Shown here: one piece after another, positions 1-64,000 of the stretch
Layout: each line of letters opens with the position of its first letter
Position numbering within the stretch: the first letter of the stretch is position 1
Assembly: GCA_964057225.1 (NCBI GenBank)
Contig: OZ059899.1
Coordinates: 13,640,001-13,704,000, forward strand
Length of the DNA stretch: 64,000 nucleotides
Reading direction: 5' to 3'
Origin: Auanema rhodensis
Lineage: Eukaryota > Animalia > Nematoda
Program-made: the position numbers and the translations under genes
The notes under the pieces: model-generated
Seen by the model: the letters and a program-made list of their open reading frames with translations, nothing else
Told to the model about the DNA's origin: nothing
Database searches by the model: none

Positions 1-323
1 GAGGTAAGCATACTCAAACGAACTCTTAGTTTTATGAACAATAATTTGAGGTGGATCACTTCACTCTATCATGACACCCCACGGACCAGATTTCACTTGC
101 TTCGAGAAGGCTTCCAACGACGATTTGAAACCAGCACGTGTAGCTGATGGCACCATGGTAAATCAAGAATATTGTAATGAAAAAATAATTGTAATTACAG
201 TCATTTATGTTTGAAAGTTCCTTGAATATGGCTATTACCAACTGGGCTCAAACAGATAATGTTGACGTGGATTACTATAAGGATTGGCAGCCATTGAAGA
301 AGCACTTCGTTCTACCCAAATAA
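1..323 (+). CDS. hgo-1: Homogentisate 1,2-dioxygenase, 3' end (partial; exons ..3, 51-157, 201-323)
   Basis: Spliced translation [36 protein letters not shown]|[15 protein letters not shown]...[12 protein letters not shown] matches the HGD C-terminus, including the H-x-x-M-T-P-H-G-P-D metal-binding region. Confidence 0.95.
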
Positions 324-477
324 GTTAAGAAAGAAGAAGAGTTTTTTCTCTTTTTCAAATACTATATAAGGAATATATATATATATTATATTTTTTCTTT
401 ACTATTACATCATATATGTTTTCAAATGATTTAGTTTTATCCCAAATATCTCCCTGGCCCCGTCTCCACTCTCTCTC

Positions 478-521
<44 letters not shown>

Positions 522-741
522 CTTTCTCTAAAACTTCTGTGCCTATATCTATATCTATACTATATATTTTACTCTTTTTAACTCATAATAAACGTTTAAA
601 AACATTAATTATTCTGTTAACTATTACATAGAATGTTATATAAGAGTTCATAACTCTTTAAATATATTTTATATTCTCTTTTAATATCGTTTTCTATTGC
701 TTTTTCTTTATTATTAATAAGATTTTTCATTATTTTAGTCC

Positions 742-1677
742 ATGAATGTATCTCCCATTGCTTCAACTACATCTAATGGTTACGTCAAATACCAAATAAA
801 GCCATCAGGTTCATTCATTTTCTTCAAATAACATCATTGTTTATCATTTATATAGGAATGCCACGTATTCTTGCTGAAGATGCTGATGTATTTTCATTAG
901 AAGATCATGATGAGGAGCCACGAGATGTTCAAGATGAACGAAATAGGTAAGTGTTATGTTGTATTCCAAGTTTGTGTTTCAATCCCCGTTTCTCTCTCTC
1001 TCTCTCTCTCTGTTCTGCCAGCTTTAAGCTGATTTTTCAATGTCTGTTGTTTAGCCAGACAATAATCTGCTTTTTCCACGAAAAGCATCATTTCGAGATA
1101 TAACTGAAAATAGATATTACTAATCGTTTGACGTCATTCAAATCAATGATCTCCTATTCCTCCCCCTCCTACTAGTTCTGTCTTTTTCTAATAAAATTTT
1201 AAAAATCAAATCAAATTTAATCTTATAAAACAAAAATTTAAATTTATAAATTCTAGATTACCTGTTAAAGAAGAAGAAAAATCACGTTTATTTGACTGTC
1301 CATTAGATAGTGATGATGAAAAAGAAGATGAAGAAGAACAAATGTCTAAACTTCGTAATGGTGATGATCGTCAGAATACACGTTCACATCGTAAGTCGTT
1401 TTCATCTGAATTTCTTATTCACAACAACTTATCGCAGAAGCTGTTGGAAGCAAAAAGGAATGTAGTCGATTAACTGATTCATTTGACTTGGATGGAGATT
1501 CTCTATCAGATGAATTAGATTTACTTCCACCAATGCCAGGTGCACCAAATGCAAATTCATCATGGATGAATAAGTAATATCATATACTATATCTATATAG
1601 TTAATATAATTAATTTTAGATTTCATCGTTTAAACTGCTGTAATCCTCGAATACCGAATAAATGTGTGATTCAATAA
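742..1677 (+). CDS. FAM219-like small acidic protein with C-terminal CaaX (5 exons)
   Basis: GT-AG exons 742-808, 856-946, 1257-1390, 1438-1573, 1620-1677 join in frame. The product contains LDSDDE and DSLSDELDLLPP and ends LNCCNPRIPNKCVIQ*, resembling the FAM219A DLDLIPP...C-x-I-Q tail. Confidence 0.7.
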
Positions 1678-3489
1678 CAAACGGATAGTTCATTCATCTC
1701 AACTTATCTACTCAACTCTCAACTTATTCACGCTCCTATCTTATTTCAAAAATTATAACTTTATAGGATCTAATCACTATAATCCTTCATATTAATCAAC
1801 TTGTTCATCAATTTCTCATTAATTTTGATCTTATTTTCCATAATTCATCTCTTGAATGTACGGGTATCATTCTATTATTTCTGATCTCTCACTCACGACT
1901 AGTCCTACTACTTTTGATCTTATTTCACAAACTTTTTCTCCATTAATCTTAATTATATGCTCAAATTGCAATAATCATATTATTATTTTTTTAATAATAA
2001 TAATATTTATTTCAATATTAAATAAACTTTTTTTAATTTTTAATTTTTATAATTCAAATCAGCTGCATCTAATATCCAAAAATAGAATAGAAGGATATGT
2101 ATGTCATATCATAAAGCATTAACTATCACAGCAGATCCATAAACAAAAGGAAAATTTTTGTTTAAAAAACAGCATTTTTCATCATAAAACTTGAGATTTC
2201 ATTCAAGTTTTCATGTTTTTTCGTGTAGTCATTCAACGTTTTTTCAAAAACTTTAAAAACTTATTAGCAATACATGTATATACATGGATGTAGATTTGTA
2301 TTATTATGATGTATTATATATTTAAAAATTAAAAAAAAAAACAAATATGAATTAAAACTTATCAAACAAACATTAGTTGAAGTTTTAAGTTTTGATTTAT
2401 AAAAGTTTAAGATTCATCTCGTGATATGATCTGAGCAATTCATTCTATACTTGGGTAAGTCGACTACACCAACTCAAATTTGACTTTTCTAAGCTAAAAG
2501 TCGAGAGTTGTTTCAAAACTAAGAAACCTGAATCAACTTGAAAGTGGGTGTCTTCAGAAATTTTGAAAGTGAACGATGTTCAAGTACAATACATTCATTC
2601 ATTCATGAATTATGTCCATGTAAAAGCTAATGATTTGTATTTTAATTTTAATTATTTCATTTCAATATTTTTAATTTTTTTTTCAGAAAATGATGAATTG
2701 ATGTTAATTTTTCTGTATTTTTGTGTGAAATATTGCTATATGTATATACAATTTTATAATTTTTGTTATATTTTTGGCTTTTTTTTGGATTTAATTATAA
2801 ATCATCGTTTTTCATTTTTATCAATTTTTTCTTTAATTTTCTTCCTGGTTTTTTTTTCAAAATTTACATTTATTTTCTTATTTTATTTATTAAATTTCAA
2901 CATTTGATTTATTTTTCTTCTAAAAATAATCTCTAAAATCATAGATAAATCAAAGGATTTTCATTTTTATTGTAGTTTTCAGTTGTTTTACAGGGAATTA
3001 TGAAATTTTCATGTTTCACATGTTCTTAATGCTATTTAGTTTATAAATAAATTCAAAAATATTTGCTAATTAAATCTTCAAAACATATGAACAGCTTATG
3101 CAGATGGCTATGTCTTTGCTTCTGCTTATAAGCCTTTTCGGCTCTTCTGCATATGTTGCCACCCCTCCACCCTCCACCCCTCTCCGGCTCAATTCATGAA
3201 TAGAAAAAATATGTTGGAGAAATTATTTTTCATAGAATATTATATGATATAAGTTGTTTCCAAAAATCAATAAAAGAAAAAAATTATCTAATTATTTAGT
3301 TTTTTTCTATCCCTGTTATCCGCTGGTTATAATAATAATAGCAAGTCTAAGCTTAGGCTTAAACCTAAGTTTAAACTTGAGTCTGAAAATTACAAAACTT
3401 AGGGCAGTTAATAAATCTAAACCTTAGTTACTAGATATCTTTTTAATTTAATGAATCGAGAAAAATCTTTCAGCAATTAAACTTATTCT

Positions 3490-3492
<3 letters not shown>

Positions 3493-3545
<53 letters not shown>
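3493..3545. repeat. (TC)n microsatellite
   Basis: Directly visible; similar tracts near 487-514, 990-1011, 6147-6170. Confidence 0.95.
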
Positions 3546-3585
3546 ATTCCAATTCATCTATCTAACTACATAGTATACAGGAATA

Positions 3586-5323
3586 ATGGAAGAAGTTCCA
3601 AAAGATTTACCAGATCCAACATTCTTTGATTTAACTTCAAATGTTGTCAGTGTTATATCATTAATTTTCTTTCTTTTAAATATTTTTTTATTTTACAAAT
3701 CAACAAATAAAAATGAATCAATAGAATATAAATATACTTCATTTATTCAATGTGTAAGTTTATTTTTATTTTTACGTAAGTTTTTAATAATTTTTTCAGA
3801 TATCATTGTTCTTAGGTTGCTTAATTTGGACATTTTTTGCTCGTCTTTATCAAGTTCCAAATGAACATTATTATTATTGTGAAGGACATTTAATGGGATT
3901 ATCTTGTATGTTTTGGTCAATTATGTTTAATTTATTCCATGGAATCCAAACAGCTTTATTAACAATGTCATTCTTATATCGTTGGGAAATTCTATCAGAT
4001 TCTGATCACATACTGAAGGTAATTACATCTATCTATCTATCTATCTATCCAGATGATCTATTCATCAATTCTTCTAACTATATATATATATATATTTCTT
4101 AGAATAAATTATTCTTTTATGGAATATATATAACAAAGATTATTATTTTTCCTATTTCATTAGGATATACGTTCTGGTTTGTATCAGATCCTGATTATGA
4201 TATACATCAACATAGTTCAAATGTAATTTCACTTTTTTCCTTTCAATTGCTTCGACGAAATATTGAAAATCCAATTATTTTTTCAAGTTTAATGAAGTTC
4301 AAATTCAATTTCTATTGGAAAGATCATTCACTTATCTACCTAGTTCACGTGTTTTGGGTACAATTACATATTTAGCTGTTGGATCAATAATAAATCTTAC
4401 ATCACAGATTGTAAGTTATAGATATGGATCAGATCCGCATTTTAATCTTTCGGATCAGACCGTTTTCCGGGTTCTGCATAGTTTACTAGAAATCTGAATG
4501 TATGCTTCTTAGGTGCTTACTCAAGTGACTTGTGCCCCTATCTTTTTGTTTTTGAAAAATTAAGAAATTTAAAAAAATTAAATAAAATCCCAAAATTTAA
4601 CAAGAAGACTGATCCGGTCCGGTCCGGTCCGCAAGATCCGCAGTATATTATATAGTTAGGATTATGTTTTTTTAGTTTAAAAATCAAAAATACAGATATT
4701 CGTGTAGCAAAATCACAATTTTTGCCCATCAATCTAATACATTTTAAGATTATATTGATTCAAACTTTGTATAAACTTTGTATAAACTTTATACAAACCT
4801 TAGAATAATTTCAGATTATTATAGTTTCTGTTTATAAGATTGTAAAACAAATTAAACAAAAAGAATTAATAATATCAAGTAAAGCAGCTATGTATCATCG
4901 GGCTGTCTTGAAAGCTTTATCAATTCAAGTATATTCACTCTTCTTCTTTCATCTGCTATTTCTTATTTTTTTTTCAGACAATTTGTATTACAATATCCTT
5001 AATAGGAGCTTTCAGTATAGCTGATCTTCAAGTATTTTTTGAAATTCCAAATAGTTAATAAAACCATTTTATATAATTAATATAATTATCTTTTTAAGTT
5101 TTACAAGAATTATCACTTATTATCTATGGATGTGCATATATTATGAATACTTTAACTAATTTTTATTTTAATTCTTTATATAAGGAAACTATTAAAAAAA
5201 CATTTATATCAGTATTAAAGGTTTATTTACATATACATATTATTGTAATTATTTTTTATTTTTCAGATTCAAAATGCTGTTATGTCACAAATTAATTCAA
5301 AAATTACTCCAAATAATCAATAA
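3586..5323 (+). CDS. Nematode serpentine 7TM chemoreceptor (Str/Srh/Sri-superfamily-like)
   Basis: Multi-exon hydrophobic protein: MEEVPKDLPDP..., YKY motif after TM1, 'YYCEG..', 'FLYRWEIL', 'SKAAMYHRAVLKALSIQ' before TM6; stop at 5321-5323. Confidence 0.75.
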
Positions 5324-5574
5324 ATTTATTTTAATATATAAAAAATAAATATTCTCTATATATATATTTCTCTAATATGGTATAATTAATAATGAAAATT
5401 TTAAAATTGAATAAACATTTGTATTTCCTCACTACATTTTTCATTTTCGAAAAAAAAAATTAATTTTTTTTTGTATTACAATATTCATTTTTTTTTATTT
5501 TCTAAAAATATTATTATTATTATTATTTAAATTTATGTGTAATGTTCATAACTTGAATATCATAATTTTGAGTT

Positions 5575-6073
5575 AAAAAAAACTTGAAGCATGAATTGTA
5601 TTCATACATGTTCTTCCTGGTTGAAACATGAAGCATATAGCTGTCCCTCTGTAGCAAATATTTATATCTGGATGTATCGAATTCTCAGTGATTGATCGTC
5701 CGATCAATGCTACTTCTATGTTCGAAATACCGTTAATGTCCTTACTCGTCTTTCCCAACAGAGTTATTCGTAGCAATGTCTACTTACGACTTCCAGGACT
5801 TTTCTAGATCTTATGAATCCTTGTTGCTTAGCATGCTGACTCATTGCAATGCTACTCAGGTCTGACCGGAAGAATCTGTGCTCTCACAGACGTAGGTACT
5901 CCATTTTTAGGAAAACAACGGCCTCAGTAAATTTCTTTTACTGAATAGTCTGTGAATTCACAGACGTGATTAATCTCTCTGAGGGATTTGTTTGAGATGA
6001 GCAGTCCTAATAACTGCCTTGATGGAGATATCAGTGTGTTGTGAAGATTGCGAAACAACAAACTAAATCATCT
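5575..6073 (-). ncRNA. Candidate Pol III-transcribed structured non-coding RNA (~500 nt), family unidentified
   Basis: At least 10 stem-loops in an intergenic, GC-richer island. On the minus strand: TATAAATA at 6102-6095 upstream, T8 run at 5582-5575 downstream, and several G-U pairs that favour this strand. Confidence 0.55.
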
Positions 6074-6094
6074 AAGAAACTAAGAAATTTTACC

Positions 6095-6125
6095 TATTTA
6101 TACTCAATTGCTTCCGTCCGAAGTC
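6095..6125 (-). promoter_or_regulatory. TATA box plus PSE-like element of the candidate ncRNA
   Basis: Minus strand reads CTTCGGACGG-AAGCAATTGAG-TATAAATA. The TCGG core loosely resembles the nematode snRNA PSEA (TGTCGGCNGC) and sits about 10 nt before the TATA. Confidence 0.4.
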
Positions 6126-6705
6126 TTGTACTTTGGTCACATCATCCTCTCTCTCTCTCTCTCTCTCTCTTTCTGAGTTATCAGTATGCTTCATGTGCTC
6201 ATCTTCACTAACTATATCATATAATAATAATAAAATTGTTTATATAAAGTAGAAGTAATTGACAATATCTAATACACAAAATGAATATACGATAAACAGA
6301 AAGAAATAATGAATGATTGATTGATCTAAAGATCAAAAAAAAAATAAATAGCCTACTGTCATTTTGTATTTTTTTTTCTTTTTTTTTCTTTTCGAAAAAA
6401 AAATTGACATAAATGGAATAGTAATGATGAGAAAAGAAAAAGATCATTATAGAATGATGACCAATTATAGATCAAATAGAATACAGTAATGAGTGAATGA
6501 ATATGACCATGGGGTGGGATGGGGGAAGGGATTGTTGAAAATTCTCAGAAACAGCGTACGTAATGGACGACTCTTAGAAGAAAAAAAGTTGTTTTTGTTG
6601 ATTAAAATACATATTTAAGTAAATATTTTTGTAAATATAATATATATATATATATATTTAAACTTCTTAATGTACATAAAATATTTCAGATTATCTTTGA
6701 TTTGC

Positions 6706-9700
6706 TTAAACTGGAACTGGTGGAGGTGTAACATTAGCACATTCTCGTTGATATCTGTTACAGCAAAGAGTTTGAACGTTCTTCACATCAGCTAATAGTT
6801 TACAAGCCTGAAGAGAGATTATCAATCCAATTAACAACTTATTCCGCAAAGTGATAAGCCTACCTTCCATTGTTGAGAAACTGAAGAGAAGTTGTGACGA
6901 TGAGCCCAATCAGCAACCTTGATGAGATAATCGTCGAAGTATGATTGACAAATCTTCAAATCATCTTGAGCACAAGCTAAAACACATTAATTTGATGATT
7001 GACTGAAACTGAAACGAGAACAGACTTTGACTTGGAATGGCAGATGTAGATGAGACGATGCCACTTGCATTTTCGGTTTTTTCGATCGCAGTCGTTGTTG
7101 TTGTGACGGAATTATCAGCATTTACTGTAGTTTTGACTAAATGGAAGAGAGAAATGAGCAAATGATAACGAGATATGAATCTAACCTTCAGCTGGTTGCT
7201 CAGAACCAGTAACTAATGGCTCTTCACCACTTCCTTCTTGCTCATTACCCTGAAAATCAGAATTTAAGATAAGATATGAAGATAAATATCAGTCACTTAT
7301 GTATAGTTAACTATACAATATGATAAATTATGTTTTCAAAATAACCTGAGAAGAGACATTAATTGAATTAGCAGTTGATGATGTTAGCATAGGCTCAAAA
7401 GAAGAAGGAGAAGAAGAATCTACAGGAATAACTGGAGCAGAAGATGCTACCGTAGGCAAAGCAGAAGAAGAATCTACTGGCATAACTGGAGCAGAAGATG
7501 CTACAGTAGGCGAAGGAGAAGAAGAATCTACTGGCATAACTGGAGCAGAAGATGCTACAGTAGGCGAAGGAGAAGCACTTGTTGATGGATTAGCATTATC
7601 AATCAAGTTCTGAATTTATTTTGTTATTTGCATGCACTTATATAGCTTGTTGATGTTTTTGTTATTCAAGCTACACATTGCTATATCTAACTTACCACAG
7701 TAGATGAAGCATTCAAAGTTTCATTTGATTGAGAAGCATTGTTAGCAATTTCAGATGTTAGATTTGATACGGACAAGTCAAAGATTGATTGAGCCTGCTT
7801 TGGTTCGTCAGTGCGCTCTACTTCCATTCCGGAAGATTCAATCGGTGCAGCATTTTCTCCTTCGGGAGCAACCGTGTTCATGACTTCTGCGCGATTTTGA
7901 AGAAGCACAGATGGAGCTTCTGTCAAAACTGCATCATTGTTTTCAGCTGGCTTAACAGTTGTTGAAACGACATCAATATTTGCAGGAGGGGTAGTTGACA
8001 GTAATTGATCTGCTTCTGTTGGATTAGATAAAGCATTTGAAGCATTGTTGCCGGTGTCCACAGCCAAAACTTCTTTTGGAATATTGGAAGGAGTTGAAGC
8101 AAGGCTTTGTTCAGAAACATTGTTTGCAATTATATTTGAATCAGTATTATTGTTTAAAGGTTGTTCAGTTGGGTTAGAAAGCGCCTGAAGGTAAAAAACA
8201 TTTAAAACTAAAAACTTGTCATATATAGTTGAAGATGAAAAGCAAAAGTAACAACTATTCTAATTGAATCTGAACATACTTCAGAAGGCTGTGATGTGTT
8301 AGATGATGTAGCAGCAGCTGGTTCTTCACCTGATCCTGAATAGAAAGAACATGATTCAAGATATTTTCAGAGTTCAATGGAGCATAAACTCGTGATTCAT
8401 CAAAGATTACCTTGTAGTTCTTGAAGTTCACGTGAAGCAGATTCGAAAATTCCACCTTGCTGACCGCTTCCTTCTTCGACGACAACCTTTTCATCTTCAC
8501 GCTTAGGATTTTCGACACTCAAAAGTTCTTGTTCAGGTTCTTAAAAGAAAAAATAAATATAATTTACATATAATTGAATAAGATACTATATATAGATAGT
8601 ACAAATATAGTTCCTTAACTATACTATATTCAAGTTATTTCAATAATTTTATAATATTTGATGTATAGAAATGAAAAGAAAATGAGGCAACTAACCAGTT
8701 TCTTGAGTGAGATGCACGTTCTTCTCAACAACTGCATCTTCAATATCATTAATAGGAGGTGGTGAAGCAGCAGTAGATGACGCGGATGCCATCAAAGATG
8801 AGGACACAGATTCAGAAGTGTTGTCATCAGAGTTACATTGGTCAATGTCACAGACAGTAACAGCAACTGGTGAATCCTTAACTAGTTTTATAAGAATTGT
8901 TATAGTACATAAACTATATATATATATAGTATAAATAAATAGAAATAGAAAAGAAAAAGAAGAACATATGAACTGACTTATGAATTATAATTATAAAATA
9001 TTATATAATAAAGTATTATTATTACCTTATGTTTCTGGATTATAAAATCGTTCTTCTTCTTAGCATATGTACCACCAAGAATTGCAATTTGTACAGTAAC
9101 ACAATTATTTTGCTAAATTATAATAATATATACATATAGTTAATGTAAAATAATAATAACATACCATACGAGAAGTTAAGAATGATTTAGAGATAGCAAG
9201 ACTCAATCGTGTTTTATCATCGGCAACATCAAAAGCCTGAAACAATCAATACATAAATTATTTTTAATTTGAAGAATTAATGCTTTACTTGAAGTTTCTG
9301 AGCACTACTGATGGTTTCATCATTTTCAGGAATAGAATATCCGATACTCTTATATCCTCCAGTATGTAGTACTTTGCCATTTTCAGTAAACGCAACAACC
9401 AAGTCCATATCCTTAATTTATAATTAATTATAATAAAAATAAATTTAAAATAGTATATACAACCGATTATTCTGATTTTAAAAAATAAAATGAAAAAAAA
9501 AAAGAAATTTAAACGATGTTCACGTATATCACGTTGTTTAAATTCTGTTACACGTTAACTATTAGTATATGCTAATCAGCTTAACACCGTTTCAAATATT
9601 TAATATAGAGATAATGAATGTTATAAAGGTTGGATCAAAGGATTTTAATTTTTTTAATCAGAATTTTCAATAGAAATAATTAATAATATTATTGATTAGA

Positions 9701-11455
9701 CAATATAACATATAATTAAAAATATTATATTATTATTATGTCTAAATAAATTATTTCTTTTTTAAAAATCCTTTTTTTTTCTTTCAAATAATAGTAAAGA
9801 AGAAATAAATATTTTGGTTTAATTGCTCATTTTCATCTTTTACTTAAGAGTTTAAGAAAGATGAGAAAATATTTTGAATGTCAAAAAAAAAACATTTAAA
9901 AGGACAATAGTGAAGGACATATGTAATGTATAATATAGTATTTCAAAAGGAAAGAATATTTATTGGAATTACCAGACTAAAATTTGCTTCAATGACCTCG
10001 ATAGTCTTAGCTCTTTTTTTTTTTTTTCTTAAATATTCTTCAAGAATATTCACGCAAATATACGATATAGTATTCATATTATAAGTTATTATATCATATA
10101 ATTAATAATAATAATAATAATAATATTCTAATTATTATTCTTATAATATTTGTTTGTTTGTTTGTTTGTTTATATTTTTAAAACAAACCTGCATTGATTC
10201 TCCGGCTCCGATTGCTGTCCACCATTTGCCCTTCTTGACTGGCTGTTCAATGTTGAAGACGAGGTTATCACCAACAGATTTCCATGAGACAGTCTTGCTC
10301 TTATCCCTATTTTCATAATTGCAAGTTGCTGGTGCATTATCAGCTCGTTTAACAACAGCAGCTAGAAATATATAAATTATATGTTAACTATATATATATA
10401 TTTAACTATATGTATATATCTTTAATCATATAATATTTTTAATTTTCAAAATCAATTTAATTATTTCCAGTTTATCTTCATCTAACTAGTTTTCTATAAC
10501 ATTTTCTTCTTTTATAGTTAGTTATATGCATATAGTTAAAGTTTTTTTTTGACTCTATACTTCATCATCTTCTTCATACCCTTTAAGGTAATTTGTCTGT
10601 TTTTGTTTTCAAAAACACTTCATGGTCATTCCTCTGTTTCATCTAATTCATCAAATGATTCATCAATTAAGCCTCTTTTTTTGGTTTCAAGAAAGAAACT
10701 GGATATGGGATTGCAATTATTTGGAATTAATCGAATGGAATTTTCAAAAAAAAAAAAGATTTAAAGGAAGCAAGTGTGAAACCATGAATCCTAGTGTTTA
10801 GACGACTGATTAGCAGAACTGGATAAATGAATTTCTTTGTTTTTTTTTTCAAAAAAAAAAACATTCCAAATGAGATTATATTCAGATTTGAAATGACTAT
10901 CATGAGATAAGTTTTTTTTATGATGATATACTTGCCACAAAAGATTAATATAAAAGAAAAAAAGTTTCTTTTTCAAATCACTGCTTCTCCCCTCGTTTTG
11001 TTTCTCAGTCCCAACTACAATGAACACGAAAATACACAGACATTTCGGTAATTCTTTTGAGAAATAGTTAAGCACTTGATTGCCTCATAAGCTTAACACT
11101 TGAAAATCATTCACACGACCCTGTGCATCTTTATCCATTTCGTCTGTTACGCAGATAAAAAACGTTTTTTCTTCCACTTCAAACTAATTTGCGGACTTTT
11201 TTTTTGCTCCATAGATAAGAAAATTTTGAACAAATTTTGGAACAAAAAAAAACACAAAAATATGATGAAATATAGACGAAGGAAAGTTAAACATATTCAT
11301 GATTTTAACGATTTTCGATCAACCTATTCACACACACACAAACACAAATACGCCAAATCAAAGGGAAAAGAAGATGATTTTGAAAAACGAAAAACAAATA
11401 AAAGTTGTATCCAACCATTTGAATAAGATGAAATAGTTTTCTCTCTAATCCTTCC

Positions 11456-11520
<65 letters not shown>

Positions 11521-12939
11521 AATCTATCTACCTCTATCTTCAAATTTATATTTTGAATGAAACAGCTCACTTACCAGGTTTACCAGAAGTACAGCTAACA
11601 GCCAGGTCACAGACACGTCGTTTAACTAAATCTTTTGGAATTTCAATAGGAGCTCCAAGATCAATGGCTGGAGCAACAGTAGGGAAGTAAAATGTCTATA
11701 AAATATTTATATTATATTATATGATAAATCTTTTGAAATTAGAGATTGACAAGCTTCAACATTTCTCTTTGAAATTACCCAAAACAACACAAAAAACAGT
11801 TTTCTTCCTTATAAGCGTATAACATGATAAACAGGTGGTCATTAGACCGGACTATCAACTTAACAAGGTTGGAAAAAAAGTTTAAAGAACAAGTTGTAAA
11901 GAGAAAATGTTGGAAAATCTAAAAAGTTTCATAGTGTTCTAGATTCTAGCTATCAGAAATCTTAATAAAAACGAAAAAGAAATGTTTTCTTTTGGTCAAA
12001 TAAAAAGTAGAAAAAAAGAAGAAGAATTTTCATATAATATGTTGATCATAAATTAATTTGATATTAGTAAACAAAATCATTAACTATTAGCTTGTTAACT
12101 ATATATGTAATATAGTTAATACAAGCTAATGAAAAGATATAAATTATAACAGCTAATAGAATAAAGTAATGATAATGATGATGATAAACATGATTGTAAT
12201 CATTGCTATCTTCTTTTAATCATTTTCTTTATTTCAGTTAATTCTTGAGTTTTGTTTATAAAAATTAGTTGACGACTTACCACACAGTTTGAGAGATCAG
12301 CATCAGTTTTGTCGTTTGATGTTAATGGTCTTGCAAATTCAGCTGTTAAAATATGATCCTAAATCATTAACTATGTGTAATTATAGAACTTAAAATTGAT
12401 CAATTACTTGTAGATCGAAAGCCAATGATTGAACATTGGTATTTACATCCGATTCAATATCGTTTTCAGCATTTACATGACCATCAACAAGACCAATTTG
12501 ACCAGAACGGACGAAAATACCGATTACATCAGTCTGTAGTATATGTTTTATAGGTGAAGTTGCAACTTGCTGCTTTTCTTACCGGCTTTTCGTCATCTCC
12601 AAAGTATACGCCTGACCAGAAACTTGGATTATGAGATGAAGCAGAAAGTTTGAAGACAACATCAGAGCTTAATTCATCGTATTCCCATGATAATGAGTAA
12701 TCATCAGACTATAAACAGTTTCGTATTCAATAATTCCAGTAACTTAACCATATGTGTATAGTTAATACAATAACTATACGTATCAATCATAAACGATTTC
12801 ATGTATCCGTGTATTACAACTGATTATTGTCTTAAGATACATATATGTATCTGAATATATTCTGACAACAGATCAGTTGAAGAATGGAATTTATACTATG
12901 TTAACATGATATTCATCAGAGAGAAAGAAAGAGAGAGAG

Positions 12940-12996
<57 letters not shown>

Positions 12997-13288
12997 ATAG
13001 GGTAGGGGTGGGTGCGATAATGATGTATAATCATTAACTATAACGGCTTTTCCCCTTAATTATACATATATATATATACATATATGTATATCAACTAACT
13101 ATAAATATGATACAGATCCATTATCTTTCGTTATTTGCTTGACGTTCATCACTTTCATTATCCAGATTTGAAATTCAGAATATGGATTTACCTTATACTA
13201 TATGAATAAGATGAATTAGCTTCAACAGTTTACAGTTTCCTCGAGCTCTGTGAAGTAAAAGACGAAGAGAGAGATAGAGGGAGAGATA

Positions 13289-13333
<45 letters not shown>

Positions 13334-14205
13334 GCTATAAAGAATATGTATATAATTACTAAACCATATATTGGATAAAAAAACTGTTTAAACCTAAAGA
13401 GAATTAGAGATATTCATAACCAGTTGTACATCTCATTTTTCCAAATCCATGTATCACACAGCCAATTAAACCGATGATATATCCGTTTTCAAAACTTATG
13501 TAGAAGTTACGAGAATGAAGAGAAACAAACAGACATCTGATACAACTATATCAAAGAGCAGTTTACGTTCAATTTTTTATAAAAAAAATTTTAAATGATC
13601 TGAGATCATGATGGTGAGGATGATTAGCTTATAAGCTTATAGTTCCTCCAATAGATGAATGAGAGGTGAGATTGTTGGAAGTTTCGTTACAATTCGAGAA
13701 AAGCTAATGATCCTTAGATTGAAAATGAGTAAATTGGCTTTGCATGAGAGAATCAAGGTCAAGTTCGCTTAAGGCTAGAACTTCACACGCATATTAGAAG
13801 GTAGGATCAAATGGGGCTTCTATATGAAGGCCATTCAGGTAATAATCCAGTAATATACACCGGAATTCCTTTTTTTCATTTAAAAAAGGTTAGAAATCAT
13901 ATGCAAAAAAGGAAGTGTTTCAAGGAAAATCTATTGTAACAAGCTAAAATCTTAGTTTGTTAGTTGAATCTTCAGAAGATGAGATGACTTGAGAAGAATC
14001 AGAAGAAGAACAAGAGAATTGAAGAGATGATACATTTAAAAAAATTCGTTTATATGATATGATACTGATATTGCATTAACTATTAAGGTAAAGTTGTAAA
14101 CAAACTAACCTCGAATGAACAGGTTGGAATCTGACGAACTGAGCGGGCTGATATGGATGTGAGCTGAATGACAGCAAGAAGGAAAAGAGATAATCTTCGT
14201 CTCAT
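6706..14205 (-). CDS. Secreted protein with two DOMON domains, a Ser/Thr/Glu-rich mucin-like linker and a C-terminal Cys-rich module
   Basis: Signal peptide [25 protein letters not shown]1: YSLSWEYD...FWSGVYFG...TDVIG...EFARPL. DOMON2: [12 protein letters not shown]...[12 protein letters not shown]|DMDLVV. Low-complexity exons at 7000-8880. C-terminus [13 protein letters not shown]...WK|ACKLL...[10 protein letters not shown]. Internal exon boundaries in the linker are less certain. Confidence 0.8.
7404..7575 (-). repeat. 54-bp coding tandem repeat (~3.2 copies; [18 protein letters not shown])
   Basis: Near-identical units GAAGGAGAAGAAGAATCTACTGGCATAACTGGAGCAGAAGATGCTACAGTAGGC on the + strand. 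Confidence 0.9.
11461..11513. repeat. (TC)n microsatellite (intronic)
   Basis: Directly visible. Confidence 0.95.
12918..12992. repeat. (GA)n microsatellite (intronic)
   Basis: Directly visible; further tracts near 13267-13331 and 31168-31211. Confidence 0.95.
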
Positions 14206-16671
14206 GATAGCTGGATATAAGAGTATGTATATGTGTGAATAGTATATATATTTGGATATATGTGTAGGTGTAGTGATGTGCTGTAAGTCTGGAATGAGGA
14301 GAAGCTTTAGCTTTTCAAAGTATTTCTAATAAGATATAAGAATGAATGAGGAAGTTGCAGATGAGAGAGAAGTAAGATCACACCCAACTGATGGAAATTT
14401 ACGACTAAGAATGACTGGAATGAAATTCAGATATGATGTGGAAAGTGAGAATCACCAACACATACACACACACATATACACAGAAGCAAGGATGGACTTG
14501 AAAGGGGCTGGGTCTGGCTCAAGTTGACTGGCTCCGCCCCAAACATTTAACACGCTTCTGTATTCATTATAGAAGTCTAGCCCTTTCACTGTATTAACAA
14601 GTATAGAATAGAAATGAGAGATAGAGGGTGAGAGAGAGAGAGAGAGAGATGTAGAAATAGAACCAATATAAGTTTTGATGAAAAGGGTAAGTAATTAAGC
14701 TATGTCATAATTTCATAATATTTTTAGAAATTCTGGAGACGAAGTACATCAACACCTTAACTTTACCTCCAATTTAGGAAAAAAAGTTGAAGAGGCCTCT
14801 AAGAACTTTTTGTTATTATTATTGACAAGAAGTACAGCACAAGCATAGTTTCAAGTTTTTTTTTCGCGAAAAACTCGAGGACATAGGTAAACAGCTGGAT
14901 GGCTGCCCTTCGTTGGGACTTCTTTTTCATTTCTTATACGGTATAGTTAGAAATTGAAGAGCTAAGATAATTGAGGTGCAGATCAAGATTATATAGGTTA
15001 AAAATAAGGAAAAAAGAAGAAAGAAGGAGAGAGGGGTGAAGGGTAGAAGGGACCTGTTTGGAAGAATGGTAAAAGCATGGATATGAAGAAAAGAAACGAC
15101 ATAAGATTATAGAAAGAAAGGGATGACAGCAGACATCCGAAGCCAAAAAAAGAAAGGCAAGAAGCCGACTCTCCTTTCGTCATCATCATCATCATCATAG
15201 TCGTCTTCTCTTGCTTTCGGAATAGAAAAGTCAACAAGTGTGTCTGAGGGCATCATTAGTCTTCTACTACCAATGGGTAGACAAGGTCGACACGAACCGG
15301 GTCTCGCATATAGTGTGAGGAAGCAAAAACAGATTCATCTCAGGAAAGTCCCTCCTCTCTCTCTTTCTCTCTACGTATTTCTCTCTCTATATGTACCTTG
15401 TATATACAGCCATTTACACTAACCCATCATTCATTCATCCATATTTGGAACGGATTTCGAAGCTTTGTCTTTATACTCTTCATTCATTGCTTATTTCTCT
15501 GTATCTGACTGTCTCACCTGAACTTTTCTTAGGAAAAGGCAACAATACATGTTTCTTCTCAACTATCATCTGATTCCTCCACTTTCATTAAGAATCCCTT
15601 CATCTTAGCTACATCTTTGGAGATAATTGTCATTCTATATATCTAGTGGTATCTTAAAAAGAAAAGATAATTACTTACCTTAAAAAGGTTATTCAGACAG
15701 CAATCTTCTTAATATTTACTCAAATCGAAGAGAGAAAATTGAAAAGTAACCAGAATTACAAGTTATTAGAACTCTTTGAACGATCCGAATGACTCAATAA
15801 CATCAAAGATCACTAATCAGATTATTAGACATATATCTATATCATGCTCAAAAGGTTGATTTGATCTATAATATTGATATTTAACTTATTTCGGATCAAA
15901 ATACAACTTTGTCTACCTAAACACATACTTGTTTCATCTCGATCTCGTCAAAACTGCATTTTATGATGGATTAATCTAGCTTATTGTATATTTCGAAACG
16001 AGAATACATTACTATAATTCAAATATTAGCTGCGATAATGATTATGATGAGGAGGATGTTTATAAGTTTAACTTAATCAGTTTCATTTTCCATATAGGAA
16101 ACTAAAACTTGTTCTGAAAAATTGTTTCATAACTGGTTTGAATGGGAGAAATGAAAAGAAAATTTCATCTAATCACTTCCAAGTGTTTGTTTATCTTTTC
16201 ATAACTGTCCAACAAACTTTTAATTTGTCCCAAAAACTTACGGCTCCGTTGAAACCATTCGAGTTTTTTTCTGTTCTTCACAACTCCCCCCCCCCCCTTC
16301 TCTAGCCACTTGATTTAACTTTATTAATTGCAAAAAACTTCTTAATGGCATGTTTACAAACAACTTTTACTAATAAAGTTTTCTATAATTTTCTGTTAAG
16401 TAATACTGAAATTTTATAAAAAGTATGGTTGATCATATGTCTAGGGGTCTAGTCTTAAAAGCTGGACTACAAGGTTCAGTTGTCACATTGTTTTCCGGTT
16501 CGTTTCATTGCATCATAATACGTTTTTCTCAAAAAAAATTGGGACACTACTCTACAAAAAGATGACATTTAGATACAAAAAACTTATTTGTATAATGGGA
16601 AACATTTATTTCTCTTTCAATTTATTGTTTTTCTTTGTTTCAGTAGTTTCAAGTTAAAATGCAAAACACTA

Positions 16672-16744
16672 AGCCCACGGCCGGGATCGAACCGACAATC
16701 TTCTGATTAGAAGTCAGACGCCTTATCCATTAGGCCACGCGGGC
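16672..16744 (-). tRNA. tRNA-Arg(TCT)
   Basis: GCCCGCG-TGGCCTAATGGATAAGGC-GTCTGA-CT[TCT]AA-TCAGA-AGATT-GTCGG-TTCGATC-CCGGC-CGTGGGC-T gives a full cloverleaf with A and B boxes. Confidence 0.96.
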
Positions 16745-17156
16745 GCACGCTCATGGTAGAAGTGGCAAGGTCTAGTACATCATGCAAGCCCCTGGCGAAA
16801 GTTTATTGAAATAACACAAAAAATGTGTTTCAAATCACCAGTATAAGAAGAATTTTCAACGAAGATTTATTTAATTTTCTTTAAAAATTATATATAAACG
16901 ACATACGTAGATATGAATAATTTCATCATCATATGCAATGTCGATGTGGAAGTCAACATCGAAATATTTCGCTCCCAGCAATTTACGAGAGACGGAATAT
17001 TTCAATGTTGGCTTTCAGATGACACAGATTATCAAAAACTTCATAATTAGCACATTTAAAGAATGAAAATATGATTTGAAAGAATTATTCCAAGTTATGA
17101 GCACAGTTGACCACAGCTTCAACATGACAAATTCAAAACATAATTCAATTAACCTT

Positions 17157-20100
17157 CTAATAGTATGCAGGATGTGAATATGGGGGATTGATATTGGGAG
17201 GCATCAAAGGCACAGTTATACCAGGATTTAAAACATTAGAGCTCGAGAGATGAACCGGAACTTGAGGATTAGGATATGGCATGAAATTATTTGAATGTCC
17301 TAGTATAGGAGGAGGAGGGCCGAGAATGTGTGTCGTAGGTAAAACTGATCCATAAAAGCTTGGAGGAGGATAAGGCGGAACTGGAGCAATACAAGTGGAA
17401 AAGAGAGATGGTATGGAAGATTTATCTTCCTTGTGATTTATCTGTAAACAAACATTAACCAGAAGAAATTCAAAACAACATACGTCGGAACGTTGCCGTG
17501 ATCCGTCCAGAACAGGGAAAAGTTCTTTACACTCAACGATGGCTCTTCTAGCCGCTTCCATTTCAGCCGCGTGCATATTACCTGCCTCACCAACAGCTAG
17601 CCTTTTTTCACTACAATCACAATCTTCATTCAAATCTTAGCATGATGAACATACCGGAAATATACAGCAACTTTATAACGACGAGTATTTGACGGACCTT
17701 CAGCAGAAATGACCCTGAACAGTAAAAATAGTCAAACACATATCAAAGAATCTCTTACCTATAGGTAGGCATTGCCGGCTCTTTTGATTCCACATTTCTC
17801 ATAGTTAAACAAAGCTGTTGTAACTGAGATTTGGGATCATTCCATTTATTAGCTTCAATGAACAACTGAAATCAAATTTACATTAACTGACGAATAATAG
17901 AAGAATACTTACTTTCAAACGGGGCAAAAAGCAAACTTTGATGAAGGCTTTGCATACGCCAAGACCACCATCCAGATATAATGCTCCGATGAAAGCTAAA
18001 GAAGATACTAGCTAAATAATGTAATGTAAGAATTACCTTCCACTAAATCAGCTTTATCTTTAGTACGTAAATTAGCTGAATCTCTATTTCCTGGAGGTTT
18101 GATCAGATACTCACTCATATTAAGGTCATCACATATAACTGACTAGAAAATTGAATAATTAATCAAATTTAAGAAACATCTTTAAGAGTTTCTTACTTGA
18201 GTTTTGTTGCTAACAATACAAGTACGAAGAAGAGATAAATGTCCTTCATGATGATAAGGGAAATGTTTGTACAAATAATCAGTAACAAGAAGTTGTAGTA
18301 CGGTATCACCGAGCCACTCCAGTCGTTGATTATTACCTCTGAAAAGAGTAAAGTGAGAAATTTAGAGAAGAAATTGAAGAATTACTTTGATATGCAATTA
18401 TATGGAACATTTCTACGAGTGAAAGCTTTAGCTAATAATCTAATATGTTTAAAACGGAATCCAATTGAATTTTCGAAGTTGGTTAAATGTTGTAAAACTT
18501 CAAACATGGGGATAAGCTCACGGTCTCCATCTTTGTATTCATCACACTGAAAATAGTAAAATGACTACCAAGTAAATGAGAATAATGTTATACTCTGAGT
18601 TCTTCATCTGGTACGTTAAGCCAGCGGTGAAGATCTTCTGGTTCTTTTCCGAACATAGCGTCGGAAAATAATTTATCACACTTATCGATACCAGCATCCA
18701 AGTAAACAGCTGCCATAATAGCTTCAAATGAATTTGCAAGAGCATGTCGAAAATCGGATTCATGACACAAATCTGGGCCATGAGCAAACAGTAACCAGTG
18801 TTGAAGACCAATATTCTAAAGAGAACTAGATCAATGCTTATAAGATTCAACAAGGAATACCTGAGCTAAAGCAGCAAGATTTCGATTTTGAACTAAAGCA
18901 CTTCGATATGTGGCCAAAACACCTTCGTTGTGCAGTGGCAAAATCAAATATAGTCTGACTGAGACAACCATTTCAACAACGGCATCTCCAAGATATTCCA
19001 ATCGTTCGTTGTGAGTTATAGGAGATATTACAGATTTGCTTTGACCAGATAATGACATAATTTCAATAAGACGGAAAATTCCTGAAGGAAAATACAGTTA
19101 AATTCTTTCTTAATAGACTTCTTACCTCGTTTTTTCTCTCGTTTTTCGTCAAGTATGGAATATTTCCGTTTATATCCGCAATTTAATAAAGTATTTTTAG
19201 CATGATCAACAGTTGTACCATAATTTTGCTAAAAATAAGAACGAATTGTGCTTAGAAACAATAACAATCTAAGTAAACCTTAAAAGAAGGATGTGTTAGA
19301 GCCAATTCCAACAGTGTTCTATTTTGAAAACTATGATTAATTCGTTTTTCCAGAACCTGCAATTCACGATTGAAACTTGAAATAGATTTGTAACATACTT
19401 CAAAAGACCAGTGGAGCCTAGCATGTTGGCAAGCCAATAGTATTACAAGTGAATGAGGTACAATATCAGGATACAAGCCTATTTTATAAAAGAGATCAGA
19501 AGGTAGGGTAACCGTAGCACATCTGATATTGTTGCTAAAATAATTATTTTAAATATTTACTGAGAAAAAAAAGAAGTGAAAGATATACCTCTTGCTTTTC
19601 AGTGATTCTATTTTCAATTGTAAATTTTCTATTTCCAGCCTAACTTGTTCAGAAACATTTTTCTTAACAGCATATAGATGACGCATCTTGCTAAGTCTTT
19701 TGGTGAGACGATGCAACTCAGGATTATGCACAGCAAGATATGCCAAAGGTCTGGAAAATAAATTTTAAATATTATTAAATAAATTTTTGTTTTGATTACT
19801 TTAATGTATTCTGAATAACTTGAATATCTCTTGTTTCTGGACTACGTTGAAAACTATCTACACGAATAGCAGAAGGTTTCTGAAAAGTGAATAACTAAAA
19901 TTTTATTATTCTGTCACTATATACCTTTGAAGGGCATACCAGTATCTGATTTTTTTCTCTACTAATAAATTTTCGGAATTGTTCTTCTGTAGACTGAAAT
20001 AAAATATGTTAATGCAACTGTGAATATAAATTTCAATACATTCAACAGGAAGGATCTATCTTCATTGGCCAAGAAAGGCTTGAATGAAGTCAACAAATGC

Positions 20101-22101
20101 TCAATAACCTTATTCATACCAAGAAGTTCTGTTCGTCCTTCTATAAAGATAAATATTTTAAATAGATATACAAAAAGTATGATTATACCTCTTTCCATGA
20201 CAAAACGGGGCATGATATGGAAATATGGACAGCCTTCACCTTCCGGTACATCATTCGGATATCTACTAACATCAAAAAAATCCAGAATATCGTCAAAAAC
20301 ATAATTGTAGAAAGCTTCTAGTTCACCAATTGTAAAAGACTTCAATATATATTTTTAGAATTTAAATAAATGGCTTAATGACTTACACTAGGCATTGGTT
20401 CTTTAATAAATTCAAATTCGAAATCAGAAGTCCATCTTGAAGATGGCATAGAAGGAAACACATCAGGCAAGGGACGATGGAATAATACCTTAATTGAAAA
20501 AAATAGTTGTTAGAACATGAGTTTCAATTACCGAGTAACCATCAAATTTATAAAATCCGTTGTCATGATAAATTTGAGATCGAGGAAGTCCAAAGGTATT
20601 TATTGGAGCTCCAACTTTGAGCACATAATGATATAACTTATCATGATTACTAAAACAATATGTAATTGGATAATAAAGTTGAAACATACTTTGTGTTGAG
20701 GTCACACGAAGGAATGTACTGTTCACCCATATATTTACTATGTCGTAGCCCTTCTCTACGAGCTCTAATAGAACACCTACAGACAGGACCATCATTCGAC
20801 TGTAAAATGAAAATATAATTGAAATAATTCAGATATAGAGCATACCATTCCCTTTTCATTGAATATAATATCAGGACTTAAAGCTGCTGCATGATTTTGT
20901 TTCCTATCAACCTCTTTTCTCAACATTTCTAGATTTCTTTGACGATCGGACAGTTTATCATTCTCATCGCCTTCATCTTCAGAAGATGAATCAGAAGAGC
21001 CGTCATCATGTCCACCTATAAATCCGTTTTTAGTTTAAACAGAAACTGTGAGTGAAGCCTACATTTGCACTTGTGATGAAGAGGAGGTGTAGGAGAACGC
21101 GGAACTTCAACTTGTGAACTTTTGTGTAATTTAATAGTTCCTAATACGTTTTCTTTAAATCGAACAAGATTATCTTGGCTTGTAGCCGTCAAATGAGCAA
21201 CTTCATCAATCTATAAGTAATATGTTGGGTATAATGTAATAATATTTTTATTTCTTACCACATTATAATCACAACAAACAGGAAACGCCGAGGATGGAGT
21301 TTCTTTGACTTTCATAATACTAGGATCAAAATCATATTCATCTAATACAATTTCTTCTTTTAATTCTTTTTCACCTAACAAAGGAACATCTGAAATATGA
21401 ATAATAATAGAAATCGATAAAATTTCTTAATCACCGTCGAAAAATTGTGGTCTTCCGTCATTATTAATTGATGAACTAGTATGCTAAAATTCAAAACAAA
21501 TTAGAAAAGATGAAACAAATCTCGACAAACCACCGGGACTTCTCCTTTCTCACATGAATTATTTGTATGGTTTTCCAATAATTCTTCGAACTTATCGTCA
21601 TCTTGATTTTTTCCTTTCTTCTTTTTCTTTTGCTCATGTTCTTTAGCTTCCTCGACTAGTTCTCCCAACGTTCTAGCAGTTGACCTCCTCTCACTTTCCC
21701 TTTCAGATACCTAAAATGCAAAATTACCCTAGAGAAAAGAAGAATAAGAGTTACATGTCGTTTCCTCCTTCGCTTCTTTGATTTTGAGTGTTTATCATCT
21801 TTATCATTAATTTGATCATTGGGCGGAGGAGGACAATCTCTTGGTTGATGAGAATAATCTGCTAAAAACTGAAACTTATACCAAAACAATTAAGAAAAAC
21901 ATACCCCTGTATTGACCCGATGGGGGAAGCCAATTATTTACTGATGTTACCGGCACAGGAACAGCATAGGGAACAAATAAAACCTTCAAAGAACACAAAA
22001 TTTTGAATACGCTCAACTTATCTTACATTATTATGACCATTTTGAGGGTACTGGCTATGAACGGGAGGAAAAGGAGGAGGGAATTGAAATTGATTATTCA
22101 T
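17157..22101 (-). CDS. drsh-1: Drosha (class 2 RNase III), multi-exon
   Basis: RIIIDa [14 protein letters not shown], RIIIDb [12 protein letters not shown], ds[14 protein letters not shown]...[14 protein letters not shown]...AEMEAA, Drosha central domain NDGPVCRCS...[11 protein letters not shown] motif. TTTTCAG acceptor about 30 nt before the ATG. Confidence 0.96.
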
Positions 22102-22780
22102 AAGCTAATCATAAGAGTTGGCAAAATACCTGAAAACATGTAGATGGAGTACAAAATATGATTTCTAACAAGTTTAAGATTCTATGTGTATTTTTATGTC
22201 ATTTCAACAAATATAAATGAGCAATATAAAAGTAAATATGTGCAAAACAGTGCATTATTCTCCATTTGAAATCCTTGATCAATATGATCTGCGTTCTAGA
22301 GAAACCAAATGTTTTTGAGCACAGTTCGCTTTTAAATTCAAAGTACCAGCCTCTAAAGGAATCTCTAACTGTATAAAGTTTTCAAAAAAACAGTATCTAT
22401 TTACATATTTTTAAATAAAACATTTGTTGTCATTGAAAATGTATACGTAAATTTACGTACGCGAATTGTTCAGAAAAATTCAAATAGAATCTGAATGTAA
22501 AACAAATTCTTTTTATTTATTTCAATATTAAAATTATTAAAAAATGTCAAATAATTGTTTGTGTTAATTAATTATAGCATGAAAATAAGAATTTATTCAA
22601 ATAATGAGTAAAAATTAAAAAAAAGACAATAAAATAAATAATATACAACATTGTGATTTGTTCTAAGCACGACAGTACCCGTAAATGACATGAAATGTGT
22701 AAAGGATGTAAGGTAATAAGAAATAAGCGACAAAAATTAAGAAAGAATTCTAAAAAACGGTCAAATAAAATCAAAAAAAC

Positions 22781-25615
22781 TTATTTTCTAGCAATAAAGT
22801 CATTACTAATTGGACTATCACTCATACATATGCCTTTATTATTATAGAAAGGAGGGCAACATTGTGGTTCGTTACATCCTGCGATTGGAGTAGCAACTCT
22901 GAAAAAATCGGTTTAATGATTAATGAATGAGAAAATAATAAATTCAGGAACATACTTTGTGCAAACAGCTCCATTACATAATCGATTAGGTGATAATAAC
23001 TTGGCACAATGCTTATCTACCGGACAAGCTTCCATATTGCATGTACTAAACTCTTGTCTACGCCCGCTGAAAAGTTTAAAAAAGAATTTTGAAACTTTGA
23101 AATAATTTCTTGAAAAACAATGATGTAATACGTACTCGCAATTTTTGGTTCGGCATGTTCTGGCTCGTGACTTGATACCACATCCTCCACAGCTTCTGCT
23201 ACATTGTGACCATGGACCCCACTCTGACCATATGTCCGAACCAGCAATTGTTGTTGGAACAGCTAAATTAATTTAAAAAGCCTAAATACTAAAAGAAAAA
23301 TCTCTTACGGGTAGTAGTTCTCATTACAGGAGCAGGTGTAGTACGAGATGGAGCATCAGCTGAAAATACAGTATTTAAATATAAAATATGAATATGCTTA
23401 CTAGCTCGAGCACGAATTTTGAAACCAACATCACTAGATAAGGATGAACGGAAAATTACGATGGCATTATTGCTCTCCGAAACAATACTTTCTGAAGGCA
23501 TTTCATAACAACATAATCTGGAAAATAACCGTAGAATATGCAATTTCTCCTTAGATAATTTACCTGAATCCTGTATTTCTAAGATCTTTGGAAAGTTTGA
23601 GTTCAACGTAATCAACACAAGTTGTTGTGCACAAGAAAGAAAAATCTTCAATGAATTCTAATTCAATTCTTTTATCTTCTTGTGCCTTGAACGAAAATTA
23701 TAAATAGGAATTGAAGCTACTGGCATACCTTCAATAACCAAGAACATTTTTGATTCGGCTCGTACCCAGGGTCAGGGAAATCTGGAGAATTGAATTCAGC
23801 CCAATCTTCTTTCAATTCTAATATTCCTCCACATTCAGCATCTGTAACTCAACTCATAAAAAGATTTTGCAGTTAAGTTCATACTTTCTGGTGCTTCAGG
23901 CTCTTCACAAGTTTTTCCACCTAATCCGTTTGGACAGAGACATTCTGAGCATTTGCCGGGATGAGGATATCCACCATGCTTGCATTGATCGGCCGGAGTT
24001 GAAGCACATTTGTCTCAAATTCAGATATGATAATTTCATATTTTATGAAAATAAAACCTTTACAGTATGCCGTATTAATTGTTTGAATATCAAAAAATGA
24101 TAAAGTTTCTCTTTGTCCAATTGTTGATTGGTATAATGGATCTCTGAAAATTACATGAAGTTTCTGTTTTACTTTTGTTTTTAATAAAAATGCCTTGTGA
24201 TTAAAGTTTTGCTATTCTGATCAGAACTGAAAGCTGTACTTCCATAATGCATAACTGAGCCCAGATCATATGGTACTCCTAATGTATTAATTTCATCTTC
24301 TCGTGTTTGAAAATCAGAAATAAATGAAGGAAGTATATAGTCTTCTTGAACCTGAACTCAATATAAATTCTGGTAAATTAAAATATAAAAACCTTGATGA
24401 AACTAAGAGCATCAGGCCGACTTTGTTGATGCCACAATCCAAGAGCATGTCCAATTTCATGTTCAATAACACCCAACTGAAAAATAATTATAATAATGAA
24501 AGAACAGGTTAAATCATTGAAAACTATTCTAATACTAAACGATAAAAATAAAAATATTAGAATGAAAAAATACAAAACAGTAGGTCTTGGCCGGGATCGA
24601 ACCGACGACCTTCTGCGTGTAAAGCAGACGTGATAACCACTACACCACAAGACCCTATGAGAGCGCCGTCTCAGTACTCGACAACAAGACAGAGATAGTA
24701 GAAAAGACTTGAGCATACTTTCACGCAGCTTTCTCCTATAGACACACCCTGTCGTCCACCGTTACGTCCAATCATAGAATAGCATCTAGTAGAAAGAACA
24801 TCAAAAAACTAAAACATGGAATGAACTAACCCTTGACCTTTGAAAAATTCTAAATGGTCTTCTTCTTCGAATGCATCGGGAGCATTAAGAAAAGACAAAC
24901 AAGTAACGTTTTCCCAAAAACGAATGCCAGTAATAATCTGACGAACAGCATAGAAATCTTTAAATCGGAAAAGTTTTCATTGAAAATAAGAAAAATCTTA
25001 CCTAAGCTTTCATGAAATTTGTATTTAATAGGAAGTTCAAGCCATTTCTCTTCTTCATCAGAAACGAATGAGCGACGATCTATGATACTCAGTGGTAAAA
25101 TGCTTATGAGGAAACCTATTACCTCTTCCATCTTTTCTTTTTTTTTTCTCAATATGAGAAATACTTTTTAAAATTCCAATAGCTTGACTTTTTGATAGGA
25201 AGATGTCACCTAGAAAACAAAGTTGTAACTCAAAAACAAATGAATGAATTACCTTCAAATAGGTATGGACTAACTTCTTTCACAACAGCTGGTTGAGATT
25301 CACTAATAGAAACTTCTTTCTTTGAATCTTCTACAGCCTATAGAGCGTAATTGAAGAGAATTATACAGCATATACATTTTCTTACATCATTTCCAAAAAC
25401 TCTGTCGCCATATACTCGACGATGAGCCAACTTTTTCATTTTTAACAAAAGTGAGCTGACAGAATCAAGCTGGGAATCTTCTACTTTGAAGAAAGACTTG
25501 AAAAAACAATTATTTTCACATGAAATGATTAGCGAACCTTGAATTCATCTTTAGCATCTATTTGTGCATATGCCTCATATAGCATGAGAAAATACAAACT
25601 GTATCTGATGAGCAT
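22781..25615 (-). CDS. nas-36: Astacin metalloprotease with EGF, CUB and TSP1 domains (NAS-36-like)
   Basis: [17 protein letters not shown]|[23 protein letters not shown]; Met-turn [11 protein letters not shown]; [14 protein letters not shown]; EGF (CKHGGYPHP), CUB, TSP1 ([18 protein letters not shown]). Confidence 0.88.
24582..24654 (-). tRNA. tRNA-Val(TAC), inside nas-36 intron 24477-24718
   Basis: GGTCTTG-TGGTGTAGTGGTTATCAC-GTCTGC-TT[TAC]AC-GCAGA-AGGTC-GTCGG-TTCGATC-CCGGC-CAAGACC-T cloverleaf. Confidence 0.96.
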
Positions 25616-27405
25616 GATCTGAATCACGGTTTAGGACTTGAAAATTAAAAATTAAAAGAAAAAATAAATAGAAATACGCTGAAAATGCTATGAAAATAGA
25701 AATAGAGAGAGAGAGAAATAAGGTTGGGATCATGATGGTCGGCTGGAGTAGTGGAGAAGAATAGAATGGGATTAGGAACTTGTTTCAAAGCCAACCCTGT
25801 TTGCCAGATAGTGAGAGTGATATGATGGCTTTAATGAGTTTTGCCATTCACTTAATATTGGTCATCTTTATACTAAAGATAGACAGGAAATTTTAAAAAA
25901 ATTGCAAATAGAGAAAGAAAAGGAAACAGAAAGAGAGATAGAGAGAGATTAATAGATATAATTGGAATGATATATCACCTGAGAACACAGAAGCACATGG
26001 TGGAAATTGGTGAAAAAAACGTTTTGAAGTTAAAAAGCAATATCTTGCAAATTCTTATGTTTTTTTGCTTGTTCCTTTGACAACAATTGATCCAGATATC
26101 TAACAATTGCATTGAAAAAGAAACAAACTGTTTACTGATTTGGAAGAACGATATACAAACAGAAACTTGGAATACTCTAGTTTATTCGTTACATAAACCT
26201 TTTTATTATTTTCAAAAGCAAATATGTTTTGTACTTTCAAATCACTCGAACTCAACTCTCAAACCTTTCAGGTATATGGGCTATTTTTCATTTTAACTCC
26301 AATGCTCTTCTTATGTTTTCAATTCTTTGCCCTTCTATTCATTTCTGTGAAGCGTTGAGTCTCATTCAAAACTTCGACGACGAGCTATTCAACCAAGAAT
26401 CTGGCAAATCAACAAACGTTTTCAAAAGATAAAATCGTTTTTCTTCTTAAACTTCACCAATCATGATTGGAAAAGACGTGTTATGTGTTCAAATGAAATG
26501 GCAAGTTGAAGTGAATCCTGTAACTAGCTATTTCGCCAAGATCACTGAACATCTTTTTCATGTAAGGCTTAGCTACTAAAACTTTGATGAAAAAGCCATT
26601 TTTTTCATTTACGTGTCTCTTTGAAATGAGATGAGACACGACGATCAGAAAATGTCTCAGCTTCGCGCCGTGCTCCAATCCTCGTTTTGAAAAAGATTTG
26701 AGAGAAGATATCATGTATCATCACACATCAATATCCGACTGTTTTTGGGTTCATTCAGGAAGTTCGTTCTAATTAATTTTGAAAACAATTAGGTGTTGTG
26801 AATCACACAATTCCAATTAGAAGAGAGAGGATATCTATTAATTATCGTCGAAACAATAATAACAAGATTTTGAAATTTCTTTTGAAAAATCCCTTTTTCT
26901 CTCATCCATCATTTCAAATTTTCAAGATTAGAGATATGTAAGTACAGTTAGATGATATGAAATCAAATGAAATATATATATATCTGATTGGTTTTGAAAT
27001 ACTTATAGATCCAATTAATTGGCTTTTCTCCCAGAAATCTCAGGTATTCCAATTTTTTGATGAAAGTTTTACTGTTCTTTCACTTTTGCGAATCTTTTCC
27101 AGCTAATTGAGGTCACTAAAGAGAGTTGAAGATAAGAAAAACGCGGTCAAGACAATTGGAAATCTTTTTTATCATTATATCTCCAGCCACCTGAGAGTAG
27201 AAAGATAGCTCTTCTTGCTTGAGATCACTTGTTATATCCTCTTTGAATATCCTCATTCAGTTCATCTGATATCAGCATCAGCAATTCAATATCAGCTATC
27301 ATCTGTAATATTTCGGATACGTTCTCTCAGAAGAAAGCAAAATCATTGGCTTTTCAAAGCTTTTCGAACTATTTGTGGAATTTCTATTTATAAGCAAAGT
27401 TCGCT

Positions 27406-28732
27406 ATGTATGACGATCCGCGTGAACCAGCTTACAAAGTTATAATACTAATATCCTTATCAGCAACAGTTATTTCAATGTCGTTTATGTCATCTGTTAT
27501 TCCTATTCTAACTCAATTGTCTGATACCTTAGGAGATCAAATTGTACGAGATGCTTACTATTGTCAGGTAAATATATTTTATTTTTGATTTCTAATTAGA
27601 ATATTAGCATACGTTAGTTGTTATTATTCCGTTCACGTGAATACGTGAATACGTCACTAACTCATTTCTTTTATAATTTATTAACGATAGCCGTTGCATT
27701 TGAAAACAAAGCAATTTTTGTCTATTTGTTTTCTCAAAAAAAGTCAAATCTTGAACCGCTCACTCGCATACAATCTATTTACAAATTATTTTCCAGGAAA
27801 ACTACGAACAGTTAACGTCACTTTCACGCCACTTAATTCAAAATAGTACCAGAGAAAAGAGAAATTGGGACGGAACTGCAGAAACTTGCACGTTAGTAAC
27901 AACATTTCCTATTTTCTTTTCTTATCAGAAAATTATTTGCATGACCTTTGAAATTCTCGTTTTCTGAACAAAAAAGTTGTGTTATTTCAGTTGTCGATTC
28001 CCACGTGGACCACCTGGACTACCTGGACGTGACGGTTTGCGTGGTGCCCCGGGTAGCAAGGGAGCTACTGGCTTACCAGCTCGTCTTCCTTGTCAGCCAC
28101 AGCCCGACATAAAGAAAATCTGTATTGATCCATGTCCTACAGGAGAACAGGGACTTCCTGGTATTCAGGGACCACCAGGAGATAAGGGATCAACTGGTAA
28201 TGTAGGAAAACCGGGAAAACGAGGTCTTGATGGTAAAAATGGACTCAAGGTAATTTCACTTTAGCAATAGGTCTTAAAACATAGGCTTAGGGAAATCCTG
28301 GTCCACGTGGTATTCCCGGATTAGCTGGAGAACAAGGAGATCCAGGACAAGATGCTGTTCAACAACCATTCATTCCAGGACCACCTGGAGAACAAGGAGA
28401 TGAAGGACCACAAGGACCACCAGGTTGAAAGTGAAGACAATATAGATGAACCTTTTAACTTTCTAGGACCAATGGGAATGCCCGGAATCGATGGTCATCA
28501 AGGACCACCAGGACCGCGCGGTAAAAAGGGAAAGGATGGATTCCCTGGAAGCAAGGGTACTGTTGGATTGGATGGGCCTATGGGAGATCACGGAGATGAA
28601 GGAGAAAAAGGAGTAAGATAACAATGAAATAACTAAAAAACTAACTTCATCATTCAGGTGTGTCCAACTTATTGTGCAGCCGACGGAGGGGTATTCTTCG
28701 TTCAACCACCCGATTGGTTCTTCCAAAATTAA
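27406..28732 (+). CDS. dpy-2: Cuticle collagen, DPY-2-like
   Basis: N-terminal TM anchor, REKR furin site, CTCRFPRGPPG, Gly-X-Y blocks interrupted by PCQPQPDIKKICIDPCP, C-terminus CPTYCAADGGVFFVQPPDWFFQN*. The tail resembles my recollection of DPY-2. Collagen call is firm; the symbol is tentative. Confidence 0.7.
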
Positions 28733-28998
28733 AAACAAAAAATTGAATATTATGTGATAATAAGAAGACAAATACCTCAAAAAATAGCTAATATTGTTCA
28801 TAAAATGTAATAATAATTGTATTATAGAATTATGTCTCACTCTCCTTTAAGCGCTTTCCATCAGGTTATTAACACATTCCAATAAAATTAATTTATTTCA
28901 AATGTTTTTTTTATAATAAAGAGTCGTTAAAAAGTGAGAAAAAATGGCTAAAAAATCAATAGAATTTGAATATTACAGTTAAATATGGTTAAAAGCAT

Positions 28999-29965
28999 TT
29001 AGTGAAAGTTCTTTTTAGGCTTGACAGATGGTGTACCAAGAAGGCTGTCAGATCTAGAACTTACAACGTTAAGCATATAATCTTATAAAAAAAAGAAGAA
29101 ATATACCTATCGAAGATGACAAGATCATCATTAATTTCATGAATTGCGAAAGCTGCAAGTTTCTTGTAGTACTCAGAGAATTGAATCTAAAACAATATTT
29201 CAAATTTGTACCACATTTTTCAAATCTATTACTTGTTTCTCGTGTAAGTAGCACATGCAGCTGTAACTCAAGTAGCAGAAGTAGAAATGGACAAGACATA
29301 AGATCAGAGCATTAGTATTGACGAGAATAGCTTGAGCTGAAAGAAGATTTCGCATGATTGCGATGAAAATTATGAAAAAAACCAATTGGTATTCCGAAAT
29401 GAGAATAGGAAACCATGTAGTAGATGATAGTTCCCCAAGCATATAGTAACATTCCCATGAAGATAATCTACAGGAAATAATGAATTTCATTCTTTCAACT
29501 TCATTGAATATGGTACCTGAATGATGAAGAATGGCACAAGAAGTTCCTTTCTCTCTTTGAACAATCCAAAGAATCCAATAAGGATTATGAACAATGTTCC
29601 AACCATCAGGAAGATTGATGGCATAGAAAGTATATGTCCATTAATAGCGCTATGATGAACAAAAGCCAATATAGCTAAGATATAGATAACATAGCTAACT
29701 ATGCATGCCGACTAAATATATAATTGAACATTCATCAAAGACATATCAACTAACTTTAATAGAAAATGAGTTGCCCAAAGTTCTAGGACTTTGAATACGA
29801 GGACGTTCAGTCTCAAGATATCCTAGATTGTTAGAAGCTGTTCTATAACATCAAAATATAAATACAATTAAACAAACAAATTAAACCAAACCTAACAGGC
29901 TCAAGGTGTAAGGTTTTAAATTTGTCGAAAGCCTGATCATTAGTCTCATCCACCGTTGTCGACAT
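28999..29965 (-). CDS. Small nematode multi-pass (about 4 TM) membrane protein, unknown function
   Basis: Spliced: MSTTVDETNDQAF...|SACIVSYVIYILAILAFVHH...LIGFFGLFKERKELLVPFFIIQ|... ending KPKKNFH*. Confidence 0.65.
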
Positions 29966-31163
29966 TATTGTATTGTAAGAGTTAATGGCCAAGTAAAAAG
30001 TGAAATATGAGCAATATAAAGATTTCTTCTCAAATGGTTCATTATAAACATTTTTTTGTAGATCATTATTACTATTTGTATATAAATATATATAAATATA
30101 TATATATTCTTTGATTTTTGAAAAAAAACTATAAATATTGAATTATTGATCTTTATCTTTGTACTTTGATAATTTATATATTAAAGTAGATTATTATATA
30201 TATATATAATATATATTATTGATAATATTAGATAATGCGTAGAATTCTTAAAGGCTCAGCATTCGAATAGCTATTTTTTTCGAAAATTAAAAACAATTTG
30301 AATAATTAAAAATAAAAATATTACTAATTTTCTGATTATGCAACCGCTCTATCTTAATCTTAGTTAGAAAAACAAAGGTATATTCATTAATAGTGTCACG
30401 TGTACTTCACGTCATATGCTAATTTTCTATTAAATATAATTTTTGATATTTTTTTAAAATTATTCTTATATATTGTATTTCCCTCTTAATAATTTGTTGA
30501 GTTTTACCAGAATTTGTTGAGTTTTACTGTTGATAAGAGTTACGTATGCCATAAAGGTTCAATAATATCAAAGTTCGTAATATCATAGATATTTTGAAAT
30601 ATGATTTAAAACTTAAAACTTGATTAGAGAAGCACGCATTACGCTTTTTTTTATCTAAAGCAGTATTGAGTTGCTAGGTTTTTTCGTGTAATACACCCCT
30701 GAGTAGTATCGATTCAACTAATTTTTTAAAGAGAATTTGTCATTGAATTCCGAAAAAAAATAAATTTTCTTTTACAGCAATTTCTTTGGAATCTTCGTAA
30801 TGCGACTTTATTCTGTAAATTTTCACTTTCCGTAGTAGTCAAGGTTTTTGAACATTGTAGGACTGAGCGAATCTAACCTTGCTTGCCTCAGCTATTGTAT
30901 CGTCCCATAAAGATGGTAGAAAAAAAAGGATTCTTCAACGAATATGAAGAATAACTTTTTTTTTTTGTAAAAATTGCCATATTCTCAACATTCTATTTTC
31001 TATTGGTCATGTATAGATTTTTAAAAAAAATTAACTATATACAAGCATAAGTAAAGAATAATTTATTTAAGGCTTGATAATAAAATACAGATGCCTTTTG
31101 ATTGATTGTTGCACAAGAAATCACAGTTCGATATACATGTACGAAATAAGGAAAATACAAAAT

Positions 31164-31205
<42 letters not shown>

Positions 31206-31946
31206 GAGAGAGGTGAAAAAAAATTATTTTAAATAAAGTTATTTGTCCCTACCATCCAAACTATCTCAAATACAATAAGAGCTAGGAATCGATATCGATT
31301 GAAAAAAAGGAGAGTAGTATTGCTAAAGCCACAATTGTATATAACAAAGAAAAACTTTAATTATTGAAGAAAAAAAATTAAATAATTTGGAGAAAAATAA
31401 GAATAATGGACTCGTATTGCTCGATATTTACACACAAGCACAGAGTGAGGCTTAACAGTAGAAAGTATATATATGTATATATATATATAGAGAGAGAGAG
31501 AAAAAAGAGTGATAAAGGATAGAGAGAACTGTTTTAGGAAACAATAAATAAATAAGACGAAATTACTTGAAAATGCTCTAAATGAGATGTTAGGCGATTG
31601 TTGGAGTGGAAATTTGGCAGAAATCCAATTAAAAAAATTATTTCAAAAGGGTGATTCTCGTTGGATGGAACGACACACCATTGTGCTTAGATTAATTTTG
31701 AAATGTTTGAGGTGTTTCCTTCAGATTTTATAGATAAATAATCTTCTTTCTTTTTGCTTTCAAATAAGAAAGCACAGATCATTTCTATTAATATTAATTA
31801 TAAAATACCAGTCTTGTAATAATAATCTATATCAATCTAAGAATTATATTTTAAATTGGAAGGCAAGATGGAGAATGGGGTAAGTTTTAGAATCATTGAT
31901 TGTATAATCTTCTTTTGAGTTAGTTATCAACAATTCGATTGAACAT

Positions 31947-34900
31947 TTACAGATGATAATTCAAGCCAGGAAGCATTCCATGCTTTAATGAGTTCAACTC
32001 TGGCAAGCGTAATGGTTGGTGCAATGGATTTGTTGGATCATGTAAACTAGATGATGGTGATGCTATTGATGAGCTAAGACTTGATGATAATGACGTCAAT
32101 TGATGAGCTGATGGTGTTGATGGGGCTGTTGGTACGGAGTTACCACCTTGAACTCCAGGAGGGCAAAGCATTTGTGGGGTAACTTGCTGAGGACCACCGT
32201 GTTGTTGCAAGCCGTAGCTCGAAGCGGCTGGTCCAAGATGACTAGGTCCCATAGACATTTGAGCATGTAAATCTGCTTGTTCAGCTCCTAGCATTCCTCC
32301 GTGCATGCCAGCATGATGAATCTGAGAATAGAAATGTAATGAAAGTTATGGAAAAGAGCTTACCTTCATGTGCATATTCTCCATGCCCATCGAGGTTGTG
32401 GTGGAATTAGAATGATCTTTCGTTAACAGAAGTGGAGTAGTAGAAGTAACATCTTCCTCCTCCTTAATCACTTTCATTTCCTTATCGTCAGGTTTACATA
32501 ACGTCGTCTTCCAATGTGTTCGTAAGCCAGAAGGACTAAATTCATACACATGAAGTTTATTCAATAAAGTTACTGATATACCTGATGTACTTCTTTCCAC
32601 ACGAATTGCAAGAGTATGGCCGTTCATTGGCATGAAGACGTTTGTGAAGACGTAAATGAACATACTGAGTGAACTTAGCATTACACACATCACATCCATA
32701 TGGTTTTTGACCATTATGAAGACGTAAATGTGTTTTTAAGTTTGACGTTGATGAGAAGCGTTTGTCACAGATTTCACATCGGTGTGGTCTTTCTCCTGTA
32801 TGCACGAGATTATGCTTTTGAAGATGAGCTAGTTGTGTGAATTCTTTACCACAGACTTGGCACTTAAAAGGTCGTTCACCCGTATGTGTTCTAAATAGTA
32901 AGGTTTAGAAAAACATTGAAATATGGGCTTAGATTACCTAACATGAACTTTGAGGTTAGAAAGTTGACCAAATGTCTTATTACATTCTTTGCAAGCGTAT
33001 CTTGTTTTTCCGTTTTCTTGCTGTTGGACATACTGTAATCAGAAGCTTAACCATGTTACGTCTGAGATATGCTTACCTTTGGAACATTGTAGTTATCAGT
33101 TGGAGCTGGAGTGCTTGATGGGGGGAAGTTAGCTGAATGGAATCCACTGCCAGCAGATCCACCTCCTCCGCCACCTCCGGCAAAATGACCAGACAATCCT
33201 CCGGCTGCGAAGGTTGGCGTCGATGGGAACAGTGGTTTGATCTCTTGGCTACCGTATAGCCCAGAATAGTTTCCAAATGGAGTTCCGGCGGTGGCTGCTA
33301 GAACTGGCTGAGCATCTCGTGGTTGTCCACTACTGGTGATGCGCGAAGCAGCAGCAGCAGCGACAGCAGCCGCTGGAGTGGATTGTGGAACCCAGACCCC
33401 CGAAACTAAAAGTTTGATATTTGATTTAGAAAAACTATATGCATAGTAAGTACCTAATTCATTGAGCTGTTGATGATGGCGCCGTACATAATCTTGGAAA
33501 AAGCTTAAAGGATTGAGTGGACATGGTCGAACCACTGCTGGATTGGTAGCGGCTAGTCCAAGTGGAGGTAATCTAGTTGGAACTGGACGATGTAAAGGCG
33601 TTTGAATGACATTCGGACGTGCTTGAACCTCCGTTAAACTTGGAGGAGAACAACTGAAACCGACATAATTGCTTGAATATTCGCTGATTCACATGATTTA
33701 CCTTGTTGAATTGCTTTTTTCGCTGGAAGCATCATCTGATTGAAGAGGCGAAGTTTCAGAATCACTGTTGTTCACGCTGTCAGCATCAGCAGCTTTTTCC
33801 GAGCGACTACTTTCAATAGTATCTTTCTTTAAAGTATATTCGATACTGGCATTAGGAGAGGTTGCTCGTTTAGGTACAGGAGACCATGTAATAGGCTTGG
33901 AAGTTAAAGTTGATGGAGTTGATGCAAGTCCTGAAATTGACAAGATGAAAACAAAACACTTGTAGCTTCTACAAACCTGCTCTAGGTAGCTCACATGAGA
34001 TCGGATATTTCAATTTTTGCGCATAATCACGACTGTACCAGAACGTTAATTCACTATTTTCTTTAATTGGGCGAATTGAAAAGAAGAAAATATCCCTGTC
34101 AACCTTGAAAAAAGCATTTGTTTAGGAAAAAATGGTTTTTTCATATTTTTACCTGACAAACAACAAGATTCTGCTCTTCTGTTGTAGTAGCAACGTTGAC
34201 ATATTTCATCCAGTTACATCTGGAATCATCTTCCACATTTATGGTTTTCATGATTCGACCACCGGATGGTGACATGATCTGAAGTTCATTTAATGATGTT
34301 AACAGCGTTTTGCCATCAAATGGCTTACCTTCCATTCGGCTGGAGTTTCCATAGAAACGGATGTCTTACGGTCACCCCCCGCTTCTGATGCTTCGGTAGG
34401 AAATACCATAGCAGCATCGGGAGTCACAGAACGGTTTTCTCCTACCAAGGGACCGAATCGTACTCCAGGTGGAATATAATCTAATGACCAAATTGACATC
34501 TTTGATGGATCCTTAGCTGATGATCTTATAGTTAGATTCAACGGCAATGATGTGATAGCACGATTCTTTGAATCCTAAAGCACAAAGTGTTAAATGAGCC
34601 AAGAATTACTTCTATAACTACTTTTGGCGTTGGTTTGTCCGGAACATGAAAAACACATTTCGCAGTAAAAGCTTCGTCTGATATATCACGCCAATCTATA
34701 TCGGACCTAGACGTGTCCACTGAAAAATATGAAAAGTATAAGAATTTAAAATTAAATCGTTGATTTACAGGTTTTTTTTGATTTTTGATGTGTTTCTAAG
34801 TGTACTTATTGGATCATTTATTATAACACATACATATATGATTTCCTTATTATAGAAAAAATGATTGAAAATTCGTTAATAGCTGGTCTTAGTGATGAAA

Positions 34901-35742
34901 CTACATAGGACATTAGCTCTACAACATCGAACAGGTCTCCCGTGAACATCGTCCTTCATCGGATAACATCCGAATAGTAGTCGGAGACAGAAACCCTCCA
35001 TGAAACATACGGACGAAGATGATGGTGACGATGATGAAGATGAACAAAAACGTTTTGAAAGAAGACGAGAGCGGACTTAGATCCTTTGGCTATTATAATC
35101 TACTATACAATTCAATTTATTCGCTTTTATTTGGATAGAAAAAAGGAGAATCCAGATTTTCATGTCATTCTATCAGAGAGGAAAAACTTAAAATTTACAA
35201 AATGCATGAAAATCGTAGAGCAGAATAAGAAAAAAAAGTATAATAGCTGTATGAACAATAGGATTTAACCAGAATATTGCTAGTATTTCTGAATCTGAAC
35301 AAACTGTACCTAGAAGAAACAGATCAAAGTTCATTCGAGAAGAATCATCAAATAGGTTCGCCTCGTGTGTTTTTGAAATTCTAATGGAATCAGAAGAAAG
35401 TGATTGAATTGATAAGACTACCCCACTCAATAATATGAAAACTGATAAGTATGGAGAAAAGACACGAATCTGTAGATGTATGCCTAAGGCAATCAAAAAA
35501 AACTTTTTTCTTTTTCATCCGGTATGGAATTTGCGCTATTCTCAAAGGTGGGCAAAGGTTGCTTTTGATGATTTTTCTAGCCATCGAATGATAATTAAGA
35601 TATCTAATCAATTACCTGGTGCAGGTGGCACGTAAGGTACACTTGATGATGAAGCAGCAGTTGATGAAGTTTGCCCAGCAGGCGCAACACCGAATGGAGC
35701 CGGTGGAGCAGCGGACGAGCCGTCTCCTCGGTCCTCACCCAT
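31947..35742 (-). CDS. blmp-1: Blimp-1/PRDM1 PR-SET and C2H2 zinc-finger transcription factor
   Basis: PR domain [10 protein letters not shown]...CNWMKYVN...EQNLVVCQ...[11 protein letters not shown]. Five fingers starting [29 protein letters not shown] and ending [15 protein letters not shown] directly after a TTCCAG acceptor. Confidence 0.96.
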
Positions 35743-38700
35743 CTGGAAAAAACAAAAAAAATCAGTCAGAGAACAGAAAAAAAAGAAAAGACAAATCATT
35801 GAAAGTAAACTCAAAACATCAAATTTTATTCGAGATATGACACTCAAATCAGAAAAAATCGATTAAGTTATCAGCAATCGATGCCAGAACCATAGGGCAC
35901 AAGAAGCTTAAGAAAGACCGAATTGAAAAAAGAAAGGTAAGTGATGACGGTAGAGCAAAGGTCCGGAAAGGAGAAAAGACAGATTGGAAAGAGACGATGA
36001 ATGGATACTAAGAATGCAACCGTTGTTTGAGGAAGAACTGCCGAAAATGAAAAATGCGGATTCGAATTGCACGTGAAAACGCGTCTGTAGAGTTTCACGT
36101 GAAACTGTGAAATTCAAATGTTTATGGAGCAAATGGCTATACTATTCAAGATTTGAAAGAAAGAAGATCAAATCTCAAGCACATAAAAACTTATTCAGAG
36201 CATTAACTATATTAAAAAGAATATTAGCATTAGTGAAGAAATCTTTTTTTTTCAGTGTTCATTGAAAAAATCTTCAAAATCTAAGTGAGATTTTGAAAAA
36301 AAAAATAAAATGGGAGAATAATGATAAAGAGAAAGTAAATCAGAATAGTGAAAAGATAATGTAAAATACATAGAGAGCAAGAGACAGAGAGAAGGGTGCT
36401 GAGAGTGACGAGCACGAAGAAGATAACAAAATGTTCTCTTTCTTTGCTATGTAACGGTTACTCTTTGTCAATTGATTGTCAATAGAAAGTCATTTTAATC
36501 ATTTTTCTTTTAAAAAAAAGAGAAGCATCAGTCTCCAAGAAGGCTGTCATTCATACAGTCAGACAACCGGTAGCCAATCATCGTACGATGCTGGATTTCG
36601 ATATGAAGACTGTAGCTGAAGAGAAAAAAAGAAAAGAAAGAGACATGATGAAGAAGAAATAGAAGATGACAAGGATTAAGAAGCCAATTGGGCATTCTAT
36701 CAAAGTACTGACTTTCGGGACAAAACGACAATGACCTTGTTCGAGCTGCCAAACGACAAGACGAAACAGAGAGCTGCAAGGAGACAGATACAGTTGCAAT
36801 AGGGGAAAATGAAGACAAGTGAATGATAGAGGGTGAGAGTGCGTATCTTAAAAGGAAAAAAAGTAGAAAAGGAAATATAAATATAAGCTCAAATGAAAGA
36901 AAAAGAATAGTTAGTAATAGATAAACGATTATATAAACTTAAAAAGAAAAAAGAAAAACTATAATTTGAATATAGTTATGAGGATAGTAATCATTCTAGA
37001 TCTTGAGAATAATATTTATATCAGAAAGAAATGATCAACAAAGAGAAAAGGGAAAGATGTATGTATGTGTATGTAGTTGAGGGTCTGTCAGATGATGATG
37101 GTATGCAGAAACGACGGTGACGACAACGATGATGATGATTACGCTGACAACAACGTCGACGAGGTAAACCTTCGTGGCTGGTTGGATAGGATGAAGGTCA
37201 TCGGTATACAGAAGAGGAAGAGGACATGGGCAGAGGCAAAAATTCAAAAACGAGAATAAACATATGCAGTTTGGCGAAAAAAAATGTCGGATGGGGAGAG
37301 TGGACGGGTGAGAAGTTAATATTACGAATTGGAATGGCAAGAGATGCATGTTGGGTGTTTCGAGATTTGAATGATCTCCGGTGGACTTTCGCTAGGTACC
37401 CTCTTTCATTCCTTTGCAATTCACTTTCTCAGTTCAAATATTTTTATAAGCGTATATTTCTTTTCCTCTCTCTTCTGATATCTATATCTCTCTCTCTTTA
37501 TTCCCTTCCTTGGTATTGAAGATGAAAGTGCGTGGGATTGGGTCCGGGATCGGCGCACGCTGGACATGTTCAGCCGACGACAGGCTGCTGCTACTCTAGG
37601 CAATAATTGAAACATGTCCTTCTCACCAGTTTTGGATCTCATCTACTATATGTCCAGACGATCCTTTTTCGGAAGAAGATTTTCCTCTCTCCTGATTCTT
37701 GTGATTCTCTCACCTTTCCTATCCCATTCTTCATTGTTGTCCTTAGAGTTGTTAACTGTTTCCATGAATTATTTTCTCTCGCACTCTCTTCATTATTCTC
37801 TCTCTAGTCCCCTCAGTTCCTCTTCATCTTCTTCTAGTCTTTCACTTTATATACATACAGACAATAAAATGACAACGGAAATGAAGGGAAGACGTTCTTG
37901 TTGGCCAATTTCACCCTCGGTATCCTATTCCCTTTCACCTTTTATGGTTATTGCAAGTACAATCTATAAAATGTGGTCAGTGAATATGGTATGAATGTCA
38001 TTGCCTTTGAAAAAGGGAGGGTTTGCTTTCATTTCCGACAATCTTCCATCATGACTAATCGAAATAGAAAACTAGTATAATTGAAATTACTTGAAACAAA
38101 ACGAAAACTTTGCAGCTTGACCTCTGATTATCGTTTAGCCGTAAGATCTGGACAAGCGGTACGAACCGTTTACAAATGACTTTTCACTAACATCTCAAGA
38201 ACTCTTCAACATAACAACGAAAAAACTCAAATAACCATTTCCATGCGGTTGCCTCAAAACTTCAAAGAAATCAAAATTACGAGTTCTTCGATCATGTCAG
38301 TCAATCACTGTGTGTGTCTCAAAAATATTCTCTCAATACTGCAAATCAATTAGAAAATATATTATAATGATTTGTCGTACAAAATACCGTACTTTTTCAT
38401 TGAAAATTGAACTAATGGTCAAGTTCTATTAGTTCCCTCATTTTCTTTTTTTAGCAGCTTGAAGCTTAGAAGGTATATCGCTTAGAGAGAACCGAAAACA
38501 AGACAATATTCTCGTTTTCGTTACATGGAAAAGCAGGATTTGAGCTTATTGTGATCGCATCTTTATACGATAATAAGCATTTTACCAACTCGAACATAGC
38601 CAGCAGGCTTTCTCTTCTCCCAAAATGTTGTTGGTGAAATGAAGTGGTGATGTGGGGGGAGAGTATTAGTCAGAGTAAAGCCGATGAAGAGATGACGCAA

Positions 38701-41700
38701 AAACAAGCCGTTCCAGTTGAATGATCATTTATCGGGAGAAGAAGGAGACATACATGGACAAGTCTGTATATGGTCGGCAAAACTTCTATTACCTCTTTCT
38801 CATATTCACTTCCAAGACTGTATTCTCTCATCTTCGTCAAACCAATTACTTGATCTCTTATAGCTCTCTCTCTCTCTCTCTCTTTCCTCTCTCTCATTCT
38901 GTTAGACTCAGTTTTTTGAAATAGAGAACTGAAGTAATCTTCAAATACGAAGTATATCTCCGTTTTAAGAATACATCAAAAGCAAAAGCTGAATACGTCC
39001 ATCAATGTACGATCCCTCACTCGGACATTCTATTGTTCAAGCTTTAACTGAACACGAACATGGTTTTCCATGTCCAGATCGTACACGAACGAAAGCTACG
39101 CAGCTTATTCGACAGCCTGCCTCTGTCCACACAAGCATGGATAGTTCAAGAAAAACTTGACAGGTGTATGAAGCTATTAGATAAAATAGATTGAAAATGA
39201 AGAAAAAAATGAAGAAAACAAGAATTCATGAAACTAATCTTTGAAACACAGACATCCAAATAAAACTTTCGCAATAAGTAATTTATTAATTCAATTATTT
39301 ATCTTATTCATACGATAGATAAGAGAAAATAATAATATATTTTCACAAGTCGTGAATGCTAATTGTCAGATCAAATTAAGTTACTTCATGTCTTGATCGT
39401 TTTTCTCAAGATATATCTCATCATATAATCCATTCAGTTTAATTGAATGAAATAACAGAACCAAGATATCATCAGCTTTTCACGCTTTTTCTCTTTAAGT
39501 TTTATAAAATCATGACGTCATTTGCATGAATGACGTGGATCATTAGCGTCATTTTCAAATGATGGCGCGCTCTGAACGGTTGACTTTTATATCTTCAAGT
39601 CTAAAACTTTTCTGCCCAAACTTATAAAACTTTTTTATGCTTTGTTTGAATTGCAAAAAAGGTGGAAACGGGTGCGTCTCGTTAGAAGTGATGCTAAAAT
39701 TAGGTGGACATATAGCTTGAAACGAGTGAGGCGTTATTAGACGATGTTGTCTGGAAGAAGATGGTCCATCTTCATCAGTCCCGCTTTGATCGATTTTGGG
39801 GTTCTTCCGATAAAAGGACTAACTGGATACAGATCCAGTTCGTATCGACTTTGACTTCTTGCCCTAAGAAAGAAAGAGGGAGAGAAGGATAGAGAGGGGG
39901 AGATTGAGCCCGGGAGAGGAACAGAGAAATAGAGAGATATAACGACGCAGATAAAGAGATGTGAAGATTTTCTCAAATATAACTGAGATGATCGCTTAAC
40001 AAAGAATCGAAATGGCCACAGCAGGCGTCCGATTCGGGATCCGGATGAACAAGCAGCCTCTAGTTTGATTGCCACCTAGCTCTATGTTAACAATTGTCTT
40101 CCTAAACAGATGGAAGGGAAATCGAGAAAGTGAACTTTCCAATCAAACGATAACAGATTGCAACGCTTAATATCTTCTTTAGCTTCATGGGAGAGTCTGA
40201 GAACAGATATGATTCCACTTCCCACCGAAAAAGACCAGAATGAAAAGCAAAAAAAAAGAAAATTACAAGAAGTAAAGAGTCACCATAGAGTAATTTGGGA
40301 CCAAGGCTATCCTCGATCCTATTTACTTCTTTTCATTTTTTCTTGTTTTGCAAGCAACACCTAACCAGTTGCTCGCGACCTCGACTTGACTCCGCGCATA
40401 CAAATTTCTGTAATCTTTTGCCTTGTCCGACTCTCATTCTATGAAAATTCTCATATTTGAATTTCTTCTCTCCAATGGCAATTGCAAAAAATTGGAAAGG
40501 TAGGTAGAAAGATAAGAGAGAATGAAGAGAGAAAGAACGAAAAAGATCTCCCGCATAAACAGCAATTATACTTCTGCCCTTGGCGCCATCGTCAATTGTG
40601 CAAGAACATGCGCGACTGTCCCCATTACTACTATATTAAGAGAGGCACTGAAGACCTTTAACACTACGTTGTGAAAGAAAGAAAACGACTGAGAGCTAGA
40701 GGTGAGAGAAAGAAAGAAAGAAAGAAAGGGAGGGACAGAGAAATAGAGAGAGATACCCAGAGCGGTGAGTGAAAGAAGTTTAGAGAGAGAAAAGAAAAAA
40801 AAACGAAATAGGAAGGCTTGAAAACTCTCTTATCTACTTTTCCCCAGAATCGAAGACAACGTTTCTCTTGTATGTGGAGATGTTGTTTACCAGCCAGAAC
40901 TAACCAAGTAACCAACCAGCTAGCTTGGATACCGTGTACGGCGTTATATGCTCCGCCCAACGGCCTCCGTTCATCTTATGCTATGCGTGCGATGTACGGA
41001 CTGGTACAACGAGAGTGCAAGGACATTCTCTTTCACTCCCCTTTTACCTCCACCTTCTCTTTATCTTTCCAATTCACTATTCCCTCTCTCTCTCTCTCTC
41101 TTTTTCATTTGTTCAGGTTACCTCTTTCTCTCTCTCTTTCTCTCTCTCTGTAACGCTCTCCCTACATCATTAAATCTCAACACTTCTTACTATCAATGAA
41201 TTTCATCAATCGTTCAACGAAATTAGCATGGAGAACAAGAAGAAAAAAAGTAGTAAAAGATGACAACGAGAATGATACTTTCATTCATTTCTCCTCCATC
41301 ATTCACTGGTCTTAATGCTCTTGTCAGATTAATTACAAAGTGAAAGAAAATTGGAATATTTATCAGAAACATATTGGTTTCCATTTCAAATCATGTTCCT
41401 TTACCTACGTATCAAATCAATTGTCCCAACACACACAACGAACACAGAGAAAAATTGAAATAATAGACGGATTGAAAAACATGTTAGAAACTAGATAGAG
41501 ACTCTCACAACCTCACTCGAAAGCCGGCTAATGACACGTGAATGACAAGAAACATTACGTAAAAAATAGAAATTCTCAACGATCATGCGAATCGTTCATC
41601 CAGCTTTCTCGCATAAAACGATTTTTCTCAGCAAAAATCGAAAAGCTCGATATGGCAGAGATTTCAAGAAGATGAACAAAAGAAAAATCATTTCAAAGAA

Positions 41701-44700
41701 ACTCAATGAAAAACGAAGGTATGGTGATAAAAAATGAAAAAAACAAGTTTGAATAATGTGAAATAAAAGAAATTTGCCAATAAAAAAAGTGTCTTGTAAT
41801 GAAAATTTCAAACTCCGCCTCAAGTGCCAAGCAGAGAAAGTACTGTAGTCTCGAGTAAATCAGTTTTTGCGAAAAGGCGGCTACAAAGCAATAAGAAAAC
41901 TTAATAGGATTATTGATTGAATAGAAAATTTTCGTAGAAAATTAAATAGTTATAATGAATATTATATAAGGAATCGATGAAGTAGAATCAAATGGCAATG
42001 GACAAAGCGAACGATATTCGATATGCCCATGACAACATGTTTTGCATGACGTCAGATTGGTCAGAAAGTTATTATTGGGAAAACAACATGAGAAGAAAAA
42101 GAAATTCTGATTAAAGAATGTCTATAGGTTGCTTAATTAATAAGAACTACATGTATAATCCGAAAAAAACGATTGATAATAGCAGAAAGAACAGGATGAA
42201 CCAGCTACCGAAAACTGGAGGAAGATCAAACAGTTCAGAATGTATACTCAATATTGCAACCAAGATAAGCATCTAATTTACAAATTCTCATGACAAATGC
42301 ATTTAAAGGTACAGAAAATAGGTTCAACAACAATTCTGATGAGAATAAGAAAAAATGCTGATGTTAACGAGAGCAAATGGAATTGAGGAGAAGGCAATAG
42401 ATAGATTAAGGCATACACATAGAAAATAAAAGAAAAGATAGGAAACGTCGACAAGTAGGAGAGAAAAATATGTTAGTCGTAGTGTTGTTGAAGAAGCGAA
42501 AGCTCAGATGGCGACGACATCAACGTTGAAAGGAAGTGTTGCGGCTGGCTGTTCAACGTCGTCGCTGGTGCTAGGCTAATGAGAAAGTATCAGATGATAG
42601 TCTACAGAGATGAAGTCAGATAGAAGGAACAGACAAAAAGACACAGAATGAAATATACAGTTAGGGAGAGAGAAAAAGAGAAACGGTATGCTGTAGGATT
42701 GCAGGATGAGATAGCTCCAGCCGGCCTCCACGACGACACACACAGCGGGCGGCGATGATGCAGATCGCCATTCGATTGGCCTTGGCCTTGTCGATCCCTC
42801 CAGCGTTTAGACACCGCTAACAGGCCTCTCTCTGTTTTTGTCTTTCTCTATCTCTCTAAACCTCTCTTTTTATAACTCCCGCTATCTCTAAGTCTCACCG
42901 TCTCTCAACCATTACCTCTTTCTCTCACTTCTTCAGTACTGTATTCATCTCATGTCTTCTCTCACCCCTAGCTATTCTTCCCAACCAGACCAGGCTAGCT
43001 ACCAGCCGACAGCATCATAACTCTCTCGCAACCAACCCTTCATACTCTCAACGCCTCTATATCCTCTCTCCTTTTCTCTCATTACTCCACTTTCCTCTAA
43101 TATTCTCTTCATCGTTCAGACAATTAGAAAGAGATTCTCGCTCGTTGAATCTCTAGCCTGTCGGGGTTTGACTACATCAGGCTATGGCGCATTTAGAAAG
43201 ATTTTGTATCACGAGGGAAGTTGCCGCAGAATTAAGGGAAAAAGCGGATAATTGTCTCAAAAAAACATTGTGAACGATTAAGCTACAAGTTCCCATTTCT
43301 CTTCAACTTGTTATTTCCATTTTCACAGGGAAAAGCTAGGTTGTCAAAGTATATGAGGTCTGTGTAGTATTGAATAATTAGAGAGGCGATTGGTTATGTA
43401 TGAGTATATGTAGAGGTGGTCTGAATAACCAGTTGGATATTTTTTCAAGGTTTTTAAGAAAAGTTCAATTGGATACGTAAATGCCCTTCGAGATCGCATC
43501 GTAGAATGAGAAAACCGAACGGCATTCGACGTATTGACACTTCAAAATGAAAGGTAGGAAGGAGCTATCGTATCAGCTCTATATTTCTCTTTTGCGAAAG
43601 TGAAGAAACAAGTTTAAACTGTCCTCCATACTATCAAACAACCGAACATGTTGCATAAAAGGAAAACTGACGACATGGATTTCAAAAACCATTTATTGTC
43701 TTTACAAAAATGATTATTTTGCCCTTTACTATGAATCGAAATCATACAAAAGGAAATAGTTTTCCATGACTTCACCCAAAATTCTGTGTGAAAAATGCAT
43801 TAAGACAGCTAACAATACTAGAAACATCTTAAAACGTCGAACATATTGGTTAATTGTAGAAACGAAAAGGATGGCAAATTCACGTATGTTTGTCATTATT
43901 GTGATGAAATTTCAAAATCTACTGTATTAACATGAATCAAGTATCAGACTAATTCGATTGAATACGTACTGTTCCGAACTCGATAAAAATTCTGATTCTT
44001 GTAAATTCAATGTGTTTGTTCTCAGAAAGTTAATTCATGATGAGGCTCAATAACATCAGAGTTGAAGAAAAACAAGTTACTTTGTATTAAACAATCAGAG
44101 AAGCATGGATAACTAATATTTGGGACATGCTCGCAGAATAAGCTAATTAGAATAATACGTGAAACCTGCTCATTTTAGAAATTCTAACGCAGCGAACAGT
44201 TGCATTTCCATTTCTATTTCTCTTTTCTCTTTAACTATCTTTATTTTCTTTATCAATCAATCTATCTATATATCTGTGTCGTTTTCTTAACTCTCCCTTC
44301 CTCACTCTAAATTTCTCTTATCGACTGTTTCTCTTCATTACATATCATGATATTGAAAGTCATTTCATATGGTCAATATGCAGTGCCGTATAAATACATT
44401 GTTCGTTTTTTCGATTGATTCACATCGTTTTCGCAAATTCTGTCACGGTCAAGGCTACTGAACACCTTGAATAACCGCTGACAGTGATCTGGTAACTGGT
44501 CAGTTAAAACAATAAGCAAATCTTTCTTTTCTATGATGTTTAAATCTAAAAGCATTTCCTTATCAGATTTTAGACAATAAAAAACTACCAGAACAACGTC
44601 GCTTTCATGACTGCCCGATAGAGATATAGCTAAGCAGCGGTATGCATAAATAGAAAGTTGTAGCAAGAATAAAATCTTCCGAAATCAGAAAATAGCTAAA

Positions 44701-45692
44701 GCTTCTAAGCTTTGCAGCAATGAAATTATCTAGCGAATATCTGTGTAAGTACAATGAAGCTTTGATTTTAGAACTTGTAGGAGAATGGATGCGACAAAAA
44801 CGAACAACAAATAGTTTTTTTAAAGATAGAAAGGAATTAATGATATTCCCAGACATTATACGATTCTTGTTCAAGGAAAGGTCATGCAATCATATGAAAA
44901 GTGAACAAATTGGATTGATAATCTTCAAGAACTGCTGTTGTGCTTAGACAGGAAACTATATCAATTATCAATTATTGTGTCATTGAAGTTTGAAAAACAC
45001 AGTAAAATACACTGAAAATTACACGAAACTAATATCAAATATGAAATTTTGGTTAAACATACGTGGTTTGAGTTGATTTACTAGCCATTCAAAGGGTATT
45101 AGTGGCGAAAACTGGTCAGAATAATGGGCCAAAGTAAAATAGCCGACCGGACGGAGAGGCAATCATGTTCTGGTCAGACAGAAATGTTGAAGCAAGTAGT
45201 CATATCCCGTTCACTTTACTAAAAAAAACATGTTTCAGTAGTATGAGTGCACTATGACCTGAGTTGGTAGATTTCGAGAATTTAAAAAATACACCTCGAC
45301 GATAAAATATAAAACTGCGAAAAGAATTCGAGAAAATGTCTACCAAGAATCGCACGTAAAGAAAATCATAATTAAATATTTATTTCTTTAAAGAATTTTA
45401 CATTATGTATGTACAATGATTAGAATTATTATCACATTTACAAGCATTACTTACAATACCCTAAAATCACTTAACTTTCTATAGTTATACAGGCAAGCTC
45501 TCAAAAAAAAACGACAGAGGGTGCCACAGAATATTGAAAGTAACACCAATAGAGCATAAAGCCTAACAGGTGGGTCTCCCGTAAATGTACACATCGCTTT
45601 ATTTCGCTTTCTAGGAAAAATTCAATAAATAATTTGCTTGATGGATCTGATGAAGATATGATGGGTTTTGACACCTGCTTAAAGGAGAATGT

Positions 45693-47210
45693 CTAATTAA
45701 CTTCTATGGGAACATTATTTTCCGGAATGAGAGAAGCTACAAAAGATGTAACGAAAGAGAGGCATGTGGACAAGAAAACTTGCAAACCACTAGGTGGCGC
45801 TGGTTCCGGTACACGTACTTCCTAAAACAAATCAAGGTTGCAAAACTATCTTATGCAAATTTAACAAACCTCTTGCTCGTCAATGCCACTGACATTCTCG
45901 GTACCTTCAGAATTTGTGTTGGCGCTATTATTCTGTTCTGGTGTAGGTGGTTCTTCTTGTATTCTTTCTTCACCGGCATTATTGTTATTTACATGTTGAG
46001 CAGCTGCTAATGCTGCTTGTCTATTCTGTGCTCTACGATGTTGTGTGAATACCATAATCTTAAACAATAAAATGAAAAACTATATAAAACGATAAATTAA
46101 CTTACAGCAATTATGGCAGTAACTAACAGGAATCTTTCCAAAGATGAATATAAAAGAACTGCCTATAAAAGATACTTGTTTAAATATAAAAGAAAAAATT
46201 TAAATTACCGAAAGTAGTAGTAAAGCTCTAAAAAAATTATAGAACATATCCAAACCATTTTCAAAACGTCTGCCTGGGGGAACATACTGGGGTTGTTGAA
46301 CATTACCATTAGCATTAATCTAAAACTGATACTTACTACTATATTAAAATTAGAAATTAAACCTGAGGATTTGGATTAACTGGATTTTGAGCATTTACAT
46401 TTGGAGTGTTATGATAATAAGGAGTCATAGGGATTCCGGGTCCATTCTAAAATATAAAAAATTTATGAATTGCAAAAATTAAAAATTAATACATTAACAA
46501 AAACGGGATGTGGCAAGGCATTCATATTCATCATAGCATTACTATAGTGTTGCAAGCTGGAAATACTGTTTTTTTAAGTTAAAACATGTCTTATTTTAAC
46601 TTACTAATTCATGTAATTATTATAATATTCCCGATAAGCGTTCATTGCATTAGGATCGTTCATAACTCTAGAGTAATAATCTGACCAGCCATTAGCTACA
46701 GCGTCGTAAGAAGGTGCAGGTGTAGTGGGAGCACTGAAATAAAATATTAAGAAATGAAAGAAAACAAGTTAAAATAAAAAATTACCTTTCTGTTGGGTTT
46801 GGTCTTCTTTGTCGTATTTCGGGATTTGGTATTGCCATGGGTGAAACTAGGTGTAGTACTTGCGGTGCTCCAATCACCCTTCTCCTGCAAAAATCAATTG
46901 AAACTGAAAACTAAAAATTAAAAGAGCATACGTCTCGTTAAAAATGAGACGTAATGTATATTCGTCGTTTAAACATCTTCCGCAAAAGATAAGTTTTTGT
47001 GAAGAAGCCTTCTGAAAAGGAACTGATAAGAGAGAGAAAAAGACCATTAATACCAACCGGGTGAGAGGGATAAACGCTCTGAATATGATCTTTCAATTCC
47101 TTAACACTCCATAACAGAGGTACTGTCATTGTTTCGTCCGGATTAGATTGTAAAGCGCATCTTATAGTCACCTCTATATTTTCTTCCAACGTACCCGCAT
47201 CTACACTCAT
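45693..47210 (-). CDS. tag-353: HERP/HERPUD ubiquitin-like ER membrane protein
   Basis: N-terminal UBL (WSVKELKDHIQSVYPSHP...QKLIFCGRCLND), Y/M-rich middle, TM region FYSSFGRFLLV, C-terminus FVTSFVASLIPE. Confidence 0.85.
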
Positions 47211-47696
47211 ATCAAAGCTGAAACTGGAAAAATAGTATAATCTTAAATCAGATATTTAATTACAAAAACTACAATAAAATCTATCTTCAGGAATATCGAC
47301 AATTGGAAAGAAAGAAATTAATAGAAACTTTATAGAAACATTTTAAAATCGAAAAAACACAAAAATACTAGAACAACAGTACCAAACTTGTGATAAGAAC
47401 TATTTATTGAATTTCTATGTAAAATAAAAAGTTCTGATGAAGCAATAAACAATCGAAATCAGCTGTTACACGTTGCATAGACGTGATACCTTCAGGTTAT
47501 TGACCGCGCGGCGGCCGCGATGCGCAACAAGAATTTAGTCTCACCACGATCTTCATGAAATAAAATGTTTAAGCGAACGTGGCCTAAAATTTTTCTCATT
47601 TTCTTGATATATTTTTACAATTTTTAACGTTTATTTTTTTGTTTTGTCGCTTTTTTCGAGTAAATTATGTTATTTTGCTTAGTTGGGTAGTTTTAG
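47211..47696. promoter_or_regulatory. Bidirectional promoter between HERP and Derlin
   Basis: 486-bp head-to-head spacer with ACGT cores (ACACGT 47468, AGACGTGA 47479, AACGTGG 47576) and a GC-rich patch at 47503-47525. Confidence 0.6.
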
Positions 47697-48566
47697 ATGG
47701 CAAATGAACTTGGCGATTTTTTTCGTTCCATGCCAATAATCACTAGGCATTGGTTCGCCGCTTCTATTATTTTACCTTTGTTAGGGAGAATAGGAATATT
47801 ACCCGCCCAATGGATGTATCTTGATTGGAATTTGATAGCTTATAAATTTCAGGTATTTTGGGTAAAAAAATAATAGTTTTTCATGTATTATTCAGTTCTG
47901 GCGTCCATTAACTGCGTTACTGTATTATCCAGTGTCTCCTCAGACGGGGTTTCACTGGCTTCTCATGATTTATTTTCTCTATCAATATTCTAAAAGCTTA
48001 GAAGACGGTGTATATGCCGGTCGACCAGCCGATTATTTATTTATGTTAATAATTAATTGGCTTGTTTGTACTGTAAGTTTTGATCAGGCTAATGTTTCTT
48101 ATCGTGCGTTTTAGGGATTATGCCTCGCTTTGGGATCATACTTTTTATTAGAGCCTATGGTTCTTAGCGTTCTTTACGTGTGGTGTCAATTGAATAAAGA
48201 CACTATTGTTAGTTTTTGGTTTGGAACTAGATTCAAGGTTTGATTCCGCGCAAGAATTGGGTTATGAAATGATTTTAGGCTATTTACTTGCCTTGGATTC
48301 TCTGCGGGTTCAATGCTGTTTTGCGCGGTAGTGGTTTCGTTGAGCTATTGGGAATTCTTACTGGTCATACATACTACTTTCTTGCTTTTAAATATCCCGA
48401 AGAGCATGATGGAGCTCAACTCATAAATACCCCCAATTTCTTGTATAATTACTTGCCTAATGTTACTGGTGGAGTTCATGGCATGGGTAGTCGCCCTGAA
48501 GCCAGACGCGCTCCTGCTCAGCCTCGCCGTTATGCCTGGGGTGAAGGCCGTCCTCTTGGACAATAA
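47697..48566 (+). CDS. cup-2: Derlin-1
   Basis: MANELGDFFRSMPIITRHWF...FQ|FWRPLTA...GFHWLL...YSKSLE...GRPADY...YLPW...GILTGHTYYFL; SHP-like C-terminus WGEGRPLG. Confidence 0.95.
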
Positions 48567-48776
48567 ATTGTATAATAATGCAGCTGGTTTGCTTGTATAT
48601 CTAATTGCAAAACTGTGATGAATCATGTCTTAATTTATTAAATTTATCTTATCTTGCATAATTTTATTTCTTCCTATCCGTTTTATCCGGATTTTACCTT
48701 TTTTTGTTGGTTACTTGTCTTCTAATTTTGTGAATTTCTTTTTTATTTTCTCTAATTCTTTTTGGTTTAGGTAATC

Positions 48777-49119
48777 ATGCAGAACGACGCCGGAGAAACT
48801 GTCGAGCTCTACGTTCCCCGCAAGTGGTGAGTATAATAAAGTGTGTTCAATTTTATAAAAGTTGTTATAGCTCTTCTTCCAACCGTCTTATTGGACCTAA
48901 GGATCATGCTTCCGTCCAAATCGACATCGTCAAGGTTGACCCAGTCACTGGTCGCATGGTAAAGATTATCTGAACTACATTTCAAATTTCGATTGTTTTT
49001 AGATCGCCGGACAATCCAACCGTTACGCTATCTGCGGAGCCCTCCGTCGTATGGGAGAATCCGATGATGCACTTGTTAGACTGGCCCAGAGGGACGATAT
49101 TATCCCAAAGAACCTTTAA
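48777..49119 (+). CDS. rps-21: 40S ribosomal protein S21
   Basis: [34 protein letters not shown]...[15 protein letters not shown]; 3 exons. Confidence 0.98.
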
Positions 49120-49898
49120 GTTGTTGTTTTCAATAAATTGTTATGAAAACTTATATACTGTTATATCATTGAAATTTAATATGTGAAGCATAATTACAAA
49201 AAATATTACATTAAACAAATATACTATGAGAATATGGTGAAAACCAGTAAAACTATGAATTAAAAAAATGTAGGGTTAATATTCTATCTGAATTTGTAAT
49301 TATTCATAATTATAAATAAAAATAAGAGCCGTACTGGTAATGTATAGGTGCTGATATGTGAAAATATGATTCATTGATTTGTAATATTAGATTAAATGTA
49401 TATTTCTTTGTTATTTCTGAATTGGTGTTCAATAGTATTAATAAAATATTTTAAAATTAATTTTTTTAATTTCCATGCAGAAGCTATCAAAACGATCGAA
49501 AAATGAACAAATGAAAATGCGCATATCTGTAAAAATCAAATGGAAATACGTAGACGTAATCGAATTTTTTTATTTGTAAAAATTGGTCCTGAAACGATTC
49601 TGACAGCCAATGTAATATCTGGACTGAGTATTATATGTTGAGACCGGCCTTTAAGGGAACATTCCGGCTGAATTTAAATTACGAATCCTATTTTATTAAA
49701 AGTATGTTTTTGATACTTTTTTTTATTTAGGTATTACCTTTTCAAAATTCTATAATGTACAATGTGGAAATTTTTGTTTATTGCGGGTTTTATGTGTGTA
49801 GCATTCTTCTCAGATTTTAAATGAACGATTCTTTGATGATGTTGATAATAATGATTAATAGCAAGATCAAAATAATTTTTTTTTCTTTTTAAGGTAAA

Positions 49899-50387
49899 AT
49901 GGCTAAGCCTAACCACGAGAAGAAGGCTAGAAATGCCATCAACGAGGTTGTCACCCGTGAGTTCACCATCCACGTTCATAAGAGAATAAAGGGAATGTAA
50001 GTGGTTTTGTATTTTTTTCATCATTATATTGTATTTTTAGCGGTGCCAAGAAGCGCGCTCCTCGTGCTATTGATGAAATCCGCAAATTCGCTAGAGCTCA
50101 AATGAACACCGAAGATGTCCGCGTTGACACCAGACTCAACAAGTTCATTTGGTCCAAGGGAATCAAGTGAGTGGTTTTAACTATTTTCTGTTTAAATTAG
50201 TTTTCTTAATCTTGATTAGCAAGTTATAATTATTTACAGGAATGTTCCATTCCGTGTCCGTGTCCGTCTTTCCAGAAGACACAACGAGGATGAGGACTCT
50301 ACCCACAAGCTCTACACCCTCTGCACCTATGTCCCATGTACCAACTTCAAGGGATTAACCAATGTCAATGTTGACAGCGAGGAGTAA
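49899..50387 (+). CDS. rpl-31: 60S ribosomal protein L31
   Basis: [17 protein letters not shown]...[15 protein letters not shown]...[30 protein letters not shown]; 3 exons. Confidence 0.98.
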
Positions 50388-50512
50388 TGTTGTTGTTGTT
50401 ATTCAATAAATTGATGTTTATATTACCAATAGTGTTCTTGGTACAAATCCATCTCGTATACATTTAACCAACAGTAAGAATTAGAAGGGGATAGTTAGAC
50501 TTTCAGAATGAG

Positions 50513-53500
50513 ATGAATATTCACTCTACAGCTCGGCATCTGTTGCTTGAAAGCGGTGGCTCAAAGCTGCTTTTTTCTAAAGAAAATGGAAGGTGTGAAG
50601 AATATTCGTCCAGTGGTAGATATATGACAATATTTCCTTGTTATTTATTGCAATTCGAATATAGATGTAATTCCCGATGCTGTTGAATGTGGCACGTTTC
50701 ATCTCTTTCTTGGTAGGATTGAAATTGAGGGTGTTTATTACTTACTACTTGCAACCCAGTCTGTTTTAGTAGGGTATTTTAGGAATCATGATAAGGTTAA
50801 CATGGTTCCGATAAGGAGTTTGAATCAGTTTACTTGTAGAAATTACCAATTCATCGAATAGATCGTGTAAAAGCCGTTCCTGTGTCTATAGATGAAAAAT
50901 CATTGAAACAGTTACTTGAAGAAAACGGTAACGGTGGAAAATTGAAAGCAGGAACTGAGAAACTCCTGAAGTTTGTACAGGATAAAATAGGTCTGAAAGT
51001 TTGGGTGATGTGAATGATTTAGTAAAACTAATGTACAGGTACACAACCGACTTTTCTGGAAGAAGTCTTACGTATATTCAATGATAATCCTGATTTTTAT
51101 TATTGCCTTGAGCGTGATATCACTTATACAACTGAAAGGTTTTGAGTCAACTTTGACTATGACAAAATGCTTGAATTCTAGGTTTTTTTCTTCTAACACG
51201 AAACCGAGAGATTGTTTTTTTTGGAACAAGCATTTACTCTCCTGTTTAATGGATAACCGTTTAAGTGATGATGTTAGAACGAAGTGGTATTACTAACAAA
51301 TCTGAAAATGTTTGAAACTTTTATCAATCTAGGATTATTCCCGTTGTACAAGGCTTCATTAGAACCGTTGAAATAACACTTCAAGAAGATCCTCAGATCA
51401 GTGCTATGCTTGAAGTAACTTTGATTTCTAGAAGATCCATTAACCGAGCAGGAACTAGATACTTGAGAAGGTTTATCGTTATCCTTTTTGTCAATTTGGA
51501 ATGTAAATATAACAGGGGAGCTGATAATGATGGAAATGTGGCTAACTTTGTTGAGTCGGAGCTAATATTAAATATCTTTGGGCATCATTTATCATTTGTA
51601 CAGGTTCATTTTTACATATAATTGTTGGATATAAAATTAATTTAAGTTAAGTTACATATTTAGTTTGGTATTCAAAATCAAATATTAAATTAAAAGACTT
51701 CAAAAGTAGCAAATTAAAATATTTTTCAATTTTATTTCTTATAAATATGCCAATTTTGGTTCAAATAATCAGTCTCTTTAAAGATTAGAGGCTCTGTCCC
51801 GTTATTTTGGAGTCAGAAAGGACTGAAATATCGTCCGCCACTATCTATTGATAAGCCAATAGAGGAATCACTACCAGTTTTTGAGAAGGTACTTTACAAA
51901 TCATAAAGTGATATTGTAAACAAAATGAAACTTTTCTAGCATATAAGGGAAATTATTAGTAATTATGGACCTTCGTTGATAACAGTAAATTTGGTTGATC
52001 AAACTGGCCGGGAATTGGGTTTAGCGCAAAGTTATATGGAAGTTTGTTGTTTAATCTTTTTTTTTGTAATTATATTGTTTCAGCATGCTTTAAAGCAGAA
52101 GGTTAATAAGCTAACGTTTGTTTCTTTTGATCTTCATAAACATTGTAGAGGTCTTCGTTTTGACAAAGTAATTTGAAACTTTTAAAATTACTTGTAATAT
52201 GATTCTTAAGATTTCTATACTGATCGATAACATTGAAGAGGCTTTAAATGAAATTGGCTTCTGTTGGGTGGACAAAACAGGTGAAACTGTTCAAGTTATA
52301 AATTTGTAATGTAGTTACGTCTAGGTGAAATAGTGCAAGCACAAAAAGGAATTGTGCGAACAAATTGTGTAGATTGCTTAGATCGTACAAATGTTGTACA
52401 GGTTTATCTTACTTTCAAACTTTTCTACATCAATTTCTTTTCAGGGATCTATATCTCAATATGTTTGCATGAAACAGGCTCAACGATTAGGAATATTCGG
52501 TCCTCTTGCAGAACCGCCTGATGTATTGGTTACTGTTCTCCAAGGATTATGGGCTGATAATGGTGATGCTATTTCAACCCAAGTAATCTATTTATCTCTT
52601 TAATCAGCTATACAGTTTGATATTACAGTATGCTGGAACTGCAGCTCTTAAAGGTGATGTAACCAGGTCTGGAGAACGAAAGTTTGCTGGAATTATGAAG
52701 GATGGTTATAATAGTGCCTCAAGGTACTATCTCTCACATGTTCGCGATTCTGCAAGACAAAAGGCCATCAATTTTTTACTTGGCCAACCTGACCAAGGTT
52801 TAATCGTATATTCGTTTGTTTAAATATTTTTGGATTAAGGCTCGGAATCTATGATTGATACGGATTCAGATGAAGATGAAGATGATAATGTTTCACGACT
52901 AGTTAATGAAACTATTCATTTTCTTCTTCCTGAAGGAGAAGTTTTAGTTGGTTAGTGTTTTATTTAGCGTTGTTCCAAAAATAAAGAACTATTTAAGCTG
53001 GCTGGGGTCTTGTTGATGCTCGTGATGATTCTGACAACGTGGATTCTGTAGTTTTATTAACAAGGGCCCGCCTCTTTATTGCTTTGTATGATGACGATGT
53101 CGAGAAATTAATGGATGTTCGAATAATTCCATTAGAAGATATTGAAACAATTGAGGTAGAGCTTTTTCTAAAAATTAGTAAAGCCAAGTGCAATTTAGAT
53201 TGGAAGAACTTCCAGAAATCCCCGAATGCACCTCAGAGTATCTGGAAAAGGGTCTTCTGTTGGTTCTTGGGCCTGGAGACCTTCGAAAACACGCCTGTTC
53301 AATAATGTTGCAATACGAATAAAGTCTACTGATGAAGCTGATGAGTACGCAGAATCTATCGCTGAACAAATATCTGTAGCATACGAAATGTCTCGAGGGC
53401 AAAGTTTAATTATTCAACGACCTGGTCGCATATTAGTCAATGGTCCTGGAGCTGCCAGGTACCCGTTTTCTTTTTACGTTTAAAACTTATTTATCTACAG

Positions 53501-53854
53501 AAAAGCATTAGCTTCGATGACATCCGCATTGAAGTTTAAAACAAAGCGGCCTTCTCATTCTCCTTCTGCCCCACACGGTTAAATTTAGCTATGCTATTTA
53601 TAAAAAAAAATTTTTAAGATGCGCCAAGTAAAGCAGACGATAGTGGTCACTCGACTCCGCGTGGGGATGAAGATAAAAGTGCAGATGTTTCTGAAAATGA
53701 ACAAAATGATGGGGATAAGGTACCTGGCCTTGTTAGTCGTATAAAGGGTCTGAGACCCATATTTGTAAAGCAAAAGCCTGATAATGTAAATGATCCTTTC
53801 GAAAATTTAAAACCACTAATGGATGACTCACTAACCACATTGATATTATTGTAA
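50513..53854 (+). CDS. sac-2: Sac-domain phosphoinositide phosphatase Sac2/INPP5F
   Basis: LISRRSINRAGTRY...GNVANFVESE...RGSVPLFWSQ; catalytic RTNCVDCLDRTN (CX5R); YAGTAALKGD; hSac2 domain in the C-terminal third. Confidence 0.93.
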
Positions 53855-54213
53855 TACCCTAGTCCTTTTTGATCTTATAGTTGAGCTTAATTTAAATTGT
53901 ATATAATACAAATATCATAATCCATTCCCTAAATGTGATGAGCTGTGCTATACATTGTGATTAATTTTACAAGTTTTAATTGCTCTTGAAAAATGTGATA
54001 ACAAATAAAATAGTCACAATAAGTTTTATTCGTATACATTCTCTCGGGAAACCAACCCAAACGAATTGTACAGAAGTACAAAATCTACAATACTTGAAAG
54101 AATAAACGCCGAGTTGACCGCCGCGAGAGAAGAGATACGGGACACTATCTAAGAACAAGGTGAAAACAATTGAAATAGTATCAAAGCTCTTACTAAATCT
54201 AGCTTTACTACAT

Positions 54214-55033
54214 TTACTTCCACTTGTTGTTATCGTAGTCGTAGTGCTTAGCGGGTCCAAGGAATTGACCCTAGAATACATATAATAATAAAAAATAAAA
54301 CAAAATATTGCGTACCTTTTCGAGAACGAGCATTCTCTCAATTTGAGCTTGCTTGTACTCATCCTGGAAGGTAGGTGGAAGCTCAGGATAGACTGAAACA
54401 AATTTGTTTTAAAAACATGATAGTCTGTAACAAAGTACCGGTCTTCTTCAAGAAGGTAGTGTAAAGGGTGGCCAAGGCGAGAACTCCGAAAATGATTCCA
54501 GTGGCAGCCTGGAAAAGCAGAACTCAAAAATAAATAAATCGAAATAAACAAACCTTCCAATATCCGGATGGAGCCTCGAATTCAGAGAGGGTTTGTCTGA
54601 AGGAATAACGGTACACTGAAAGAAACGAATAACAAAAAAACGAAATTCAGAAAAACATACAAGTCTTCTTATCCTCAAGGGAAAGAGACTTCCAGTCTCC
54701 TTGTTCTTTTGAACGGAGTGGCTTGCTTACATCATCTTCCTTGCGGAATCTGATGGCTGGGTACCAGTAATCAAGACGATCTTGGTAGGTCTGAACATTA
54801 CTGAAGATGAAAAACTATTTCAGACAGGACTAACATTGTCTCCGGTAGCTCCGAAACCGACGAGTTCACGGCCAGCACCCTTCTCAGGTCCCCACCAGTG
54901 TTCAACATGGTGTCCACCTTGAAAATTAATAATAAGGCTATATTTAACCAAATTAATTTTTACCAGAGAGGGAAGAGGAAGTCTGGAGAGATCGCACAGC
55001 AATGCGAGGAAGAGCCAGGTTACGCGACAACAT
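54214..55033 (-). CDS. cox-4: Cytochrome c oxidase subunit 4
   Basis: Mitochondrial presequence MLSRNLALPRIAVRSLQTS; GRELVGFG; YQDRLDYWYPAIRFRKE; KEQGDWKSLSLEDKKTLYRYSFRQT; ends HYDYDNNKWK*. Confidence 0.95.
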
Positions 55034-56103
55034 TACCTAAGAAGCAATACATTAAAATGCAAAAAAAGAAACTTTTAGATAACTAAGGAGTAAACGATTC
55101 GAAACTCTGCAACAAGAGAAATAGAAGAAGAACGATGTTTTTGAAGTAAATTATATAGTAATACAAGGTTGGAAATAGGTAAGTTAGCATAGAAAGACTG
55201 CTACTCATTCTCAGCTTTCTTTCTTTCTTCTCATAATTACAATAGAATATAAAATAAGTTATCAATAAATGGCGGATTTTTCAAAAAAAGATGGTCATTG
55301 ATTACACAGGCGGCCTTTATTGGCTGCGTATTCTATGTTTCTTAACAAAAAGTGACAGCGAAATACTTTTTAGCAATAGAGCACATTTACATTTATTATG
55401 TTTATGAAAATGTACTGTTAGCATGAAGAAAGCGTTTTGAAATGACTTCACCATATATAAATTATTTGTGTTTTTCAAAATTTTCTACAATAGCTTAACT
55501 ATACAAGAGTTTCATGAAGAAAATATTTTGTACACCTATATTTGAATTCGGTGTACTCTTTTTCATCTATTAGTTTAAAAGAAATCTCGTTATTTTTAAT
55601 TTTAATATTGAAAATGTTGCTGAGAGAATCATTATTAATGCTATAGAACAAAATTGTTCAATTCTACGATTTCATTTAAGAATTAGAAACAATACGATAA
55701 GATTCCAAGTGAACCCAAGTTTAGTACTTAAAACTTTTATGTATTGAAAGAAATTAAAAAATGATTTGCGTGCAACTCGGTCGTTTCTCAAGCTTAAATT
55801 ATTCAATTTTTTAAGTAGTTTAAGCTTAAGGTTTCTTAAAGAAAGTTGTTGAGAAAACAATTAATTTCATAAGTAAATACCGTACTTCAACTGAATTGCA
55901 CCAGTATTTTAATTTGCACGGTATAACACAAAATTTATATATTGGTTTATTTAAACTTTACGTAAATCTGTGAATTTGTTTCCTATCCTAATGAATCACA
56001 TTAACGAAAAAAGTATTTCAGGTGTTATAAGCTACAGTTGTTCTACGTGTATTAGTCTTAACTTTCTGATTGCTTTAACAATTATTTCTGACACGCATAT
56101 GCC

Positions 56104-57041
56104 ATGGTAACTTGCTATTTACCCGGTGAAATTATTGATGTAGGATGCCTTGATTCATCTAAGAAAATAAGTGTTGGGTAAATTTAATTCACAAAGTCTT
56201 TTCATTTGTTGTTAATTTAGAAATGGAATAGATAAACGTGGTGATCAATACGTAACTTGTCAGCCAGGTCTTGTTAAATTTGTTGAAAACAAAGCATGGG
56301 TTTCTGTACATAGTAGGCGGTACTATCATTTTTAATTAAGCCCTTTATGTTCTTTGGTTTATACAGGTATATTCCCTATAAAGAAGACAACGTTATCGGT
56401 ATTGTTACGGGAAAACAAGGAGACCTATTCAAAATTGATATTGGTTATTCTGATTTAGCTATTGTATGACCATGTTTCAAGAAAAGTTTTGATAATACTA
56501 TATTTTAGATTAACTTTCTTTCATTTGAAGGTGCTACTAAAAGAAATAGACCCAATCTTAAGACAGGAGATATTATTTATGCTAAAGTTGCTGAAGCTTC
56601 ACGACATTTAGAACCTGAATTAACATGTATAGATTCCGTGTCTAGAGCTAAAGGCTTAGGATCGCTATCCAATGGTTTTATGTTCAAGGTAGTGTCTTCT
56701 ATAGGATTTGCTAGATTTATTTGTTGTTTAGGTTTCACTTCATTTAGCCAGACGTTTACTCTCGCCCACAAATATTGTATGCACATGTCTTGGTAAAGAG
56801 TTTCCCTTTGAAATCACAGTAGGGTTAAACGGAAGAATATGGGTTAACACAGAGCATTCAAAATCTGTAATATTAACATTTATTTGAAGTTATTAAAAAT
56901 ATATTTCAGATCATAGTAATTCGACGAATAATTCTCGCTTCTGAATATGTCGGAGATGATGATATTGAATCACTAGTTGCCGAAGAAATAGCGAAATTTA
57001 AAAGCTCTGGAAGAGTGGTTATTGATTCTGATATGAATTAG
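56104..57041 (+). CDS. exos-3: Exosome cap subunit RRP40/EXOSC3
   Basis: [15 protein letters not shown]...[22 protein letters not shown]...EPELTC...[14 protein letters not shown]. Confidence 0.95.
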
Positions 57042-57192
57042 TGTATATATGCAATATTGTTATGTGTTGTTAACCTTTTTGTTAAATTTTTCGCATCATA
57101 TTCTTTTACCAAAACTTTTTTCTTGTGTTCTTACACTTTGGATATCATGAAGATAGTTTATTTTTTTTCTAAATATCCTATTATTTTTTCAG

Positions 57193-58250
57193 ATGGGTGA
57201 AGAGACTATTGCAGAACAACGACGAAAGGAGGATAAGGTGTGTCTCTGGAAACTCTTGTAATTTTAAGCTGTCAAGTTTAGGCCTCATGGGATGCATATT
57301 GGAAGTTGAGAGATGTAGATTCCAAAGGATCTATCTATCCTCGTATGCGCTATTATGTTCACAAAATGTTTGATGGCCCCGCAACTTGGTTTAGAGGTTG
57401 TTGTTATTCTAAACTACTTGTAAAATAATTGTTTTTTCTTCTTAGAGTCTGTAGTCGAGCCTCTTCACAGCAAGAACAAGCTTCCTTATTATCAACGTAA
57501 GTTGGATCGTGTTCCAGAGATTGATGAATGCGGTGTTAATGATAAGGTGAGGGATTCAATATATTTCAATATATAATAGATGTATTCATATTAAGGCTTG
57601 TTTCTATGAGGCTAATGAGCAATTCCGTTTGGATAAGATGGTTGATGGGTTTATCCTTCAAACTCTTCGTCAACGTTTAGATCGTTGTATGCAATACAAT
57701 AATCCTGACCATTCTCCATGTGTTAAGGTAGAATTTTTTTTCTGTTTGAAGTTTATATCAAGTGTTTCAGATGATCGAGGATGTTGAGGAAAGTGAATTA
57801 AACTTCTTCATCAAGTACGGAGAGATGGGAGGTGAAGCCGATGTTCGTGATGCTTACATGAAGCAAAAGCATAGACTTATCTGGGAGAGACGTCATCCCG
57901 AAATTATGGAAGAGAGAGCTCAAAAGTATGCTGAGCATAAGGTAACTGGTAAACTTAGTTTATATAAACAGTTATTGTTTAGGAGAAGTTGGCTAAGGGA
58001 GAATTCGATTATTCTTTCTGGAAGAAGGGTATGTTCTACCAAGACAAAAAGAACTACGAACCACCATATGAGTTCTATCTTTCAAAGGCTCCTATGGAGG
58101 GTGATAAGCCATTGTCTAAGGATTGGAACTATTATAAGCAGGTAATATTGCATTCATAAGATTGGTTTCAAATTTATGTCATTAAAGGTTGCTCAAGATC
58201 CTGAATTCGACAAGGAGCAAGGAAAGAAGTCCGAGTTCCGTCTTTACTAA
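57193..58250 (+). CDS. NDUFB10: NADH dehydrogenase 1 beta subcomplex subunit 10 (NDUFB10/PDSW)
   Basis: FDGPATWFRE...PYYQRKLDRVPEIDEC...CFYEANEQFRLDKMVD...RLDRC...KYGEMG...AYMKQKHRLI. Confidence 0.92.
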
Positions 58251-58425
58251 GAGATTGTTGTGTCTTAGGATTGGATGTCTCGTATATGATAGAGTTTGTA
58301 GATTAAAATTAAATTCAAATGAAGTTTCTGCAAGATAGATGTGTTGTGATGCGTTCGCTCGCCTTTTATTTTAGTATTAATTCAGTCCCTATATATGGAT
58401 TTTGGAGATAATCTTTAGAGTAAAA

Positions 58426-59177
58426 ATGTTTCGAAATTCCTTGAGATTATTAAAAGAATATCAACAAGGCCAGTATAATGGTAAAGTAAGGTTATTCGAA
58501 GGTGTATGTTTAGAATGAAGTGCAATTGTTTTCTAGGGAATATTTTTACTATATAAGTCATGAAGGATTTTTATTCTTAGATGATAGTAGAATGAAAAAT
58601 TTTACGGCTGCATATAGAGGTCGGGAAGTTCTGAAATATCATATGTGCAAATTTGTATTGGTATTGCAGATGTACCATTTTTAAATTTTTTTTATAAAAA
58701 CTTACGTTTTAACGAAACTAACAGATACAAGGTTTGCTTGCATCTAAGCCTCGCCGTAATGAAAGAAACTTGGAGTTTAGGACTCGTTTATATACTTGAG
58801 TAAATGTGGGAGAGAACATAACTATCTGCGTTGTGATGATAGACCTATTGTATATACTAAACTAGACGAAGACTGTTCACAACTGCAAATTGGCGGATCT
58901 ACTATGAAAGTTCGATTTGAGGTAAAGTATTGTCTAATTTTAAGGTTGTAAAACAAATTTATAGCCCTCCAAGCTGTTTATGCTAAGTAATGGACGATTA
59001 TACCATCCTGCGTCTTTCGATACCTACGGCTTGGTGAAATCTACCTTGGCTGATTCCATATTTCCAATGTTTCGTTTCGATAACGATGGCTATCCAACTA
59101 CAATAAAATGGAAAGGACAAGAATTAACATTAGATAATACTATGCGATTTTTGATTGAAAAAAGTAAATCTTATTAA
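58426..59177 (+). CDS. UPF0598 / C8orf82-family protein
   Basis: YQQGQ...REYFYYISHEGFLFLDDSRMKNF...CGREHNYLRCDDRPIVY...NGRLYHP. Confidence 0.9.
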
Positions 59178-59272
59178 ATAGTGTTGTTTTTGAATCTTAT
59201 CAATGTTTCATCTTTGCGGCATATTTTTAATTTATCGATTGAATTATTGTCAATCTATCTCATTTCTCAGTT

Positions 59273-62200
59273 ATGACATCAGATTCAACAGTATGGGCAC
59301 CGCGGAAAACTTTGAATACTTCTGGCTTGAATGTGGTATGCTCTAAGCTTCTTGATGTGTTGGAAGTTCAAATTTCAGAGCCAATGTGATGTAGATGTGC
59401 AAATTATATTCTGTGTTGATGGTTTAGGGAATGGAGAGCAGTTCTCTGAAAATGAGCGACGAATTCAATTAGACGTCTTTAATGTTTGGTTTTGTTTTCT
59501 TTAAGTATTTATGTTCATCATTTTCCAGAAGCTTACAACGGCCGGCGTTGAACCTCTTTGGATACCTGCTGATGAATGTATGCGAGTTTCAGCTCATGAT
59601 CCCAATTTTTATGTTTTTCCAACATTCCGTGGTGCTGCCTTTGAACACTTATGTGAAGCTAAAGTCAAGTACTGAATATATTGTTTAAAAAATATACATT
59701 TTCACATTTGAGGATTATTGGAGCCTCTCTTGTCTGTCAATGTCTTACCGAAGGAAAATCCATACCAAAATGGTCACATCCTGTTTTTTCTTTAAATTTA
59801 TCCGGTGCCAATGTATGCTTTACAGGCCTTTCATCTGAAATGAGGGTTGGTGTTGTTGAACTTTTCTAGTAATACTGTTTGACTTATTTAAGAATCATTT
59901 ATCCAATTTGGTAAGATGGATGGACGGAGTTGTTTCATATGCTTTTACTACTAATGTCACTCATTTAATAACTGATAAATGCGTTTCAAGTGCTCCCAAA
60001 TATAAAGTAAGTGGTACTGCATGGTTTTCTAACTATTCTTCTATTTGAAGGTGTCTAAGCATCATAAGTTACCGGTAATGTCACCTCGATGGCTTGAAGA
60101 CGGTTGGGAACGTGCTTTGAAACTAGATATAGTAAAATTAACTTCTAATGAAATTATTAATGCTTTTAAATTGCCATTATTTAGTAATTTGGTAAGGTGT
60201 GAATTTTACGTATAGAAACATTTCTTGGTTGATTTTAGGTTATATGCACTTCGGGTATTTCTGGCCAAGATCGATCAGACATGGGTCGTTTGATTGAATT
60301 ACACGGTGGCAAGAACCCAGGTGATATGAAACGTAACGAATGTACACATCTAATAATGGAGGGAACTTCGGGACCCAAATATAGAAAAGTTTCTAAATGC
60401 ATAAAAGAAAATTAATTTTTCTAGTTTAGGCTCGAGAATGGAATAATATACATATTGTTGAACCTCGCTGGCTGAGGAAATGTATAGAAGAAGGTTACGT
60501 ACTAAGTGAAAAGTAAGCTTCAGCAGATTTTTAGCTTCCGATGCTCATACCATTTGTTAAGACAGTTTGATCCGGCTACTCCACACCTTAGATCAAGTAC
60601 ACAGGCGCCGCATGGACAGGCACCTCCAGCAGAACTTGACTTTAGTTCAATTTTAGGTGTGATATTTATAAAATATTTGTTTTTCTTATATAGAACATTA
60701 AAGGATCGGCAAAAGTTCCGTTAACGTCACAATCGTTCAATGCTACGATGGATAAGGATAAAGTCGACAAAACTAGTACTCCTGCTACAGCAACACGGTT
60801 TGTGATTAATACGTTGTATGAGTTTATTTATTGTTTTTGTAGGCCTAAGTTTATTCGTAAAGAGAGTAGCAGGCAAGTCAATGCTACGATCCTAACCGAT
60901 CCTATCGATAATTTATCAGAAATGAGTTATCGAGGAGATTTTGATTTCTTGGAGGTTGTTACAGCTAAGAGTTCATTAAATCGAATATTTCTTCTGTAGG
61001 GTTGCTTAATATGGTTATGTGGAGTGCAAGAGAGCCGAGTTGAGAAATGGAAAAGAGTTCTCGATAGGTAACTTAAAAATGCTTTAAAAGTTAAAATAAT
61101 TTTTTAAAGATGTGGTGCCACGCGTGTGGTAAAATCCGATAACGCTACTCACATAGTAGTTTTAAACGGAGCAGAAGAAAAGAAATCCTTGTTTGATGCT
61201 CGAAAACGGGGAGCTGTTATTGTAAAACCTGACTGGATCATTGAATGTGTACAAAAAAAGGATTTGATGCCAGTCGACGGTAAAATCTCTATTCTAGGCT
61301 TATGGCCATAATTCATTACATTATTAGATTATATTTGGACTGGAGAGTCTAACACTAGAAATACTAATGTTTCTGTTGTCGCTACAACTCTCATTACCAC
61401 TAATACCTCTGTTGCCAATAACACACTAGAAACTCCTAGAGTAGATTGTTTTTTTAGTAACTAAATTTGTTGTTTGATTTATTAGGAGGCTGAGCCTATC
61501 TTTTCTGCTGGACCTTCTGGAAATGCCATAAATTTGAATTTGAAATCTCAGATTTCAAGCAATGTGTCTTCACTATCCTCCGAGAGAGATAATTTTATTT
61601 GTAATAAAATTTTCGAGTAAGTTATAAGAAATTTTATATTTTGAAAACTCATGCTTTAGGGGTCTTAAATTCCGCTTCCGGGGTCTATCAGCAGAATCTG
61701 TTAGGAATTGGTCCGTGGAATGTAGAAAAGCTTCAGGTACTAAAGTATCCAAACTTTTAATATTTTTTACCTTTTTAGGAATTGTTCTACCCGATTCTAG
61801 CAATGCTATCGCAGACTATCTTATCACTGCTCAAGTCGAATATGGAGTTCTCATTTCTCCAGTTGATGGAAAATACTGTTCTATCGTAACCGAATGTTGG
61901 CTGGTATTTCCTCTTTAGCTTTAGTTAATATGCAAGAAAAACTATTTTCAGAGAACGTGCATAGCAAAATCTCAGTTGATTGATAAAACTGCTCATCCTC
62001 TGTTTCGTCCCATTCCTGCTGTTCAAGGAAGTACGATATTTGAGACAGCTGTACTAGGATTTCTAGGTTTAGAACCTTATGAGAAGGTTTTTGAAGATTT
62101 ATAAAGAGCAACTGTGGACTTGATGCATTTCAGATACCTTATACTGAGCTGATTTTAACTTTCGGAGGCCGTGTAGAATGTTCAATTGTAACTAAGCCTA

Positions 62201-64000
62201 AGAACGGAGTGGTAAAGATTTTCAATATGTTTACTGTGAATATTTCAACTTCTAGGAACCATGCACTCATCTAGTCCCTGCAGCAGCAAATGCTAAAATT
62301 ACAGAATGTTGTCGAAAGTTGCCCCGACTAAAGGTATGTAAAAATTAATTTAATTCCAATGTTCTTCTTAATTACCATCTAGATTGTGGATCCATCTTGG
62401 ATTATTGAAAGCATTATCAATGATAAAATGCTTCCAACTGAACAGTTTCCACTACAAAATGTTGCATATGCGTCATATGAAGGAAGAACTGATGATTTAT
62501 GGGTGGAGAGGCTTCCCACGACAGATGAATTAGATGAACCACCATCGTCTTCCATGACTATTGAGGAAGGTAGATATTTTTCTTTGTCAAGCTTTTCATC
62601 ATTTTTGCTGTTAAAGTTGACAACTTCATTCTCGGCGAAATTTCAAATACTGTTGAGAATACTTTCGAGCAACCGACTCCGGCACGATTCGAAGAGGTAT
62701 GTACTATATATTATACTTCACTGGATATTCTTCATTTTTAAGCCTCCACGTTCAACTCCTAGAAGAGTACCGGAAAGATTGGGTAGCGGTTTAAAGTTGG
62801 TTTGATTGATTCATGAACATTTCTAAATAAACTTTTAGACTTGAACTTGATGGCATGACTCAGGTGTTAGATGGAATATCAACTCCACCAGCAACAGACA
62901 ATGAATCTACGTTCAATTCTTTTGTAAAATCGTAATGCTCATCAATGAAATGATACAAAAATTTAGAGTGTCAGTGGTATAGGAAAAGTTTTGGCAGAGG
63001 CTGCTGTTAAAACCGCACAACCAGTGCAGAAAAGTTACAGTGAAAACTTATCACGATCTCCAATATCTAAACCAAGTGTAGAGTACTCCTATTCAGAAAA
63101 TGCAACTGTAAGACATTGAACTCAAGCTCATACCAAACGATATTTAGAGCTCTCACGGTTATGCTACACGCTCTCGGCGTAGTCTAAGCAGTCCCAAAAT
63201 CTCGATGGAAGAAGCTCTACCGTTTTTACAAAATAATGAAATCAGTGCAGCTTCCAGAAGGCTGGTTGAACAAAATCTGGCTGAAATGCGAAGTTGAAAT
63301 TTAGTCGTTTTCTTTTTCTAAATTTTTCTTCCCGTTTAGAAGAGCAGGCGATGGAAGAAGAAGCTGCTCAAGCTAAACAGGAAATCCGAACACCACATGG
63401 AAAAAGAAGAAGAAGATGTTTTGAAATATCTGATTCTCCTCAACCTAAGCGTACTTCTAGGAAAAATGAGCATGACTTCATTGACTGGGAGCCTAGGCCA
63501 GCGTAATTCTCCATTAATCTCTTTATTTTTATTTAATTAAACTTTCAGTATGCCTCTTATCGTAAACGGTTCTCCACAAAACAAGGGTGGCACATTTAAG
63601 GTACGACTTTCCTTGTTGAAATAATGTTTAACAGTTATTACTTGTTTAGGTTTCTGCTCCTAGTCATCATCCTACCATTTCTGCCGGCTCATCAAATAGC
63701 GAAGTAAATTAATAATTTTTTCATCTTCACAAAAATATATTAAGAAAGATCCTCGTGTGGAGAAAGATGCAGTATTAAACACGTTGTCTACAGTTTCAAC
63801 AAGAGCATCTTCTTTTCAAACTTCTATCCCAATGTAATCATTGACCCCTATTTTGACAAATTTAATTGTTGTTTTAGTTCGGCCAGGCAGCCTTCCGATT
63901 CTCGTATATTATCGGACAATAATCATCGAGTGAAATCATTCGAGAAGGAAAAAATTTTCTTATTCACTTCAATTTCAACACTCGAGGTAATACTAAAACT
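59273..64000 (+). CDS. mus-101: TopBP1/Mus101 multi-BRCT protein (5' partial, runs off the window)
   Basis: Serial BRCT repeats: VCFTGL...WMDG...VTHLI...PRWLEDGW; FKLPLF...ICTSG...HGG...CTHLI...PRWLRKCI; ATHIVV...KPDWIIECV; VTECWL...HPLFRPIP; CTHLV...VDPSWIIES. Confidence 0.9.

Follow-up and report, generated by a model that had tools for sequence, protein, structure and literature searches.

A GC-rich island between two convergent genes

We analysed a window of 64 kb in which a GC-rich island lies between two convergent genes. A chemoreceptor-like gene on the plus strand (~3586-5320, read by eye) points its 3' end at the island, and a DOMON-domain gene on the minus strand faces it from the other side. 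By window composition, the GC content of the island is 0.39, against 0.15 and 0.21 in the flanks, which bears out the GC-richer island described in the initial annotation. Upstream, the DOMON-domain mRNA has its 3' end at 6225-6244 on the minus strand: an RNA contig of this gene, spliced at 6806-6863, ends at 6225, 19 nt past a UAUAAA word at 6244-6239. Because the contig ends there, the island falls outside the visible DOMON mRNA, and the idea that it continues the DOMON 3' UTR was set aside. No run recorded as RNA contains the island stretch; the contigs of the single RNA run show nothing over it, which counts neither for nor against its expression.

The spliced neighbour genes were searched exon by exon, one query being a contiguous stretch that reads into introns. 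The best relative of the DOMON gene is found in Auanema sp. JU1783 (43-93% identity per exon), where the gene order is the same, namely hgo-1, a small CAAX gene, the DOMON gene, Drosha, and an astacin gene. The small CAAX gene, a multi-exon gene at 740-1680 (+) directly after hgo-1, ends in a CAAX motif, has no Pfam domain, and is conserved in Auanema sp. JU1783 (P0032). In the DOMON gene, the Ser/Thr/Pro-rich stalk contains a 54-nt coding tandem repeat with 3.2 copies (7404-7575, minus strand). Upstream of this gene (14469-16357), several blocks that look non-exonic are 72-96% identical in Auanema sp. JU1783, and these are probably regulatory sequences or 5' exons. The window also carries tRNA-Arg(TCT) and tRNA-Val(TAC) genes at 16672-16744 and 24582-24654 (minus strand), and Auanema sp. 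JU1783 has tRNA genes at the matching places.

Promoter-like elements and T runs on the minus strand

The minus strand of the island carries a PSEB-like element at 6112-6124, with a TCGG core at 6121-6118, followed by a GTATA/TATA box at 6095-6103, within which TATAAATA occupies 6102-6095. This box lies 29-30 nt ahead of a purine start, A6073/G6072, and a T8 run is located at 5582-5575. Placing the start by its spacing from the TATA box, we predict a ~495-nt RNA spanning 6073 to 5575 on the minus strand. The TATA box, the TCGG element and the T8 run reported in the initial annotation are thus all present where it had placed them. In C. elegans, the UM3 promoter consists of a PSEB and a GTATA box, and its transcripts end at T runs (PMC2527325). 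The layout of the island equals that of UM3, so that it displays the promoter feature of a Pol III type-3 gene in a form resembling the C. elegans layout. The 64 kb hold a single match to the promoter pattern; a loose version of it is expected to match 0.24 times by chance, and the pattern therefore carries little weight by itself.

Ahead of the T8, the minus strand contains one T4, whereas the plus strand contains a T4, a T5, and another T4. An equal freedom from T runs is seen in 98 of 1272 window stretches of the same length. Together, the UM3-like promoter and this asymmetry of T runs support the earlier proposal of a putative Pol III type-3 architecture. The internal T4 that had been flagged as the possible end of a ~160-nt short form does exist, but at 5915-5912 instead of 5916-5913, and may act as a leaky terminator. 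The terminal hairpin and the T8 are likewise both present, but are not contiguous: the 3' end of the unit consists of an 8-bp hairpin (5607-5589), 6 nt, and the T8, and no internal loop of the SL4 type is seen in it.

Hairpins and predicted folding

Most of the stems listed in the initial annotation exist as perfect or G-U-containing arms. Perfect Watson-Crick arms of 6 bp each are found at 5607-5630, 5829-5854, 5875-5890, and 6037-6060, with further ones of 8 bp at 5924-5944 and 4 bp at 5744-5764, and 5948-5965 is a perfect 18-nt palindrome that gives 7 bp with a 4-nt loop. Those at 5589-5607 (8 bp) and 6000-6018 (7 bp) require G-U pairs and both form on the minus strand, in agreement with the claim that such pairs extend stems mostly on that strand. 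The stem at 5691-5708 proved shorter than listed, with at most 7 bp around a loop of 4 nt, which an eighth pair would shrink to 2 nt. A long-range helix, 5899-5904/6022-6027, had also been proposed to close a multibranch domain. Its two strands are complementary, but the helix is absent from the predicted fold; a local hairpin (5913-5899), which the second copy described below supports, occupies its 3' side.

Compared with shuffled sequences, the minus strand is enriched in hairpins, with 10 non-overlapping hairpins of at least 6 bp against 5.1 in the shuffles and no shuffle out of 300 reaching 10, and the plus strand has 9 (P = 0.027). The whole unit (499 nt) gives MFE z scores of -2.31 on the minus strand and -1.78 on the plus strand, so that the shuffle comparison returned a clear excess of minus-strand hairpins but a modest signal for the molecule as a whole. 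This signal peaks at 5900-6019 (z -3.7); the last 116 nt show none beyond shuffles, and for the 3' 230 nt the fold is no more stable than in shuffles.

Read along the minus strand, the unit is composed of a 79-nt 5' domain, a hairpin-rich core common to both copies, and a 3' part (5791-5583). The 5' domain (6073-5995, z -2.25) contains a long hairpin at 6066-6031, a hairpin at 6018-6000, and a weak closing helix, 6073-6069/5999-5995. It is followed by repeat hairpin A (5967-5943), GUCUGUG-N4-CACAGAC, which is a 25-nt internal duplicate and loses two pairs in copy 2, by the 8-bp hairpin at 5944-5924, and by a multibranch core domain at 5922-5818. The core domain comprises hairpins at 5913-5899, 5891-5874 (repeat hairpin B), 5870-5856, and 5854-5829, and differs in copy 2 by wobble and pair-gaining changes. 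The 3' part holds a GAUC/GAUC hairpin with CAUUGAUCG (5709-5691) and two 3'-terminal hairpins (5630-5589), in a region whose folding, taken as a whole, does not surpass that of shuffles. The 25-nt unit with a GUCUGUG-N4-CACAGAY hairpin is present twice, 74 nt apart (P = 0.005), and shorter internal repeats occur at spacings of 44 and 142, all of which suggests that the unit grew by internal duplication.

A second copy of the core

We aligned public sequencing contigs to positions 5100-6900 of the window and found, in three DNA runs, a second sequence that matches 5792-6001 and whose flank below 5792 is unrelated. The depths of the two copies are similar (for example, 811 vs 612 and 8.8 vs 8.5). 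Equal depth in three runs, together with the unrelated flanks, indicates that copy 2 is probably a paralog and not an allele. No second copy was found inside the 64-kb window, and among the versions listed at 80% identity or more there is one other besides the window copy. The sequence of copy 2 was rebuilt from its listed differences to the window copy; as the listing leaves out differences in the outer 30 nt at either aligned end, it is fully readable for 5822-5971 only, and over this stretch it has 84% identity, with 24 substitutions and one 5-nt insertion. Copy 2 also has a 28-nt loose end beyond 6001, and the 3' part of the unit (5791-5583) cannot be aligned with it at 80%; what can be seen of copy 2 stops short of its promoter and ends. 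In one run, a low-depth contig carries copy-2 letters over 5839-5922 and 154 other letters below 5839; it may stem from a third copy or be a chimera. In another run, a break near 5811 interrupts the contigs of the two copies, and the depth there steps by ~200.

Copy 2 keeps 35 of the 39 pairs in a hand model of seven helices, losing 4 where 9.2 are expected (P = 0.008), although these helices were chosen partly with both copies in view; when the pairs are taken from copy 1's own predicted fold only, retention gives P = 0.04-0.2. For the minus strand, the energy of a two-sequence consensus gives P = 0.057; for the plus strand, the value is 0.30. Within the 8-bp hairpin, copy 2 loses one pair and carries a double change from A-U to G-C at 5938/5930. 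The hairpin at 6017-6001 differs in sequence but keeps a 5-bp stem in which two pairs are changed on both sides (chance ~0.03). Three pairs are gained in the hand model, and of the one-sided changes, four pair only on the minus strand and two only on the plus strand. We regard these paired changes as fair, not overwhelming, evidence that selection may have acted on a minus-strand fold. The internal T4 is broken in copy 2 by 5913 A>G, and the similarity runs 120 nt further, which favours the long form over the ~160-nt form.

Searches for homologs and known RNA classes

The unit matched no Rfam 15 family at the gathering threshold, and hits at E up to 10 were junk only; neither Rfam 15 nor the literature searched holds a match, consistent with its initial description as undescribed. 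The proposed check in related genomes did not reveal a homolog. None is visible in the syntenic interval of Auanema sp. JU1783, where there is ~8 kb of N, and none was found at the DOMON-gene loci of three Caenorhabditis species or in one Logan contig. Where the window has the chemoreceptor-like gene and RNA unit, the JU1783 interval (L001 14930-24930, L002 10641-20641) has a collagen gene that had not been called, a satellite of ~85 nt, and extended gaps. A 14-nt exact match within it (L002 10835-10848) was dismissed as chance (E 4.2, without a promoter). Metagenome scans, a viral scan, and BLAST against phages and plasmids were blank for the unit. Its four open stretches have no coding signal, no Pfam match above cut-off, and no transposon protein remnant.

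We then compared the unit with the hallmarks of known RNA classes. For RNase P and MRP RNAs, it contains a CR-I-like word, GAAAAGUCC, at 5804, as well as GARAR words, and neither a partner strand for the P4 pseudoknot nor a CR-V was found. Assuming the canonical nematode hexamer as the telomeric repeat, the longest match to a TTAGGC template is 6 nt. No Sm site, as sought for an Sm-class snRNA or SL RNA, occurs in the unit, and the absence of RNase P, MRP, U-snRNA, and telomerase-template signatures, noted by eye in the initial annotation, thus agrees with our tests. There is no UGAUGA for a box C/D RNA, and the CUGA words at 6034, 5927, 5859, and 5688 are not terminal in the long form. The last ACA (5599), as sought for a box H/ACA RNA, is inside the terminal loop and not three nt before the 3' end. 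For an sbRNA or Y RNA, the UUAUC motif is missing, and pairing of the 5' end with the 3' end is not above chance in the long or the short form. A likeness of the unit to U4 and a stretch of 8 nt complementary to U6, both noticed by eye, were dropped; the K-turn does not form.

Proposed model and alternatives

We propose, with a probability of roughly 0.6, that the unit is a genuine, unclassified, duplicated structured Pol III RNA that serves as a protein-binding scaffold or decoy. That it is a real RNA gene, in a long or a short form, appears quite likely, and it probably belongs, as a non-coding RNA gene in its own right, to a small Auanema family with two, perhaps three, copies. The structured minus-strand RNA gene postulated earlier is supported by the promoter, the asymmetry of T runs, the changes in copy 2, and the mRNA end at 6225, but the folding signal of the whole molecule is modest. 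We infer the transcription of the unit, its polymerase, its RNA ends, and its partners from the sequence. By analogy with the nematode UM3 class, SNAPc and TBP would assemble on the PSEB-like element and the TATA box, and Pol III would start near 6073, mostly read through the internal T4, and stop at the T8. The product would be a ~495-nt RNA with a U tail, which a La/LARP7-type protein may protect. Along such an RNA, short hairpins would follow one another, with the core (~6030-5792) conserved and the 3' part, grown by internal duplication, specific to each copy, and the repeated GUCUGUG/CACAGAY hairpins and neighbouring stems could be its protein sites. Since it has no template, P4 pseudoknot, guide boxes, or Sm site, a protein-binding scaffold or decoy is its most likely role. 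More tentatively, the unit may represent a new rhabditid family of long Pol III RNAs with at least two loci and repeated hairpin modules, forming either a new scaffold or decoy RNP or a rearranged nematode 7SK.

Two alternatives concern whether the long unit is functional. The product could be a ~160-nt RNA ending at the internal T4, the remainder then coming from read-through or being left over from a longer ancestor. In C. elegans, four T suffice for Pol III, the first T4 being where the majority of reporter transcripts terminate (PMC2527325), and most of the region with the strongest folding signal (5900-6019) falls within such an RNA. However, copy 2 lacks the T4, the downstream stems at 5913-5829 persist through wobble changes or changes that add pairs, and the T4 itself is part of a stem, which makes the short form quite improbable. 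A minor rival, also improbable, is a decayed mobile element or duplicated relic (a MITE, an LTR piece, or a SINE-like element), in which the hairpins and promoter-like words are leftovers. It would account for the second, dispersed copy and for why no counterpart is seen in the syntenic interval of Auanema sp. JU1783. It would also suit a perfect 12-nt inverted repeat, 5626-5637/6185-6196 (P = 0.015), which brackets most of the unit and the promoter and has a near-copy at 5582-5592. Yet there is no target-site duplication at this inverted repeat and no transposon protein remnant in the open stretches, only one other version was listed at 80% identity or more, and the paired changes fit selection on the fold in a unit with a clean layout from promoter to terminator.

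Two further alternatives accept an RNA gene and assign it to a known class. In one, the unit is the missing 7SK RNA of nematodes, or one of its paralogs; 7SK is a Pol III transcript that binds HEXIM and keeps P-TEFb in an inactive state. The promoter class and the size range fit, the 3' hairpin with its U tail may do so, and the GAUC/GAUC hairpin contains CAUUGAUCG, which we take to be a 7SK-like word and which, picked after the fact, occurs in 0.4% of shuffles. Nematode HEXIM binds cyclin T (PMC4227133), and the earlier C. elegans 7SK candidate has been disputed as a U8 homologue (PMC8406779) and is TMG-capped (PMC2943600); the literature searched contains no settled nematode 7SK. However, the hallmark GAUC pair of 7SK belongs in the 5' stem-loop (PMC10083321), whereas in the unit GAUC occurs only at 5810, 5705, and 5697, and the paired ones form a 3' hairpin at nt ~365 that lacks bulges, including the bulged U, and lies outside the part common to copy 2. 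The duplex energy of an M1/SL0-type 5'-3' helix is no better than in shuffles (P = 0.68), and neither Rfam 7SK model (RF00100, RF01052) matches at E up to 10. The 7SK-like identity offered as an example in the initial annotation is thus not upheld: the unit falls outside 7SK on these features, and that it works in a 7SK-like manner is unlikely. The other assignment, to RNase P/MRP RNA or telomerase RNA as a paralog that has diverged strongly, draws on the CR-I-like word at 5804, the GARAR words, and a Pol III type-3 layout typical for P and MRP. It is largely refuted, and very improbable, given that a P4 partner, a CR-V, and an Rfam match are all missing and the template match is 6 nt.

Animal type-3 Pol III genes are few in kind: those for U6, U6atac, RNase P, MRP, 7SK, Y/sbRNA, and vault RNAs, and for some telomerase RNAs and snoRNAs. 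If our preferred reading of an unclassified scaffold or decoy RNA is true, a 500-nt type-3 member under apparent selection on its fold that belongs to none of these classes would mean a new RNP. In addition, as nematodes have a working HEXIM and no undisputed 7SK, the locus is a concrete, testable 7SK candidate, and the host worm, being culturable and CRISPR-accessible, suits the testing of candidates.

Comparison with known systems

Caenorhabditis telomerase RNA is, like the predicted product, a multi-helix RNA of several hundred nt, but it is intronic and has an H/ACA end and a TTAGGC template (PMC12921731), none of which applies to the unit. With RNase P and MRP RNAs, the unit shares the promoter class and a CR-I-like word; in contrast to them, it has no P4 pseudoknot and no CR-V, and it is twice the usual nematode size. 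7SK RNA resembles the unit in its type-3 Pol III layout, its length of 330-500 nt, its many hairpins, and possibly its 3' hairpin and U tail, and one GAUC/GAUC helix is present in the unit; this helix is 3'-located and unbulged, and the unit differs further in having no M1/SL0 5'-3' helix and no match to a 7SK model. Compared with C. elegans sbRNA/Y RNA, the unit is 3-5 times longer, its 5' end is not paired with its 3' end, and it has neither the bulged-C lower stem nor the UUAUC loop motif. With the sbRNA/Y RNA genes driven by UM3 promoters (PMC2527325, PMC4450293), it nevertheless shares the PSEB-like and GTATA elements, the oligo-T end, and the organization as a small multi-copy family, and its repeat hairpins contain GUG/CAC pairs.
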